Below, one piece after another: positions 1 to 64,000 of a DNA stretch of 64,000 bases (positions are counted from its first letter, which is position 1; each line of letters starts with the position of its first letter). Made by a program: the position numbers and the translations under genes. The stretch spans positions 160,001-224,000 of the forward strand of contig CAVRZA010000002.1 in the NCBI GenBank assembly GCA_963725665.1. The letters are read 5' to 3'. The notes beneath the pieces were generated by a model that was not told the origin of the DNA, did no database searches, and worked only from the letters and a program-made list of their open reading frames with translations. Origin of the DNA: an uncultured Actinomycetes bacterium (GTDB lineage Bacteria; Actinomycetota; Thermoleophilia; UBA2241).

Positions 1-43
1 CCTTACGCGTCGCCCACACGCTCCGCGTATACTTCAGTGCGCG

Positions 44-1411
44 ATGAGTGCAACCACATCCGCTCAGGACCCCCGCCGCAACCCCTTCATCCGAGTGGCA
101 ACCGTCAACCCGCACCTGATCGATGCTCTGCTGGCGTTGCTCTTCACGGTGATCGGCGTGCTGGTCCTGCTCTCCGAACGCGGCGACCCCACCGCCAAGG
201 GGCTGACGACCCTGGGCATCGTCCTCACCTTGCTCATGACGGTGCCGCTGGCGCTGCTACGCATCTCGCCGCTCCTGGCCACAGGCCTGATCGGGGGGGC
301 GAGCGTCACCTGGGCCCTCGTTGGTTACGGAGGGCCGACGCTGGGCGCCGCGACCGCTGCGGTCGGCCTGTTCGTAGTCGCGGCCAACTTCGACTACGTA
401 CGCGCCTTCGCCGTCAACTTCATCGCCGTTGCCGTCCTCGTGGTGATCTTCGTCGCCAACCGCGACCTCTATCCCCTCACCACGCGCATCGTGACGACGT
501 TGTCCATATGGGTCGTCTTCACCGTGCTCTGGATCTTCGGCACCGTGATCAAGGAGTACCGGCTGAATTTCGCGCGCGAGCGCGAGCGGGCGGGGCTCTT
601 CGCCGCCGACCGCGACGCTCGCGCGCAGGAGGCCGTCTCGCTCGAGCGCGCCCGCCTCGCCCGCGAGCTGCACGACACCGTCGGTCATGCGCTCAACGTC
701 GTCGTCATCCAGGCCGGCGCCGCCCAGCGCGTCTTCGGCAAGAAGCCGCACATGGCTCTCGAGGCGATCAGCGCCATCGAGTCGGCGGGGCGGCAGGCGA
801 TGACCGATATGGAGCGCATGCTCGGCATCCTGCGCTCCGAGGCGCGCGACGCCGACGCCTTCAGCGCCCAGCCGGGTCTTGCACAGCTCGACCGGCTTCT
901 CGAGCAGGTGCGCGAGGCGGGCCTGCCCGTCGAAGTGGAAGTGACGGGCAAGGCGATCGAGCTTCCTTCGAGCATCGACCTCTCGGCCTACCGCATCGTG
1001 CAGGAGGCGCTGACGAACACGCTCAAGCATGCCGGCCCGAGGGCCAAAGCTCGCGTCGAGGTGTGCTACTGCGGCACTGATCTGCAGCTTGAGATCGTCG
1101 ACGACGGGGGGCGGCGCGCGCCTGCGGCGGCGCCGCCCCCCGTCGCCTCGCCGCCGCAGCCCCCCGTCGTCTCGCCCGCCTCCTCACCAGCCGGGACCGC
1201 CACGGCCACGAGGACCGATGTTGCGACTTCGTTGAGTGGCGCCGCGTCCGCCGACGACCCGAGTGCACCCGCGCTCGGCTCGTGGACAGGCGGCCGCGGC
1301 CTCGTGGGCATGCGCGAGCGGGTCGCGCTCTTCGGTGGCGTGCTCGAGGTCGGTCCTCGGGCCGAGGGCGGCTACCGCGTCTTCGCGCGTCTGCCGCTTG
1401 CGCCTGCCTAG
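44..1411 (+). CDS. Membrane sensor histidine kinase, NarX/DesK (HisKA_3) type
   Basis: N-terminal TM helices; ERARLARELHDTVGH H-box; AYRIVQEALTNTLKHA N-box; GRGLVGMRERV G-box. Confidence 0.95.
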   Translation: MSATTSAQDPRRNPFIRVATVNPHLIDALLALLFTVIGVLVLLSERGDPTAKGLTTLGIVLTLLMTVPLALLRISPLLATGLIGGASVTWALVGYGGPTLGAATAAVGLFVVAANFDYVRAFAVNFIAVAVLVVIFVANRDLYPLTTRIVTTLSIWVVFTVLWIFGTVIKEYRLNFARERERAGLFAADRDARAQEAVSLERARLARELHDTVGHALNVVVIQAGAAQRVFGKKPHMALEAISAIESAGRQAMTDMERMLGILRSEARDADAFSAQPGLAQLDRLLEQVREAGLPVEVEVTGKAIELPSSIDLSAYRIVQEALTNTLKHAGPRAKARVEVCYCGTDLQLEIVDDGGRRAPAAAPPPVASPPQPPVVSPASSPAGTATATRTDVATSLSGAASADDPSAPALGSWTGGRGLVGMRERVALFGGVLEVGPRAEGGYRVFARLPLAPA

Positions 1412-1519
1412 CCTGCGCGGCGCGGTGTACGCATCGCCCGACGCGGCGGTTTGATGACGGCGCCACCGCAAACGGGTCATAATCAGCGCCACGCGAGGCG
1501 CGAAGCGAAGGGGTAGCGG

Positions 1520-2191
1520 ATGGCCATCAAGATCCTCCTCGTCGACGACGAGCAGATGGTGCGCATGGGCCTGCGGCTGATCCTCGAGTCGGAGGACGAC
1601 TTCGAGGTGGTGGGCGAGGCCGGCGACGGCGCCGAGGGCGTCGCGCTAGCGAAGAAGCTCGACCCCGACGTCGTGCTCATGGACATCCAGATGCCGGGCA
1701 TGAACGGGCTCGACGCCACGCGCGAGATCAAGACGCTGGGCAGGGAGGAGAGCTCGCGCGTGCTCATCCTCACGACCTTCGAGCTCGACGAGTACGTCTA
1801 CGAGGCGCTGCGCGCGGGCGCCAGCGGCTTCCTGCTGAAGCGCACGCCGGCCGAGGACCTGATCGCCGGCATCCGCGTCGTGCACAGCGGCGACGCCCTG
1901 CTCGCCCCGTCGGTCACCAAGAGGCTGATCGACGAGTTCGCGGCCCGACCCCTCCCTGAGGGCACGAGCCAGGTCGAGGCGCTCGAGGACCTCACCGACC
2001 GCGAGCGCGAGGTGCTCTCACTGATCGCCAAGGGTATGTCGAACGCCGAGATCGCCCAGTCGCTCTTCCTCTCCGAAGGCACTGTCAAGACGCACATCAA
2101 GCGCATCTTCTACAAGCTCGGGCTGCGCGACCGCACGCAGGCGGTGATCTTCGCCTACGACGTCGGCATCGTGCAGCCGAAGAGCTCCTAG
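1520..2191 (+). CDS. NarL/LuxR-family response regulator
   Basis: Receiver motifs LLVDD and DVVLMDIQMP; C-terminal LTDREREVL..GMSNAEIA..SEGTVKTH HTH; directly after the kinase. Confidence 0.96.
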   Translation: MAIKILLVDDEQMVRMGLRLILESEDDFEVVGEAGDGAEGVALAKKLDPDVVLMDIQMPGMNGLDATREIKTLGREESSRVLILTTFELDEYVYEALRAGASGFLLKRTPAEDLIAGIRVVHSGDALLAPSVTKRLIDEFAARPLPEGTSQVEALEDLTDREREVLSLIAKGMSNAEIAQSLFLSEGTVKTHIKRIFYKLGLRDRTQAVIFAYDVGIVQPKSS

Positions 2192-3504
2192 GCCGGAGAG
2201 GCCGCTGTCACCTCCAGGCGGTCGAGGTCGTCGTGGGTCTCGCGCCGCAGCCAGACCTCGGCCTGCCCTTGTGCCACGGCGACCATAGCCGGCCGCGGGA
2301 CGCGGTTGTAGTTGCTCGCCATCGAGTAGCAGTAGGCTCCCGTCGCCGCGATCGCCACGATGTCGCCGGTCGCGATGGTGTCGGGCAGCGACGCGTGGTC
2401 GGCGACGACGTCGCCCGATTCGCAATGTCGGCCGACGACGCGCGCGGGGCTGCACTCGCCGGCTGCCGAGCGGCGTGCCGGGGCGACGGCGTGGTTCGCG
2501 CCGTAGAGGATGGGCCTCACGTTGTCGGACATGCCGCCGTCGACCACGACGAGCCGGGCGCCCTGCGCGCCGCGCTTGACCGCACCGACGCGGTAGAGGG
2601 TCACTCCCGCGTTGCCCACGACCGCGCGGCCGGGCTCGACCACCAGGCTCGGCCGGGCGATATCGCGGCAGGCCGCGGCGAGACGATCGCGCATGGCGTG
2701 GGCGAGCAGGCTCAGGCCGAGGGGGCTCTCGTCGACGTAGGTGATGCCGAAGCCGCCGCCGACGTCAAAGAGGGCGCTGGAGGCTCCCAGACGGCGCTCG
2801 ATCCGGGCGGCGAAGGCGGCCAGTCTGTCGATGACGGTCAGGTAGGGGTCGGCCGACAGGATCTGCGACCCGATGTGGGCGTGGAGGCCGCGAAAACGCA
2901 AGCCGCGCGACTGCAGCACCGCCTCGATGGCTTCCTCGGCGTCGTCCGGCTGCAGCCCGAACTTGGAGTCGGCGGACCCGGTCACGATGTGCGTGTGGGC
3001 GCCGGCGGCGACGGCGGGGACGATGCGGACGAGCACGTCTTGGCGCGCGCCCAGCCTCGTGGCGATCGCGTCGGCGCGCGCGATCTCCTCCAGGTTGTCG
3101 CAGATGAGCAGCCTGATGCCCACGCCGACGGCTCGCTCGAGATCTTCCGCGGTCTTGTGGTTGCCGTGCAGAGCGATCTGCGATGCGGGGATGCCGGCCC
3201 GCAGACAGGCTTCGAGCTCACCGCCCGAGGCGGCCAGGAACTGCAGTCCCTCGCAGGCCACGAGCCGTAGCAGCCTTCGGGACGTCAGGGCCTTTATGAC
3301 GTAGCGGGCTTCGGGGAACGCCTCGCGCACCTCACGGCAGCGCCGCTGGAGGTGCTCCTTGTCGAGGACGAGCAGGGGCGTCCCATATCTCTTGGCGAGG
3401 GTCGAGGCGGGCAGGCCGCCTATCTCGAGGCCTTCGACACCCCAGTGTGCGGAGACCGGCCAGGGGGTGGTCAGGGACGTTGGGTGTGAAACGAGCGTGG
3501 ACAC
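2188..3504 (-). CDS. lysA: Diaminopimelate decarboxylase
   Basis: YGTPLLVLD, YVIKA (PLP Lys), SKFG, HAHIGSQI, DVGGGFG, EPGR, HCESGD, GAYCYSMASNYN; GTG at 3504 preceded by GGAGG. The ORF stays open upstream to 3711. Confidence 0.9.
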   Translation of the reverse strand: MSTLVSHPTSLTTPWPVSAHWGVEGLEIGGLPASTLAKRYGTPLLVLDKEHLQRRCREVREAFPEARYVIKALTSRRLLRLVACEGLQFLAASGGELEACLRAGIPASQIALHGNHKTAEDLERAVGVGIRLLICDNLEEIARADAIATRLGARQDVLVRIVPAVAAGAHTHIVTGSADSKFGLQPDDAEEAIEAVLQSRGLRFRGLHAHIGSQILSADPYLTVIDRLAAFAARIERRLGASSALFDVGGGFGITYVDESPLGLSLLAHAMRDRLAAACRDIARPSLVVEPGRAVVGNAGVTLYRVGAVKRGAQGARLVVVDGGMSDNVRPILYGANHAVAPARRSAAGECSPARVVGRHCESGDVVADHASLPDTIATGDIVAIAATGAYCYSMASNYNRVPRPAMVAVAQGQAEVWLRRETHDDLDRLEVTAASPA

Positions 3505-3705
3505 CAGAGACCTCCGGGTGAAACGAAGAGGAACGGGAGTGTGGCTCGCGGGGGGCGAGCCGGGGCGGAGCGCCCCTAGCGCTTTCGACGGGCTAGCGCC
3601 CCGTCTCTGGTGTGGAGGGCTGTGCGCGATGGCGCCACGGGGCGTTATGTTGCCGGGCTTCGCCGTCGCTGTCAAGAGTAGAAGGCCCCGGAGAGCGGTT
3701 CGACT
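3501..3705 (-). promoter_or_regulatory. Candidate structured cis-regulatory RNA leader of lysA
   Basis: 11-bp perfect inverted repeat (3501-3511 / 3603-3613) covering the start codon, an adjacent anti-SD CCUCC, and several nested hairpins. Confidence 0.6.
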
Positions 3706-3737
3706 CTGCATACTATTCTCAAATTAGGCACCACATT

Positions 3738-3766
3738 TTGCGTCTTCTGCATCGGAAACGTATACT
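3738..3766 (+). promoter_or_regulatory. Sigma70-type promoter of the arg operon (near-leaderless)
   Basis: TTGCGT-17 bp-TATACT; ATG lies 8 nt downstream with no SD. Confidence 0.65.
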
Positions 3767-3774
3767 CCGCGTTC

Positions 3775-4767
3775 ATGCTGTCTCTCCGTCCGACCATCGG
3801 GATCGTCGGCGCCAGCGGCTACACCGGCGCGCTGCTGGCCGAGTTGCTGCTCGGCCACCCCGACGTCGACCTCGTCGCCGTGAGCTCGAGCTCGCTGCGC
3901 GGCTCGCTCGTGTCACAGTCTCTGCCGCGCGTGCGCGCCGACCTCGCCTTCTGCGACGACGAGGAGGTCGGCGAGGTCGACGTGGCGTTCCTCTGCCTTC
4001 CCGAGGGTCAGGCGGCTCCGGTGGCCCGGCGTCTGCTGGACGGCGGCGCCCTGGTCGTCGATCTCTCCCCCGACTTCAGGCTCTCCCTCGAGGCGTACCG
4101 CGAGTGGTACGGGGAGCACCCGTGTCCCGAGTTGCTGCCCGGCGTCTACGGTCTGCCCGAGCTGCACCGCGACGAGATCCGTTCGGCGCGGCTGGTCGCC
4201 AATCCCGGCTGCTACCCGACGGCGGCTCTCCTCGCCCTTCACCCTCTGATCGGCTTGGGGCTCGTCGACGTCGTGATCGACGCCAAGTCGGGCGTCAGCG
4301 GGGCGGGCAAGACGCCGACCGAGCGCACCCACTTCTGCAGCGTTGATTCCGACCTCACGGCGTACGCCGTCGGCGGACACCGGCATCTGCCTGAGATCCG
4401 CGCCGGGCTGAGTGAGGACGGGCAGGCACCGCCGCTGACGTTCGTGCCTCATCTCGTGCCCCTCCAGCGCGGCATCGTCGAGACCGCCTACGTGCGCGTG
4501 CGCGAACTCCCGTCTGGCGACGAGCTGCGGCGTCTCTACCGCGACGCCTACGCCGAGGAGTCCTTCGTCGAGGTCGTCGACGAGCCGCCGCGTCTCAGGG
4601 ACGTCGTGGGGACCAACTACTGCCGCATCTTTCCGACCGTCGACGAGCGCGCCGAGCGCGTGCTGGTCGTGGCCGCCCTCGACAACCTGATGAAGGGTGC
4701 TTCGGGGCAGGCCGTGCAGAACATGAACCTCATGCTCGGGCGACCCGAGCACAGCGGGCTGCGCTAG
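3775..4767 (+). CDS. argC: N-acetyl-gamma-glutamyl-phosphate reductase
   Basis: IVGASGYTG, DLSPDFRL, VANPGCYPT, SGVSGAG, DNLMKGASGQAVQNMN. Confidence 0.97.
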   Translation: MLSLRPTIGIVGASGYTGALLAELLLGHPDVDLVAVSSSSLRGSLVSQSLPRVRADLAFCDDEEVGEVDVAFLCLPEGQAAPVARRLLDGGALVVDLSPDFRLSLEAYREWYGEHPCPELLPGVYGLPELHRDEIRSARLVANPGCYPTAALLALHPLIGLGLVDVVIDAKSGVSGAGKTPTERTHFCSVDSDLTAYAVGGHRHLPEIRAGLSEDGQAPPLTFVPHLVPLQRGIVETAYVRVRELPSGDELRRLYRDAYAEESFVEVVDEPPRLRDVVGTNYCRIFPTVDERAERVLVVAALDNLMKGASGQAVQNMNLMLGRPEHSGLR

Positions 4768-6168
4768 ATGCTGCCCGCTACCCGCTTCGCGGTCCTGCCG
4801 GCCTTTGCCGCGCAGGCCGACCAGAGCGTCACCCACCCGCGCGGCTTTCGCGCCGCGGGCGTAGCCGCCGGCATCAAGCGCAGCAACCGCCTCGACGTGG
4901 GGCTGCTAGTGTCGGATGAGCCCTGCGTCTCGGCCGCTTTCTTCACGCGCAGCGCGGCGGCCGCGGCGCCGGTGCTGCTCACGCGTGAGTCGTGCACCTG
5001 CGAGCGGCTGCGCGCGGTCGTTGTCAATTCGGGCAACGCCAACGCCTGCACGGGGCCGGCAGGTCTGCGCCATGCGCGCGCCATGCGCGACCAAGCCGGC
5101 GCGGCGTCGGCGGTAGCGGCTGAGGAGGTGGCGGTCTGCTCGACGGGCGTCATCGGACACCGCCTTCCGATGGAGCGCGTGAGCCCCGGGATCGAGACGG
5201 CGGCGGCGAAGCTCAGCGCCGCCGCCGGCGCCCGCTTCGCCGCCGCCATCCGCACCACCGACCGCACCGCCAAGGACGGCGCTCTGACGCTGGACCTGCC
5301 GGAGGGGGAGGTGCGTCTGGGGTTCGCCGCCAAGGGAGCCGGCATGATCTCGCCGGCGGTCGTGGCGGTGCCCGATGTCGGCGCCGCCGCTGTCCACACC
5401 GCGGGTTCGGTTGAGTCCGCGGGCTCGTCCCAGGCCGCCGGCACGGCTCAGTCCGCGGGCGGCCACGCGACCATGCTGTGCTTCGTCACCTGCGACGCGC
5501 AACTGCCGCAGCCGGTCTGGCGTGAGATGGTCGACGAGGCCGTGGCCGCGTCGCTGAACTCCATCACCGTCGACGGGCAGGAGTCGACCAACGACACGGT
5601 GATCGCTCTCGCCAACGGCGCTTCGGGGGTGCTCCCCGGCGAGGTCGGTCGTGCTCGCCTGAGCGAGGCGCTGCGGGCGGCGCTCCTCATGCTGGCCGTC
5701 GGCGTCGTTGCCGACGGCGAGGGCTCGACCAAGGTCGTGCGGCTCGACGTGCGGGGCGCGCGCGACCCGCTCGAGGCCGAGCGGGTCGCGCGCGCCGTCG
5801 CCGACTCGCCGCTGGTGAAGGCGGCGTTCTACGGTGAGGACCCCAACTGGGGGCGCGTGGTGCAGTCGGCCGGTCAGGCGCTGGGCTGCGCGATGACCAG
5901 CGCGCCCGGCTCGTCGGCGCCCAGGCGCGCCGACGACGGCTCGGGAAGCTCGTTCGAGCCCGACGTCGCCTACGGGCCGCTCACGCTGCTGCGCCGCGGT
6001 GTCCCCGTCGAGCTCTCCGATCCCGAACGCGGGCAGCTCGTCCACGTCATGGAGGACCATGAGATCGAGCTCTCCCTCGACCTCCACCGCGGCGCCGCCT
6101 CCAGGCGTGTGTTCTTCGGCGACCTTACCCATCAGTACGTCACCTTCAACGCGGAGTACACGACATGA
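4768..6168 (+). CDS. argJ: Ornithine acetyltransferase / N-acetylglutamate synthase
   Basis: GFRAAGVAAGIK, NSGNANACTG, STGVIG, KGAGMI, ATML, STNDTV, DGEGSTK, DPNWGR, C-terminal NAEYTT. Confidence 0.96.
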   Translation: MLPATRFAVLPAFAAQADQSVTHPRGFRAAGVAAGIKRSNRLDVGLLVSDEPCVSAAFFTRSAAAAAPVLLTRESCTCERLRAVVVNSGNANACTGPAGLRHARAMRDQAGAASAVAAEEVAVCSTGVIGHRLPMERVSPGIETAAAKLSAAAGARFAAAIRTTDRTAKDGALTLDLPEGEVRLGFAAKGAGMISPAVVAVPDVGAAAVHTAGSVESAGSSQAAGTAQSAGGHATMLCFVTCDAQLPQPVWREMVDEAVAASLNSITVDGQESTNDTVIALANGASGVLPGEVGRARLSEALRAALLMLAVGVVADGEGSTKVVRLDVRGARDPLEAERVARAVADSPLVKAAFYGEDPNWGRVVQSAGQALGCAMTSAPGSSAPRRADDGSGSSFEPDVAYGPLTLLRRGVPVELSDPERGQLVHVMEDHEIELSLDLHRGAASRRVFFGDLTHQYVTFNAEYTT

Positions 6169-7046
6169 CCGTCAGGCAGCAGAAGAGGGTCCGCACGCTG
6201 ATCGAAGCCATGCCGTACATCCGTCGCTTCTGGGGTGCGACCATCGTCGTCAAGTACGGCGGCGCCGCCATGACGTCGGCGCACCTGCGCGACCGGTTCG
6301 CTGCCGACATCGCGCTTCTCAAGCTCGTCGGCATGAACCCGGTCGTCGTGCACGGCGGCGGCCCCGAGATCTCGAAGCACATGGGCAAGCTGGGCCTGAA
6401 GGTGAAGTTCGTCGACGGGTTGCGGGTCACCGACGCGGCCACGATGGAGGTCGCCAGGATGGTGCTGGTGGGCAAGGTGAACGCCGAGCTGGTCGGCCTC
6501 ATCAACACGCACGGCGGCACCGCCGTAGGGCTCACAGGACAGGACGGTCGCCTTCTGCTCGTGCGTCCCAAGGAGCACACGGACGCCGAGGGCAGCCCCG
6601 TCGATTTGGGGTTCGTGGGTGAGGTGATCGCGGTCAACACCGAGGTGCTCGACGTGCTCGCTGGGCACATGATCCCGGTCGTCGCGAGTGTCGGCACTAG
6701 CGGCAGCGGACAGGGCTACAACCTCAACGCCGACACGGTGGCCGGCGAGCTGGCCACTGCGCTGCGCGCCGAGAAGGTCATCTTCCTCACCGATGTCGGG
6801 GGGCTCTACGACCCGCTGGCCCCAGAGGAACCGTTCGTGAGCGAGTGCGACCTCGCGCGCGTCGCGGCGCTCGAGAAGGCCGGCGCCATCACGGGCGGGA
6901 TGTTGCCCAAGGTCGCCGCCGTGCGACGTGCTCTCGACGGCGGCGTGAAGAGCGCGCACATCGTCGATGGGCGCGTCGAGCACGCGTTGCTGCTCGAGAT
7001 CCTCACTGACGCCGGCTGCGGCACGAAGATCGTGTCTCAGGGCTGA
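6165..7046 (+). CDS. argB: Acetylglutamate kinase
   Basis: VVKYGGAAM, VVVHGGGPEI, GLRVTD, NLNADT, GGMLPKV; overlaps the argJ stop. Confidence 0.97.
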   Translation: MTVRQQKRVRTLIEAMPYIRRFWGATIVVKYGGAAMTSAHLRDRFAADIALLKLVGMNPVVVHGGGPEISKHMGKLGLKVKFVDGLRVTDAATMEVARMVLVGKVNAELVGLINTHGGTAVGLTGQDGRLLLVRPKEHTDAEGSPVDLGFVGEVIAVNTEVLDVLAGHMIPVVASVGTSGSGQGYNLNADTVAGELATALRAEKVIFLTDVGGLYDPLAPEEPFVSECDLARVAALEKAGAITGGMLPKVAAVRRALDGGVKSAHIVDGRVEHALLLEILTDAGCGTKIVSQG

Positions 7047-7103
7047 TCGGCAGTCGCCGGCGCTGCGGCACCGGCAGCGCCGCGCGGCCACTTGCGCTCG
7101 GCC

Positions 7104-7204
7104 TACCTCTCCCGGGGTAGGTCTTCCCGGCGCAGGTTCCCTCGCAAGATGAGTGCAAGTTCCCCCCGTCGGGCGACGACGTGTGCCCCTGTTGCGCGTA
7201 GTCT
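7104..7204 (+). promoter_or_regulatory. NarL-like operator boxes plus TAGTCT -10 element
   Basis: TACCTCT-cc-CGGGGTA at 7104-7119 fits the NarL 7-2-7 pattern; CAAGTTCCCCC block shared with the MMPL promoter at the same spacing to the -10. Confidence 0.55.
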
Positions 7205-7272
7205 CGTACTCGTAAGAGCAGCGCGGACGGTTCCACTTGGGGATCGCCCGCTCGATCGAAGGAGGTGAGGCT

Positions 7273-8215
7273 GTGAGCGACGTGCAGGTGTCGGGCGCCC
7301 AGCCCCGCCGGTCGTGGGTCGGGCGTCTCTTCGGCGTCATCGCCCGTTTGCAGACGTGGAAGAACATGGCCTACCTGGCGCTGGCGTTCCCGCTAGGTCT
7401 CTTCTACTTCGTGTTCCTCGTCGTCGGCGTGGCGCTCGGTATCGGCCTGGTCATCATCTGGGTCGGCCTGCCCATACTCGCCGTGGTGGTGCTCGCCTGG
7501 TGGGCGTTCGCCGGCTTTGAGCGGCTGCAGGCCGAGTATCTGCTCGGCGTGCGAACGGCGGGACGCCTGGCCCCCTGGGAGGGCGGCGATAGCTGGTGGC
7601 AGCGCGTCAAGCGCCACCTCGGCGACGCGGGCACGTGGAAGGATCTCAGCTTCCTCTTCGTGAAGTTCCCGCTGGGGGTCGTGTCTCTCGTCATCGTCAC
7701 GCTGGTGGTAGGGGTGCCGGCGGCGTTGATCAGCGCCCCGCTCTACTACCGCTACGTGGACTGGACCACGAACGGCGTCTATCGCCACGGCATCAACATG
7801 GGCGCGTGGCACGTAGACACGCTGGGCGAGGCGCTGCTGCTGGTGCCGATCGGCCTCGTCGTGCTGATCGCCGGTCTCCACCTGGCGAACGTGTTCGCCA
7901 GGTTCTCGGGGATCCTCGCCGGGGCGCTCCTCGATGAGGGTAGGGCGGCGTCGCTGCCGCCGCAGGCGCCGACAGCGCCGCCGGAGGCGCCGGAAGTCCC
8001 GACAACGCAGGTCGCGGCGCCGCAGGCTCCCCCAGCTCCACCACAGCCCACACCACAGCCCACACCACAGCCCACACCACAGCCCACACCACAGCCCACA
8101 CCACAGCCCACACCACAGCCCACACCACAGCCCGACACCACAGCCCACACCACAGCCCACACCACAGCCTCCCGTCCCGCCGCAAGTCGCCGGGGCGCCC
8201 GAGGCCGGCCAATGA
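7273..8215 (+). CDS. Stand-alone putative sensor-domain membrane protein with a PQPT-repeat tail (frameshift at 8134)
   Basis: SD GGAGGTGA then GTG; TWKNMAYLALAFPLG / TWKDLSFLFVKFPLG internal duplication typical of the actinobacterial sensor domain; removing the extra G at 8134 gives a stop at 8215. Confidence 0.75.
8041..8169 (+). repeat. 12-bp tandem repeat CCACAGCCCACA, about 10.7 copies (PQPT)
   Basis: Directly visible; the 8th unit has one extra G. Confidence 0.97.
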
Positions 8216-8244
8216 GATCGATCGCGCGCCAAGGAGGAGTCGCT

Positions 8245-9282
8245 ATGAACGGGACGTTCGCAGACAGGATGAGGAGAGGGTTCACCCTCAAGAACGCAGG
8301 CATCGTCGGCGCTGTGCTGGCTATGGTCATGATGGTGCTGTTGGCGGCCGGTGTCCCGGCGTCGCACGCCGCAGCCGCGGGCCAGAAGCCTCCCACCGTG
8401 GTGAAGGTCGGTCAGGATGTCCTGATCCCGGCCGGCGACGTCGTCGGCGGGGTGTTCGCCGTCGGTGGCAACGTGACGATCAACGGCACAGTCGACGATA
8501 CCGTGGTTGCTGTGGGCGGTGACGTGACGGTCAACGGCACGGTGAACAAGGCGGTCGTGTCGGTGGGCGGCGACGTGACGGCCGCCTCTACTGCGAGCAT
8601 CGGCTCGGGCATGAAGCCGGACGACACGGCGATCGTCGCCGTGGGCGGCGCGACGCACGTCGAGTCGGGCGCCGGCGTCACCGGCAAGATCACCAAGGTC
8701 AACGGCCTGAGCTGGAGCGGTGTGGGCAGCGCCTTTGCGCATCACGGTCCCTGGACGTGGAATCTCAGTCCAGCCGGCATCGCCGGCAGCATAGGCGGGT
8801 TCATCTTCCTCATCGTCGCGGCCGTCATCGTCGCGGCGGCCCTGCCGAAGCAGATGGCCGCCGTCAAGGAGCAGTTGAACGAACGCTTCTTCCCGTCTCT
8901 CGGGTGGGGAGCCCTGACGGCCTTCGTGATCGTCCCTGTGATCGTGCTCATCCTGGTCATCTCGATCATCGGCATCATCCCGTTGATCTTCGTCGTCGCG
9001 CCGGCGCTGTTCCTCTTCGGGAGCTTCGCGGTGGTCTGCGTCGGTCGCGCTATCGGCGACCGCGTCATGGCTCAGTCGGGCAGTCGTGACAACGTGATGC
9101 TGGTCACCGTCATCGGCGTCGTGATCCTCGGCGTCGCGGGTCTGATCCCGGTCGCCGGCGGCATCATCATGGCGGTCGCCGGTGTGGTGGGTCTGGGCGC
9201 GACGCTGCTCGCCATCAGCAAGGCGCAGCGCGAGCGCCGCGAGCGCACCGCAGCCGGCAGCTCGACGCCGCAGACGGCCTGA
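8245..9282 (+). CDS. Membrane protein with a beta-helix (polymer-forming/bactofilin-like) N-terminal domain
   Basis: Own SD AAGGAGGAG and ATG; signal-like N-terminus; repeated VAVGGDVTVNGTV units followed by several TM helices. Confidence 0.75.
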   Translation: MNGTFADRMRRGFTLKNAGIVGAVLAMVMMVLLAAGVPASHAAAAGQKPPTVVKVGQDVLIPAGDVVGGVFAVGGNVTINGTVDDTVVAVGGDVTVNGTVNKAVVSVGGDVTAASTASIGSGMKPDDTAIVAVGGATHVESGAGVTGKITKVNGLSWSGVGSAFAHHGPWTWNLSPAGIAGSIGGFIFLIVAAVIVAAALPKQMAAVKEQLNERFFPSLGWGALTAFVIVPVIVLILVISIIGIIPLIFVVAPALFLFGSFAVVCVGRAIGDRVMAQSGSRDNVMLVTVIGVVILGVAGLIPVAGGIIMAVAGVVGLGATLLAISKAQRERRERTAAGSSTPQTA

Positions 9283-9303
9283 GAGAGACCTGATCGGTCA
9301 CCG

Positions 9304-9349
9304 ACGGGGGCGGGCGGCGAGGCCGGAAGGCCTCGCCGCCCGCCCCCGT
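9304..9349 (+). terminator. GC-rich hairpin, 21-bp stem with GGAA loop
   Basis: Perfect inverted repeat 22 nt after the stop at 9282. Confidence 0.75.
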
Positions 9350-9585
9350 TGCGTCTCGTGCGCGGGCGGGCCGGCCCGCCCGCGTCGTCATTGCGCCCGC
9401 GCCCGCCCGCGCCCCGCGCGCCCGCCGAGTCGATCCAACCGGTCCCGAACGGCCAGACCACCCGCCCGGGTGGTCTGCCCTCTGGGGGCAGAGACCCCCT
9501 CCCCCCTGAGTGGGCCAGCGCCTCATCCCCGAGGGTGACGAGGGCCGGTCGCATGCCACGAAACGTGCTCCAAACCCGCTCCGAT

Positions 9586-9654
9586 TTCCTCCCCCAGTTG
9601 ACCCCCAAGTTCCCCCGGCGGGGCGATTCGCGCCGGCTCGTGAGCCCGTAGGCT
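9586..9654 (+). promoter_or_regulatory. NarL-like operator block plus TAGGCT -10 of the MMPL gene
   Basis: TTCC..AG.TGA..CAAGTTCCCCC..CGGG.CGA aligns with 7137-7176; same 43-nt offset to the -10. Confidence 0.55.
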
Positions 9655-9704
9655 TCGCTCATCGCAATCATCCCGCCGTGAAGACAACGACTGGGGGTCA
9701 CGAA

Positions 9705-12120
9705 ATGACAAGGAGCCGAGGGACACGCAGGGATCGTGGAGCGGGCCTCACCGAGCGCCTCGCACGAACGAGCGCTACGCACCCGTGGCGCACCATCGGC
9801 GTCTGGGCGGCGCTCATCGTCCTGGCCGTTCTCGCCGTCGGCTCGCTGCTCGGCAGCGGGCTGACTTCGGAGAGCAAGTTCCGCGGCAGCGAGCCCGGCA
9901 GCGTCACCGCCGACCGTCTCATCGAGGAGCGCCTCAGCGGCCCGCACAAGGTCACCGACTTCGTCATCGTCAGGTCGGCGAACCTCACCGTGGACGATGC
10001 CGCCTTTAAGTCCTACGTGCAGGACGTCACGGCGCAAGATCGAGGCCCTCGGCAGCGAACGTCGTTGAGGCCACCTCCACCTACTACGCCACCAACAATC
10101 CCGGCCTGCTCTCCAAGGACAAGCACGCCACGCTCATCCCCGTGGTCATGGCGGGCAACATGGACGACGGCGCTCAAGAACGTCGATAAGCTGCACGAGA
10201 CGGCGATGGCCGCCCAGGGCGAGGGCTTCACCATCGCCCAGACCGGCGAGGCCAGCCTCAACGAGATGTTCACCGAGCTGGCCGAGAAGGACCTGATGCG
10301 CGGCGAGATCTTCGGCATCCCCGCCGCCCTGATCGTGCTCGCTTATCGTGTTCGGCGCCGTGCTCGCCGCCACCATGCCGGTCGTGCTGAGCATCATCAG
10401 CATCGTCCTCGCCCTGGCCCTCACCGCCCTCATCGGCCAGCTCTACCCGATGAACACCTTCGTGCTCAACATGCTCACCATGATGGGCCTCGCGGTGGGC
10501 ATCGACTACACCCTGTTCGTCATCTCCCGCTACCGCGAGGAACGCGCCCGCGGTCTTGAGAAGATCGAGGCCATCGCCGCCACCGGGGCCACCGCCAACC
10601 GGGCCATCTTCTTCAGCGGCATGACCGTGGTCCTTGCCATGATCGGCATGGTCATCGTGCCCATCGACATCATGATCGGCATGGGCGTCGGCGTCATGCT
10701 CGTCGTCTTTACCACGCTGCTCACCGCCCTCATCGCGCTGCCCGCCGTCATGAGCGTGCTGGGTGACCGCGTCAACGCCCTGCGGGTGCCCCTGATCGGC
10801 CGCTACGCGAGCAAGCGCATGAACGGCCACGAGGGCGTCTGGGAGCGGCTGGCGCACAGCATCATGCGCCGGCCCGTCGTCTGGCTCGCCGTCGCCGTGA
10901 CTGGTGCTGCTCGCCTGCGCCGCGCCGGTCTTCGTGATGAACACGGGCAGCACCCACCCAGAGCGCCGCCCACCTGCCCGACGGCCACTACGCCAAGCAG
11001 GGCTGGGACATGCTCGATTCTGACTTCTCCCTCGGCCAGGCCAACCCGCTGCAGATCGTCATCGACGGTCCCGCGACCTCGACCGCGGTCGAGCAGAGCA
11101 TCGCTTCGCTGAAGCAGGCGATGAAGAAGGACGGCCGCTTCGCACCCGTCCAGGCCACCGTCAACAAGGCCGGTGACCTGACGCTGCTGACCACCGCGCT
11201 GGCCGGCGACCCCGTGGCCGACTCCACACAGGCGCTCGTCAAGCACCTGCGCAGCGACATGATCCCCGCGGCGTTCGCCGGCAGCTCCCGCCCAGGTGTA
11301 CGTCACCGGCACCACGGCGGGAGTGGTCGACTACCTCGGCTTCTTCGACACCTGGCTGCCGATCGTGCTGCTGGTGGTCCTCTCGCTGAGCTTCGTGCTC
11401 CTGCTGGTGGCCTTCCGCTCGATCGTCATCCCGGCGCAGGCGATCGCCATGAACCTGCTCAGCGTGGGTGCCTCCTACGGCCTGCTGGTGCTGGTCTTCC
11501 AGAAGGGCGTCGGTGCCAAGCTTCTGGGCCTCACGCAGGTGGAGAGCATCGAGGCCTGGGTGCCGCTCATGCTCTTCGCCCTGCTCTTCGGCCTCTCCAT
11601 GGACTACCAGGTCTTCCTGCTCAGCCGCATCAAGGAGCGCTTCGACCACAGCGGTGACACGCGCGAGGCCGTGGGCTACGGCGTCGGGCGCACCGCCGGC
11701 ATCATCACCGGCGCCGCCGTCATCATGGTCTGCGTCTTCGGCGGCATGGCGACCGGCGAGCTGGTCGTGTTCCAGCAGATGGGCTTCGGCCTTGCCATCG
11801 CGGTCTTCATCGACGCCACCGTGGTGCGCACGATCATCGTGCCCAGCGCCATGGAGCTGCTGGGCGACTGGAACTGGTACCTGCCGCGCTGGCTGGAGTG
11901 GCTGCCGAACGTGAGCGTCGAGGGCCACGTGCCCGCCGGCCAGCCCGCCCTTCCGGAGCCCGTCGTCTCCGGCGTCGAGTCGATCCCCGCGACGCCGGCG
12001 GCCGTCCCCGCGCCGGCCGGTGCGTACGGGTTCCATCATCTGGCCGGTCGCTCGCGGGCCGCAATGGACCCTGCCCGTAGCAGGGACGAGGCACGCAGGG
12101 ACTCGCACACGATGAGCTAG
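9705..12120 (+). CDS. MMPL-family (RND) transporter, broken by about 6 frameshifts
   Basis: HPWRTIGVW, GLAVGIDYTLFVISRYREE, LFGLSMDYQVFLLSRIKE, DATVVR, LGDWNWYLPRWL spread over successive ORFs. Confidence 0.9.
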
Positions 12121-12148
12121 CCGCGAGGAGTCACCCCCGCTCCTCTCT

Positions 12149-12186
12149 GGGGCGGCGGGCCGCCGATGAGGCGGCCCGCCGCCTTT
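12149..12186 (+). terminator. GC-rich hairpin after the MMPL gene
   Basis: GGCGGCGGGCCGCC-gatga-GGCGGCCCGCCGCC followed by TTT. Confidence 0.7.
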
Positions 12187-12412
12187 GCCTTGCGGCGACG
12201 CGGTGCTTGGAGGTGAGCGCATCGTCTTGCGCTCGCTTGATCCGCGCGGTGGCCGGACCGGCCGCGTGTCCGGCCTCGGTTCGCGCCGCTCCCGTGCTCC
12301 CTTTGCGTATCGCCCGGTTTGGCCCCGGGAACACTCAATCGTGCCCGAGAGGACCATCGGCTCGGCGCGCCCGCGATGGGCGCCCGCCGAGCCGTCGCCA
12401 GGAGGAGGACAG

Positions 12413-12898
12413 ATGGCCGGACCGAAAGCCGAAGCAACGTTCGCCGCGGGATGCTTCTGGGGCGTCGAGGCGCGGTTCAGGTGCCTGCCCGGTGTGACCG
12501 ACGTGGAAGTCGGGTACGCGGGCGGGAGCACGCCGGAGCCGACCTACCGCGAAGTGTGCACGGGGCGCACCGGGCACGCCGAGTCCGTGCGTGTCGTCTA
12601 CGACCCGCAGCGCATCAGCTACCAGCAGCTCCTGGAGGCGTTCTGGGGCATGCACGACCCGACGACGCCGAACCGTCAGGGCCCCGACGTCGGCAGCCAG
12701 TACCGCTCTGTGATCTTCTATCACTCACGGGAGCAGGAGGATGCAGCGCTCGCCTCGCGTGGGGCGCTCGAAAGGGACGGGGCGTACAAAGGGCGGCACA
12801 TCGTGACCGAGATCGTGCCCGCCGGGCGTTTCTGGCGCGCCGAGGAGTACCACCAGCGCTACTTCGAGAAGCAGGGGCGCGCAGCCTGCCGCACATGA
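12413..12898 (+). CDS. msrA: Peptide methionine (S)-sulfoxide reductase
   Basis: [28 protein letters not shown]; SD GGAGGAGG. Confidence 0.97.
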
Positions 12899-13052
12899 GG
12901 CGACGCGAGCCCCGGCGGGGCAAGCAGGCTCACGGCGGCGCCTGTCCGGCCTTGGGGCGGAGTACGCTGCGAGTCGGCGAGCGGGGGCCCGGGGTCGAGC
13001 GGGGCCCTCGGACTGCCCCAGAGTCGACAATCATCACCTTGGAGAGGACGTC

Positions 13053-14096
13053 ATGGCACACGACCACAGGCAAGACCACGAGCGCGGCATCGAGGTGGAC
13101 GGTCTCACGCGCGACTTCGCCGACCTGCGCGCGGTCGATGAGGTCGACCTGAGCATCCCATCGGGCGAGATCTTCGGCTTCCTCGGCCCCAACGGCGCCG
13201 GCAAGACGACCCTCGTCAAGATGCTTGCGACCATCCTCGCGCCGACCGCCGGCAAGGCGAGCGTCGCCGGCTACGACGTGAGCCGGCAGCAGGGCCAGGT
13301 GCGGCGGACGATCGGCGTGGCGCTCCAGGAGGTGGGCCTCGACCCCCTGATGACGTCGCGCGAGCTGCTGGTCATGCAGGCGCAGCTCTTCGGCTTGCCG
13401 ACCGGCGAGGCGCAGACGATCGCGGAGCGCCTGCTGGCGACGGTCGGCCTCGACGACGTCGACCCCAAGAAGCGGGTCGGTGGCTACTCGGGGGGCATGA
13501 AGCGCCGCCTCGACTTGGCGCTGGCGCTGGCGCACGATCCTTTGGTCCTCTTCCTCGACGAGCCGACGACCGGTCTCGATCCGGCCAGCCGCATGGCGAT
13601 CTGGGAGGAGGTGCGCCGTCTCAACGAAGACCAGGGCATGACCATCTTCCTGACCACGCAGTATCTCGAGGAGGCCGACAAGCTTGCTGACCGCGTGGCC
13701 ATCATCGATCACGGCAAGATCGTGGCCCTGGGGACCCCCGACGAGCTCAAGCGCGGCCTTGGTCAGGAGGTCGTAGAGCTGGCCTTCGAGGAGGCGAGCG
13801 TGGCCGGGCGCGCCGCCGACGCGCTGGCCGAAGTCGCTCCGCAGTGTCGCCTCTCCGACAACGGCGTGCGTTGTTACTTCCCCCAGGCCGCGCACGAGCT
13901 GCCGCAGATCGTGCGTGCACTCGATCAGGCCGAGGTGCCGCTGCGTGGCCTCACGATCAACCAGCCGACCCTCGACGACGTCTTCCTGCGGGCGACGGGG
14001 GAGACCATGGCGTACGCCGCTCTCGACGCCGAGAAAGAACCCGCGGAGGACACCCCCGGCGACACGGACACGCGGCCTGAGGAGGTGCTTCGATGA
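13053..14096 (+). CDS. ABC-2 exporter ATP-binding subunit (DrrA-like)
   Basis: GPNGAGKTT, YSGGMKRR, LFLDEPTTGLD, TTQYLEEAD. Confidence 0.95.
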   Translation: MAHDHRQDHERGIEVDGLTRDFADLRAVDEVDLSIPSGEIFGFLGPNGAGKTTLVKMLATILAPTAGKASVAGYDVSRQQGQVRRTIGVALQEVGLDPLMTSRELLVMQAQLFGLPTGEAQTIAERLLATVGLDDVDPKKRVGGYSGGMKRRLDLALALAHDPLVLFLDEPTTGLDPASRMAIWEEVRRLNEDQGMTIFLTTQYLEEADKLADRVAIIDHGKIVALGTPDELKRGLGQEVVELAFEEASVAGRAADALAEVAPQCRLSDNGVRCYFPQAAHELPQIVRALDQAEVPLRGLTINQPTLDDVFLRATGETMAYAALDAEKEPAEDTPGDTDTRPEEVLR

Positions 14097-14854
14097 ACGA
14101 CTTCTTCGTGCTCATCAAGCGCTCGCTCCTGGGCTACCTGCGCCAGCCGGCGGCCATCATCCCGAGCTTCGCCATCAGCGTGTTCTTTCTCTTCGTCTAC
14201 AACGCCGGCCTTGGCTCGGTCGCCGAGCTGCCCGGCTTCAACGGCAGCTACCTGGCGTTCATCATCCCCGTGTCGATCGCCTCGGCGGCCATCAGCGGCG
14301 CCGGTCTCGCCGGTCAGGCGCTGATCCGCGACATCGAGTCGGGCTACTTCACCAAGCTGCTGCTCACACCGACGCGGCGCCTGGCCCTCATCTGGGGGCC
14401 GATGGTGGCCGGCGCCGTCATCCTGGTGGTGCAGGTCCTGGCGATCATGGCGCTGGGCCTGATCATGGGCCTGCGCTCGGCGACGGGGGTCGCCGGCCTG
14501 GTCCTGGTGATCGTCTACGCCTTTCTCTGGGGCATGGCGTTCGCCGGTTTCACCGTGTTCTTCGCCCTGCGTACCAAGAACTCCGCGGCAGCCCAGGCGG
14601 CGACCTTCGCCTTCTTCCCGCTGATCTTCCTCTCCACGACCTTCGTGCCCATGGAGTACATCAGCGCCGGGTGGCTCAAGGTCGCGGCGTACATCAATCC
14701 CACGACCTACGTGTTCGCCGCCATGCGGTCGCTGCTCAACGACGGCTGGCGGGCGGGCCCCTTGCTCGTGGGCCTCGCCGTCGTGGCCGGCTTCGCCAGC
14801 ATCACCGGCGGGCTGGCCCTCTACCAGGCGCGCAAGGCCACGCAGACGACGTGA
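14093..14854 (+). CDS. ABC-2 exporter permease
   Basis: Six TM segments, NPTTY motif, ATGA overlap with the ATPase. Confidence 0.92.
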   Translation: MNDFFVLIKRSLLGYLRQPAAIIPSFAISVFFLFVYNAGLGSVAELPGFNGSYLAFIIPVSIASAAISGAGLAGQALIRDIESGYFTKLLLTPTRRLALIWGPMVAGAVILVVQVLAIMALGLIMGLRSATGVAGLVLVIVYAFLWGMAFAGFTVFFALRTKNSAAAQAATFAFFPLIFLSTTFVPMEYISAGWLKVAAYINPTTYVFAAMRSLLNDGWRAGPLLVGLAVVAGFASITGGLALYQARKATQTT

Positions 14855-14866
14855 GTTGAGGAAGGA

Positions 14867-14902
14867 GGCGGGCGGGGCGGCAAGCTTGCCGCCCCGCCCG
14901 CC
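14867..14902 (+). terminator. 36-bp perfect GC-rich palindrome
   Basis: GGCGGGCGGGGCGGCAAG|CTTGCCGCCCCGCCCGCC, 12 nt after the stop. Confidence 0.75.
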
Positions 14903-15074
14903 CGGCCCTGGCAGCTGTAGCACAAGGCCCGTGTTCCCTTGTGTTCGCGGCCCGGCTCGCCGCCCCCTTACCTGACGCGCCGCGCTGACTGCCCCGCCGA
15001 ACGGCGTAGAATGGGCGCGTCTCACCGGGCCGGCGCGCGCTCGCCCGGACAGCTCGTGAAGGGGGTCAGGGGGA

Positions 15075-16745
15075 ATGAGGAGACACCACTGGGGCTTGGT
15101 CACGTCCATCCTCGTCGTCGTGGTCGTGGCGCTGGCTGTCGTCGGCATCGGTTGCGGCAGCTCGGGCGGCGGCGGAGGGACCGGCACCGCGACCAATCCG
15201 TCGCCGACGGGCTCGCCGCAGTACGGCGGCATGCTCAGCATCGCCTTTCAGACGGAGCCGACGACGATCGATCCGGCCATCGCCTGGGACCTCACCGGGA
15301 CGACCATCGAGCAGTCGGTCTTCAACACGCTGCTCGCCTACGCGCCGGCTCCGGGCATGGCCGGCACGAAGCTGATCCCGAGCCTGGCGACCGAGGTGCC
15401 GCAGCCCACCAACGGCGGCAAGACGTACGTCTTCCACCTGCGCCAAGGCGTCATGTTCCAGCCGCCGGTGAGCCGCGAGATGACGGCCGACGACGTGAAA
15501 TACAGCTTCGAGCGCATGATGAAGCTGCCCCGGGCTCCGGCGACCTACTTCTACGTGGGCGTGAAAGGCGCGCCGGCATACCAGGCCGGCAAGGCAAAGG
15601 AGATCACAGGCGTCAAGGTCCTCGACAAGTACACCGTCGAGTTCGATCTGAGCTATCCCGACCCCGCCTTCCTGAACGCCTACACGATGTGGTTCGGCTA
15701 CGTCGTGGCCAAGGAGTGGGTGCAGAAGTGGGGCGACCGCGCCGTCGCCCGTCATCCCCTGGGCACGGGCCCGTTCATCTTCGTCCACTGGACACCGGGC
15801 CGCGAGGTCGTCCTGAAGAAGAACCCCAACTACTGGGACAAGGGCAAGCCGTACCTCGACGAGCTCAAGTTCGTCTTCTCGCTCACGCCGAGCACCGCGC
15901 TGCTGAAGCTGGAACGCGGTGAGATCGACGTGCTCGGCGACAACATCCCGCCGGCCGACATCCCCAGGGTGCTCAGCGACCCGCAGTGGAAGGGCCAGGT
16001 GCAGACGCAGAAGTTCATCGCCGGCGTCTACTTCTTCATGAACCAGCAGTTCAAGCCCTTCGACAACGTCAAGGTGCGTCAGGCGCTGAGCTGGGCCATC
16101 AATCGCGAGAAGCTGTGCAAGCTGCAGAGCGGCCAGGCTACCCCGCTCTGGCAGTTCTTCCCCGAGGGGATGCCGGGCTCAGAGCCGGGCAAGAAGTACT
16201 ATGGCTACGATCCCGCCAAGGCCAAGCAGCTCCTCGCTGAAGCGGGGTACCCGAACGGCTTCAAGACTCAGCTCTACTCTCACAACGTCGACCCGTTCCC
16301 GAAGATCATCCAGTCCGTCCAGAACGACCTGGCGCAGATCGGTGTCACGGCGTCGGTGAAGGTGCTCGACCGCGACACCTTCTACACGGTCTCGGAGACG
16401 CCTCACAAGACGGCGGCGGGTACGGCGGAGTGGTACATGGACTTCCCCGACCCGTCCGACTACGTGATCCCCCTGGCCAGCAAGAGCAACGCCCAGGAGG
16501 GCGGCATCAACTCGGCCTACTGGTGGGACCCGCAGATCGAGAAGATGATCATCGATGCCCGCTCGCTCACCGGGCAGCCGCGGTACGACGCCTACACCAA
16601 GATGGCGCAGATCATCATGGACAACGCCCCCTACGTGACGCTCTACCAGCCGCTCATGACGACGATGTGCTCGAAGAACACGGGCGGCTTCTACCTGAGC
16701 TACATCTACTGGTTCGATACGGCCAACTACTGGCGCATCCAGTAG
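15075..16745 (+). CDS. Family 5 (Opp/Dpp) ABC substrate-binding lipoprotein
   Basis: Lipobox GIGCG, YGGMLSI, MTADDVKYSFER, PLGTGPF, KVRQALSWAINRE, YDPAKAKQLLAEAGY. Confidence 0.95.
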   Translation: MRRHHWGLVTSILVVVVVALAVVGIGCGSSGGGGGTGTATNPSPTGSPQYGGMLSIAFQTEPTTIDPAIAWDLTGTTIEQSVFNTLLAYAPAPGMAGTKLIPSLATEVPQPTNGGKTYVFHLRQGVMFQPPVSREMTADDVKYSFERMMKLPRAPATYFYVGVKGAPAYQAGKAKEITGVKVLDKYTVEFDLSYPDPAFLNAYTMWFGYVVAKEWVQKWGDRAVARHPLGTGPFIFVHWTPGREVVLKKNPNYWDKGKPYLDELKFVFSLTPSTALLKLERGEIDVLGDNIPPADIPRVLSDPQWKGQVQTQKFIAGVYFFMNQQFKPFDNVKVRQALSWAINREKLCKLQSGQATPLWQFFPEGMPGSEPGKKYYGYDPAKAKQLLAEAGYPNGFKTQLYSHNVDPFPKIIQSVQNDLAQIGVTASVKVLDRDTFYTVSETPHKTAAGTAEWYMDFPDPSDYVIPLASKSNAQEGGINSAYWWDPQIEKMIIDARSLTGQPRYDAYTKMAQIIMDNAPYVTLYQPLMTTMCSKNTGGFYLSYIYWFDTANYWRIQ

Positions 16746-16761
16746 CAGGATGAGATAGGTG

Positions 16762-16811
16762 GCGGCGAGGGCGGGCGGGCCGCCGGCAGGCGGCCCGCCC
16801 GCCCTCGCCGC
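16762..16811. terminator. GC-rich hairpin, 23-bp stem, between convergent genes
   Basis: Perfect inverted repeat with a GGCA loop. Confidence 0.75.
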
Positions 16812-16873
16812 GCGCGCCCCTCCAGTGCGTGCTGGCGGGAGGTTACATGCCCCGGTCGGCCGCCACGGGACTC

Positions 16874-17698
16874 TCAGGCCGCGGCTGCGATGCCCCTTTG
16901 CTCGGCGTCGGCGGCGAGCTGCGTCACGAAACGCTCGATCGTGGCGCTCAACAGCTCCGGCGCGGCGAACATTGGCAGATGACCTCGCTCGGTGATGCGC
17001 TCGACGTCGTACCAGGGGTGCAGGTCGGCGAACGCGTGCAACATGTCGAGGTCGTCGTCATCGGCAGCTCCGGCGGCGAGGTGCAGGACGGGCGGCGGCT
17101 CGATCGCGGCCAGCGCCTGCAGCGGGCTGCGCCCGCCGGCGTAGCTGGCCGCGATCGCACGCGCCGCCCGCGACCACAGGTCGTGCCCGCGGAAACGCAT
17201 CTCGCCCATGATACGCCGCAAACGTCGGTCACTGAGTCCGTCGAACCATTCCTCGATCATCGCGTCGAGGGTCCGTCGCCACCGCATCGCGTCGCTCAGC
17301 GCGCGCAGCTGCGCCAGGAGGCGGGGGTGCGCGGGGAACACCTGCCAGTCGATGAGGACCATCCCGGCGATACGCTCGCTCAAACGCCGGCGCAGCTCGA
17401 TCGCCGGCCACCCGGCCTGACCGTGCGCGACCAGGACCACCCTGCCGACCCCGCTGGCAGCCATCACTGCCTCGGCGTCGTCGGCAAGCTCGCGGTGTCC
17501 GAAGTCGGCGGAAGCCCGTCCCGACTCACCGTGTCCGCGCCAGTCGAGCGAAAGGACCCGGCGGCGACGCGCCGCCAGGTCAAGGACGGGCGCAAAGACG
17601 CGCCGCGGCATGCCCCAGTCGGGCAGCAGCATGAGAGCCGGCTCGCCGGCCCCGTGGCGTTCGTAGGCGATCAGAGTGTTGCTCGAGAAGGTCAGCAT
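16874..17698 (-). CDS. Alpha/beta-hydrolase-fold protein, HOD/QDO dioxygenase-like
   Basis: LLPDW, DWRGHG, ADFG, HGQAGW, LIDW, GSP-like RSPLQ, HPWY, GHLP match the HOD motif order; start uncertain. Confidence 0.75.
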   Translation of the reverse strand: MLTFSSNTLIAYERHGAGEPALMLLPDWGMPRRVFAPVLDLAARRRRVLSLDWRGHGESGRASADFGHRELADDAEAVMAASGVGRVVLVAHGQAGWPAIELRRRLSERIAGMVLIDWQVFPAHPRLLAQLRALSDAMRWRRTLDAMIEEWFDGLSDRRLRRIMGEMRFRGHDLWSRAARAIAASYAGGRSPLQALAAIEPPPVLHLAAGAADDDDLDMLHAFADLHPWYDVERITERGHLPMFAAPELLSATIERFVTQLAADAEQRGIAAAA

Positions 17699-17824
17699 GT
17701 GCGGACGCGATCGACAGTTGCCCGCTTCATTCCCCCGCCGCGACACATGAAAGCGTGGGGCCACCAGCGACGCGGCCCCGCGGAGGGGAGCCTCCACGCT
17801 CGCCGACGGCGACGAGCGCGCCTG

Positions 17825-19198
17825 TCAGGCCTCCCGACCGAGCTCGAAGCGCAAGGCGTCCTCGAGGTCGGGGAAGACAAAGCGGAAGGAACGCTCCTCG
17901 AGCCGCGCCGGCACGACGCGCATGCTGTCCAGCAGTAGCTCGCGGGCCATCTGACCGCCGGCCTTCTCGACGGCGGCTCGTGGCGCCGCCATCACCGTCG
18001 GCCGGCGGAGCACGCGGCCGAGGATCTGGGTGAACACGGCGTTGGTCACCAGACCGGGCGCCACCGCGTTGACCGGCCCGCTGAGCGACTCGTCGGCCAG
18101 CGCGGCCAGCATGACGCCCAACAAGTCGTCGAGGGAGATCCAGGGGAACCACTGCTCGCCCGAGCCGATCCTGACGCCGAGGCCGAGACGGAAGACCGGC
18201 AGCACGAGCGGCAGGACCCCGCCGGCGGCGGTCATGACGATGCCCTGCCGTGTCGTGACCACGCGAATGCCGGCCTCGCGTGCCGGGTCGAGCGTCCGCT
18301 CCCACTGCACGCCCACGTCGGCGAGGAAGCCCTCGCCGGGGGCGCTGTCCTCGCTCAGCTCCTCGTCGCCGCGGCCGCCGTACCAGCCGACGCCGGCCGC
18401 CGACACGAGCACGCGCGGCTTCTTCTCGAGGCCGGCGAGGGTGTGCGCGAGCAGCGAGGTGCCGTCGATCCGGCTGCGCAGGATGGCGTCCTTCTTGCCC
18501 GCCGTCCACACGCCGGCGATGCTCTCACCCGCGGTGTGGACGACGGCGTCGAGGCCCTCGAGCCCGGCCGCGTCGATCTCTGCGGCGGCCGGGTCCCAGA
18601 AGACCTCGCCTTCGCCGGCGGGGCGGCGGCGCACGACGCGAACGATCTCGTGGCCACCGGCCGAGAGGAAGGCGGCCAGGTTGCGTCCGATGAGGCCGCT
18701 GGAGCCTGTGATCGCCACCCTGAGTCGGGGAGTCGCGCGCGTCTCCTTGTGGCGCTCGAGGTCGTTACGCGTGCGCTCGTGGCGGAAGCGGAAGAGCCGC
18801 TCGAGCTGGGGCCGTGCGGGGCGGCTGCCCAGCAGCCGCCCCGCACGGCCCCCGGGCAGCTCATACTCGAGGTGGTCCTCGAGGATACTGGCGTCGTCTC
18901 CGTCGGGGATGAAGCGGTGGGTGTGGTCCCAGGCCCCGAACGGCCCCGTCACCTGACGGTCGGCGAACTGGCGGCCCGGTACGACGTCGTGGTGCTCGGC
19001 CACCCAGGTGCCGCGCAGCGGCCCGGCCTGGACCTTCAGCACGAGGCGCGAGCCGTCGGCGATGTCGCCACGACGCTCGACAACCTTCACCCGCTGCCAC
19101 GGTGCCACCAGACGCTCGAAGGCGCCCGGTCGCGCGTGCCACTCGAAGAGCTCCTCCGCCGGCACCGGCATAGAGCTGAGCCGCTCGAAGACCTCCAT
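17825..19198 (-). CDS. SRPBCC domain fused to a TIGR01777-family epimerase
   Basis: WHARPGAFERL, GPFGAWDHTHRF, then ITGSSGLIG, GEGFLADV, GSGEQWFPWI; SD GGAGG. Confidence 0.92.
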   Translation of the reverse strand: MEVFERLSSMPVPAEELFEWHARPGAFERLVAPWQRVKVVERRGDIADGSRLVLKVQAGPLRGTWVAEHHDVVPGRQFADRQVTGPFGAWDHTHRFIPDGDDASILEDHLEYELPGGRAGRLLGSRPARPQLERLFRFRHERTRNDLERHKETRATPRLRVAITGSSGLIGRNLAAFLSAGGHEIVRVVRRRPAGEGEVFWDPAAAEIDAAGLEGLDAVVHTAGESIAGVWTAGKKDAILRSRIDGTSLLAHTLAGLEKKPRVLVSAAGVGWYGGRGDEELSEDSAPGEGFLADVGVQWERTLDPAREAGIRVVTTRQGIVMTAAGGVLPLVLPVFRLGLGVRIGSGEQWFPWISLDDLLGVMLAALADESLSGPVNAVAPGLVTNAVFTQILGRVLRRPTVMAAPRAAVEKAGGQMARELLLDSMRVVPARLEERSFRFVFPDLEDALRFELGREA

Positions 19199-19424
19199 GG
19201 ACCCTCCTCTCACCGCCGCCCCAAGGCGCACGTAGATGCTCGGAGGTTTACCCGCGGCGGCGGCTTTCTCAAGCTTGAGAGCGCCCCTGCGCCGTTCGCG
19301 CACGCGGCCCGGCGGACCATGGCCAGTGTGACTGGGAGGACGCCTGTGAACGAACGGGGCACCCGGCCGAGCGAGACGCCTGCGGGCGAACGTATAGACT
19401 GGCGAGTCGACACAGGAGCGATGC

Positions 19425-20669
19425 ATGAGTGGTCTTTCGGGGCGCTTTGCCGCCCTGCGCGAGCGCAACTTCCGCAATCTCTTTCTCGGCCAATCGGTCT
19501 CGGTGATCGGCGACGGCATCACGCCGGTGGCCATCACCTTCGCCGTGCTCGATCTGACGGGCTCGCCGACGGACCTCGGACTGGTCCTGGCCGCCCAGAG
19601 CGTACCCCTCGTCGCCTTTGCCCTGATCGGCGGCGTCTGGGCCGATCGGCTGCGCCGCGAGCGCGTGATGCTCGTCTCCGACATCGTCCGCGCCTGCGTG
19701 CAGGCGACCGTTGCGGCCCTGCTCCTGAGCGGCCAGGCGCAGATCTGGCAGCTCATGGTGCTCCTCGCGGCATACGGCACTGCCGAGGCCTTCTTCCGCC
19801 CCGCCTGGGGCGGCCTGCTCCCGCAGCTCGTGCCGATGCAGCGTCTGCAGGAGGCCAACGCTCTGATGGGGATCTCGGACAACTTCGGCTGGCTCGTCGG
19901 CCCGGCGATCGCCGGCACGCTGATAGCGGTGCTAGGGCCCGGCGGTGCGATCGCCATCGACGCCGGCACGTTCGTCGTGAGCGCGGTCTTCCTGGCGACG
20001 ATCGTCGCGCCGCCGTTCGAGCGCCGCCACGCGCCGGCGCCCTTTGTGGCCGAGTTGCGCCAGGGCTGGTATGAGGTCAAGTCGCGGCGCTGGCTCTGGG
20101 TCATGCTCCTGCGCACGTGCCTGGTCCTCTTCGCCGCGATAGCTCCCTTCCAGATTCTCGGGCCGCTGATCCTGCGCGAGCACGGCAGGGGAGCGGCGTC
20201 ATGGGGTTTCCTCATGGCGATCTTCAGCGCCGGGATGATCGCCGGCGGCGCTTTCGCCATGCGCTACCGTCCCCGCCGGCCGATGGTCGTCGTGGCCATC
20301 ACCGGGACCTCGGGCTGTCTCTCGCCGCTCGCCCTCGCCCTGGGCGGCTACCTGCCGGCGCTCATCGTCACCGAGAGCATCCACGGCGTCGCCGTCGGGA
20401 TCCTCGTCGCCGTCTGGAACACGACTGTGCAGAGCCAAGTGCCCAGGGACGCCGTCGCGCGCGTCACGGCCTGGGACTGGATGGCGTCGCTCGCCCTGTG
20501 GCCGCTGGGGCTGGCCATCGCAGGGCCGCTGGTCGCGGCGCTGGGGTTCACCACGGCGGCGTGGCTCTCGGGGACCGTGGGGCTCGCCTGCTCGCTCTGG
20601 GTGCTGGGCGTCAAGGACGTCTGGCGCCTGCGCCCGGCGCCCTCGCTGTCGCTGCCGGAGGGCGGCTGA
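19425..20669 (+). CDS. MFS transporter (MFS_3 type)
   Basis: NFRNLFLGQSVSVIGD, GGVWADRLRR motif A, about 12 TM. Confidence 0.93.
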   Translation: MSGLSGRFAALRERNFRNLFLGQSVSVIGDGITPVAITFAVLDLTGSPTDLGLVLAAQSVPLVAFALIGGVWADRLRRERVMLVSDIVRACVQATVAALLLSGQAQIWQLMVLLAAYGTAEAFFRPAWGGLLPQLVPMQRLQEANALMGISDNFGWLVGPAIAGTLIAVLGPGGAIAIDAGTFVVSAVFLATIVAPPFERRHAPAPFVAELRQGWYEVKSRRWLWVMLLRTCLVLFAAIAPFQILGPLILREHGRGAASWGFLMAIFSAGMIAGGAFAMRYRPRRPMVVVAITGTSGCLSPLALALGGYLPALIVTESIHGVAVGILVAVWNTTVQSQVPRDAVARVTAWDWMASLALWPLGLAIAGPLVAALGFTTAAWLSGTVGLACSLWVLGVKDVWRLRPAPSLSLPEGG

Positions 20670-20749
20670 GAGAATAGCGCCGGCAGCTCGGAAGAGATCC
20701 GCGCGACGAGCCGGTCGCGTCGTGCCGTCGTCGGGGAAAGGAGCCTCGC

Positions 20750-21946
20750 ATGGTGCCGTCACAGGGTGCGGAGTGGACACTGCCGTTCACGAAGGCGGAG
20801 TACGACGCCCGGCTGGCCGGGGTGCGGGCCGAGATGGAACGCCGGGGGATCGCGTTGCTCTACGTCACGGCGCCGCCCAACCTCAACTACCTGCTGGGGC
20901 ACCAGGCGGTGTGGTTCGACCCGCGCAACGTGACCGGGCTCGCCGTGCCGCTCGCGCCCGCCCCCCCGATCTACTTCGACACCTACGACCACGCGCCCGG
21001 CTGGCCGCCGACGATCGAGGAGTACGTGGAGTACGGCAAGGAGGGTTTCTACTACCCCGAGGGAGCGCAGGCGGTGGCCGACGTGCTGCAAGCGCGCGGG
21101 CTGCTCAAGGGCCGCGTGGGGCTCGAGTACTGGAGCTGGGCGCCGGGCGGGCCGGCCTTCGCCGAGCTCGCCCGGCGCCTCACCGACGCCGGCGCGCCCG
21201 AGGTCGTCGACGGTTCCTGGGTGGTCGACCACGTGCGCCTCATCAAATCGCCCCAAGAGCTCGCCTACACGCGTGAGGCGCTGGCCATCGCCGACGCCGC
21301 CTACGAGGCGCTACGCGACGCACTGGCGCCGGGCATGAGCGAGCACGAGATCAACGCACTCCTCTTCGCGGAGTGCGCGCGGCGGGGCGGCGACGAGCCC
21401 GGTATCCGCACGATGGTGCGCACGGGGCCCAAGACGCCGGCCTTCCACGCGCCGGCGAGCGACCGGCGCGTCGAGGCCGGCGAGCTGCTCATGATCGACA
21501 TGTCGGCGACGCGCCACCAGTACCACGGCAACACCGCGCGCGCCTTCTCGCTAGGCGAGAGCCCGTTCTGGGCCGACGCCCTGGCGACGCTGACGGCGAT
21601 GCGCGACGAGACCTGCGCCCAGATCAGACCGGGCGACCGGACGATGAAGCTGCAGCGGCTCATGGACGAAGCCGTCGACGCCGCCGGCCTGCGGCAGCAC
21701 GTCTGGTGGGTCGGCGGCTACGTGCTGGGCATCTCGATGCCGCCCGACTGGGTCGGCCACATCTACCTGAACGACGAGGAGGGCTTCGAGGCCGGCGTGT
21801 TCGAGCCCGGCTTCGTGGCCAACTGGGAGATCCAGCTCTGGGACCTCGACAAGCACGAAGGCGTGGGCGTCATCGACACGATGATCATGACCGGGCGTGG
21901 GGTCGAGATCCCGGCGCGGTATCCGGCGACGTTGACGGTGGTCTGA
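20750..21946 (+). CDS. M24/creatinase-fold hydrolase, ectoine hydrolase (DoeA/EutD)-like
   Basis: FTKAEYDARL N-terminus, RLIKSPQE, GYVLGISMPPDW in place of the metal-binding GHGxG. Confidence 0.85.
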   Translation: MVPSQGAEWTLPFTKAEYDARLAGVRAEMERRGIALLYVTAPPNLNYLLGHQAVWFDPRNVTGLAVPLAPAPPIYFDTYDHAPGWPPTIEEYVEYGKEGFYYPEGAQAVADVLQARGLLKGRVGLEYWSWAPGGPAFAELARRLTDAGAPEVVDGSWVVDHVRLIKSPQELAYTREALAIADAAYEALRDALAPGMSEHEINALLFAECARRGGDEPGIRTMVRTGPKTPAFHAPASDRRVEAGELLMIDMSATRHQYHGNTARAFSLGESPFWADALATLTAMRDETCAQIRPGDRTMKLQRLMDEAVDAAGLRQHVWWVGGYVLGISMPPDWVGHIYLNDEEGFEAGVFEPGFVANWEIQLWDLDKHEGVGVIDTMIMTGRGVEIPARYPATLTVV

Positions 21947-21952
21947 GGAAGG

Positions 21953-21996
21953 GGCGGGGGGCGGGCGGCGCCTGAAGGCGCCGCCCGCCCCCCGCC
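21953..21996. terminator. GC-rich hairpin, 20-bp stem, between convergent genes
   Basis: Perfect inverted repeat with a TGAA loop. Confidence 0.75.
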
Positions 21997-22002
21997 GACC
22001 GG

Positions 22003-23418
22003 CTACACCGTCCAGAACTCCTCGTGGCCCGGCGCGACCCGCGGCCAGGGTCGTGCCTCCTCCCACGCCCGGCCGCACGCGAGCAGGAGGTCGTCCCTGA
22101 AGCGCGGCCCGGTGAGCTCGAGGCCGAAGGGCAAGCCGCTGGGGAGGACCCCTGCCGGCAGCGTGATCGCCGGGTGTCCGGTCACGTTCTGCGCCTGCGT
22201 GTTGTAGACCCATGCGGGCGTGCCGATGCCGTCGTGGCCGGGCACTCGCCCGTCGGCGGACTGCTCCTCGACGCACAGGGTCGGCGTAGCCAGCACGACG
22301 TCGGCCGCGAGTAGCTCGTCGAGCTCGCTCACGTACGAGAAGCGACGCCGCCTCAGCGTGGCGTACTCCTCGGCCGTGTAGGCGAGCCCCTGCTGCATGC
22401 AGTAGGCGAACACGTCTGTGAAGCGCCGCGCCTCACGCTCGATCGTCTCGCGTCCCAGCGCGTAGGCCTGCTCGACCGTGGCCATGACGAACCAGTCGTC
22501 GTCGATGTTACCCGCGGTGAAGATGTCGCCGGGGCCGATGCGCTCGACGGGCAGTCCGAGGTCGCGCTCGAGTGCCTCGAGCGCGACCTCGAAGGCCTGC
22601 GTCACCGCGGCGGGGAGCGGGCCCCAGTCGACCAGGCGCTCGGCCGCGAGCACGCGCGACGGCCGGCCGCGCCCCGGCGCCGCGTCGAATGGCGGCGCGT
22701 ACGGTAGGGCGCTCGGGTCGCCGGGCACGGGGCCGGCCTCGACCTCGAGGAGCAGGCGCAGGTCGTCGACGGTCGTGGCGAACGGGCCGTCGGTGGAGAA
22801 GTCTATCCAGGAGGGGAGAGGGTCGCGGCCCACGAGCCCGTTGGTCGGCTTGATGCCGGCGAGACCGCAGAATCCCGCCGGGATGCGGATCGAGCCGCCG
22901 CCGTCCGTCGCGGTGGCGATCGGCGCCAGCCCGGCGGCCACGGCGGCGGCGGAGCCGCCGCTCGAGCCGCCGGGCGTGCACTCGAGCTTCCACGGGTTGC
23001 GGGTCGTGCCGAAGACGCGGTTGTCGGTGTAGCCCTCGAAGCAGAACTCGGGCACGTTCGTCTTGCCGACGGCGATCGCGCCGGCCGCGCGCAGACGGGC
23101 GATGTGCGCGCAGTCGCGCTGCGCCGGCGGCGCGGCGGCCAGCAGGAGCGAGCCGATGGTCGTGCGCATCCCGGCGAGGTCGTGCACGTCCTTGACCAGC
23201 AGGGGGATGCCCAGGAGCGGCAGCTCGAGGGCCGTGGGCTCGCCGAGGCCGACGCGCTCGTCGAGCGCGTCGGCCTCGGCGAGCGCCTCTTCGGCGCGTA
23301 GCGCGATGACTGCGTTCAGCGACGGGTTGTCGCGCTCGATCCGTTGGAGCGAGTGTGCGACGAGCTCCCTCGCCGACACTCGCCTCGCACGCACCATCTC
23401 GGCCAGTTCGCGCAGCAT
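22003..23418 (-). CDS. Amidase-signature family amidase
   Basis: LLVKD, GKTNVPEF, GGSSGGSAAAVA, TDGGGSIRIPA. Confidence 0.95.
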   Translation of the reverse strand: MLRELAEMVRARRVSARELVAHSLQRIERDNPSLNAVIALRAEEALAEADALDERVGLGEPTALELPLLGIPLLVKDVHDLAGMRTTIGSLLLAAAPPAQRDCAHIARLRAAGAIAVGKTNVPEFCFEGYTDNRVFGTTRNPWKLECTPGGSSGGSAAAVAAGLAPIATATDGGGSIRIPAGFCGLAGIKPTNGLVGRDPLPSWIDFSTDGPFATTVDDLRLLLEVEAGPVPGDPSALPYAPPFDAAPGRGRPSRVLAAERLVDWGPLPAAVTQAFEVALEALERDLGLPVERIGPGDIFTAGNIDDDWFVMATVEQAYALGRETIEREARRFTDVFAYCMQQGLAYTAEEYATLRRRRFSYVSELDELLAADVVLATPTLCVEEQSADGRVPGHDGIGTPAWVYNTQAQNVTGHPAITLPAGVLPSGLPFGLELTGPRFRDDLLLACGRAWEEARPWPRVAPGHEEFWTV

Positions 23419-23658
23419 GGCGGCCCCCTCATCGCGTCGCTATCTCTGCTTTCAGCCTACTACGCATCGTCGGAAAGTGCGGTTCGGCTGCTCTCGACCT
23501 CGTCCGTCCGCCGGGCCGGTCGCCTCGAACGGTCTCCGGGGCGACTCCGGGGAATCATGTTCGTGCTTCCCATGGAACAGGGAACGCCGTCGTCGTGGGC
23601 GGCGAGCCACCCGTTCGCGGGGTGGACCTTCACGGCTGGACGCGACTTGCGCGCAGGT

Positions 23659-23681
23659 TGGCGTCATACTGGCGTCATACT
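23659..23681 (+). promoter_or_regulatory. 11-bp direct repeat TGGCGTCATAC x2 upstream of moxR
   Basis: Perfect tandem copy with helical-turn period, 22 nt before the ATG. Confidence 0.4.
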
Positions 23682-23703
23682 TGCGTAGAGATCGGGAGAG
23701 CCG

Positions 23704-24690
23704 ATGCAGACAGACACACGCAGCGCACCATTTCAGGACGAGGAGATGCACGAGGTAGCCCGCCGCGCGAACGATATCGCGGCCAACATCGCCTCGGTCA
23801 TCCTCGGCAAGGAGGAGGTGATCCAGGCTTGCGTCGTGGCCCTGCTCGCCGGGGGTCACCTCATCATCGAGGACTACCCCGGCGTCGGCAAGACGCTACT
23901 CGCGAAGGCGCTGGCGCGCTCCGTCAACTGTCGCTTCGCCCGCATCCAGTTCACCCCTGACCTCCTGCCCAGCGACGTCACCGGGGTGAGCGTCTTCAAC
24001 CAGAAGACGGCCGGTTTCGAGTTCCGCCCGGGACCGATCTTCGCCAACATCGTGCTCGCCGACGAGATCAACCGCTCCTCGCCCAAGACGCAGGCGAGCC
24101 TCCTTGAGTGCATGGAGGAGCGCCAGGCGACCATCGACAACGTGACCCATGCGATCGTCGCCCCGTTCATGGTCATCGCGACCCAGAATCCCATCGAGTA
24201 CGAGGGCACCTACCCACTCCCCGAAGCCCAGCTCGACCGCTTCATGATGCGCATCAGCATCGGCTACCCGGCAGCCGCCGCCGAGGATGCGATCCTGCTA
24301 GCCCAGACCTCGGGGGACCCGTTCGCCGAGCTCGCTCCGGTCCTGAGCGACGGCGAGGTGCTCACCATGCAGGCCGCGCTCGACAGGGTGAAGGTCGCGC
24401 CGGCGATCCGCCGCTACGTCGTCGGTATCCTCGCCGCGACCCGTGACAGCAGAGACGTCTACCTCGGGGCGAGTCCTCGCGCCGGGATCGCCCTGATACG
24501 CGCGGCGAAGGCCCTGGCCGTTCTGCGGGGCAGGGATTTCGTGGTCCCGCAGGACATCAAGGACCTCGTCGGCCGGGTGCTCAGTCACAGGATCATCCTC
24601 TCGCCGGATGCGAAGGTCCATGGGCAGTCCGAAGGAGCGGCGCTCGCCGACCTGCTCAAGGCCGTCCCCGTTCCCGGACCGGAGCGATGA
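23704..24690 (+). CDS. MoxR-family AAA+ ATPase
   Basis: EDYPGVGKT, RIQFTPDLLPSD, LADEINR, ATQNPIEYEGTYPLPEAQLDRF. Confidence 0.96.
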   Translation: MQTDTRSAPFQDEEMHEVARRANDIAANIASVILGKEEVIQACVVALLAGGHLIIEDYPGVGKTLLAKALARSVNCRFARIQFTPDLLPSDVTGVSVFNQKTAGFEFRPGPIFANIVLADEINRSSPKTQASLLECMEERQATIDNVTHAIVAPFMVIATQNPIEYEGTYPLPEAQLDRFMMRISIGYPAAAAEDAILLAQTSGDPFAELAPVLSDGEVLTMQAALDRVKVAPAIRRYVVGILAATRDSRDVYLGASPRAGIALIRAAKALAVLRGRDFVVPQDIKDLVGRVLSHRIILSPDAKVHGQSEGAALADLLKAVPVPGPER

Positions 24691-25958
24691 CGCGTCCCAC
24701 CGCCCGCGGGCTCAGTCTCCTGGTCGTGGCGATCGCGACCTATATCGCCGCGCGCATCCTGGGCACTTGGGAGCTCTACCTACTGTCGTTCGCGTTCGTG
24801 GCCGCCTTGTTCGTGTCGTGGCTGCTGGTGCTGGTCAGCGGCCGCAGACTCAGGGTCGTCCGCGTCTTGACGCCCGAGCAGCCGGTGGTCGGCGACCCGT
24901 TGCTGCTTTCGTTTCGCGCCAAGAACGGCTCCCTGCTGCCGGGGCTGCAGGTGAGGCTGCCGCACGCCGTCGGAGATCTCGGCGACCGTGACCGGGCGGT
25001 CGACTTCGAGAGCCTGGGTCCTCGGGCTGAGCGAGTGGCCACCTCGGGTCCCTGGCCCGCGCGGCGAGGTGTGCACCGTCTCCCGGCGCTGCTCGCTGTG
25101 GCCGAAGACCCGCTGGGCCTGGTGCGCGTCCGCCGCCAGCTTGGGGATGCCATCGAGTTCACCGTGTTCCCGCGACTGATTCACCTGCGCTCGTGCGCGC
25201 TGTTGGTGGGCGCCGGTCAGCGCCGCGAGGTCGGCAGAGGCGGCCTCGCGGCGCTCGGAGGCTACGAGTTCCGCGGCATCCGACCCCACAACCCGGGCGA
25301 ACCGCTGAGCCACGTCGACTGGAAGTCCACGGCGAAGACGGGGAACCTCATGCTCCGCGAGACCGAGGACCCGTCGAGCAGCGATGTCACCCTGCTGCTC
25401 GAGGGCGCGGCCTCGTTCGTCGTCGGTGAACCTCCTGAGACGAACTTCGAGCTCGCCGTCGAAGTCGCCGGCTCGATCGCCGCGTTCGCGTTGCGCGCCG
25501 GCCGGGGGGTCTCTCTGCTGCTCCACGAGAGCGGCTGGGGACAACTGCGCCTTACGGCCGACGCCAACGGTCACCATCGCCTGCTGGAGAACCTGGCGAG
25601 AACCGAGCCGCATCGTTCCGTGCGGCTCGGCCCCTCGCTGCGCGTGCTCCTGGCGAGCGGTGGGTTGCGCCTGCGGACGCAGGTGCTGCGTACGCACAGC
25701 CTGACCTTGGTCGTCCTGTCGCTCGATCGAGAGCTCGTGCGCGCGGTGATCGCCCTGCGCGAAGAGGGCCGGCAGGTCTCCGTCGTCTACGTCGCCCCGG
25801 ATTCGTTCACGTCGGCGCCACCGGGCGCCGAGAGCCGGAACCTTGCGCTCGCGCTCACGTCCGCCGGGGTGCCCTGCCTCAGGGTGAACCGCGGCGACGA
25901 TCTGGGCTCGGTGCTGTCGCTGGCGCACCGCGAAGGACTCTACGCTCGCCCAGTCTGA
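24687..25958 (+). CDS. DUF58 protein
   Basis: DPLGL, EFRGIRPHNPGEPLSHVDWKSTAK; follows MoxR. Confidence 0.9.
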   Translation: MTRPTARGLSLLVVAIATYIAARILGTWELYLLSFAFVAALFVSWLLVLVSGRRLRVVRVLTPEQPVVGDPLLLSFRAKNGSLLPGLQVRLPHAVGDLGDRDRAVDFESLGPRAERVATSGPWPARRGVHRLPALLAVAEDPLGLVRVRRQLGDAIEFTVFPRLIHLRSCALLVGAGQRREVGRGGLAALGGYEFRGIRPHNPGEPLSHVDWKSTAKTGNLMLRETEDPSSSDVTLLLEGAASFVVGEPPETNFELAVEVAGSIAAFALRAGRGVSLLLHESGWGQLRLTADANGHHRLLENLARTEPHRSVRLGPSLRVLLASGGLRLRTQVLRTHSLTLVVLSLDRELVRAVIALREEGRQVSVVYVAPDSFTSAPPGAESRNLALALTSAGVPCLRVNRGDDLGSVLSLAHREGLYARPV

Positions 25959-28222
25959 TGGTCGTGCGCAAGCTCCTCTACCTTCTCAGCTTCTTCGGCC
26001 TCGCCGTCACCGCCGCCCTTGCGGTCGATCGGGTGGGCAGGCCCTCCCTGGCTCCGTTGCTCGTCCTCGCGGTCATCGTGGGTACCCTCGCCGGCGGGCC
26101 CGGGCTCGTCCATCGTCGAGCATGGCCCCTCAGTCTCGTGCTGATCCCCCTCGGGGCCTACCTGCTGCTGCGCTTGCAGCTCTCGCTTCCGCCGACCATC
26201 CACGGCGTCTGGCAACAGCTCGGCTTCTTCCGCGAACAGCTCGGCGCCGGCGGCCGGGCCTACATAACCCAGCATCTGCCCTTCGACTTCGACGCCGCGC
26301 CCGAGCTCAGGTTCCTCCTTGCCTTCCTCGTCTACGTAGCCGCGGCCTTCTCAGCCTTCGTGGCCCTCAGCTTGCGCAAGGCGCTGCCGGCCGTCGTCCT
26401 CCTCCTCGTGCTGCTGGGGTTCGGCGTCACCATAGATGACGCCGACAAGGTCCTCCTGCTGCCGGCCGCGTTCCTCCTGCTCGCTGGGTGCCTCCTGATG
26501 CTCTCACGCTCGCTTGAGCGCGAGCGGTGGAAGCCGGCCGACTCTCTGGCTGGTGTGGCGACGACGGTGATCGCCTCTCTGCTCGGTCTCTCGCTGCTCG
26601 GGGCGACGTCGGCGGCGGCGAGCCAGCCGTGGCAGGACTGGCGCACGTGGGGCGGCACGGTCGTCACTCACCAGAGCACCAGCATCAACTTCAGCGGGAT
26701 CAAGGACTACCCGAGCCTGCTCGATCCCGCGAACAATGCCCAGGTCATGAGGGTCAAGTCGCCCGTCGCAACGTACTGGCGTGCGAACGCTCTCGACTAC
26801 TTCACCGGGGAGGAATGGTTCGGGGACAAGACCCTGCGGGCGGTGTTGACGCCTGAGCCCGAATCCGGCCTCTACCGCTACAGGGTCCCCGGCACGACCA
26901 CGGAGCCTCCGGGAAGGCTGGTCACCGAGGCGTTCCGGATCGGGTCGCTGTACACGGACTACTACTTCGCCGGGGGGATGCCGAGGACTCTTGTCCTGGA
27001 TCAGCGAGTGCCGGTGCAGCTCAATGGCGCACAGGCCCTCCGGGCCCAGGCGTTCATCGGGCCGAACCTCGACTACGAGGTCACCGCCGTCGTCCCCCAG
27101 CTGAAGCCCGCCGATCTCGTCGGTCGCGGTCGCGACTACCCCGACGACGTCCTGCAAGACATCGAGATGCCTTTCCCGACGCTGGTGGAGATGGGAGCGG
27201 GCGCGACCGAGTCGCGGTGGCGGCAGGCGTTGGGCGTGACTCCCGTCGAACGCGAGTGGCTCGGCCTCTACCGGCTCAACCGCGCCATCGTGGGACAGGC
27301 TACCGATCCGTACGACATCGCCCTGCGGGTCGAAGAGTACCTGCGCCTGAACTACACATACTCTCTGAGCCCGCCCTCGGTGTCGCTCGAGTCCCCTTAC
27401 GCGGCGTTCCTCTTCAAGACGAAGACCGGCTTCTGCCAGCACTTCGCCGGGGCCATGGCCGCGCTGATGCGCTTCAACGGCATCCCGGCCCGGGTGGTGC
27501 TGGGGTTTGCCACGGGCGACAGGGCCAAGGACGGCACGTTCGTCGTGAGCAGGACGGACGCCCACGCGTGGGTCGAGGTCTACTTCCCCCAGGTCGGCTG
27601 GGTGCCCTTCGACCCCACGCCGGGTCGCAGCCTGCCCGGGCGAGGCCCGTCGTCAACGAGCGCTGGCTTCGTGAGCCCCTTCACGGCGGGAGGCGCCACG
27701 GCGGAGGGTCTCTCCCGAACGGGGACGGGGAACTCCGCCAAACGGCTTCGCGACCGGTTGGCGGCGGGCGGAGGCGGCAGCGGGGCGACGTCGGGAGCCT
27801 GGGTCGCGCGCGGCGTGCTGCCGTGGAGCATCGCCCTGGCGGCCTTGCTGCTAGCCTGGCCGCTGGGCCGGGTGTTGCTCCGCCGGCGAGCCGCGCGACG
27901 GGGAGGCCCCGAGGGGCGCCTGCGGGCGTCTCTCGCGCTCATGTTCGCCGAGCTCAAGGACTACGGCGTGGACGTGCCGCGGTCGCAGACTCTCGACGAG
28001 ACGTCGCGCCTCTTGAAGGAACATGTCGGCCTCGATGTGACCGGCGTGGTGGATCGGGTCCAGGCAGTGCTTTTCGGCGGCCGGTCTGCCACCCGGCAAG
28101 ACCTGACCGACGTCGCGGAGCTGCGCCGCGAGCTGAGGCACAGGTTGCGGGCACGAGCAGGCTGGCTGAGGGGGCTTCTCGCCCTGTACGGCCTTCCGGC
28201 GGCGTCGACCGGGCGCGGCTGA
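25958..28222 (+). CDS. Membrane transglutaminase-like protein (TgpA type)
   Basis: Multi-TM N-terminus; YWR; [37 protein letters not shown] (Cys-His-Asp triad). Confidence 0.93.
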
Positions 28223-28368
28223 GCGGGCCCCGCCGCGGTCGCTGCGCCACGTCGGACCCTTGCGGACGCTTCTGCGGGTCATTCCCCGGTGGCCGCGGAC
28301 GCGCACGTGCCGCCCCCGGTCAGCGTGTATCATGCTCGGCGAGGTGGGCTCGAGGGGAGGGCGGTGCC

Positions 28369-29901
28369 GTGGCTGATGCATCCGAAGGTCTGCTGATCGC
28401 GAAAGAGGCTGGCGGCACGGAGCTGTTACTGCTGCCGCAGATGGCCAATCGCCACGGGCTCGTGGCCGGCGCCACCGGCACCGGCAAGACGGTGACGCTG
28501 CAGGTGCTCGCCGAGGCCTTCAGCCGCGTCGGAGTGCCGGTGTTCGCCGCCGACATCAAGGGCGACCTGTCGGGCGTCTCGCAGGCCGGCGGCGGCAACG
28601 CCAAGGTCGATGCGCGCGTCGAGCAGCTCGGCCTGGTGTCGTGGGCCTTCGAGGGCTCGCCGGTCATGTTCTGGGACGTCTTCGGCGAGCAGGGGCACCC
28701 GGTGCGCAGCACGGCCTCTGAGGTCGGTCCGCTGCTGCTCTCGCGCATGCTCAACCTCAACGATATCCAGGAGGCGGTGCTCACCGTCGCCTTCCGCGTG
28801 GCGGACGACAACGGCCTGCTGCTCCTCGACATGGACGACCTGCGCGCCATGCTCAAGTACGTCGCCGACAACGCCGCCGACATCGGCACGACCTACGGCA
28901 ACGTCTCGGCGGCGTCGGTGGGCGCCATCCAGCGCGCCCTGCTCAGCCTCGAGGAGCAGGGCGGGCAGAAGCTCTTCGGCGAGCCCGCCCTGGACCTCTT
29001 CGACTTCATGCAGACCGATGCCAACGGTCGCGGCTACATCAACATCCTCGCTGCCGACGAGCTCATGCTGTCACCTCAGGTCTACTCCACGCTGCTGCTG
29101 TGGCTGCTCAGCGAGCTTTTCGAGCGCCTACCCGAGGCCGGCGACCTGCCCAAGCCCAAGCTCGTCTTCTTCTTCGACGAGGCGCACCTGTTGTTCACGG
29201 ACTCGCCGCCGGCGCTGCTCACCAAGATCGAGCAGGTCGTGCGCCTCATCCGCAGCAAGGGCGTGGGCGTCTACTTCGTCACCCAGAACCCCATCGACAT
29301 CCCCGACACCGTGCTGGGACAACTCGGCAACAAGGTGCAGCATGCGCTGCGCGCCTTCACGCCGCGCGAGCAGAAGGCCGTGAAGGCCATGGCCGAGACG
29401 TTCAGGCCCAACCCCGAGGTGAACGTCGAGTCGGCCGTCACCGACTTGGCCGTGGGCGAGGCGCTGCTCTCGCTGCTCGAGGCCGACGGCAGCCCCTGCA
29501 TGGTGCGACGCGCGTTCGTGGTGCCGCCGCACGGGCACATCGGGGCGATCGCCCCCGAGCAGCGGCAGCAGATCATGGCCGCCTCGCTGGTGGCCGGCCA
29601 CTACGAGCAGGTCATCGATCGCGAGTCGGCCGAGGAGGTCCTGGCGGCGCGGGCGCAGGCGGCGGCGACGGCGGCCGACCAGGCCGCGGCCGCGGCGGCC
29701 GCGGCGAAGCAGGCCGAAGCCGCTGCGAAGCCGACGCCGCGGCCGGAGAGCGCGCCGCGCCCGGCGCCCGCGCGCCCGCGGGCGAGCGACCGCGACAGCC
29801 TGGCCGAGGCTCTGGGCAAGAGCGTCATGCGCGCCGCGGGCAGCCAACTGGGCCGAGACATCGCCCGCGGCATCCTGGGCAACATGCTGAAGCGTAGGTA
29901 G
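28369..29901 (+). CDS. DUF853 / HerA-like ATPase
   Basis: [51 protein letters not shown]; GTG with SD GGAGG. Confidence 0.93.
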
Positions 29902-29966
29902 CCGCCCGAAGCGCCGTCGGCGCGCGCGGCTCCACGCGCCGCCGACAATACGAGGCCGGCGGCGCG

Positions 29967-31067
29967 TCAGCGGAGTCCGCGCGCGATCGCGGTCCAGAAG
30001 GCCGGGTCCTCCTGGCCCATGACCCAGATGGCGATGCCGGCGATGCGCGGGTGTTTCTTGCGCAGCAGATCGAGCTTGGCGGCGACGGCCTTCTCGTCCT
30101 GGTAGTAGACGACGTGGGCGACCCCCTCGCTGTCGGTGTAGCGCAGCGTCGCCTCGCCTGAGGCCGCATCGCGGCCCACCGTCACCCGGTACTGCGCCGC
30201 CGCCGCGTCCGCGCCGCTGGGCAGCACGGCCGTGGCCTTGCCCGCGTGCCAGTCGTAGCCGTAGAAGGGGATGCCCAGGTAGATCTTGCCCGCCGGCACC
30301 TGGCTCTGGGTGAAGCTCAGGACCTTGTCGACCCACTCGAGCGGCGCCTGTGGTCCCGGGCCGCTCCACGGGCCGCTGAAGTTGTACGCCATCACCTTGA
30401 ACTCGTCGACGGCGGCGCCGAGACGCTTGTAGTCCATCGCCCGCTGGCTGTCCCAGCGACCCGGATCCTGCGTCTTGGGAAACGCGGCGATGGAGAGGAA
30501 CCGTCCCTCGGCGTGGAGCGCCGCGGCGAGCTCCTCGACGAACGTGGCAAACGGCTGCCGGTCGCGACTCTTGAGCGCCTCCCAGTCGAGGTCGATGCCG
30601 TCGAAGCCTTTCTCCTTCACGAGGGCGACGAGGCTCTCGATGTGACGGCGGCGCGACGCCGGCGTGGCCATGATCGCCGCCGCGATGCCGCGGCTGAAGC
30701 TGAGGCTGCCGGCCGGCTGGTTGGTGACCGTGGCGAAGATGTTCAGGCCGCTGTTGCGTGCCGCCGCCACGAGGTCGAGGTTCTCGGCGCGGGTGGCGAC
30801 GCTGCCGTCCTTCTGTGACTGGTACCAGTCGAAGTCGACCTCGTCGACCGCGTCGGCGGCGGTGGCATCGACGAGCGAGTCGCCGTCGCCGAGGCTCCAG
30901 GCGGTGACGCGGTAGGCGCGCTCGCCGAGCGGCTTGACGAGATAGCCCAGCGGCGGCTTGCCGGGACGCGCGAGCCGCGTCCCCTCGCGGTCGAGCACGA
31001 AGAACAGCGCGATGACGACGAACGCCGCCGCAAGCGCGGCGACGGCGGCTCGGCGCCGCCTACGCAT
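29967..31067 (-). CDS. Glycoside hydrolase family 18, membrane-anchored or secreted
   Basis: FDGIDLDWE catalytic motif, MAY, KIYLGIPFYGYDW, GIAIWVMGQED. Confidence 0.92.
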   Translation of the reverse strand: MRRRRRAAVAALAAAFVVIALFFVLDREGTRLARPGKPPLGYLVKPLGERAYRVTAWSLGDGDSLVDATAADAVDEVDFDWYQSQKDGSVATRAENLDLVAAARNSGLNIFATVTNQPAGSLSFSRGIAAAIMATPASRRRHIESLVALVKEKGFDGIDLDWEALKSRDRQPFATFVEELAAALHAEGRFLSIAAFPKTQDPGRWDSQRAMDYKRLGAAVDEFKVMAYNFSGPWSGPGPQAPLEWVDKVLSFTQSQVPAGKIYLGIPFYGYDWHAGKATAVLPSGADAAAAQYRVTVGRDAASGEATLRYTDSEGVAHVVYYQDEKAVAAKLDLLRKKHPRIAGIAIWVMGQEDPAFWTAIARGLR

Positions 31068-31160
31068 GAGGCGGTCACCGGCTGTCCGTCGGGAGCGTTC
31101 ATCGCGTGGCCCCACCGCGCTTCACGTCGGCCGCGCCTTGAGCCGGCCAGGCGAGGCCGA

Positions 31161-32510
31161 TCAGCAACCGCGCCGATCGTCGACGCGGTGACAGGCTGTC
31201 TTGCCCTGACCCGACGTCATGCGCGGCAGCGAGAAGGGTTCGTGGAGCTCGACGCGGGGGGTGACGCCGACCGTCGTCTTGGTCGCCGCGACGATCCTCT
31301 TGGCGAGCTTCTCGCGTGACTCGGTGGTCAGCTCGGCGAGCTCGCGCACCTCGACCTGCAGCGTGAGCCGGTCGAGGTTGTCCACGTTCTCGACGACCAT
31401 GCAGAAGTTGTTGCCGACCTCGTCGAAGCACACGAGGACCTCCTCCACCTGGCTCGGGAACACCACGAGTCCGCCGATGGAGAGGGCGTCGTCGCTGCGG
31501 CCGGTGATGCGGCCGATCCGCGGGTGCGTGCGACCGCAGGGGCACGGCTCCCGGGTGAGCGAGGAGATGTCGTGGCTGCGGTAGCGGATCATCGCCATGG
31601 AGTCGCTCGTGAGCGAGGTCCAGACGAGCTCGCCGGCTTCGCCGTCGCCGACGGGCTCGCAGGTGATCGGGTCGACGCACTCGACGAAGAGGTGGTCGGA
31701 CCACACGTGCATGCCGTTCTTCTCGGGGCATTCGCAGGCCATGCCGGGGCCCAGGAACTCGCCCATGCCGTATTCGTTGAACGCGTCGAGACCGAGGGTG
31801 GCGGCGAGGCGCTCGCGGCCCGACTCGGGCCAGGGCTCGGCGCCGAAGAGGCCGACGCGGAGCTTGGAGTCGCGCGCGAGGTCGATGCCGCGCTCGAGGG
31901 CCTTGTCGGCGAGGAAGAGGGCGTAGGACGGGGTCGTGCAGATGGCGGTGACGCCCAGGTCGACGATCAGGTCGATGAGCAGCTCGTGACGGCCGATGCC
32001 GGCGGGCACCACGCCGACGCCGGCGCGCTGCGCGCCGTACTGCAGGCCGACGCTGGTCGGCAACCCGTAGGCGAAGCAGTTCTGTAGCAGGTCGTTCGGC
32101 CGCAGGCCGACCATCCAGATCGAGCGTGCGTTGCGCGTCGCCCAGTCGTCCATGTCGCGCTCCGAGACCCAGATGGGCGTCGGCTTGCCGGTGGTCCCGG
32201 AGGTGCTGTGCACCTCGATGATGTCGTCGAGGTCGCAGGTGCGCAGGCCCTCGGGGTAGACGTCGCGCAGCGTGGCCTTGTCGAGGAAGGGCAGGCGACG
32301 GATGTCGTCGAGGGAGCACATGTCGTCGGGCGCGACTCTAGCGGCGCGACACAGCTCCCCGTACACGCGGCTGCGTTCGCAGGCGCGCGCGACGACGAGC
32401 TTGAGACGCTCGAGCTGGAGCGCCCGCAGGGCGTCGAGCTCGAGCGTCTCAAGATCGGGCTCGAAGTAGACGTCCTGCCGCACGGCGCTGCTCGCGGCGC
32501 TACCGCTCAT
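31161..32510 (-). CDS. paaK: Phenylacetate-CoA ligase family protein
   Basis: HSTSGTTGKP, ICTTPSYA, GAEPW, YGMGE, GRSDD, VFPSQVEEV. Confidence 0.88.
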   Translation of the reverse strand: MSGSAASSAVRQDVYFEPDLETLELDALRALQLERLKLVVARACERSRVYGELCRAARVAPDDMCSLDDIRRLPFLDKATLRDVYPEGLRTCDLDDIIEVHSTSGTTGKPTPIWVSERDMDDWATRNARSIWMVGLRPNDLLQNCFAYGLPTSVGLQYGAQRAGVGVVPAGIGRHELLIDLIVDLGVTAICTTPSYALFLADKALERGIDLARDSKLRVGLFGAEPWPESGRERLAATLGLDAFNEYGMGEFLGPGMACECPEKNGMHVWSDHLFVECVDPITCEPVGDGEAGELVWTSLTSDSMAMIRYRSHDISSLTREPCPCGRTHPRIGRITGRSDDALSIGGLVVFPSQVEEVLVCFDEVGNNFCMVVENVDNLDRLTLQVEVRELAELTTESREKLAKRIVAATKTTVGVTPRVELHEPFSLPRMTSGQGKTACHRVDDRRGC

Positions 32511-33211
32511 CGATGCACGCCTCCTTCGTCTGTCTTCGCGACCGTCGCCGCCGCGCCGGCCGCCGCCTCTACCCCGGCTCGGGCCGCCGGGCCTACCCCG
32601 ACTCCGGCCGCCCCGATGCGCTGCCCGGCGGCGAACGCGGCGAGGTTGAGCTCCAGCCAGCTCGCCGGGACGTTGCGGGCGATGGCTCGCTTCCAGGTCT
32701 CGTCGGCGAAGGGCAGATGGGCCGAGAGCGCTCCGACCAGCACGACCCCGGCGACCTTCGCGTCGCCGATCTCCTCCGCGACCGCGTTGCCGTCGACGGC
32801 GATGACCCTCACGCCTTGGTCGACCATTCGCTGGATCGCGTCGAACGGGTACGCGTGGGTCCCGGTCGATGCGACGGCGGCACGATCTGCTGCGTGTTGA
32901 CGATAGCCAGGCCGTCGGGCGCCAGCGAGGGCGCCAGGCGCAGTCCCTCGGCGGCCTCGAAGGCGAGCAGATAGTCGATCTCGCCGGGGCTGATGCTGGG
33001 CGCCATGACTCGTCTCACCGATACGGATGTGCGAGCTCACGCTGCCGCCGCGCTGCGACATGCCGCGCGTCTCGCTCGTCTTCACCTCGAGGCCGCCGTG
33101 CAGCATCGCCGTGTCGGCGATGATCGCGGCGGCGACGATCACCCCCTGGCCGCCGACGCCGACGACCATGATGTCGTCGACCACGCCGCCGGCGAAGTGT
33201 CCGCCGTTCAC
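32507..33211 (-). CDS. iorB: Indolepyruvate:ferredoxin oxidoreductase beta subunit (two compensating frameshifts)
   Basis: VGVGGQGVI, GMSQRGGSVSSHIR, NLAAFAAG; the middle segment (DYLLAFEAAEGLR) lies in another frame at ~32880-33010. Confidence 0.88.
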   Translation of the reverse strand: MNGGHFAGGVVDDIMVVGVGGQGVIVAAAIIADTAMLHGGLEVKTSETRGMSQRGGSVSSHIRIGETSHGAQHQPRRDRLSARLRGRRGTAPGALAGARRPGYRQHAADRAAVASTGTHAYPFDAIQRMVDQGVRVIAVDGNAVAEEIGDAKVAGVVLVGALSAHLPFADETWKRAIARNVPASWLELNLAAFAAGQRIGAAGVGVGPAARAGVEAAAGAAATVAKTDEGGVHR

Positions 33212-35076
33212 GCTCCACCCGCCTTCGCGATCGCGCCCGGCTTGCAGAGCTGCGCGCACAGCGAGCAGCCGGTGCACGTCTCGGCGTCGATCACCACCTT
33301 GTGGCGCGTCTTCACCATCGCCTCGGTGTGGCGCAGCGAGGGGCAGCCGAGCTTCATGCACTGCTGGCAGGCGGTGCAGAGGTCCTCGTCGACCTCGAAG
33401 TGGCCGTCGCCGGGGATCTTGCGCGGAAAGAGCATGCACGGCCGGTTGGTGATGATGACGGCCGGCCCGTCGAAGGCGAGGCCGGCCTTCAGCGCCGCCA
33501 GGCACGCCGCGTAGTCGTAGGGATCGACCGTCTCGACGCGCTCGACGCCGAGCGCCCGGCAGATCGCCTCGAAGTCGACCGGCTGCGTCTCGGCGCCCGC
33601 GAGACTCCTCTCGGTGCCCGGGTGCGTCTGGCCGCCGGTCATGGCGGTGATGTTGTTGTTCTGGATCAGGACGGTGACGTTCGTCCGCTGGTGGACGGCG
33701 TTGAGCAGCCCCGTGAGCCCGGAGTGCAGGAAGGTCGAGTCGCCGATGACGGCGATGGAACCCTTCGCGCTGCCGCCGGCGCGAGTGAAGCCCTGCTCGA
33801 TGGGGATGCTCGCGCCCATCTCGAACGCCGAGTGCATGTGCGAGACCGGCGGCAGCGTCGTCAGGTCGTAGCAGCCGATATCTCCGTGCACGTCGAGGTC
33901 GAGCTTCTTCATGGCCATGGCCATGCCGCGGTGCGGGCAGCCGGTGCACAGGACGGGGGGCCGCGGAATGACGCTCTCGTCTTCCGCGGCCTTCTCGCGC
34001 GCCCAGCGCGGCAGGTCGAGGCCGGCCGCCACGAACGCGCGCCCGACCCGTACCGGCGTCAGCTCGCTCCAGGAGGGGAACCAGCGTTTGCCCTCGACCG
34101 CGATGCCGGCCGCGAGGATCTGCTCCTCGAGGTATGGCTCGAGCTCCTCGACCACGAAGAGGCGGTCGACGGTGGCGGCGAAGCGGCGGACCGCCTCGAC
34201 CGGCAGGGGGTGGATCATGCCCAGCTTGAGGAAGGACGCCTCGGGAAGCGCCTCCTTGGCCGAGATGTAGGCGGCGCCCGCCGAGACGACGCCGACGCGC
34301 GCGAAGGCGCCCGTTCCGGGCTCTGCGCGCGCCAGCGGGCTCGCTTCGGCGTAGGCACGCAGGCGCTCGAAGCGAGCGATGAGGCTCCGGTGCAGCGGCC
34401 GCGAGAAGCGCGGCAGCAGGGAGTACTTCTCGGTGATGCGGTGCGGCGGCTTGCGCTGCGGCACAGTGCGCCGCAGGGCCGTCGGGTCGGAGCCGTCGCC
34501 GCCCTCGGCGAGCGCGCCGCCTTCGGTGGGCGGCTCGCCGTCACCCCCTTCGGTCTCCTCGAGCCGCACGATCGACTTCTGGTGCGCCGTCTGGATCGAG
34601 AGGCGCACCATGACGGGCACGTCGAACTCCTCGCTCAGATCGAAGGCCAGCTTGACGTACTCGTAGCACTCCTGGCTGTCGGCCGGCTCGAGCATGGGCA
34701 TGCTGCTGATGCGGCCGAAGTAGCGGTCGTCCTGCTCGGTCATGCCGCTCGCCATCCCGGGGTCGCCGGCGAGGCACACGACGAGGCCGGCGTTGATGCC
34801 CGTGTAGACGGAGCTGATCAGCGGGTCGGCGGCCACGCTGGCGCCCGCGCTCTTCATCGCCGTGAGGGCGCGGGCGCCGCCCATGGCCGCCCCGAAGGCG
34901 ACCTCGTAGGCGACCTTCTCGTTGGTCGACCACTCGGCGTAGACGCCCTCGTAGCGCGCCAGGTTGGTGACGATCTCGGTGCTGGGCGTGCCCGGGTAGG
35001 CGGCCGCGACCTGCACGCCGGCCTCCCAGGCGCCGCGCGCGATGGCTTCGTTGCCGAGCATCAGGAGCTGCTTCAC
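33208..35076 (-). CDS. iorA: Indolepyruvate:ferredoxin oxidoreductase alpha subunit
   Basis: LGNEAIARGA, YPGTPSTEI, NEKVA, RPPVLCTGCPHR, GDIGCY, IGDSTFLHSG, TAMTGGQ, C-terminal 2x[4Fe-4S] motifs. Confidence 0.95.
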   Translation of the reverse strand: MKQLLMLGNEAIARGAWEAGVQVAAAYPGTPSTEIVTNLARYEGVYAEWSTNEKVAYEVAFGAAMGGARALTAMKSAGASVAADPLISSVYTGINAGLVVCLAGDPGMASGMTEQDDRYFGRISSMPMLEPADSQECYEYVKLAFDLSEEFDVPVMVRLSIQTAHQKSIVRLEETEGGDGEPPTEGGALAEGGDGSDPTALRRTVPQRKPPHRITEKYSLLPRFSRPLHRSLIARFERLRAYAEASPLARAEPGTGAFARVGVVSAGAAYISAKEALPEASFLKLGMIHPLPVEAVRRFAATVDRLFVVEELEPYLEEQILAAGIAVEGKRWFPSWSELTPVRVGRAFVAAGLDLPRWAREKAAEDESVIPRPPVLCTGCPHRGMAMAMKKLDLDVHGDIGCYDLTTLPPVSHMHSAFEMGASIPIEQGFTRAGGSAKGSIAVIGDSTFLHSGLTGLLNAVHQRTNVTVLIQNNNITAMTGGQTHPGTERSLAGAETQPVDFEAICRALGVERVETVDPYDYAACLAALKAGLAFDGPAVIITNRPCMLFPRKIPGDGHFEVDEDLCTACQQCMKLGCPSLRHTEAMVKTRHKVVIDAETCTGCSLCAQLCKPGAIAKAGGA

Positions 35077-35176
35077 ACGTCGTCCCTCTCGTCGGGCAGG
35101 TGGACAAACGATACGCAGCGGGTGCGCGGGGGCGCAACCCGCAGTGTATGCTGCGGCCGGCGAGAAGGAGGGTGCG

Positions 35177-36484
35177 ATGGCCGGACTGCAGTCAGCGCTC
35201 GAGGAGAGGGTCGTCGAAGACGTGCGGTCGCGGCGCGACGAGCTCGTCGACCTCGTCGGCGAGCTCGTCGCGCTCGACACGACCGCACGCGACGTCGACG
35301 ACCCTCCGCGCGACGAGGAGCGCTTGCAGCGGCTGCTGCAGGCGCGCCTCGAGGCGATCGGTGCCGCCACCGACCTCTGGGAACCCGAGCCGACCGTCGG
35401 CGATCGCTTCCTGCCCGACGGTCTGAGCTTCCGCGGCCGGCCCCAGCTGGCCGCGCGACTGGGCGGCCACGGGGCCGGCCGCAGCCTCCTCCTCCTCGGG
35501 CACATCGACGCCGTCTCGGCCGAACCGGTCGATCGCTGGACCTCCGACCCGTTCCAGGCCGCCGTGCGCGACGGCAAGCTGTACGGCCGCGGCGCCTGCG
35601 ATATGAAGGGCGGTCTCGGCGCGATGCTGGTCGCCCTAGAGACGCTGCACCGACTCGGCGTGCGTGCTGCCGGCGACGTCATCTGGTGCTCGGTCACCGA
35701 CGAGGAGTCGTCGGGCGCCGGCGGCGTGGCCGCCGTCGCCCGCGGTGTGACTGCCGACGCCGGCATCTGCGCGGAGCCGACGGGTTTCGACACGTGGGTC
35801 GCCTGTCGCGGCTCGCTCACGCCGATCATCACCATCGAGGGTCGGCCCGGGCACGCGGAGATGACACAGCCGCACTGGCGCGAGGGGGGTGCCGTCAACG
35901 CGATCGAGAAGCTGCCGCTGGTCCTCGCCGCGATCGAGCGGCTGCGCCACGAGTGGCGCAGCCGCCCCGACTGCCGGCATCCCTACCTCGACCCCGGCGA
36001 CATCGTGCCCACCGTGCTGCACGCGGGGGAGTGGAGCGTGACCTACCCCAGCGAGGCCGTCCTCACCTGCGAGGTCACCTACCTGCCGACTCAGGTCGAC
36101 GCCGAAGGCACCGGCAAGCGGGTCGAGCGCGAGATCTACGAGGCGATCACGGCGGCGGCCGCCGGGGATCCCTGGCTTGCCGAGCACCCGCTGAAGTGGT
36201 TCTGGGACAACGACGTGGTGCCGGCAGAGATCCCCGCCGACCATCCCCTCGTCGCGCTCACCATGCAAGCTGCGGTCGACCTGGACCGCGAGGGGACGCT
36301 CACGGGCTTCGAGTCCTGGCACGACGGGGCGACCTTCATCCGCGCCGGCACGCCGACGCTCTGCTTCGGTCCCGGCGACCGCGGGGCCCTGCACCGTCTC
36401 GACGAGTTCGCGCCGGTGGACGATCTGGTCGATCACGCCGCGGCGGTGGCGCTTGTCGTCATGCGCTGGTGCGGGGTGGCGTAG
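35177..36484 (+). CDS. M20 ArgE/DapE-family deacylase
   Basis: LLGHIDAV, LYGRGACDMKGG, DEE, EPT, GHA, H-x-x-DE. Confidence 0.93.
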   Translation: MAGLQSALEERVVEDVRSRRDELVDLVGELVALDTTARDVDDPPRDEERLQRLLQARLEAIGAATDLWEPEPTVGDRFLPDGLSFRGRPQLAARLGGHGAGRSLLLLGHIDAVSAEPVDRWTSDPFQAAVRDGKLYGRGACDMKGGLGAMLVALETLHRLGVRAAGDVIWCSVTDEESSGAGGVAAVARGVTADAGICAEPTGFDTWVACRGSLTPIITIEGRPGHAEMTQPHWREGGAVNAIEKLPLVLAAIERLRHEWRSRPDCRHPYLDPGDIVPTVLHAGEWSVTYPSEAVLTCEVTYLPTQVDAEGTGKRVEREIYEAITAAAAGDPWLAEHPLKWFWDNDVVPAEIPADHPLVALTMQAAVDLDREGTLTGFESWHDGATFIRAGTPTLCFGPGDRGALHRLDEFAPVDDLVDHAAAVALVVMRWCGVA

Positions 36485-36654
36485 CACCTGGCGGGACCGC
36501 GCCGCGGCCGACCGGTGGCACCGGTGGGGGTGCCGGACGGCGGGTGTAGACTCGGGCGCGGGCGAGAGCCCCGAGAGCGAGCTGAGCAGCGCAGGACACG
36601 CGATGGCTGAAGAGGAGGCCATGAGCGGATCGGGCACACCGAGCACCGGAGGGG

Positions 36655-37497
36655 ATGACCGGTGCGGCATCGGCCAGGCAACGCTTCACGGGCAAGATAG
36701 CTCTCGTCACCGGCGGCGCACGCGGCATCGGCCGCGAGTGCGCCCTCGCGCTGGCGCGCGAGGGCGCCGACCTCATCCTTCTCGACCGTTGCGCGCAGCC
36801 GACGACGACGCTCTACGCCGGCGCCTCTGCCGACGACCTCACGGGTACGCAGGAGGAGATCCAGGCCCTGGGGCGGCACGCGCTCACCATCCAGGCCGAC
36901 GTGACCAAGGAGGCCGAGCTGCGCGTCGCCGTGGGCGAGGCGCTGGGCCGCCTGGGACGCATCGACATCCTCGTCTGCAGCGCCGGCATCTTCACGTGGG
37001 GAAGGCTCTGGGAGCTCACCGAGGAGCAGTGGGACGAGACCATCGACGTCAACCTCAAGGGCGTGTGGCTCACGCTCAAGACGGTCGTCCCGCACATGAT
37101 CGAGCGCCGCTACGGCCGCATCGTCCTCTTGGGCTCGACGGCCGGCCTGCGCGGGTGGGCCGAGGTCTCGCACTACGCCGCCTCGAAGCACGGCGTGATC
37201 GGCCTCGTGCGCAGCTTGGCGCTGGAGGTCGGTGAGTACGGCGTCACGGTCAACGCGGTCTGCCCCACGCGCGTGCCCACCGAGATGGTCACCTTCCCGG
37301 ACTACTACGAGCACGCGTGCGGTCCTGGAGCCACGCTCGACGACCTGGCGCGCGCGACGCGTGCCGAGCTGGTGCTGCCGACCGACTTCGTGCCGGCCAC
37401 CGCCATCGCCGACGCCGTCTCTTGGCTCGCTTCCGACGAAGCGGCCTACGTCACCGGCGCGGCCGTGGCGGTCGATGCCGGGGAGCTGCTGGTATGA
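36655..37497 (+). CDS. SDR oxidoreductase, mycofactocin-associated type
   Basis: TGGARGIG, EGADLILLDRC plus the insert before DDL..TQEEIQALGR, HYAASKHGV. Confidence 0.85.
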   Translation: MTGAASARQRFTGKIALVTGGARGIGRECALALAREGADLILLDRCAQPTTTLYAGASADDLTGTQEEIQALGRHALTIQADVTKEAELRVAVGEALGRLGRIDILVCSAGIFTWGRLWELTEEQWDETIDVNLKGVWLTLKTVVPHMIERRYGRIVLLGSTAGLRGWAEVSHYAASKHGVIGLVRSLALEVGEYGVTVNAVCPTRVPTEMVTFPDYYEHACGPGATLDDLARATRAELVLPTDFVPATAIADAVSWLASDEAAYVTGAAVAVDAGELLV

Positions 37498-38489
37498 GCG
37501 CAGTGGGGAGCCTGGAGCAGGGTTATCCGGCGGCGTCGGCGGACTTCCCGGCGGTCCTCGACGGGACGATCTTGCGTGTCGGCGAGGCGTTCATCCCCGC
37601 GACCGACGACGGCCTGCTGCGCGGCGACGGAGCTTTCGAAGCCGTGCGTGTCTACCTCGGCCGCCCCTTCGCGCTGACCGCGCATCTCGATCGCCTCGTG
37701 CGCTCGTGCGGCATCCTCCTGCTCGACTGCCCGCGCGACGAGCTCGCGACGGAGATCGACGAGCTCGTCGCGCTCTGCGGCCACGCCAGCTACGACCTGC
37801 GCATCGTCGTGACGCGCGGCGGACACCGCTTGGCCTTTGCCGAGCCGTTCCTGGCGCCGCCGGTGACGGCGCGCCTCGGCCTCGTGGTCGACGTCCCGCG
37901 CCTGGTGCTGGTGGGCGCCAAGACGCTTTCGTACGCCGGCAACATGCTGGCGCGGCGGCGCGCGGTCGCGGCCGGCGGCGACGAGGCGCTCCTGGCGACG
38001 CCCGAGGGCCGCGTGCTCGAGGCGCAGACGGCGGCCTTCTTCTTCGTCGACGCCGCCGGACGGCTGCGCACGCCGCCGCTCGGCGAGGGCATCCTCGACT
38101 CGATCACGCGCCGCGTGGTCCTGCGACGCCTCGAGGTGGCGGAGGAGCCGTGTCTGGTCGACGAGGTCCTGGCCTGCCGCGAGGCCTTTCTCGCCGGCAC
38201 GAGGTTCGAGGTGCGGCCGGTCAGCGCCATCGACAGTAGGTCGCTGGAGGCGCCGGGACCGGTCACCCGCGGCGCCCGCCAGGACTACTGGCGGGCCGTC
38301 GAGGAGGAGACGGGCATCGGATTGGCGCGAGCACTGCCGCGTACCTGGAGCGCATCGGGCTCGGCTCGGCCGGATCCACGTGACTCTGGTGAATCGACAG
38401 GGGACTCGCTTCTACCCTGTGTCGCCCGGGGATTCGCGGGTCGTGCGGCCAGGTCCGAGCATCGGTTCCCGGGCAGCGGGAGCCGCTGA
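37494..38489 (+). CDS. PLP class IV aminotransferase / aminodeoxychorismate lyase family
   Basis: RGDGAFEAVR, HLDRL, KTLSYAGN, DEALL, ILDSITR; 3' end overlaps the convergent gene. Confidence 0.9.
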   Translation: MSAVGSLEQGYPAASADFPAVLDGTILRVGEAFIPATDDGLLRGDGAFEAVRVYLGRPFALTAHLDRLVRSCGILLLDCPRDELATEIDELVALCGHASYDLRIVVTRGGHRLAFAEPFLAPPVTARLGLVVDVPRLVLVGAKTLSYAGNMLARRRAVAAGGDEALLATPEGRVLEAQTAAFFFVDAAGRLRTPPLGEGILDSITRRVVLRRLEVAEEPCLVDEVLACREAFLAGTRFEVRPVSAIDSRSLEAPGPVTRGARQDYWRAVEEETGIGLARALPRTWSASGSARPDPRDSGESTGDSLLPCVARGFAGRAARSEHRFPGSGSR

Positions 38490-39400
38490 GGCTGCTTCGC
38501 GTTCGCCGGTGAGTACCACGATCACGCCCGCCACGATGATCAGCAGGCCGCCCAGCATCGTCCAGCCTGCAGGCACCTCGCCGACGAGCAGAAAGGCGTA
38601 CAGCGGTGCGACGAGCGGCTCGAGGTAGCCGAGTATAGGCACGTGCTGCACGGGGATGAAGCCCATCCCTTCCGTCAAGAGCATATAGGCGAGGGCCGTG
38701 CACACGATCCCCAGGACAAGACCGACGAGGAGATCGCGCCACGTGAGTCCGCTGCCGACGATCCACGTCTGCCAGACGGCCAGTGGCAGCAGGAAGAGTG
38801 CATCCAGGGTTCCTTCAGCGATGACGATCGTCGCGCTGCGCAACCCACGACGGCGCAGCGCACTCACCATCATCATGAACCCGGCGAGCCCGATGCCAGA
38901 GGCGAGGCCGCAGAGGATACCCCAGAACGACGGCTTCAGCTCGGTGCCTATGGCCGGTGGGACGATAACGAAGGCGAGACCAGCCATGGCCAGGCCCAGC
39001 CCCGGCCATACCATGCGGTCCGTGCGCTGATGGAGGATCGGCGGTGCCAGCAACGCGACCCAGAGCGGCGAGAGGAAGAGCAGGAACATGCCGACGGCGA
39101 CGCTGGTCAGGCGCATGCTGGTGAAGAAGAGCAGGAGGGTGGCCGAGTCGATCGCGGCCATCGCCAGCAGCGGCTGAGCATGCCCGGTCGTCGCACCTCT
39201 GCCCAGAGTGCGGAGCGTGCGAAGAAGACCGCCAGCGTCGCCGCGGCGATGCCCATGCGCAGCACTAGCAGCATGCTCTCCGGAGCCGACGCCCACGTGA
39301 CGAGGGCGCCGACCCCGCCCATGATCACGAACGACGTCGCGACCATGGCGTAGCCCCTGCGACGCTGGTTCAGTCTGCGGCTGGCGCCCTTCTGGTCCAA
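38412..39400 (-). CDS. DMT/EamA-family transporter (frameshift ~39170)
   Basis: About 10 TM; LGYLEPLVAP, GEVP..TMLGGLLI; N-terminus in a second frame. Confidence 0.87.
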
Positions 39401-39456
39401 TGACTAGCCTCTCGCGGCTGCCTCGGCTCGGTCGTCGGCAGTGCACTTCAAGGACG

Positions 39457-39477
39457 ATGTCAGGTATACCATGACAT
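39457..39477. promoter_or_regulatory. Palindromic operator, GntR/FadR-like core
   Basis: ATGTCA-GGTATACC-A-TGACAT between divergent genes. Confidence 0.45.
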
Positions 39478-39613
39478 GTGTCGCAGTCGGACGGTCGAGT
39501 CGGTCGTTACCGGACTTCGCCACGCCTCCGTGTAACGTGCTCGGGCAGCGTGGTCGCGACCATCCGCTGTCGGCTTCGAACGCAGCGTCCCATCTGCCTG
39601 CTAAGCTGACTAC

Positions 39614-40432
39614 ATGCAGGACCTTTCGCTCACCTGGGAATCCTGGAACCCCGTCACCGGCTGCACCAAGGTCTCGGCCGGCTGTGCGCACTGCTACGCG
39701 GAGCGCTTCGCCGAGCGCTGGCGGGGCATCCCCGGCCACCACTACGAGCACGGCTTCGAGCTGCAACTGCGCCCCGAGCGCCTCGCGCTACCGCTGCGCT
39801 GGAAGAAGCCGCGGCGCGTGTTCGTCGACTCGATGTTCGACCTCTTCCACGAGGAGCTTCCCGAGGACTACATCCGTGAGATCTTCGCCGTCATGGAACG
39901 CGCGCCGCGGCACGTCTTCCACGCGCTCACGAAGCGCGAAACGCGCCTGCTCGAGCTGGCGCCGTCGCTGTCTTGGCCGGCCAACGTCTGGATGGGCGTC
40001 ACCGTCGAGAGCATGGACTACGCGCGGCGCGTCGCCGCGCTGCGCGCGGTGCCCGCCGCCGTGCGTCATATCAGCGCCGAGCCGCTGCTGGGGCCGCTCG
40101 ACGAGCTCGATCTCAGCGGCATCGACTGGGTGATCGCGGGCGGCGAGTCGGGACCGACTCGCCGCCCGCCGCGACCCGAGTGGCTGCGCGGGCTGCGCGA
40201 CCGCTGCCACGCGCAAGGCGTCGCCTTCACCTTCAAGGGCTGGGGCGGGCGCGTGCAGGGGCAGCTCGGCCGCGAGCTCGACGGCCGCGAGTGGGACGAG
40301 CAACCGCCCGTGCGCGCGCCCGGCGTCAGCCCCGCCGTCAGTCCCGGCGAACGGTCCGCGGCGCCCGAGACCGAGGCCGAGCGCGCGCCTGCTGCCGAAG
40401 AGACCTGGCAGCAGGCGCGCCTCTGGTCCTGA
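39614..40432 (+). CDS. DUF5131 (phage Gp37/Gp68 family) protein
   Basis: WNPVTGCTKVSAGCAHCYA, SMFDLFHE, LTKR, NVWMGVTVE, SAEPLLG, WVIAGGESG; TAAGCT -10 lies 6 nt before the ATG. Confidence 0.93.
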   Translation: MQDLSLTWESWNPVTGCTKVSAGCAHCYAERFAERWRGIPGHHYEHGFELQLRPERLALPLRWKKPRRVFVDSMFDLFHEELPEDYIREIFAVMERAPRHVFHALTKRETRLLELAPSLSWPANVWMGVTVESMDYARRVAALRAVPAAVRHISAEPLLGPLDELDLSGIDWVIAGGESGPTRRPPRPEWLRGLRDRCHAQGVAFTFKGWGGRVQGQLGRELDGREWDEQPPVRAPGVSPAVSPGERSAAPETEAERAPAAEETWQQARLWS

Positions 40433-40567
40433 CGGGCGGCCCCTTCCTCGGGCGTATACTGAGCCTGTCAGCAGGGGAGAGGTGGGGGCCTCTCCGGCAC
40501 GCCTGGTCGGGGAGATCCGGCGCCAGGGGTGGGGTCCTCCGTCTCTACCAGAGGCAAGGGGGAGACT

Positions 40568-41732
40568 ATGCCGTCCTCACGACTTGCAAGCCGCGCTGAG
40601 CGACGTCGCCCAGGGACGTATCACGCGCGCGGAGTTCCTCGCACGAGCGGTCGGCCTCGGCATGACGGTGTCTGCCGCTGCGGCGCTCGTGGCAGCCTGC
40701 GGCTCGGGCACCTCGAGCACTACCGCGGCGGGCAGCGCCTCGCCCACGCCGCTCGACTCCAGCAAGCCCGACCACATCATCCTGTTCAACTGGTCCGACT
40801 ACATGGATCCCGGCGTCCTCAAAGCCTTCCAGCGCGAGTACGGGGTGAAGGTGAAGGAGAGCTACTTCGAGGACAACGACACCATGCTCGCCAAGGTGAA
40901 GGCCGGGGCCACGGGCTACGACGTCATCGTGCCCACCGGATGGATGGTCTCGATCATGGCGAAGACGGGGCTCCTGCGACCGCTCGACATGAGCCTCCTG
41001 CCCAACTTCTCCGGCGTGATGCCGGCGTTCCAGAGTCCGTCCTACGACCCCGGCACCGGCGGCAAGCGCTACTCGGTGCCGTACATGTTCGGACGCACGG
41101 GCATCGACGTGCGCAGCGACAAGGTGAGCGAGACGATCACGAGCTGGCAGTCACTGTGGGACGATAAGTATAAGGACAAGATCATCATGCTCGCCGACGC
41201 CCGCGGCGCGCTCGAGGCGGCTCTCTATCTCATCGGCTCGGACTGCAACTGCACCGACATGGACGTGCTGCAGAAGGCCAAGCAGAAGCTGATCGAGCAG
41301 AAACCGCTGGTGCGCAAGTACGACGCGGTGCCGCTGCGCAACATCCTCGCCGGCAACCCATTGACGGAGGGCTGGGACGGCGACGTCGCGCGAGCACAGG
41401 GCGAGCTGGGCGCCGACAAGGTGGCTTTCGTCGCGCCCGTCGAGGGGTTCTCGGTGTGGACGGACACCTTCGTCGTGCCCAACACCGCCGGCTCACCCTA
41501 CTGGGCGCATATGCTCATCAACTACCTGCTCGATCCGCAGGTGGCGGCCAAGCTGAGCGCCTTCACCGGCTACCAGACGCCTGTGGCAGCCGCTGTGCCC
41601 TACGTCTCGGACCCCATCATGAAGGCGATGCGCCCGAGTGACGAGGTCATGAAGAGCGCGCACACCTACGAGGATCTGGGGGAGTTCAACAACGTCTACA
41701 ACCAGCTCTGGACGGAGGTGAAGAGCGCCTAG
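40568..41732 (+). CDS. PotD/PotF-like polyamine ABC substrate-binding lipoprotein (probable frameshift near start)
   Basis: Tat-like TRAEFL plus lipobox VAACG; FNWSDY, GYDVIVP, YSVPYMFG; ATG 40568 with SD is out of frame with the body. Confidence 0.88.
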
Positions 41733-41951
41733 AGCTGAAGGGGCCGGCCGGGTCGTTGTACTGGAGCACGCGGATGTCGGCGACGGCGGTGTAGGTCTCT
41801 TCCACGTCGAACCCCCATGGCGTTTGCGCTAGCGTTGTCGCGCCAGCTTTGACGGTGTTCCTCCCGTGCATGAGCGAGGAGTACCCTGCGACTAGCCGTT
41901 GCATCGTTCGCGCCTGCCGCGCTGGCGGCGGCAGACGTGGGAAGGGAACAG

Positions 41952-42569
41952 ATGCGGATCGCGTTCGTCGGCGACAGCCTCACGGAGGGGTGGCCGGGCG
42001 AGTCCTATCTGGAGCGCCTACGTGAGCTGCTGCCCGCCGACGAACTGCTGAACCGCGGGCGCGCCGGCGACACGATAGCCGGCGTGGAGCTGCGCATGCG
42101 CGGGGACGGCCTCGACCCGGTGGACCTGGCGTTCATCTGGGTGGGCGTGAACGACGCCTTCATGGGCGGCTGGTCGCTCCCCGGGGTCGAGGGGGGCGGC
42201 GCGCAGGCGGGCGAGCCCGGGCTCGCCCGCCTGCGCGCCGCCTACGAACGCCTTCTCGCCTTCACCCTCGCGGCGCGGCGCCAGGTCGTGTGCGTGCCGC
42301 CGATCCTCCCCGACGACGGCGTCGAAGGCCCGTTCAGGGCGCGCGTCGAGGAGATAGCGGGAATGATCGGCGACGTCGTCCGCGGCGCGGCCCGCGCACG
42401 GCTCTTCGACCTGCGCGACGACGTCGCCGCCGCGAAGCGCGACGATCCGTGGGCGCAGCTCACGATCGACGGCGTGCACCTGAGCGCACGCGGCGCGGAG
42501 GTGGTGGCCGCCGCCTTCGCGAACGTCATCGCCGAGGTGCGTTCCCTGCGCGACGGTGCAAGCCCGTGA
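41952..42569 (+). CDS. SGNH/GDSL hydrolase
   Basis: FVGDSLT, NRGRAG, GVND, DGVH blocks. Confidence 0.92.
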   Translation: MRIAFVGDSLTEGWPGESYLERLRELLPADELLNRGRAGDTIAGVELRMRGDGLDPVDLAFIWVGVNDAFMGGWSLPGVEGGGAQAGEPGLARLRAAYERLLAFTLAARRQVVCVPPILPDDGVEGPFRARVEEIAGMIGDVVRGAARARLFDLRDDVAAAKRDDPWAQLTIDGVHLSARGAEVVAAAFANVIAEVRSLRDGASP

Positions 42570-42753
42570 GACAGCGACGAGGCACTCGAGCGTCGCCGAA
42601 CCAACGACCCTCGCCCAGTCAGGCTGAACCGACCTCCTGCCGGGAATCTAAGTAGCGACCGCTGACGGCCCCGCGTTGCGGCGCTTCACGGCCTGCGCGA
42701 GGCGGTGACGGTCGGCTATGCTAGTCATCTCAAGATCCGCTTGAGGAGAGGCG

Positions 42754-43758
42754 ATGCCGCTCGGAGGATACTGCGAGACCTGCGGCCGCTGGGTCTGGGT
42801 CAACGGCTACGGGGAGTGCCAGTTCGGCCACCCCGCCAGCGTCGTGCGCGACGTGCAGCAGTTGCGGCCGGCCGAGCAGTCTTCGCAGGAGCTAGCCCCG
42901 ATCGACCAGGCGCTCTCCCTCGCCGTCGCGAGGCGGCAGCGCAGGTGGTGGTGGCGTCACTCGCTGTGGCTCTTCTGGACCTTCACGCTCGGCTTCCTCA
43001 ACTGGCTGGCCTTCTTCTACATCGGGGTCAAGGCGCGGCGCATCGAGTGGATCGTCTCGGGCTTCGCTTACCTGATCCCGGTGATACTCACCGTTGGCTT
43101 CTTCGGCACGCCGTTCTTCTGGCTCTTCTTCGCCATCCAGCTCGCCGTGAGCGCGATCTCGGTGCTGCACGCCCTGCTCGTGCGGCCGCAGTACCGGGCG
43201 CTGATGTTCGGCGAGGGGGCGCCGGGCACGTTGCCGGCGCCGCCCCTGATGCTGCCCAAGGTCGACCGTCCGGCCCTGCCGAGAGGGATCGACGAGGGCG
43301 CCGCCGAGATCATCCGCGGCGCCGAGGCCAAGATCGACGAGATCCTGGCGGCGGCCGAGTCGATCGGCGACTCGGGCGTGCGCGACAAGATCGGCAGGCT
43401 GTGCACCACGGGCGAGAAGATCGTCGCCGAGCTGCGCGCCGAGCCGCGGCGCGTCGAGCTGGCGCGCGGCTTCCTCACGTACTACCTGGAAGCCGCGCAG
43501 AAGATCGTCACCGGCTACGCCGACCTGCTGCGGCGAGGCGTCGGCTCGCCCGAGGTGCGCAGCACCTTGGAGCGAGCGGCCGCCTCGCTCGACAGCGTGC
43601 AGCAGGCCTTCGACCGCGAGCTCGCGAACCTGGTGCAGAACGAGGTGATCGACCTCGACAGCGAGATCGCGCTGCTCGAGAAGACGGTGGAGATGGAGAA
43701 CCTGTTCCACGAGACGGGGCCCGCCGCGGGCGCCCGTGACAGCGGAGGGACCTCATGA
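42754..43758 (+). CDS. XpaC-like (5-bromo-4-chloroindolyl phosphate hydrolysis family) membrane protein with N-terminal Cys/His cluster
   Basis: FLTYYLEAAQKIVTGY and DLDSEIALL C-terminal motifs; upstream of a TelA homolog. Confidence 0.8.
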   Translation: MPLGGYCETCGRWVWVNGYGECQFGHPASVVRDVQQLRPAEQSSQELAPIDQALSLAVARRQRRWWWRHSLWLFWTFTLGFLNWLAFFYIGVKARRIEWIVSGFAYLIPVILTVGFFGTPFFWLFFAIQLAVSAISVLHALLVRPQYRALMFGEGAPGTLPAPPLMLPKVDRPALPRGIDEGAAEIIRGAEAKIDEILAAAESIGDSGVRDKIGRLCTTGEKIVAELRAEPRRVELARGFLTYYLEAAQKIVTGYADLLRRGVGSPEVRSTLERAAASLDSVQQAFDRELANLVQNEVIDLDSEIALLEKTVEMENLFHETGPAAGARDSGGTS

Positions 43759-44867
43759 CCGATCCGGCCGAACCGACAAGGACCGCCCCGGGCCAGGAGC
43801 TCGCCCAGACAGAACAGCCGCTGGCTCTCCGGCTGAGCTCCGAGGAGCGTCAGCGCGTCGACGAGATCAAGCAGGCCGTCGACGTGACCGACTCGCAGCT
43901 GGTCATCCAGTACGGGCTCCCGGCGCAGAACAAGCTCTCGACCTTCGCCGACTCGCTCCTCAGCGACGTGCGCACGAGGAACACGGGCGAAGCCGGGGAG
44001 GCTCTCACGGAGTTGCTGGTGAACGTGAGAGAGCTCGACGTCGACGGTCTCTCCGCCGGCTCGCCGGGCTCGCGCATCCCCCTGATCGGGCGCTTCCTCG
44101 ACGCCTTCAAGCGCTTCAGCGTGCGCTACCAGAAGCTCTCGACCAACATCGATCGTCTCGTGAACTCGCTCGAACGGGCGCGCATGGCCCTCCTCAAGGA
44201 CGTCACCGTGCTCGACAAGATGTACGAGCTCAACCTCGAGTATCTGCGCCAGCTCGACCTCTACATCGCCGCCGGCGATGAGATCCTCGAGGAACTGCAG
44301 ACCAAGAAGCTGCCGGCGCTCGAGGTGGAGGCGCGCGCCTCGCAGGATCCCATGGTCGCCCAGCAGCTCACCGACTTCCGCAACTCGATCGCGCGCTTCG
44401 AGCGCCGACTGCACGACCTGAAGCTGACGCGCATGATCGCCATCCAGACGGCGCCTCAGGTGAGGCTCATCCAGAACAACGACCAGAACCTGGTCGAGAA
44501 GATCCAGAGCTCGATCCTCAACACGGTGCCGCTGTGGAAGAACCAGATCATCATCGCCATCAGCCTCTACCGGCAGCAGCAGGCCCTGGAGCTGCAGCGG
44601 GAGGTCACCGACACGGCCAACGAGCTGCTGGCCAAGAACGCCGAGCTGCTCAAGACGGGGTCGGGCAAGGTGGCGCGCGAGGTCGAGCGTGGCATCGTCG
44701 ACCTGCAGACGCTCAAGAAGGTCAACGACGACCTGATCGCCACGCTCGAAGAGACGGTGCGCATCCAGGAGGAAGGCCACGCCAAGCGGCTGGAAGCCGA
44801 GGGCGAGCTGACGCGTATGCAGGGCGAGCTCAAGCAGCGCCTGATCGACCTGCAGACTCAGCGCTGA
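43755..44867 (+). CDS. Toxic anion resistance protein (TelA/YaaN family)
   Basis: IQYG..AQ, RLHDLKLTR, QTAPQVRLIQNND, TVPLWKNQ, ERGIVD. Confidence 0.93.
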   Translation: MTDPAEPTRTAPGQELAQTEQPLALRLSSEERQRVDEIKQAVDVTDSQLVIQYGLPAQNKLSTFADSLLSDVRTRNTGEAGEALTELLVNVRELDVDGLSAGSPGSRIPLIGRFLDAFKRFSVRYQKLSTNIDRLVNSLERARMALLKDVTVLDKMYELNLEYLRQLDLYIAAGDEILEELQTKKLPALEVEARASQDPMVAQQLTDFRNSIARFERRLHDLKLTRMIAIQTAPQVRLIQNNDQNLVEKIQSSILNTVPLWKNQIIIAISLYRQQQALELQREVTDTANELLAKNAELLKTGSGKVAREVERGIVDLQTLKKVNDDLIATLEETVRIQEEGHAKRLEAEGELTRMQGELKQRLIDLQTQR

Positions 44868-45020
44868 AGGCCGGCCCGGACATGGCGTAGACCGCCGTCG
44901 GGGTCTGGGCGTCGCCTTGCCTTATGGGCCAGCCGCGGCAACATCGGTCTCGGCGCGGCGCCCGGGGCGGCGACTCGAACGATCACAGCCGTCTCTCCGG
45001 GCTGGCGTCGCGGCTCGCGA

Positions 45021-45082
45021 TGTCAAGTCCACTTGACATCGGAGCAAGGTCGGGTCTATCCTTCTGTAAAGTGTCCTTTACA
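45021..45082 (+). promoter_or_regulatory. Sigma70 promoter with two 7-4-7 palindromic operators
   Basis: TGTCAAG-tcca-CTTGACA (contains -35 TTGACA), TATCCT -10, then TGTAAAG-tgtc-CTTTACA. Confidence 0.75.
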
Positions 45083-45100
45083 TGGAAGGATTCCGCGTTG

Positions 45101-45298
45101 GTGAACCGTGTGCGTGAGTTGCGAACGGCGGCCGGTCTCCGCCAGGAGGATCTTGCGGAGCAGGTCGCGGTGAGCCGCCAAACGATCATCTCGATCGAGA
45201 ACGGGCGCTATAACCCGTCGCTCGAGTTGGCGTGGCGACTGTCCAGGGCACTCGGCACGTCCATCGAGGGTCTCTTCCGGTTCGAGGAGGTGGAGTAG
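45101..45298 (+). CDS. XRE/HTH_3 transcriptional regulator
   Basis: NRVRELR..LRQEDLAEQVAVSRQTIISIENGRYNPSLELA..IEGLF. Confidence 0.93.
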   Translation: MNRVRELRTAAGLRQEDLAEQVAVSRQTIISIENGRYNPSLELAWRLSRALGTSIEGLFRFEEVE

Positions 45299-45675
45299 TG
45301 CGAACAGCGCGTAGGACCATGGCACTCGCCGTGGCGCTCGCCGCGCCCTGCCTGGTTGTGGGCGTGCTGTCGGACGGACCGTATGCTGGCCGGGTGTTGC
45401 AGGGAGGGCTCGTCCTTCTCGCCTTGGTCGGTCTTGCCGCGCTTTGGATGTGGCGGCGAGGTGCTCGCCTCGACCGCGAGCAGGACGAACGTGGGCGCCT
45501 GATTCTCGGCAAGACGGCCGTCTTCACCTGCCTCGTGGCCGCGGTCGCGATACAGGCCTACTGGGCCTGGAACTTCGCCGCCAAGGGCAACGCCGGGGAC
45601 GATTCCTTCTGGCTTCTGGCCGTCTTCTGGGGGGCGTTCGCCGGCTCGTATGTCTACAACAACTTGCGCACGTAG
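45298..45675 (+). CDS. Small 4-TM membrane protein (DUF2178-like)
   Basis: QDERGRLI (DER motif) between TM pairs; coupled to the XRE gene. Confidence 0.7.
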   Translation: MRTARRTMALAVALAAPCLVVGVLSDGPYAGRVLQGGLVLLALVGLAALWMWRRGARLDREQDERGRLILGKTAVFTCLVAAVAIQAYWAWNFAAKGNAGDDSFWLLAVFWGAFAGSYVYNNLRT

Positions 45676-45687
45676 AAGGGGGTGGCA

Positions 45688-45900
45688 ATGATGACCGGGG
45701 AGAACGACACTTCCGGGAAGAAGACTGCGAACGAGGCGCTGGGGGTCTGGATCGCCATCGGAGCGGGTCTGGGCGTCGCCTTGGGGGCCATCTACGGCAA
45801 CATCGGTCTCGGCGTGGCGCTCGGGGTGGCAGTCGGCGTAGTGATCGGTGCCGTCGAGCAGTCCCGGGCGTCGAGGCGCGACAGGGGCTCCAAGTCCTAG
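45688..45900 (+). CDS. Small glycine-zipper membrane protein
   Basis: GxxxG repeats (IAIGAGLGVALGAIYGNIGLGVALGVAVG); SD present. Confidence 0.75.
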   Translation: MMTGENDTSGKKTANEALGVWIAIGAGLGVALGAIYGNIGLGVALGVAVGVVIGAVEQSRASRRDRGSKS

Positions 45901-45935
45901 AAGTCGCGTGTGCCGGACGCAAGGATAGGCATGTC

Positions 45936-46797
45936 GTGATCGGGGCAGGGACAAGCCTGACCATCGAGGTCGAACACCTCGCCAAGCACTACGGCGAGGT
46001 GCGCGCCGTCGACGACATCAGCTTCACGGCGCGCAGGGGGAGGTCTTCGGCTTTCTGGGCCACAACGGCGCCGGCAAGACGACGACCATCCGCGTGCTGA
46101 CGGGGCGGGCGCGGCCGACGGCCGGCCGCGCGCCGCGTCGTGCGGCCACGACGTCGTCCACGAGCGCGACGCGCATGAAGCCGCTCATCAACCTCGTCTT
46201 CGAGGAACAGAACCTCTACCCGCGGCTCAGCGGACGCGAGAACCTGCAGCTCTTCGCCGAGCTCTACGGCGTGCCGCGCGCGCGAGTCGACGAGCTTCTC
46301 GAGGCCGTGGGGCTCGGCGAGGCCGCCGGACGCAAGGTGAAGACCTACTCCAGCGGCATGAAGCAGCGCCTGCTGGTGGCACGCGCGCTGCTGAACCGGC
46401 CGCGCGTGCTCTTCCTCGACGAGCCGACGCGCGGCCTCGACCCGACCTCGGCGCGCGAGGTGCGCGAGATGGTGCGCGAGCAGGCGCGGCAGGGGACCAC
46501 CGTCTTCCTCACGACGCACTACATGGAGGAAGCCGACGAGCTCTGCGACCGCGTCGCCTTCCTCGCCTCGGGCCGCATCGTCGCCCTCGACACGCCGCGC
46601 GAGCTCAAGCTGCGCTACGGGGAGCGCACGCTGTCGTGCTGCTCGACTCGCGCAAGGAAGAGCGCCTGCGGCTCGACGACCCCGAGGACGCGGCTCGCCT
46701 CGAGCGCTGGATGGCCGAGGGCAAGGTCCTCACGGTGCACTCGCAGGAGGGGACGCTCGAGGACGTCTTCGTGAATCTGGCCGGCAGGCCGTTGTGA
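45936..46797 (+). CDS. ABC-2 exporter ATP-binding subunit (several frameshifts)
   Basis: KHYGEVRAVDDISF, GHNGAGKTT, YSSGMKQR, FLDEPT, TTHYMEEAD, TLEDVF in successive frames. Confidence 0.88.
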
Positions 46798-47895
46798 GCT
46801 GGCGCCGCATCCGGGCCATCTACCGTAAGGACATGCGCGACGCCCTGCGCGACAGCCGCGTGCTCACGGCGATCATCTTGCCGCTGGCTGCTGGGGCTGC
46901 TCTACTCCTTCATGTTCTCCGACGAGAACGTCAGGACACAGAAGGCAAGGTGGGCATCGTCTCGAGCGGCCGACGAAGCTCACGACCTGTCCTTCCCCAG
47001 CTAGACCGGTCGCACCGTGCGCCTGACCTTCGTCACGATGCCCAATGCCAGCCCGGCTCGAGCAGCAGGTGCAGCAGAAGAAGGTCGACGTCGGTCTTGT
47101 GGTCCCGCCGGGCTTCGACGCCGCCGTCCAGACCGGCCGAATCGCCGCTGCTCACCGTCGTGCTGCCCTCCTCGCCGAGCTTCAGCGGCGATGTCGCCGT
47201 CGCGCTCCTCAGCCGCAGCGTCGATGCCCTCGCCGGGCGCGCGCCGCCGGCTCGCATCGTGCAGCGTTCGCTGCCGCCGGAGACCGGGCGGCAGCTCCAC
47301 GGCGCTCGATGTGCTCGGCGCGCGCGCGGACTTCATCCTCATCTCGATCATCCTGCTGCTGAGCATGATCGCCGTGTACGCGGTGCCGGCCGTGCTAGTC
47401 GAGGAGACCGAGAAGAAGACGATGGAGGCGCTCACGCTCATCGCCTCGACCGCCGACGTGATCGCCGCCAAGGCTCTGTTCGGCATCACGCTGAGTGTGG
47501 TCTCGGTGCCCGTGCTGCTGGCGATCACGCGCGGTCGTCCCGCCGACGCGGCGGCGCTGGCGGTGGCGATCCTGGTCTCGGCCGCGGTGCTGGTCGGCAT
47601 CGGGCTGCTGTTCGCGGGGCTCCTCAAGACCGCGCAGCAGGTCAACTCCTGGAGCACCGTCGCGCTGCTGCCTCTCCTCGTCCCGGTCTTCACGCTCGGC
47701 ATCCCGACGCCGGACGCCCTCAACTCGGCACTGTCGTTCATCCCCACGGCGCAGACCTTTCGCCTGGCGGCCAACGCCTTCTCCGGGCGGACGCTCTACC
47801 CGCACGAGTGGCTCTCGTACGCGGTGCTCTTCGCCTGGGGGGCAGGCGTCTACGCGCTGCTGTGGTGGCGGCTGTCGCGCCAGGAAGAGGCGTGA
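46794..47895 (+). CDS. ABC-2 exporter permease (several frameshifts)
   Basis: IRAIYRKDMRDALRD, LVEETEKKTMEAL, multi-TM C-terminus. Confidence 0.85.
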
Positions 47896-47915
47896 CGGAG
47901 GTAGGTGGCCGCGAC

Positions 47916-47962
47916 GCGGCGGGGGCGGGGAGCGCCGTTTCGGCGCTCCCCGCCCCCGCCGC
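47916..47962. terminator. GC-rich hairpin, 22-bp stem, between convergent operons
   Basis: Perfect inverted repeat with a 3-nt loop. Confidence 0.75.
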
Positions 47963-47977
47963 TGAGAGCGCAGTCGC

Positions 47978-48739
47978 CTACTGCCGTCTGAACGCCAGCG
48001 TCGCCAGCACGCCGCAGACGACGGCGATGGCGGTGAGGATGCCAAGCTGGGTGAAGTTCCAGCCGTAGCCGAGCCACGGGTCCTGGATCGCCAGCACGCC
48101 GTGGGGCAGGGGCAGGTAGTCGGCGATGGTGTTCATCGTCGGGGTCATGACCTCGCGCGGAGGTGCCGTCCCCGAGAGCATCATCATCACGAAGAAGAGG
48201 AGCACGCCGGCGCCCTGAGCGGCGCGCGGCGAGGGCATGACGGCGCCCAGCAGCACGCCGATGGCGGCGAAGGCGGCGATGCAGAATACGAACGCGACCA
48301 ACGCGGCGAACACATCGGAAGGGGCGGCGAGGTCGTAGATCGAGTACGCCGCCACGACGACCAACAGCCCGCCGAGCGCCGAGAGCACGAACTGCACAGC
48401 GATTTGCGAGCCGAAGACGGTCGACGCCGGGATCGAGGCGGCGCGGAAGCGTCGCAGCACGCCGCGCTCTCGATACGATGCCAGATGAGCGGGGATCATG
48501 ATGAGCCCCACGGCGGCGGCCGCGAGGGCGACGTATCCCGGGACGTAGTAGCTCAGCGGCGATGCCCCCCGCCAGGGCATGAGACCGGTCGCCGTAGGCT
48601 CGGTGCTGGGCTCGGTGCCGAAGACCCCGGCCAGCACGAGGAGCATGATCAGCGGGAAGCCGAAGGCGAAGACCACGGTGAGCGGCTCGCGCAGGAAGAG
48701 CTTGATCTCCCCCCAGGTCATCGTGCGCCAGAGCTTCAT
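47978..48739 (-). CDS. ABC-2 exporter permease
   Basis: EIKLFLREP, YRERGVLRRF, 6 TM. Confidence 0.92.
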   Translation of the reverse strand: MKLWRTMTWGEIKLFLREPLTVVFAFGFPLIMLLVLAGVFGTEPSTEPTATGLMPWRGASPLSYYVPGYVALAAAAVGLIMIPAHLASYRERGVLRRFRAASIPASTVFGSQIAVQFVLSALGGLLVVVAAYSIYDLAAPSDVFAALVAFVFCIAAFAAIGVLLGAVMPSPRAAQGAGVLLFFVMMMLSGTAPPREVMTPTMNTIADYLPLPHGVLAIQDPWLGYGWNFTQLGILTAIAVVCGVLATLAFRRQ

Positions 48740-48754
48740 CGCCGTCCTTCCCGC

Positions 48755-49777
48755 CTAGTCGAGCTGGTGACCGGTCAGTTTGAGGAACGCCTCCTCGAGC
48801 GTCGGGCGTTCCGTCTGCAGGTCCAGCGGCGCGAGGCCTCTCTCCAGGAGCGCCGCGGCCACGTGATTGACGACGGGCCCCTCGCCGAGCACCTCGACCC
48901 AGGCGCCGTGGCGTCCGACCGAGTGCACGACCTCGAGCGCGGTGAGCCATTCGAAGTCTCCCTCGGCCGTGAAGGTGACGCGCACGGCGCCGGCGCTGGC
49001 GGCGATGAGCCGGGCCGGCGTGTCGAGGGCGACGATGACGCCGTTGTCCATCACGGCAACGCGGTCGCACAGGCGGTCCGCCTCATCCATGAAATGAGTG
49101 ACGAGGACGACGGTCGTCCCGCGGTCGCGGATCCGCTCGATGAGCTCCCAGCTCGTCCGTCTCGCCGCCGGGTCGAGCCCTGTCGTCATCTCGTCGAGGA
49201 AGACGACCTCGGGCTCGCTCACGAGGGCCAGCGCGACCAGCAGACGCTGGCGCTGGCCCCCCGACAGGTTGCCGAAGGCTGCCTTGCGCTTCGCCGTGAG
49301 GCCCCAGTCGTCGAGGAGCACGTTGTAGTCGATGGGATGGGGTGCGGCCGCCGCGAACAGGTCGAGCGCCTCCCAGACGCGCATGCGTTCGGGGAGATGG
49401 GACTCCTGGAGCTGGCAGCCGACCCTGCCGCGCAGCTGTTCGGGATGGGCGAGCGGATCGACGCCGAGGACGCTCACCCGGCCGCCGTCAGGCCGGCGCA
49501 GTCCTTCAAGACACTCGACCGTGGTGGTCTTGCCGGCGCCGTTCGAACCGAGCAGACCGAAGATCTCGCCGCGGCGCACCTCGAACGACACGTCGTCGAC
49601 GGCGACGGTGGAGCCGTAGGCCTTGTGCAGGTGCTCGAGGGCGATGACCGGTTCGGGCAGCGTCGTCTTCTCGACCGCTGCGGGAACATCGTGCGACAGT
49701 ACGGCGGTCTCCGGCGGGTCGGACGAGGCCACTTTGTCTCCGACCGGGGGTTCGCCAGAGTCGGCGCCCAGAGTCAC
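48755..49777 (-). CDS. ABC-2 exporter ATP-binding subunit
   Basis: GSNGAGKTT, LSGGQRQR, FLDEMTTGLD, VTHFMDEA. Confidence 0.95.
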   Translation of the reverse strand: MTLGADSGEPPVGDKVASSDPPETAVLSHDVPAAVEKTTLPEPVIALEHLHKAYGSTVAVDDVSFEVRRGEIFGLLGSNGAGKTTTVECLEGLRRPDGGRVSVLGVDPLAHPEQLRGRVGCQLQESHLPERMRVWEALDLFAAAAPHPIDYNVLLDDWGLTAKRKAAFGNLSGGQRQRLLVALALVSEPEVVFLDEMTTGLDPAARRTSWELIERIRDRGTTVVLVTHFMDEADRLCDRVAVMDNGVIVALDTPARLIAASAGAVRVTFTAEGDFEWLTALEVVHSVGRHGAWVEVLGEGPVVNHVAAALLERGLAPLDLQTERPTLEEAFLKLTGHQLD

Positions 49778-49810
49778 GAGCGAGCCTTCTCTGGACGGCT
49801 CAGCGCCATC

Positions 49811-50005
49811 TCAGGACGCAGGCCGACGCATCTTGCGCACGTCGTTCACGACGGTGACGGCAAACCCGAGGGTGATCAGGATAGGCATGAGCTGGTAGCT
49901 GACCCAGTGCGGAAAGTGAAAGAGGTAGTTGCACACGGCAACCACGATGGCCATTCATATGACGTAGCCGGCGACCCACTGGATGCTCTTGAGGACCCAT
50001 CTCAC
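49811..50005 (-). pseudogene. 64-codon 2-TM membrane protein with an in-frame TGA at codon 17 (not in the ORF track)
   Basis: SD AAAGGAG, GTG, MRWVLKSIQWVAGYVI*MAIVVAVCNYLFHFPHWVSYQLMPILITLGFAVTVVNDVRKMRRPAS. Confidence 0.6.
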
Positions 50006-50037
50006 GGCTGCTCCTTTCTCTGACTAAACCCCGCCAG

Positions 50038-50107
50038 AGTCTAGGTCCAATCGCAGGCGTTGCGCAGCCCTCTGTGGGGGGAATCTCGCTTCCCTCTGCG
50101 GGGGTAG
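50038..50107 (-). promoter_or_regulatory. NarL-like boxes plus TAGACT -10 upstream of the ABC exporter operon
   Basis: Minus strand reads TACCCCC-gc-AGAGGGA and TCCCCCC-ac-AGAGGGC, then TAGACT at a 44-nt offset. Confidence 0.6.
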
Positions 50108-50138
50108 ACAGAAGTGCCGTCAGCGGTGCGGCGGGCGA

Positions 50139-51008
50139 TCAGGGTCGCTCGCGGTCGCGCCAGCCGCGCAGGAAGTCCTTGTAAGACTCGTCCATGGCTC
50201 GCTCGTCGGGGCCGGGCGGAAGCTGCGGCTCCTCCTCCGGTGTGGTGTCATCGGCCACTTCGTCGGGCACGTGGTCGAGGGCCGCAGCTGCGGTCGTGTC
50301 GGGCTCCTCGTCGGCGTCCTCGTCGGCTGTTTCATCGGTCGTCTCGTCTACACCTGCATCGCTCGCCTCATCGGCGGTCTCACCGGGCCCGTCGCCGTCC
50401 TCGACACTGGCATCCCCACCGTCACTCGCGTCGGCCTCGACCTCCTCTTCATCACCCCACACCTCAGTCTCCTCCGGGCCGTACAGCTTGGCCGGTGCGT
50501 AGGGAACGTCGAGACGGTCGAGAGCGGCGAGGGCCAAGTGCTGTGAGCGAGGCGTCTCGGCAGCGCTCTTGAGCGCTGCTGCGGCGTCTTCACCGATCGC
50601 CACGAGCGCTTCGACTGCCGCCCGTTTGACGAAGTCCTGGGCGTCACCTCCCAGTACCTCGATCATGCCCTGCACCACGTCCAGCTCGCCCATGCCGTCC
50701 AGGATCTCGAGCGCCCGGGGCTGCGCCGTATCGCCGCCATCAAGAGCGGTCGTCAGGAGCGCCTCGACGACGCCGGGCCCGCGGCAGGCAAGCTCGGCGG
50801 TCGCGGCGGCGCTGATGGGGTCGGTGTCGGTGCCGGGAGGGAGGTCGAGCAGTGTGATGAGCACGTCGTCGTCGAGGCGCTCGCCGTCGGACTTCAGCAG
50901 CTCGTGGATCTCACCGGCCAGCCGCCGCTGTTCCTCGCTGCCGTCCTCGGGGTCGTAACGATCGAGCAAGGCGATCGCTCGCGCGTTGAGCGCTTGTTCG
51001 TCGCTCAC
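50139..51008 (-). CDS. HEAT-repeat protein with long acidic tail
   Basis: FVKRAAVEALVAIG-type helical repeats; D/E-rich C-terminal third; GTG start inferred. Confidence 0.65.
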   Translation of the reverse strand: MSDEQALNARAIALLDRYDPEDGSEEQRRLAGEIHELLKSDGERLDDDVLITLLDLPPGTDTDPISAAATAELACRGPGVVEALLTTALDGGDTAQPRALEILDGMGELDVVQGMIEVLGGDAQDFVKRAAVEALVAIGEDAAAALKSAAETPRSQHLALAALDRLDVPYAPAKLYGPEETEVWGDEEEVEADASDGGDASVEDGDGPGETADEASDAGVDETTDETADEDADEEPDTTAAAALDHVPDEVADDTTPEEEPQLPPGPDERAMDESYKDFLRGWRDRERP

Positions 51009-51137
51009 CGGCCGCGCTCCTGTGGTCGGTGTCTCTCGGGGGTCCTCGCCCGATGATACACAACATGCTGGAGTCGCCCTGGTGGCAGTGTCGAATCTTC
51101 GCATGCGCTCTAGATCGAGACACGATAGGCTGCCGCC

Positions 51138-52349
51138 GTGGACGTGCAGCACATATACGACGCCGGCCTCTGCGAGTTGTGCGGCACCTGCGCCGGCGTC
51201 TGCCCCGAGCGTGCGATCTCGATGGTGTGGGACCTCGAAGCCGGCTATGTGCTGCGCGTCGACAAGGAGCTTTGCAGCGATTGCGGCACCTGCGCCGATG
51301 TGTGCCCCGGCGACGGATTCGACTACTCCGACGGTGCGTGGTGGCGCGAGCGCAACGGCGACGCCCCCCGACGCGACTTCCTCGGCCCCTGGCTGAGCCT
51401 CTCCTTCGGCTGGGCGAGCGACCCCGCGGTGCGCTACGCCGGCGCGTCGGGGGGCGTCGCGACGGCCATCCTGCAGGGCGCTTTCGCACGAGACCTCATC
51501 GACGCCGCCCTCGTCATCGGCATGGACCCCGAGAACGCGTTGGCGGGTAAGCCCTTCCTGGCGCGCTCGGCCGACGAGGTGGCTGCGGCGCGGGGCTCCA
51601 AGTACACGACGGTGAACAGCAACCTCATGCTGCGCGCGATCCGCGAGGAGGCCGGCCGCTACGCCGTCGTCGGCCTGCCCTGCCACCTGCAGGGGCTGCG
51701 ACGTGCTCAGAAGCGTCTGCCCGTGCTGCGCGGCCGGATCGTCTTCGCGCTGGGCATCTTCTGCGGACTCACCAACGTGCCCAAGGCGACCTGGGTAGCC
51801 GCCCGCAGGGCGGGGGGCGATCCCGCCGCGCTGGCCTGCGTGGCCTATCGCGGACCAGGCTGGCCGGGGTCTCTGCGCCTGACCTCGCGTTCCGGCACGG
51901 TGACCGAAGTGCCTTACCCCGACTACTACGACGGTTTCGTCGGCGCATGGGTGCCGCTGCGCTGCCGATTCTGCCCTGACGCACTGGCGGAGCTCGCCGA
52001 CGTGTCCGTCGGCGACGCCTGGCTCGATCGTTTCAGCGGCAGCCCCGGGGTCTCCGATCTCATCGTGCGTACGGAAGCAGGACGTCGGCTCATGGACGAG
52101 GTGGCGCCGGACTGGCTGACCCTCACCGAGGCGACGCCCGACGAGATGGTGGCGTCGCAGCGCGAGACCTATCGCGTGAAGCGGGAGGTCATGCGCGGCC
52201 GGCTCTGGCTGCGCCGCAAGGCCGGCCGCGCCGCGCCGAGCTACCCCGGTCTGCAGCTTGAGGCGTCGGTCTCAGACAAGCTGGCGGGCGTGAAGGACCT
52301 TGCGAAAGAGGCGGCCTACAAGGCTGCCGGCCGCCTCCGCTACCGCTGA
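51138..52349 (+). CDS. F420 hydrogenase/dehydrogenase beta-subunit (FrhB-like) iron-sulfur protein
   Basis: Two CxxCxxCxxxCP motifs, ASGGVAT, GSKY, VGLPCH, GIFC, YRGPGWPG, RCRFCPD, ADVSVGDAW. Confidence 0.92.
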   Translation: MDVQHIYDAGLCELCGTCAGVCPERAISMVWDLEAGYVLRVDKELCSDCGTCADVCPGDGFDYSDGAWWRERNGDAPRRDFLGPWLSLSFGWASDPAVRYAGASGGVATAILQGAFARDLIDAALVIGMDPENALAGKPFLARSADEVAAARGSKYTTVNSNLMLRAIREEAGRYAVVGLPCHLQGLRRAQKRLPVLRGRIVFALGIFCGLTNVPKATWVAARRAGGDPAALACVAYRGPGWPGSLRLTSRSGTVTEVPYPDYYDGFVGAWVPLRCRFCPDALAELADVSVGDAWLDRFSGSPGVSDLIVRTEAGRRLMDEVAPDWLTLTEATPDEMVASQRETYRVKREVMRGRLWLRRKAGRAAPSYPGLQLEASVSDKLAGVKDLAKEAAYKAAGRLRYR

Positions 52350-52451
52350 CCGTGCGCAGGACGCCTCGTCTCCGTCGCTGCCGGCCGCGGCAGACGGCAT
52401 GGCCGTGTGGCCGCTCGACGTGATCGTCGAGTCAGCGACACCTCGGCGGCG

Positions 52452-52937
<486 letters not shown>

Positions 52938-53206
52938 CGGGTCCGTCCTCCCGTGAGTGGTCACGCCAGGGCCGTCTCGAGGCCGAGGGTGGCCACTGGG
53001 TAGTCTGCATCGTGGGGTTACCGCTTCTCACATTGTGCAAACACGGTCCGTTGTGGTCGGCGGCGCCGCGACCGATGGGGGTTGACGGCGGCGGTCTGCT
53101 CGCCGGGCCTGGCGGCGGCGCCGAAAGGCGCGAAACGCACCCGCGTGCGGTCGATCGTCTGGGCGGGAACACCGTATGGCACTGCCCGACGAGACGAGGA
53201 GTCGTC

Positions 53207-54122
53207 ATGACGGTTATGAAGGGATGGCCCGCGCTCGATCAAGCGCGCTGCCGCAGCACCCTGACGACCTTGCGCCACTACACCCAGGTCGTGGGCAAGA
53301 TCCGTCTAGCTCTCACGCTGGTCATGCCGCAGTGGGCCAACTCCCCTCTGCGAGTGACCTCACGGGGCCTGACCACCACGCCCATGTGGGCGAACGACCG
53401 TTCCCTGCAGATCGACCTCGACTTCGTCGACCACGCGGCGATCTTCACCTCGAGTGACGGGAGGAGACGCAGCGTGGGTCTGCAGCGAAACGGCAGCGTG
53501 GCCAGCTTCCACGACGAGACGATGGCCGCCCTCGACGCCTTCGGATTCGCGATCGGCCATCGATCCGAAGTCCCTCGAGGCACCGGGGGCGGTCGCCGGC
53601 GAGGGCGCGCCCTACGACACGGCCTGCGTCGAGTCGTTCTTCCAGGTGCTCACGAGGGTGTCGTCGGTCCTCGACGAGTATCGCGCCGGATTCTGGGGCA
53701 AGCAGACCGAGGTCTCGTTCTGGTGGGGGACCTTCGACCTCTCGGTGACGCGCTTCTCGGGACGTCCCGCGGAGCCGCCCGCCGGCAGCGGCTTCGTCGA
53801 GCGGGTGGCCCAGGACGCCGAGCAAGCGATGTGCGGGTTCTGGCCCGGCGACGAGCAAGCCGAGCCGGGGTTCTTCGCCTACACCTACCCCAAGCCTACG
53901 GGGATCGAGCAAGCACGAATCGCGCCCCCGACCGCGCACTGGAGCGACGCGGCCGGCGAGTTCCTCCTCTCGTACGCCGACGTGACCGCTGCCGCCGACC
54001 CGCGCGGGGCGCTCATGGAGTTCTTCAGGACGACCTACGAGGCGGGCGCGGAGCGAGCCGGTTGGGACAGGAAGACGCTCGATCGCGAGTCGCCCATCAA
54101 GCGGCCTCGAAAGGCAGCCTGA
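53207..54122 (+). CDS. DUF5996-like protein (frameshift ~53555)
   Basis: QVVGKIRLAL, VTSRGLTT, FWWGTFDLSVTRFSGR, GFWPG, FFAYTYP, GEFLLSY, WDR. Confidence 0.8.
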
Positions 54123-54186
54123 ATCGCGCGACTGGGCGGGACTTGCGCCGCGCCACGCGCGAGCGGTTGGCCGCCTAGACGCATCG

Positions 54187-54513
54187 CTAGCCCGACCGCT
54201 CCTGGTTCGCGGGGACCACGAGCTCCTGATACTCAGGATGGCGCTCGATGTAGGCGGCGATGAAGGAGCAGAGAGGCACGACGTGCAACCGCTCGGTGCG
54301 GGTCTCGTCGAGCGCGAAGACGGCCAGAAGGCTGCCGAGTCCTCGGCCCTCGAACGCCGGGTCGATCTCGGTGTGCGTGAAGACCCTGCGTCCCGGCTCA
54401 TCCCTGTATGCGGCCAGGCCGACGCGGGTATCATCGACGAAGATCTCGAAGCGGCGCCGCTCCGGCTCGTGTACGATGCGCGGCTTGTCTTGTGGTGCGC
54501 TTGGCGCGCTCAT
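54187..54513 (-). CDS. Small GNAT-like acetyltransferase (YjdJ type)
   Basis: RRFEI, FTHTEIDPAFEGRGLG, VVPLCSFI..YIERHPEY; SD GGAG. Confidence 0.9.
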   Translation of the reverse strand: MSAPSAPQDKPRIVHEPERRRFEIFVDDTRVGLAAYRDEPGRRVFTHTEIDPAFEGRGLGSLLAVFALDETRTERLHVVPLCSFIAAYIERHPEYQELVVPANQERSG

Positions 54514-54709
54514 GCTCCACTCCTCTCCATCTGTCTTGCTTGTGCCCCTCCTCCGGCTGGAACGAACGGGCGACGGGACGGCGGGGTCGCGGTGAGGGAA
54601 CCGTATCGGGTAACGAGCAGTGGTAGTACACTGGTGGACACCCCTCCGGCCGACGGCGGCGCTTGTCCAGGGCTCGCCGGCCATCACCCGAGCAGACGAA
54701 GGGATTCTC

Positions 54710-55543
54710 GTGGGCACGATAGGCTTGAGCATGATCCACGCCGGCAAGGAACCGCTGTTGTTCCTGCTGATCGGCTTGTTGGCGGCTTTCTTCGTGGTGC
54801 GCTTGAGCACGAGGCTCATGCGCGCCAACGTGCGTTGGTGGTTCGGCGAGTTCAAGCCGCGCGGGCTACACATCCACCACATGGTGTTCGGCATCATCGT
54901 CCTGGTCGTCGTCGGCATCCTGCAGGTCGCACTGCAACCGTCTGGTCATCTGCTCGACGCGTTCGCGCTCGTGTTCGGCATCGGCGTCGCCCTCGTGCTC
55001 GACGAGTTCGCGCTCGTGCTGCACCTCGAAGACGTCTACTGGGGCGAGGAGGGCAGGAAGTCCATCGACGCCGTGGTCCTGGCCGCCACCTTCACGGGCC
55101 TGTTGCTGCTCGGTCTGGTGCCCGCGGGGTTCCCCGGGGGCACGAACTTCGTGCCCTCCTCGGCCCGCTGGGTCCTCACCGCCACGGCGGCGTTGAACCT
55201 CGTGCCGGTCGTGGTGGCGCTCCTCAAGGGCAAGCTCTGGACCGGCGTGGTGGGCATCTTCATCCCCGGCGTAGCGCTCATCGGCGCCGTGCGCCTGGCG
55301 AAGCCGCGCTCGCCTTGGGCGCACCTCCGCTACGCGGGTAACGCGGAGAAACTGCGTCAGGCGCGTCTGCGCTACGCTCGCCTGGCGCAGCACAAGCGGC
55401 GCCTCTGGGACCTCATCGGCGGCGCGCCCTCGCGCCTACCTGAGATGGCGACTTCACGGTTCCCTGAGATGGCGACCTCGCGGGTGCGCGGACTGGCGCC
55501 ATCGCGGTTGCGCGAGATGGCGCCGCCGGAGGCGGCTGACTAG
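54710..55543 (+). CDS. Conserved actinobacterial-type integral membrane protein
   Basis: GLHIHHMVFG, LVLDEFALVLHLEDVYW, KGK, RLAKPRSPWA; start uncertain. Confidence 0.8.
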   Translation: MGTIGLSMIHAGKEPLLFLLIGLLAAFFVVRLSTRLMRANVRWWFGEFKPRGLHIHHMVFGIIVLVVVGILQVALQPSGHLLDAFALVFGIGVALVLDEFALVLHLEDVYWGEEGRKSIDAVVLAATFTGLLLLGLVPAGFPGGTNFVPSSARWVLTATAALNLVPVVVALLKGKLWTGVVGIFIPGVALIGAVRLAKPRSPWAHLRYAGNAEKLRQARLRYARLAQHKRRLWDLIGGAPSRLPEMATSRFPEMATSRVRGLAPSRLREMAPPEAAD

Positions 55544-55649
55544 CGCCGTCCGCAGGGCCGCCCGTTTTCGGGGCGGCCGCTACGTCTGCGGCTGGCCGTG
55601 TAGTCCGGTTGACGAGGGACCGACCGCCGTCGCCGCGCCTTCGTTTCTG

Positions 55650-56606
55650 TCACGCCGCCGCTCTCTGCGCCAGCTCTGCGGCAAAGCCTTGCCGCCAGGT
55701 CTTGAAGCAAGGATCGAAGTCCAGGTCGCGCTTGGCCTTCGCGTTGGAGGTCCCGCGCTGCTGCGTCGAGCGGTAGATGAAGTGCTCGCGTCCGAGCACG
55801 CGGATCAACAGGGTCGGCACGTGGTGCGGCGCCGGAGCGTGCAGCAGTTCGGCGTAGAAGGGCACCCACTCCGACCTGGACGCGGGCTCGTCGTCGGCGA
55901 TGTTGTAAACGCCGGTCGGGCCGCTCAAGGCCAGCACGGTCGCCGCCGCGGCGTCGTCGACGTGCACGAACGAGGTCATGCCGTGGCCGTCGCCGACGAC
56001 GGGAAAGTGCCTGATGCGAACGAGATTGGCGATCGAACCGTCGTCCGCGTAGGCGGTGCCGGGGCCGTAGATGGCGCCGTAGCGCAGGACCACGCCCTCG
56101 ATGCCCGGCGTCTCGAGCACCGCGCGCTCGAGGGCCTGCACGGCCTCGACGTTGCGACGGCGTGTCGAGGGCACGTCGGACCCGAGGTTCAGGGGGTCGT
56201 CCTCGGTCTTGATCCAGTCGCCCATGGGTGCGTAGATGTGCGCGTAGCTCTGGGCGACGATGCGGCGCGCGCCCGCGGCGCGCGCCGCATCGACGAGGTT
56301 GCGTGCGCCCTCGGTGCGCATGCGCTGGTTAGCGGCGAACTCGGCCTCGCTGCCGCTCGGACCGAGCTGACGCGAGAGGTCGGTCAGCTCGTCGATCACG
56401 ATCTCGGGCCCTTCGTCGTTGAGCAGCCCTTGCAGGGCCTCGCGGTCGTAGACGTCGCACGCGACGCCGCGAGCGCCGAGCTCCTCGAGGCGCTTGGCCC
56501 TCTCGGGGCTGCGGCTCATGCCGACGACTTCGTGGCCACCTTCGACCAACAACGGAACGAGCCGGCTGCCGATGACTCCGGTGGCGCCGGCTACGAAGAT
56601 CTTCAT
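55650..56606 (-). CDS. NAD-dependent epimerase/dehydratase (atypical SDR)
   Basis: IFVAGATGVIG, LRYGAIYGPG, SFVHVDDAA, YNIADDEP. Confidence 0.92.
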   Translation of the reverse strand: MKIFVAGATGVIGSRLVPLLVEGGHEVVGMSRSPERAKRLEELGARGVACDVYDREALQGLLNDEGPEIVIDELTDLSRQLGPSGSEAEFAANQRMRTEGARNLVDAARAAGARRIVAQSYAHIYAPMGDWIKTEDDPLNLGSDVPSTRRRNVEAVQALERAVLETPGIEGVVLRYGAIYGPGTAYADDGSIANLVRIRHFPVVGDGHGMTSFVHVDDAAAATVLALSGPTGVYNIADDEPASRSEWVPFYAELLHAPAPHHVPTLLIRVLGREHFIYRSTQQRGTSNAKAKRDLDFDPCFKTWRQGFAAELAQRAAA

Positions 56607-56808
56607 GATGCTCTCCTTTGAGAACGTCAGTGTGAAGTATGCAGGACAAAATCTTCCCTGTTGGGGGACGGGTCATCGTTAAGGTTCGTGAAGGCTGCAG
56701 CCCGCGCGCTTGCCCATCTCCGCCTCCACACGGCTCCGCGAGGACGGTAGACTCTATCGTCAACTCGCGCTGTCTTTCACGCCACCTCGCTGAATGGAGG
56801 ACTCCGTC

Positions 56809-57147
56809 ATGGACGTGGTCAAGACCTTCGCGATCTACATCCTCGCGGCCACTGGGGAACTTGGAGGCACGTACTGCTACTGGCGCTGGCTCAAGGAACA
56901 CGGTACGTGGGGACTTGCCGTCGTGGGGCTCGCGGCACTCCTCGTTTACGCGGTCGTGCAGACGCTCCAGCCGGAGAGCAGGTACGGTCGCGTCTATGCC
57001 GCCTACGCGGGCGTCTTCCTGGTCGGAGCGATGCTCTGGGGTTGGCTGATCGACGGCAAGGTGCCCGACAGGTTCGACGTGATCGGAGCGGCGGTGGCCA
57101 TGGTCGGTGTGGTCATCGTGCTCTACGGGCGCACCGTGTTCGCCTGA
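56809..57147 (+). CDS. YnfA-family small membrane protein
   Basis: AATGELGGTY, YGRVYAAYAGVF, PDRFDVIGA. Confidence 0.92.
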   Translation: MDVVKTFAIYILAATGELGGTYCYWRWLKEHGTWGLAVVGLAALLVYAVVQTLQPESRYGRVYAAYAGVFLVGAMLWGWLIDGKVPDRFDVIGAAVAMVGVVIVLYGRTVFA

Positions 57148-57316
57148 GCGTCACGACAGCCGCGCCATCCTCGTAACCCCCGAGTCGTCTCGCGTTCGAC
57201 CTTGCCTTCCGTCGTCCTTCCGAACCTCCATCGCCCGTGCCGCGTCTCCCCCCACGATGCCGTCGGAGCCGGCGCCGCCCTGAGAGCAGGCGCGCGGGCC
57301 GATACTGGAGGTCGTG

Positions 57317-58595
57317 ATGAAGCGGATCCTGCTCGTGGTCCTCGTGGTAGCTGTAGCGGGCGCCGTCGCGGCGGCGATGGTGGCCTTCCTGCGCTCGGAC
57401 ACTAGCGTCGCGGCGGCAGTGCCGGCTAAGGGCCACCCCGATGTGCAGTCGCGATCGGCGAAAGCGCTGGCCCGGCCTCTCGACCGCTTCGGCCTAGCGC
57501 TCTTGCAGCGCCAAGTCGCCACGTCGCCGACCGGCAACGTGGTCGTCTCGCCGGTCTCCCTGCACGCCGTCCTCTCTATGGTCTTCAACGGGGCGAGCGG
57601 CCAGACGGCTGAGGAGATGCGGCGTGTGCTCGGTCTCGACCCGATTCAGGACTCGACGGAGCTCGCCGCGCTGAACCAGGGTTGGGCCGACTTGATCTGG
57701 CTGGCGCAGTCGGGCAAGAAGCACGAAGTCAGCATCGCCGACTCGCTGTGGCTGCGCGACGGCCTTCCCCTTCAGGCCGGCCTTCCTCGACACGAACCGC
57801 GACTACTTCGCCGCCGAGATGCGACCGCTCCCGAGCGACCCGGCTGCAGCGGCGAAGGACATCAACGCCTGGGTCGAGGAGCACACCGCCGGGCGCATCA
57901 AGGACATCGTGAGCCCGGACTCGTTCGACGCGCAGACGATCCTGGCGCTGTTCAACACGGTGCATCTGAAGGTCAAGTGGGACTACTTCGACAAGAAGGA
58001 CACCCGCCCGGCGTCCTTCACGCTGGCCAGCGGCGAGCGAGTCGAGGTGCCGATGATGAACGCCTCGGAGCTCGAAGCGCCCGTCGCGCAGACGGCGAGC
58101 TACGACGCCGTCGCCCTCAAGACCGACGGGCCGGTCACGGTGTGGGTGATCGTCCCCAAGGGCTCCGAGACGGCCGAATCGCTGCTCAAGGGTCTCGACG
58201 CGCGGCAGCTCGAGGCTCTGTACGGCAAGGCCACGACGGGCTCTGGCAGCCTCGAGCTGCCGCGCTTCACGACCAAGTACACCGCCGATCAGCTCAAGGA
58301 GAACCTGGCCGCGATGGGGATGCCGCGCGCCTTCTCACCGGACCGGGCGGAGTTCCCCGGCATCGCCGACGTGGCGCCCGAGCGCATCTTCATCCAGAAA
58401 GCGATGCAGAAGACCTACCTCGATCTCAACGAGGAGGGCGTGGAGGCGGCCGCCGCCTCGGGTCTCATCGTCGGCGTGACGAGCATGCCGGTAAGCCAGT
58501 TCCAGATCCGCGCCGATCACCCGTTCCTGCTCGTGCTGACCGAGAACGCGACGCGGGCGCCGCTGTTCATGGGTCTCATCCGCGACCCGAGGTGA
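57317..58595 (+). CDS. Secreted serpin (frameshift ~57775)
   Basis: Signal peptide; NVVVSPVS, INAWVEEHTAGRI, VPMM, LPRF, EEGVEAAAA hinge, ADHPFL, LFMG. Confidence 0.92.
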
Positions 58596-58626
58596 GGTTT
58601 CCTCGTCTGAGCCCTGTGCCCGACCC

Positions 58627-58665
58627 CGGTGCTGAGCCGCGGTGCTGAGCCGCGGTGCGGAGCCC
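58627..58665. repeat. 13-bp tandem repeat CGGTGCTGAGCCG, 3 copies (third degenerate)
   Basis: Directly visible between convergent genes. Confidence 0.8.
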
Positions 58666-58684
58666 TCAGTGCCGGGCTCCGAGC

Positions 58685-58978
58685 CTAACCGATGCCCTTC
58701 AGCAGCTGCGAGACCTGATCCTTGGAGAACGCCTTCATGGTGGTGGTGCGCACGTTGCCCCGCTTGGCCAGCTTGAAGAGGAACTTCATGGCCACATCGT
58801 CGCTCGGCGCTTCACCGATGCAGCAGTAGTCGTACTCGCCCATCGTCATGAGCACGGTCAGGTCTTGTCCGCCCACCTCCCTCCAGGCCTTCACGCTCTG
58901 ATCGATGCGTTCCGGCACGTTCGCGATGTCGGCCGCCCCCTTGTCCGTGAACTTGACCAGAAGCACGTAGGTCGCCAT
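58685..58978 (-). CDS. GYD-domain protein
   Basis: MATYVLLVKFTDKG, TMGEYD, GNVRTTTMKAF; SD GGGAGG. Confidence 0.9.
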   Translation of the reverse strand: MATYVLLVKFTDKGAADIANVPERIDQSVKAWREVGGQDLTVLMTMGEYDYCCIGEAPSDDVAMKFLFKLAKRGNVRTTTMKAFSKDQVSQLLKGIG

Positions 58979-59141
58979 GATGCCTCCCTTTCGCATCGTC
59001 TCGCCGGTGTTCGGTCTCTGCGAAGGATGGTACGCCCGTCAAACGGTCGCCCATCGGGAGTCGCTCCGTGAGAAGAGCATGTGCGGCCTCTCGCTTCTGA
59101 GGGATAGGATGCGACCGGACCTACCGACGTCTGGAGGTGCC

Positions 59142-59741
59142 GTGGATCTGATCGCACCCGAGGTCAAGGTCGTCATGGCGCGGCTCGAAGAGGCCGACGC
59201 CCGCGACCGGGTCGACGGCACGCCGTACTTCGACCGCCTGCGTGCCGTCGATCGCCGAGACCGCCCGGTTCCTGCATCTCCTCGTGCTCGCCACGCGAGC
59301 GCGACTCGTCGTGGAGCTGGGCGCCTCGTCCGGGTACTCCGCCCTGTGGATGGCGACCGCCGTTCGCGCGAACGGCGGTCGCCTCGTGACCTTCGAGGTC
59401 AGACGAACGCAAGCTGGACATCGCCGCCACCACGTTCGCCGAGGCGGGGGTCGACCGACGTCGTCGAGCTGCGCGCGCAGGACGCACACGAAGGCCTCGC
59501 CGCCTTCGACGGCGAGGCCGACCTGGTGTTCATGGACCACGAGAAGGTGCTCTACGAGGCCGCGCTCGAGCCCTCGGTGCGCGCCCTGCGCCTCGGCGGC
59601 CTGCTCGTCGCCGACAACACCACGTCACACGAAGACGCCGTCGCGGGCTTCTGCGCGGCCGCCCTGGCGCACCCCAAGCTGACCGCGCACCTGGTCACCC
59701 TGGGACGCGGTCAGCTCCTCGCCGTGAAGGTAGGTCTCTGA
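59142..59741 (+). CDS. O-methyltransferase family 3 (frameshifted)
   Basis: ETARFLHLL, VVELGASSGYSALW, DLVFMDHEK, GGLLVADN in alternating frames. Confidence 0.87.
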   Translation: MDLIAPEVKVVMARLEEADARDRVDGTPYFDRLRAVDRRDRPVPASPRARHASATRRGAGRLVRVLRPVDGDRRSRERRSPRDLRGQTNASWTSPPPRSPRRGSTDVVELRAQDAHEGLAAFDGEADLVFMDHEKVLYEAALEPSVRALRLGGLLVADNTTSHEDAVAGFCAAALAHPKLTAHLVTLGRGQLLAVKVGL

Positions 59742-59812
59742 CAGGCAGGTCCGAGGACGCTTGGTCGCCGGAGAGGGGGAGAGGGGCGGCCTTGAGCCGC
59801 CCGTCGCCGGGT

Positions 59813-60447
59813 CTACGCTCGCACGAACAGCGCTGCCCGGCTCATCACGACGCGCGGTCTCGACAGCTCCGTCAGGTGGTTCTCGCAAGGCGAGCCCCAC
59901 GGTCTTCTCGAAGGCCTTCGCCGACACGTGCCCCTTCGGCTCGACCAGCAAGAAGCGTCCCTCGGGCTTGAGAGCGCCGCTTACCTCCTCTATGAAGCGG
60001 CCCACGTCGGGCACCTCATGGACCATGTAGAAGGCCAGGGCGAAGTCGACAGGCTCGATGTCACCGATGGTCTCGGCGGTGCACTGTCGCGGCTCGAATC
60101 CGCGCGGAAAGGCCGCGACGTTCGGCTCGCGACTTGAGGCGCTGCAGCATCTCGGCCTGCAGGTCGACGGCGACCACCTTGCCGCGGTCGCCGACCATCT
60201 GCGCCAAGGGGAGGGTGAAGAAGCCCGGTCCACAGCCGAGATCGAGGGCGGTGTCTCCCTCGTGGACTAGCCCCCGCAGGATGCCGCTCGGGTTGGTGAT
60301 CAGGCGCCGCAGGGGGGTCGTCAGAAACCAGGCGTGCCGTGCCGGGCAGACGTGGGCGCCGCCCGGACTCGAATGTCGCGTCTCGACGCGAGGTCCGTGT
60401 CGTCGCCGGACGCGCGAGGAGTCGTCGGTGTCGTCGCTCGCCGTCAT
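59813..60447 (-). CDS. Class I SAM-dependent methyltransferase (frameshifted)
   Basis: HVCP..LRRL, LDLGCGPGFFT, AVDLQAEML, FYMVHEV, LKPEGRFLLVEP. Confidence 0.87.
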
Positions 60448-60497
60448 CGAGACGCTCGCCTCCACCTCTTCTGTGGCCGACGTGGCGCTGCTCGCCA

Positions 60498-61898
60498 CTA
60501 GGCGTCGCCAGCAGGAGCGGTTCGTCTGCGAGCCTCTCCGGCGAGGCGGACCATGGCGCTCAGGCTGCGTTCGACGTCGTCATCGGTCGTCGCCCACGAC
60601 GAGACGCTGATGCGCATCGCCGTGTGCCCCTGCCAGACGGTCGGGCCGCACCAGGACGTGCCGTCGCGCTGGATCGCGGCCACGACCGCGCGCGTCGTCT
60701 CCTCGTCGCCGAACGAGACGAGCACCTGGTTGAGCACGACGTCGTTGAGGATCTCATAGCCCGCTTCACGCAGCCCCTCCGCGAAGCGCCGCGCGTGGCG
60801 GCAGCACCGCTCGACGAGCTCGGCGAGGCCGGAACGACCCAGCGAGCGCAGGGCCGCCCAGACCTCCACGCCGCGCGCCCGCCGAGACAGCTCCGGCGTG
60901 TAGAAGCTCGGCTCACGCTCGCCGCCCGTCGGCAGGTAGGCGGCGGTCACCGACATCGCCCTGGGCAGGATGCCGGGCTCGCGCACGAAGGTGAGGCCGC
61001 TGTCGTAGGGCACGTTGAGCCACTTGTGGGCGTCGGTCGCCCAGGAGTCGGCGTCGGCGATGCCCTCCACGAGGGGTGCGGTGAGCGGCGAGGCCGCGGC
61101 CCAGAGACCGAAGGCGCCATCGACGTGGACCCACGCCTCGTGCTCGTGAGCGTGGGCGATGATCGCGCTCAGGGGATCGAACGCTCCCGTGTTGACGTTG
61201 CCGGCCTGAACGCAGATGATCGCCGGTCGCGAGAGACCCGGGAGCGCGTCGGCGCGCATCCTCCCCTGCCCGTCGACGGGGATGGTCACGACCCGCCGCC
61301 GTCCGAAGCCGGTCAAGGCCAGGGCCTTGAGCAGGGAGGGGTGGGCCTCCTCGCCGACGACCACCGTGATGGCCGGGGCGCCGTAGAGCCCGTCGGCTTC
61401 GACATCCCAGCCCTCGCGCTGCAACAGCTCGTGGCGCGCGGCGGTCAGGGCGGCGAAGTTGGCCATGGTGGCGCCCGTGACGAAGCCGACGTCGGCTGCG
61501 GCCGGCAGGCCGAGCAGCTCGAGCAACCAGCGCCGCGCCACCGCCTCGAGAACGGCGCCGGTCGGTGAGGCGGCGACCAGGCCGGCCGGCTGATCCCAGG
61601 CCGAGGCCAGCATGGTCGCCGCGACCGTGGCCGGCAGAGAGCCGCCTATGACGAACCCAAAGAAGCGCGGACCGGCGGTGGCCACGGTGGCCGGTGAGCC
61701 GACCTCGTCGAGGAGGGCGAGGACGTCGTGCGGGTCGATGGGCTGAAGCGGCAGGTCTTCGTCGAGCCGCTTCAGCCCATCGAGCGCCTCTTGCGTTGGT
61801 GCGACGGACCGCTCCTGCAGGCCCTCGAGGTAGCGCGACGCACGCTCCGCGGCCTCGAGGAGCAGGTCGTTCGGACGCGGTTCTCCCTGTGAAGTCAT
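60498..61898 (-). CDS. PLP-dependent group II (aromatic amino acid type) decarboxylase
   Basis: PRFFGFVIGG, FVTGATMAN, WVHVDGAFG, DSWATDAHKWLNVPYD, PELSRRARG. Confidence 0.93.
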   Translation of the reverse strand: MTSQGEPRPNDLLLEAAERASRYLEGLQERSVAPTQEALDGLKRLDEDLPLQPIDPHDVLALLDEVGSPATVATAGPRFFGFVIGGSLPATVAATMLASAWDQPAGLVAASPTGAVLEAVARRWLLELLGLPAAADVGFVTGATMANFAALTAARHELLQREGWDVEADGLYGAPAITVVVGEEAHPSLLKALALTGFGRRRVVTIPVDGQGRMRADALPGLSRPAIICVQAGNVNTGAFDPLSAIIAHAHEHEAWVHVDGAFGLWAAASPLTAPLVEGIADADSWATDAHKWLNVPYDSGLTFVREPGILPRAMSVTAAYLPTGGEREPSFYTPELSRRARGVEVWAALRSLGRSGLAELVERCCRHARRFAEGLREAGYEILNDVVLNQVLVSFGDEETTRAVVAAIQRDGTSWCGPTVWQGHTAMRISVSSWATTDDDVERSLSAMVRLAGEARRRTAPAGDA

Positions 61899-62214
61899 CG
61901 CTCGCGGCCCTCCTGCGACATCGCTTCGCCGAACGTTGGATCGCTGCCGGCCGTACATACCCGGTGGGTGATACTACAGGACCGTTGTGGGTGGTTGACG
62001 AGCCCCGCGCGCCTGAAGCTCGAAGCGGCAGGAGTACACGATGGGGAGGGGCGGCTGCGCCGCCCCTCCCCGATGGTCGGCCGCCAGATGGCGGTCGAGG
62101 TCGGGCAGCTCAAGAGACTCAAGACCGTCCTCGAGTGGGCTGAGGGCGCCGGCTGAGCGGACCTCCGCCCGCGAGAGCAGCCCGGGGAGCAAGAGGAGCG
62201 AAGGCCGGCGCAGC

Positions 62215-63810
62215 TCAGGCGAGCACGCCGACCGGCGCCGGCGTCACCATGACGATCGCGACGTCGTCGGCAAGCGGTCCCCCGTTCATCTCGACGACAC
62301 TCGCGAGCACACGATCCAGGGCCGCCTCGTCGCAGGCACCGACACATTCGTGCGAGACAATGCCGGCGAATCGCTCGATGCCCAAGCGCTCGCTCGCACC
62401 CGGGGTCGTTCGACCCTCGATGACACCGTCGGTGAAGAACAGCAGCGAGGCCGCTGACGGCAGGGTCACGACCGTGGCATCGCACAGCAAGTGGTCGGCC
62501 AGCCCGAGCGGCGGTTGCGACGGTACCTCGACGCTGGTCGCCTGCCCGTGAGCGATGATGAGCGGCGCCGGGTGTCCGAGGCAAAGCACGTGGAGCTCGC
62601 CCGCCTCTTCGTCGATCACCGCCAGAACACAGGTGACGAACGTGTCCGCCGAAGGGGCCTCGCGCTCCAGTACGCGGCCCAGGGTCTCGATCGTCTGCGA
62701 GAAGCCGACGCCGGCGGTGGTCAGCGCCTGCCAGCCGGCGCGAAGCGTCGCGCCGAGGGCGGCGGCGTCGGGGCCGTGGCCGCTCACGTCGCCGACGAGC
62801 ACCCCGACACGCTGAGCGTCGATCTGGGCGAGGTCGATGAAATCGCCGCCTAGGAACAGACGCTCTTCACCGGGCTGGTAGCGTGTATGGAAGCGGAGTC
62901 CGGGATGCTCGAGCGGCAGGCTCGGGAGCAGGCTCGCCTCAAGACGCTGGTGCAGCTGCGCCGCCTCGCGCTGCGCTCGGTCACTCGCACGCAGGCTCTC
63001 GACGGCGAGGGCGTGCGGTTCGGCGACCTCGGCATGGACGACCGCCTGATAGACGAGCAGCGCCGAGAGCACCGAGAGCAGGTGTCCGATCAGGTTGGGC
63101 GTCGTGTAGACGCCGACATACAGCGTGAAACAGAGCTCCGAGACGATCCACACCAGGATGGCCGCCTCCATGAGCTGCCAGGTCGCGCCGGTCAGGCTGC
63201 GCCGCCGGCGCCAGAGGGCGCCGGCCGCGCAGAGCATGATCACGCAGATGACGTATTCGCTCACCCTCTTGAAGGGCGTCAGCCCCACGCCCGTTTCGTA
63301 GGCTCTGGGGAACACCGGCGCCACGTAGATGACGGTCAGGATCGCCGCCGCGACCGCGGCGTAGGCGCCCCCGACGAGAGCGATATTCATGCGCCGGCCG
63401 ATGAAGATGGGGGCGACGAGCAGGGAGACGGCCGCCAAGTAGCCGCAGGCGATCCAGAGCTGCGTCGCATGGTTGGCATCGACCGTCTGAAAGACGCCCA
63501 TGCCCTTGTAGTCGAGCATGTGGATCAGACGCAGCGTCCCCACGGTGGCCAGCGAGATGCCCAGAAAGAGCGGGTAGTCGTCGTCGAGGAAGGGGCGCAG
63601 GTTCCAGGCCATGACGAACACGGCGAAGGCAACGAGCATGAACACGAGTTCCGCCGCCGAGTGGAACAGGAGGTAGGAGTCGAAGCTCGTCACGTAGAGG
63701 CCGACGAGCGCAAGCGCCCCGATCGCGAGGCTCATTCCGTTGCTCAGCGTCGCTCCGCTGACCAGCGGCTTGCCGCCTGCCCCAAAGCTCCCTGTAGCCC
63801 GCTCGATCAT
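62215..63810 (-). CDS. MASE3 sensor fused to a PP2C/SpoIIE phosphatase
   Basis: YLLFHSAAE, HMLDYKGMGVF, TQLWI, GLTPFKRVSEY; GGDF, GDVSGHG, GHP, FTDGVIE, DDVA. Confidence 0.93.
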   Translation of the reverse strand: MIERATGSFGAGGKPLVSGATLSNGMSLAIGALALVGLYVTSFDSYLLFHSAAELVFMLVAFAVFVMAWNLRPFLDDDYPLFLGISLATVGTLRLIHMLDYKGMGVFQTVDANHATQLWIACGYLAAVSLLVAPIFIGRRMNIALVGGAYAAVAAAILTVIYVAPVFPRAYETGVGLTPFKRVSEYVICVIMLCAAGALWRRRRSLTGATWQLMEAAILVWIVSELCFTLYVGVYTTPNLIGHLLSVLSALLVYQAVVHAEVAEPHALAVESLRASDRAQREAAQLHQRLEASLLPSLPLEHPGLRFHTRYQPGEERLFLGGDFIDLAQIDAQRVGVLVGDVSGHGPDAAALGATLRAGWQALTTAGVGFSQTIETLGRVLEREAPSADTFVTCVLAVIDEEAGELHVLCLGHPAPLIIAHGQATSVEVPSQPPLGLADHLLCDATVVTLPSAASLLFFTDGVIEGRTTPGASERLGIERFAGIVSHECVGACDEAALDRVLASVVEMNGGPLADDVAIVMVTPAPVGVLA

Positions 63811-63817
63811 GGCGCGG

Positions 63818-63826
63818 ATTCTAGCA
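63818..63826 (-). promoter_or_regulatory. Extended -10 promoter giving a leaderless transcript
   Basis: TG-c-TAGAAT located 7 nt before the ATG at 63810. Confidence 0.6.
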
Positions 63827-63876
63827 TCGCGCCGGCAGCCTCTTCGCGTTCGACGAGCGTCTTCTGGGAGTCGAGC

Positions 63877-63919
63877 GGGGCGGGGGTGCGGCGGCTCTCA
63901 GCCGCCGCACCCCCGCCCC
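63877..63919 (-). terminator. GC-rich hairpin, 20-bp stem
   Basis: Perfect inverted repeat just after the stop of a minus-strand gene entering from the window edge. Confidence 0.7.
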
Positions 63920-63944
63920 AGACCGCGCGACATAGCACACTGAC

Positions 63945-64000
63945 TCAGTTCGCCACCAACTCTCCGTCAACGACGAGGTCAAGGCGCGTCCGTCTCAGCA
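63945..64000 (-). CDS. C-terminal fragment of a gene running off the window
   Basis: ..LRRTRLDLVVDGELVAN* followed by a terminator-like hairpin. Confidence 0.5.
   Translation of the reverse strand, partial: LRRTRLDLVVDGELVAN

Follow-up and report, generated by a model that had tools for sequence, protein, structure and literature searches.

Ribosome-mediated transcription attenuation is classically represented by the trp, his, leu, and thr leaders; TnaC and SpeFL are arrest peptides that sense metabolites, and other regulators of lysA are known as well. In mycobacteria, leaderless short open reading frames (ORFs) have been described by Canestrari et al. (bioRxiv 10.1101/834739) as amino-acid-responsive attenuators that block a structure sequestering the ribosome-binding site (RBS). 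Translation of orf34 upstream of speF is reported both to block Rho and to unfold an RBS-sequestering structure (PMC6386406). As for lysine genes, the L-box is described as preceding lysA in many bacteria, Coriobacteriales included (PMC5584792), and the account that Seliverstov et al. give of the lysine operons of Actinobacteria (2005; PMC1262725) reports no conserved upstream RNA structure. The literature searched (the mycobacterial papers without their supplementary ORF lists) yielded no leader-peptide or upstream-ORF attenuator linked to lysine, and the only cis-acting control of lysine genes by RNA that it contained was the L-box riboswitch.

Here, we describe the leader of a lysA gene in a 64,000-nucleotide stretch of DNA from an uncultured actinobacterium (contig CAVRZA010000002.1; referred to as the window here). 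Like the L-box as described for other bacteria, this leader stands in front of lysA and is proposed to act in cis. The initial annotation had seen in it a candidate riboswitch, possibly of a new class, or an attenuator; its anatomy points to the second of these, with a ribosome and a short upstream ORF (uORF).

Results

The window carries, on the minus strand at 2188..3504, a lysA paralogue for a diaminopimelate (DAP) decarboxylase of 438 amino acids, as assigned from TIGR01048 and the nearest structures: the protein belongs to this equivalog family by its score of 407.5 bits (cutoff, 297.9), and the closest PDB entries are the DAP decarboxylases 2o0t and 1hkv (E of about 1e-90). It is the divergent second lysA of the genome, the other copy lying at G000:C6:214526-215833 and sharing 43% identity with it. 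Three N termini, those of the window protein and of two paralogues, align from the GTG at 3504. The possibility that the upstream region is simply translated as an N-terminal extension from the ATG at 3711 is ruled out, since the paralogue N termini align from GTG 3504, the TIGR01048 match of the long form begins only at residue 95, and in the relative L002 the lysA frame extends at most 11 codons further upstream (454 versus 443 amino acids); the region is a noncoding leader of lysA. An origin from a repeat or mobile element was likewise ruled out, since neither blastn nor a motif search turned up a second copy of the leader in the genome.

The leader measures roughly 134 nt from the start of the uORF to lysA (3505-3638). 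Close relatives that share it were found in 3 of the 89 genomes of the family, on two different contigs from metagenomes, and on a further contig of 89% identity; the comparison is based on six distinct sequences plus a partial one. A protein search of the family led to 2 of the 89 genomes, and a covariance model (R1) run over all 89 recovered only the four known copies, at 57 to 92 bits, with the next match (31 bits) located inside a coding region. The metagenome scan gave four loci, and the leader of one of them, L116, is the same as that of L115; L117, a gene of the argS-lysA type without the leader, was left out. A broader protein scan of contigs returned only LysA proteins of at most 47% identity among the best 80 of 590 matches. 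Leader and lysA travel as a unit, and the flanking genes all differ among the relatives. A block, CGAAAGCGCTAGGGGCGCTC (3568..3587, minus strand), which comprises the Arg-Lys-Arg codons of the uORF, its stop, and the start of the next helix, is invariant in all six leaders save for one extra G in the window. The block pattern occurs in 3 of 401 genomes of the class, in 3 of 89 of the order, and in none of 400 other genomes of the phylum, and it is found only once in the source genome.

The uORF itself, probably leaderless, consists of GTG, 19 further codons, and TAG (3576..3638, minus strand; peptide VAPSRTALHTRDGALARRKR). An ORF of 19 to 20 codons with an ATG or GTG start occupies the same position in all six leaders (63, 60, 60, 60, 60, and 63 nt), so that a short ORF conserved in place and frame, as expected of a leader-peptide attenuator, is present throughout, and the noncoding spacer from its stop to the lysA start varies freely in length (71, 78, 78, 80, 76, and 79 nt). 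The first 11 codons are hardly alignable; the final ones, CGA-AAG-CGC-TAG (Arg-Lys-Arg-stop), are identical in all six leaders, and only the pattern AL-x-R-K-R-stop is kept in the peptide. No Shine-Dalgarno sequence (SD) precedes the uORF in the window or in the relatives' leaders examined, and an in-frame TAA lies three codons 5' of its start in the window. Variable columns fall on the three codon positions in 9, 11, and 10 of 20 cases, with no third-position bias, and pairwise pN/pS values range from 0.4 to 2.3, being about 1 outside the last residues; the body of the peptide is therefore not under selection, and its lack of a coding signature counts against the attenuator favored below. There is one conserved Lys codon (two Lys codons in L115 and L120, i.e., in two of the six leaders), and neither several nor tandem regulatory codons were found in any of the six. 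Lys makes up only 2.1% of the residues of the proteome; Arg accounts for 3 to 5 of the 19 to 20 uORF codons, near the expectation from composition. CGA as a rare-codon pause is unsupported, given that it represents 11.6% of the Arg codons. The peptide had no match in NCBIfam and could not be placed in a known leader-peptide family.

Upstream of the uORF, a -35-like TTGACA at 3670..3675 (minus strand) is the probable promoter element of the leader. It is invariant in six of six aligned leaders (L120 by eye) and lies 30 nt from the uORF start codon in the other leaders and 31 nt in the window. The AT-rich zone at 3705-3740, to which the lysA promoter had been assigned at first, is probably not that promoter: the conserved upstream element is the TTGACA, and the zone lies on the side of the divergent argC, with many of its positions changed in the 89% relative. 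A possible, weak -10 element, CAACAT (3647..3652, minus strand), follows the TTGACA by 17 nt and precedes GTG 3638 by 8 nt, a geometry resembling that of argC (TATACT at 3761-3766, 8 nt, ATG at 3775). No consistent -10 element is visible in the relatives' leaders, a scan for sigma-70 consensus promoters found nothing, and a genome-wide test of the spacing from TANNNT to start codons gave only a weak peak, so that the signature of leaderless initiation is weak in this organism; these results speak against the attenuator favored below. Intrinsic terminators, the output of classical attenuators, were not found in a scan of 3400-3900, and tracts rich in C and U, with no U run, come after the leader hairpins.

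Of the contigs compared, only the 89%-identical one (X3) covers the leader; two others, X2 and X7, cover the coding side only, and X1 did not align. Among the differences listed for X3, none falls in TTGACA, though its flanks differ, and none in CAACAT; a 1-nt deletion at 3646 restores the 30-nt distance from TTGACA to the start codon. The differences listed number 8 in the 31 nt between TTGACA and the uORF and 6 in the 134 nt of the leader (3505-3638), divergence falling off sharply from the uORF start onward, and the leader is conserved about as well as the N-terminal codons of lysA and better than the promoter spacer. Within the uORF, the listed differences are four substitutions, all nonsynonymous, and no indels; start, stop, and frame are retained, and the indels sit just upstream.

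All helices named in the initial annotation are present in the window sequence, including the perfect complementarity of 11 bp between ACACCAGAGAC (3613-3603, minus strand; uORF nt 26 to 36, codons 9 to 12) and GTCTCTGGTGT (3511-3501, minus strand), the latter spanning the last G of the SD, the 6-nt spacer, the GTG, and one further nucleotide. The SD of lysA, GGAGG, lies at 3515-3511, followed by the spacer and GTG 3504-3502. An anti-SD CCTCC, read from the sequence, is indeed present beside the helix at 3619-3615; it lies 5' of the helix arm, so that formation of the 11-bp helix keeps it from pairing with the SD, contrary to the role first suggested for it. The remaining elements, all on the minus strand, are the helices GGGGCGC (3602-3596)/GCGCTCC (3573-3567) and CTAGC (3596-3592)/GCTAG (3580-3576), the alternative helix CGGGGCG (3603-3597)/CGCCCCG (3567-3561), and a GC hairpin of GGCTCGC (3561-3555), a CCCCC loop, and GCGAGCC (3549-3543), which matches in position the 3' part of the relatives' larger hairpin GGGCGCTCGC...GCGAGCGCCC. 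In X3, the sole listed change in this hairpin is the loop base 3550, and a G-to-C change at 3601 costs each of the two nested helices one pair, the listed differences including none that would compensate for it. From the hairpin to the SD runs a C-rich, G-poor pyrimidine tract (3516..3542, minus strand). In the window, the 29 nt that separate the end of GCGAGC from the SD contain 14 C and 3 G; the same bias is seen in all six leaders (C, 47 to 52%; 2 to 6 G per 29 to 38 nt), and only 0.066% of the 36-nt windows of the genome have 3 G or fewer.

The long helix is rare by chance. A perfect 11-nt complement to the 20-nt SD/start target arose in 3 of 5,000 dinucleotide shuffles of the upstream 156 nt (P of about 0.0006) and occurs at 4 of 1,584 candidate gene starts genome-wide, the window lysA being one of them. 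The minimum free energy fold of 3480-3680 (minus strand), which includes the helix, has -82.4 kcal/mol, compared with -67.9 ± 4.5 for shuffles (z = -3.2; none of 200 equally stable), and opening the RBS is calculated to cost 17.25 kcal/mol, whereas in a genome sample (n = 300) the median cost is 10.85 and the 95th percentile lies at 17.35. The 5'-terminal 30 nt of the leader, examined for a hairpin, fold no better than shuffles. Given that the 5' arm (3603..3613) lies inside the uORF, a ribosome translating the uORF must unwind the helix.

Only the window lineage has the 11-bp helix. None of the five other leaders shares it, and their start regions are predicted to pair instead with the hairpin's 3' arm. 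There, the anti-RBS partner is nt 80 to 98 (3' arm plus CCUCC), with -25.6 to -26.6 kcal/mol, equaled by 4, 17, 16, and 25 of 1,000 shuffles; the pairing of L120 is weaker (-20.0 kcal/mol; 63 of 1,000). The relatives' RBS opening costs of 10.5 to 14.9 kcal/mol are ordinary for the genome (median, 10.85), which counts against an attenuator. As in the mycobacterial type, the RBS is thus held, in silico, in a duplex tied to the short ORF: in the window, one arm lies within the uORF, and in the relatives, the anti-RBS belongs to the hairpin that begins directly past the stop codon. Predictions give alternative helices for all leaders, which neither covariation nor a consistent switch in the model supports. 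We placed a ribosome mask at each codon (3' boundaries of +10, +12, and +14) and folded the remainder at equilibrium: with the A site on CGA, AAG, CGC, or UAG, RBS opening was not consistent, and only a ribosome in the middle of the uORF lowered the opening cost, from 17.2 to 9.5 kcal/mol in the window and from 13.0 to 8.4 in L002. Of the conservation and covariation among homologs to which the initial annotation had looked, the former was found, in few relatives, and the latter was not convincingly seen: differences among the leaders mostly disrupt the consensus helices instead of covarying.

That the sense strand does not look like an L-box was borne out by the Rfam covariance-model search. 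L-box model RF00168 had no match in 3300-3900 even at E values up to 10, and none at its gathering score in the whole window or the whole genome; the control search was positive in 4 of 14 control genomes. No Rfam 15 family matched in the window or at the loci of the relatives, where there was just sub-threshold noise of miRNA-like hairpins: the matches at the relatives' loci all lie outside the leaders, and two in the window, of 17.1 and 12.7 bits, coincide with the leader but on the plus strand, opposite to it. The conserved core of about 20 nt also differs from the L-box, whose model has 182 positions.

Discussion

A fixed distance to the start codon, a frame-preserving ORF, an invariant end, and predicted mutually exclusive helices make up the anatomy of a ribosome-mediated attenuator. 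We therefore favor, with about even confidence, a uORF- and ribosome-dependent attenuator on a probably leaderless mRNA over a ligand-binding riboswitch. Of the translational switch first proposed for the lysA start, the leader and the predicted sequestration of SD and start codon stand, and the metabolite riboswitch gives way to this attenuator. The sequence elements, with their rarity, conservation, and spacing, and the lack of known RNA families are established here; where transcription starts, that the uORF is translated, which signal is sensed, and in which direction lysA responds are inferred from the sequences.

The leader resembles the mycobacterial leaderless polycysteine attenuators as described: both are from Actinomycetota, both have an SD-less short ORF at the predicted 5' end of the mRNA, and in both the position of the ribosome on this ORF would govern duplex formation, as proposed here for lysA. 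Unlike those, the window leader has no run of cognate codons, and the very 3' end of its uORF holds a single invariant Lys codon with Arg codons on either side; its target is lysA rather than cysteine genes, and there is no sequence similarity. As in the classical attenuators, the ORF overlaps the first of several predicted exclusive helices (GCGCT / AGCGC / GCGCT.. / ..GCGAGC) and the leader precedes an amino acid biosynthesis gene, but the U-tract terminator, the tandem regulatory codons, and the SD on the leader ORF are missing, and the output appears, by prediction, to be RBS sequestration, possibly together with Rho. With speF orf34 and TnaC, as far as these are described, the uORF shares a conserved C-terminal part, a stop beside the RNA elements that would decide the outcome, a downstream tract rich in C, and, by prediction, translation that would unfold an RBS-sequestering structure and could block Rho; the window peptide is much shorter, is conserved just in its last residues, and has no homology to them, and it precedes a biosynthetic gene instead of an inducible one.

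In the attenuator that we favor, transcription would most likely begin at or a few nucleotides from GTG 3638, driven by the TTGACA at 3675-3670, and the mRNA would open directly with the 20-codon SD-less uORF (3638-3576). The SD and start of lysA would be locked in the 11-bp helix with uORF nt 26 to 36, and each ribosome translating the uORF would melt that helix. Where the ribosome dwells would then select which of the exclusive GC helices past the stop forms, and thereby whether the RBS is free; it would most likely dwell at the invariant Arg-Lys-Arg-stop, and dwelling there may report the supply of Lys-tRNA, perhaps of Arg-tRNA, or the termination step. In the five distant leaders, the hairpin's 3' arm with CCUCC would serve as the anti-RBS and the 5' arm immediately past the stop codon as the anti-anti-RBS, a segment inside the uORF probably competing for that 5' arm. 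The C-rich, G-poor tract could contribute Rho-dependent termination.

It is unlikely that nothing is switched at all and that a structured GC-rich leader sets a constitutively low translation or stabilizes the mRNA. The short ORF and the long helix would then be by-products of composition and shared descent. Open frames are common at 68% GC, and the ordinary RBS opening energies of the relatives, the neutral evolution of the uORF body, the lack of a clear ON state in the ribosome-mask model, and the shuffle-like folding of the 5' 30 nt all fit such a leader. It accounts poorly for the rarity of a perfect 11-bp helix, for the better conservation of the stretch from uORF to lysA than of the promoter spacer in the 89% relative, and for TTGACA, start-codon spacing, frame, and stop being kept in all sequences.

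We consider it improbable that a trans-acting factor, be it an RNA- or DNA-binding protein or a small RNA, recognizes the block CGAAAGCGCTAGGG(G)CGCTC and controls lysA. Such a factor would explain why the nucleotides of the block do not vary, even at positions that would be free in a loop, and the block holds a short inverted repeat, AGCGC..GCGCT. The halves of this repeat, located around the stop codon, stand 4 nt apart in the relatives but 5 nt apart in the window, which favors an RNA loop, since a dimeric DNA operator would tolerate the change less. The block also lies about 50 to 70 nt downstream of the probable promoter, the cassette has no conserved adjoining regulator gene, and the motif, being unique in the genome, defines no regulon.

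It appears quite improbable that the leader is a riboswitch of a new kind that binds lysine, DAP, or a related metabolite, with an aptamer formed by the conserved block and the nested GC helices, the 11-bp helix as its expression platform, and the uORF incidental. Against the excess stability of the fold (z = -3.2), the predicted sequestration of SD and start, a 20-nt block invariant across about 60% protein identity, and a genome with no L-box and no linked protein regulator gene, it has to be set that the window and the other leaders share only these roughly 20 nt, with the surrounding helices rewired, that covariation is not convincing, and that nothing alike is in Rfam. An aptamer also leaves the fixed start-codon distance, the length changes in multiples of 3, and the invariant stop unexplained; the "new RNA class" of the initial annotation is unsupported, what is conserved being start-codon spacing, frame, Arg-Lys-Arg-stop, and predicted exclusive helices.

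Very improbable indeed is a termination-arrest peptide that stalls at Arg-Lys-Arg-UAG with lysine or DAP bound to the ribosome and represses lysA by feedback, the stalled ribosome masking the post-stop arm so that the anti-RBS would pair with the lysA start and/or Rho would load, which, if true, would be a small-molecule sensor like TnaC or SpeFL on the leaderless mRNA of a biosynthetic gene.

The case is small, with six distinct sequences and one partial one, and wholly computational. If the attenuator that we favor is real, sensing of amino acids by leaderless short ORFs would extend from cysteine in mycobacteria to lysine in an uncultured actinobacterial family, and a single codon at a set distance from a helix arm could suffice for it. 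The control logic would also have been rewired naturally, with the anti-RBS located within the uORF in one lineage and in a hairpin arm in another.

A structured leader precedes the window lysA gene

The gene downstream of the leader encodes diaminopimelate decarboxylase (lysA, 438 amino acids, minus strand, GTG at 3504 to 2188). It matches TIGR01048 with 407.5 bits against a cutoff of 297.9, and LysA enzymes are the nearest solved structures to its product. The possibility that the leader is simply translated as an N-terminal extension of lysA from ATG 3711 was ruled out, given that the N-terminal alignment with the two closest paralogues begins at the GTG and that the frame of L002, a relative's locus, reaches just 11 codons further upstream (454 versus 443 amino acids).

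All helices and elements named in the initial annotation of the leader, including the perfect 11-bp helix (3613-3603 with 3511-3501, minus strand), were recovered at their positions. The 201-nt stretch folds with −82.4 kcal/mol, compared to −67.9 ± 4.5 kcal/mol for shuffles (z = −3.2; 0/200 as stable). An 11-nt perfect complement to the SD and start arises in 3 of 5,000 shuffles of the upstream 156 nt and is reached at 4 of 1,584 candidate gene starts of the genome, one of them the window lysA, whose RBS has an opening cost of 17.25 kcal/mol (95th percentile; median, 10.85 among 300 sampled starts). This rarity of fold, complement, and RBS cost, against shuffles and genome-wide, confirms the observation of a structured leader. 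The other starts with an 11- to 13-nt perfect complement at most 176 nt upstream lie at window positions ∼3966-3986 (+), C11 ∼202505 (+), and C6 ∼199931 (+); the first sits within argC and is probably no real start.

The leader contains a short ORF with conserved flanks

Across the six aligned leaders (the window; L002 and L031 of genome G035; metagenome contigs L114 and L115; L120 of genome G017), the hexamer TTGACA is identical and is followed after exactly 30 nt (31 in the window) by an ATG (GTG in the window) that lacks a preceding SD. This codon opens a short upstream ORF (uORF; 3638-3576, minus strand, in the window) of 60 or 63 nt, differing by 0 or 3 nt only, whose peptides are VAPSRTALHTRDGALARRKR (window), MWCLAPQMFCTRPALSRKR (L002), MWCPAPQMLRTRPALSRKR (L114), MLCVAAHDFCKRPALPRKR (L115), MRCARFISLFKRPALSRKR (L120), and MRCTAFTGPWFMHPVLSRKR (L031), each ending at a stop. 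The uORF end, CGA AAG CGC TAG, and the adjoining GGG(G)CGCTC are the same in 6/6 leaders. Then come a GC hairpin and a C-rich, G-poor tract (47 to 52% C; 2 to 6 G in 29 to 38 nt), a G poverty matched by 0.066% of genome windows, which runs up to GAGG, a spacer, and the lysA GTG. The noncoding stretch from uORF stop to lysA start measures 71, 78, 78, 80, 76, and 79 nt.

A seventh, window-type leader was found on a 449-nt contig of run X3 (∼89% identical to the window). Among the differences listed (7 more exist), TTGACA, GTG, and TAG are retained, as is the 11-bp helix in both its arms; there are no indels within the uORF, and a 1-nt deletion at 3646 restores the 30-nt spacing from TTGACA to the start. 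Differences affect 6/134 leader positions versus 8/31 positions between uORF and TTGACA, a sharp boundary at the uORF start that is compatible with a transcript beginning there.

The fixed distance to a −35-like hexamer, the kept frame, the invariant stop, and the missing SD, which is what a leaderless mRNA needs, speak in favor of uORF translation. No codon-position bias was found in the uORF (9, 11, and 10 of 20 columns vary), pN/pS is 0.4 to 2.3, and all 4 substitutions in the X3 uORF are nonsynonymous. No clear −10 element was seen in the relatives' leaders, and the leaderless signal across the genome is weak. Although no proof of translation, this pattern is that expected of a regulatory leader ORF, where the act and timing of translation would matter and not the peptide. 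The divergent argC (start at 3775, plus strand) has the same geometry, with TATACT (3761-3766), 8 nt, and then ATG 3775 without an SD, and is probably leaderless or nearly so. On its side of the AT-rich zone (3705-3760), for which the X3 relative shows at least 10 differences, two CTGCAT motifs might be repressor sites.

Start-site pairing differs between lineages

The expectation that the leader is kept in homologues held for leader and lysA as a unit but not for the 11-bp helix, which is confined to the window lineage. The SD and start of the remaining five leaders pair best with nt 80 to 98, comprising CCUCC and the 3′ arm of the hairpin behind the uORF; the pairing energy is −25.6 to −26.6 kcal/mol in four of them (reached by 4, 17, 16, and 25 of 1,000 shuffles) and a weaker −20.0 kcal/mol in L120 (63/1,000). 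RNAalifold yields two consensus helices, one within the uORF end (GCGCCCGGCGCU with AGCGCUAGGGCGC) and the anti-RBS helix. Their pairs are mostly invariant and, where changed (window and L120), often broken; the 5 double changes each come from single rows, with the structure derived from the same sequences; and the X3 substitution 3601 G>C disrupts a pair in each of the two nested helices, and none of the differences listed would compensate for it. Covariation, as sought in homologues, is therefore not demonstrated.

A ribosome-driven switch is the most likely reading

The initial annotation proposed a translational switch responding to lysine, DAP, or a protein, possibly a new RNA class; this proposal is supported in part. 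Neither the L-box nor another Rfam family matched, in line with the annotation's remark that the leader does not resemble an L-box. Cis-acting translational control stands as the most likely function, driven by ribosome and uORF rather than by ligand binding, as judged from sequence.

Overlapping helix arms would form a chain from a uORF segment via the stop-codon block, hairpin 5′ arm, and hairpin 3′ arm (anti-RBS) to the SD and start. In the relatives, the first 7 to 10 nt of the 5′ arm would be masked by a ribosome on the stop codon, but the arm would be left free by one held two codons earlier, on AAG. A cotranscriptional race could then settle the fate of the anti-RBS, either trapped in the hairpin (lysA ON) or paired with the RBS (OFF), which would account for the constant distance between AAG-CGC-UAG and the hairpin arm. 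The window leader has its anti-RBS within the uORF (nt 26 to 36); here the lysA start would be opened by any translating ribosome or by a second one queuing up after a stalled ribosome. In equilibrium modeling, the RBS opens by 4 to 8 kcal/mol only with a ribosome on mid-uORF codons; a ribosome on the last four codons gave no consistent opening, and the switch direction was not confirmed. Candidate signals are Lys-tRNA, Arg-tRNA, the step of termination, or a ligand that acts on the nascent peptide. Given the C-rich tract and that rho is present (634 bits), Rho-dependent termination could be a further output or take the place of this one.

Most similar in their working, from the parts of the sources consulted, are the mycobacterial attenuators built on leaderless polycysteine short ORFs (10.1101/834739) and the speF orf34 leader (PMC6386406). 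Tandem regulatory codons and a U-tract terminator, two defining features of classical attenuators, are missing here. NCBIfam leader peptides do not match the uORF peptides, and the literature searched held no lysA or lysine uORF attenuator. The consulted portion of one survey reports no conserved RNA structure upstream of lysine operons in Actinobacteria (PMC1262725), and that of a further paper lists L-boxes before lysA in Coriobacteriales (PMC5584792).

Distribution of the leader and lysA copies

The leader occurs once in the window's genome, in 3/89 family genomes (3 genera), and in 0/400 other genomes sampled from the phylum. Close relatives of the window lysA (60 to 63% identity) number two in G035, giving 2/89 family genomes with the window's own; L114 and L115 carry others, and the leader of a further contig, L116, is the same as that of L115. 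In the third genome, G017, the leader lies at a contig end (C246) and lysA breaks off after a few codons; from three codons into the gene to the contig end (L120 1-48) the sequence is unrelated to lysA and presumably sequencing adapter. Owing to this assembly artifact, the protein search missed the lysA of G017.

Neighboring genes vary at every locus (HSP20; convergent trpA/trpB; argC and a response regulator), so the conserved unit is leader plus lysA, and the adjacency to argC is incidental. Long, perfect, terminator-like GC hairpins of the upstream gene (L002 ∼3010-3080, L114 ∼2240-2290, L115 ∼2260-2300) end 40 to 55 nt before TTGACA, making the lysA leader an independent transcription unit at these loci. 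G035 carries two diverged cassettes in different contexts (C10 and C98), and no lysA of the canonical type described below was found in this genome (80% complete).

The patchy occurrence suggests transfer or repeated loss. The window's genome has a second, canonical lysA (L032; G000:C6:214526-215833), only 43% identical to the window copy and of the type common to all relatives. It shows TAGAAT, 9 nt, and then GTG. As this copy has no long leader, the organism would possess one plain and one leader-controlled lysA.
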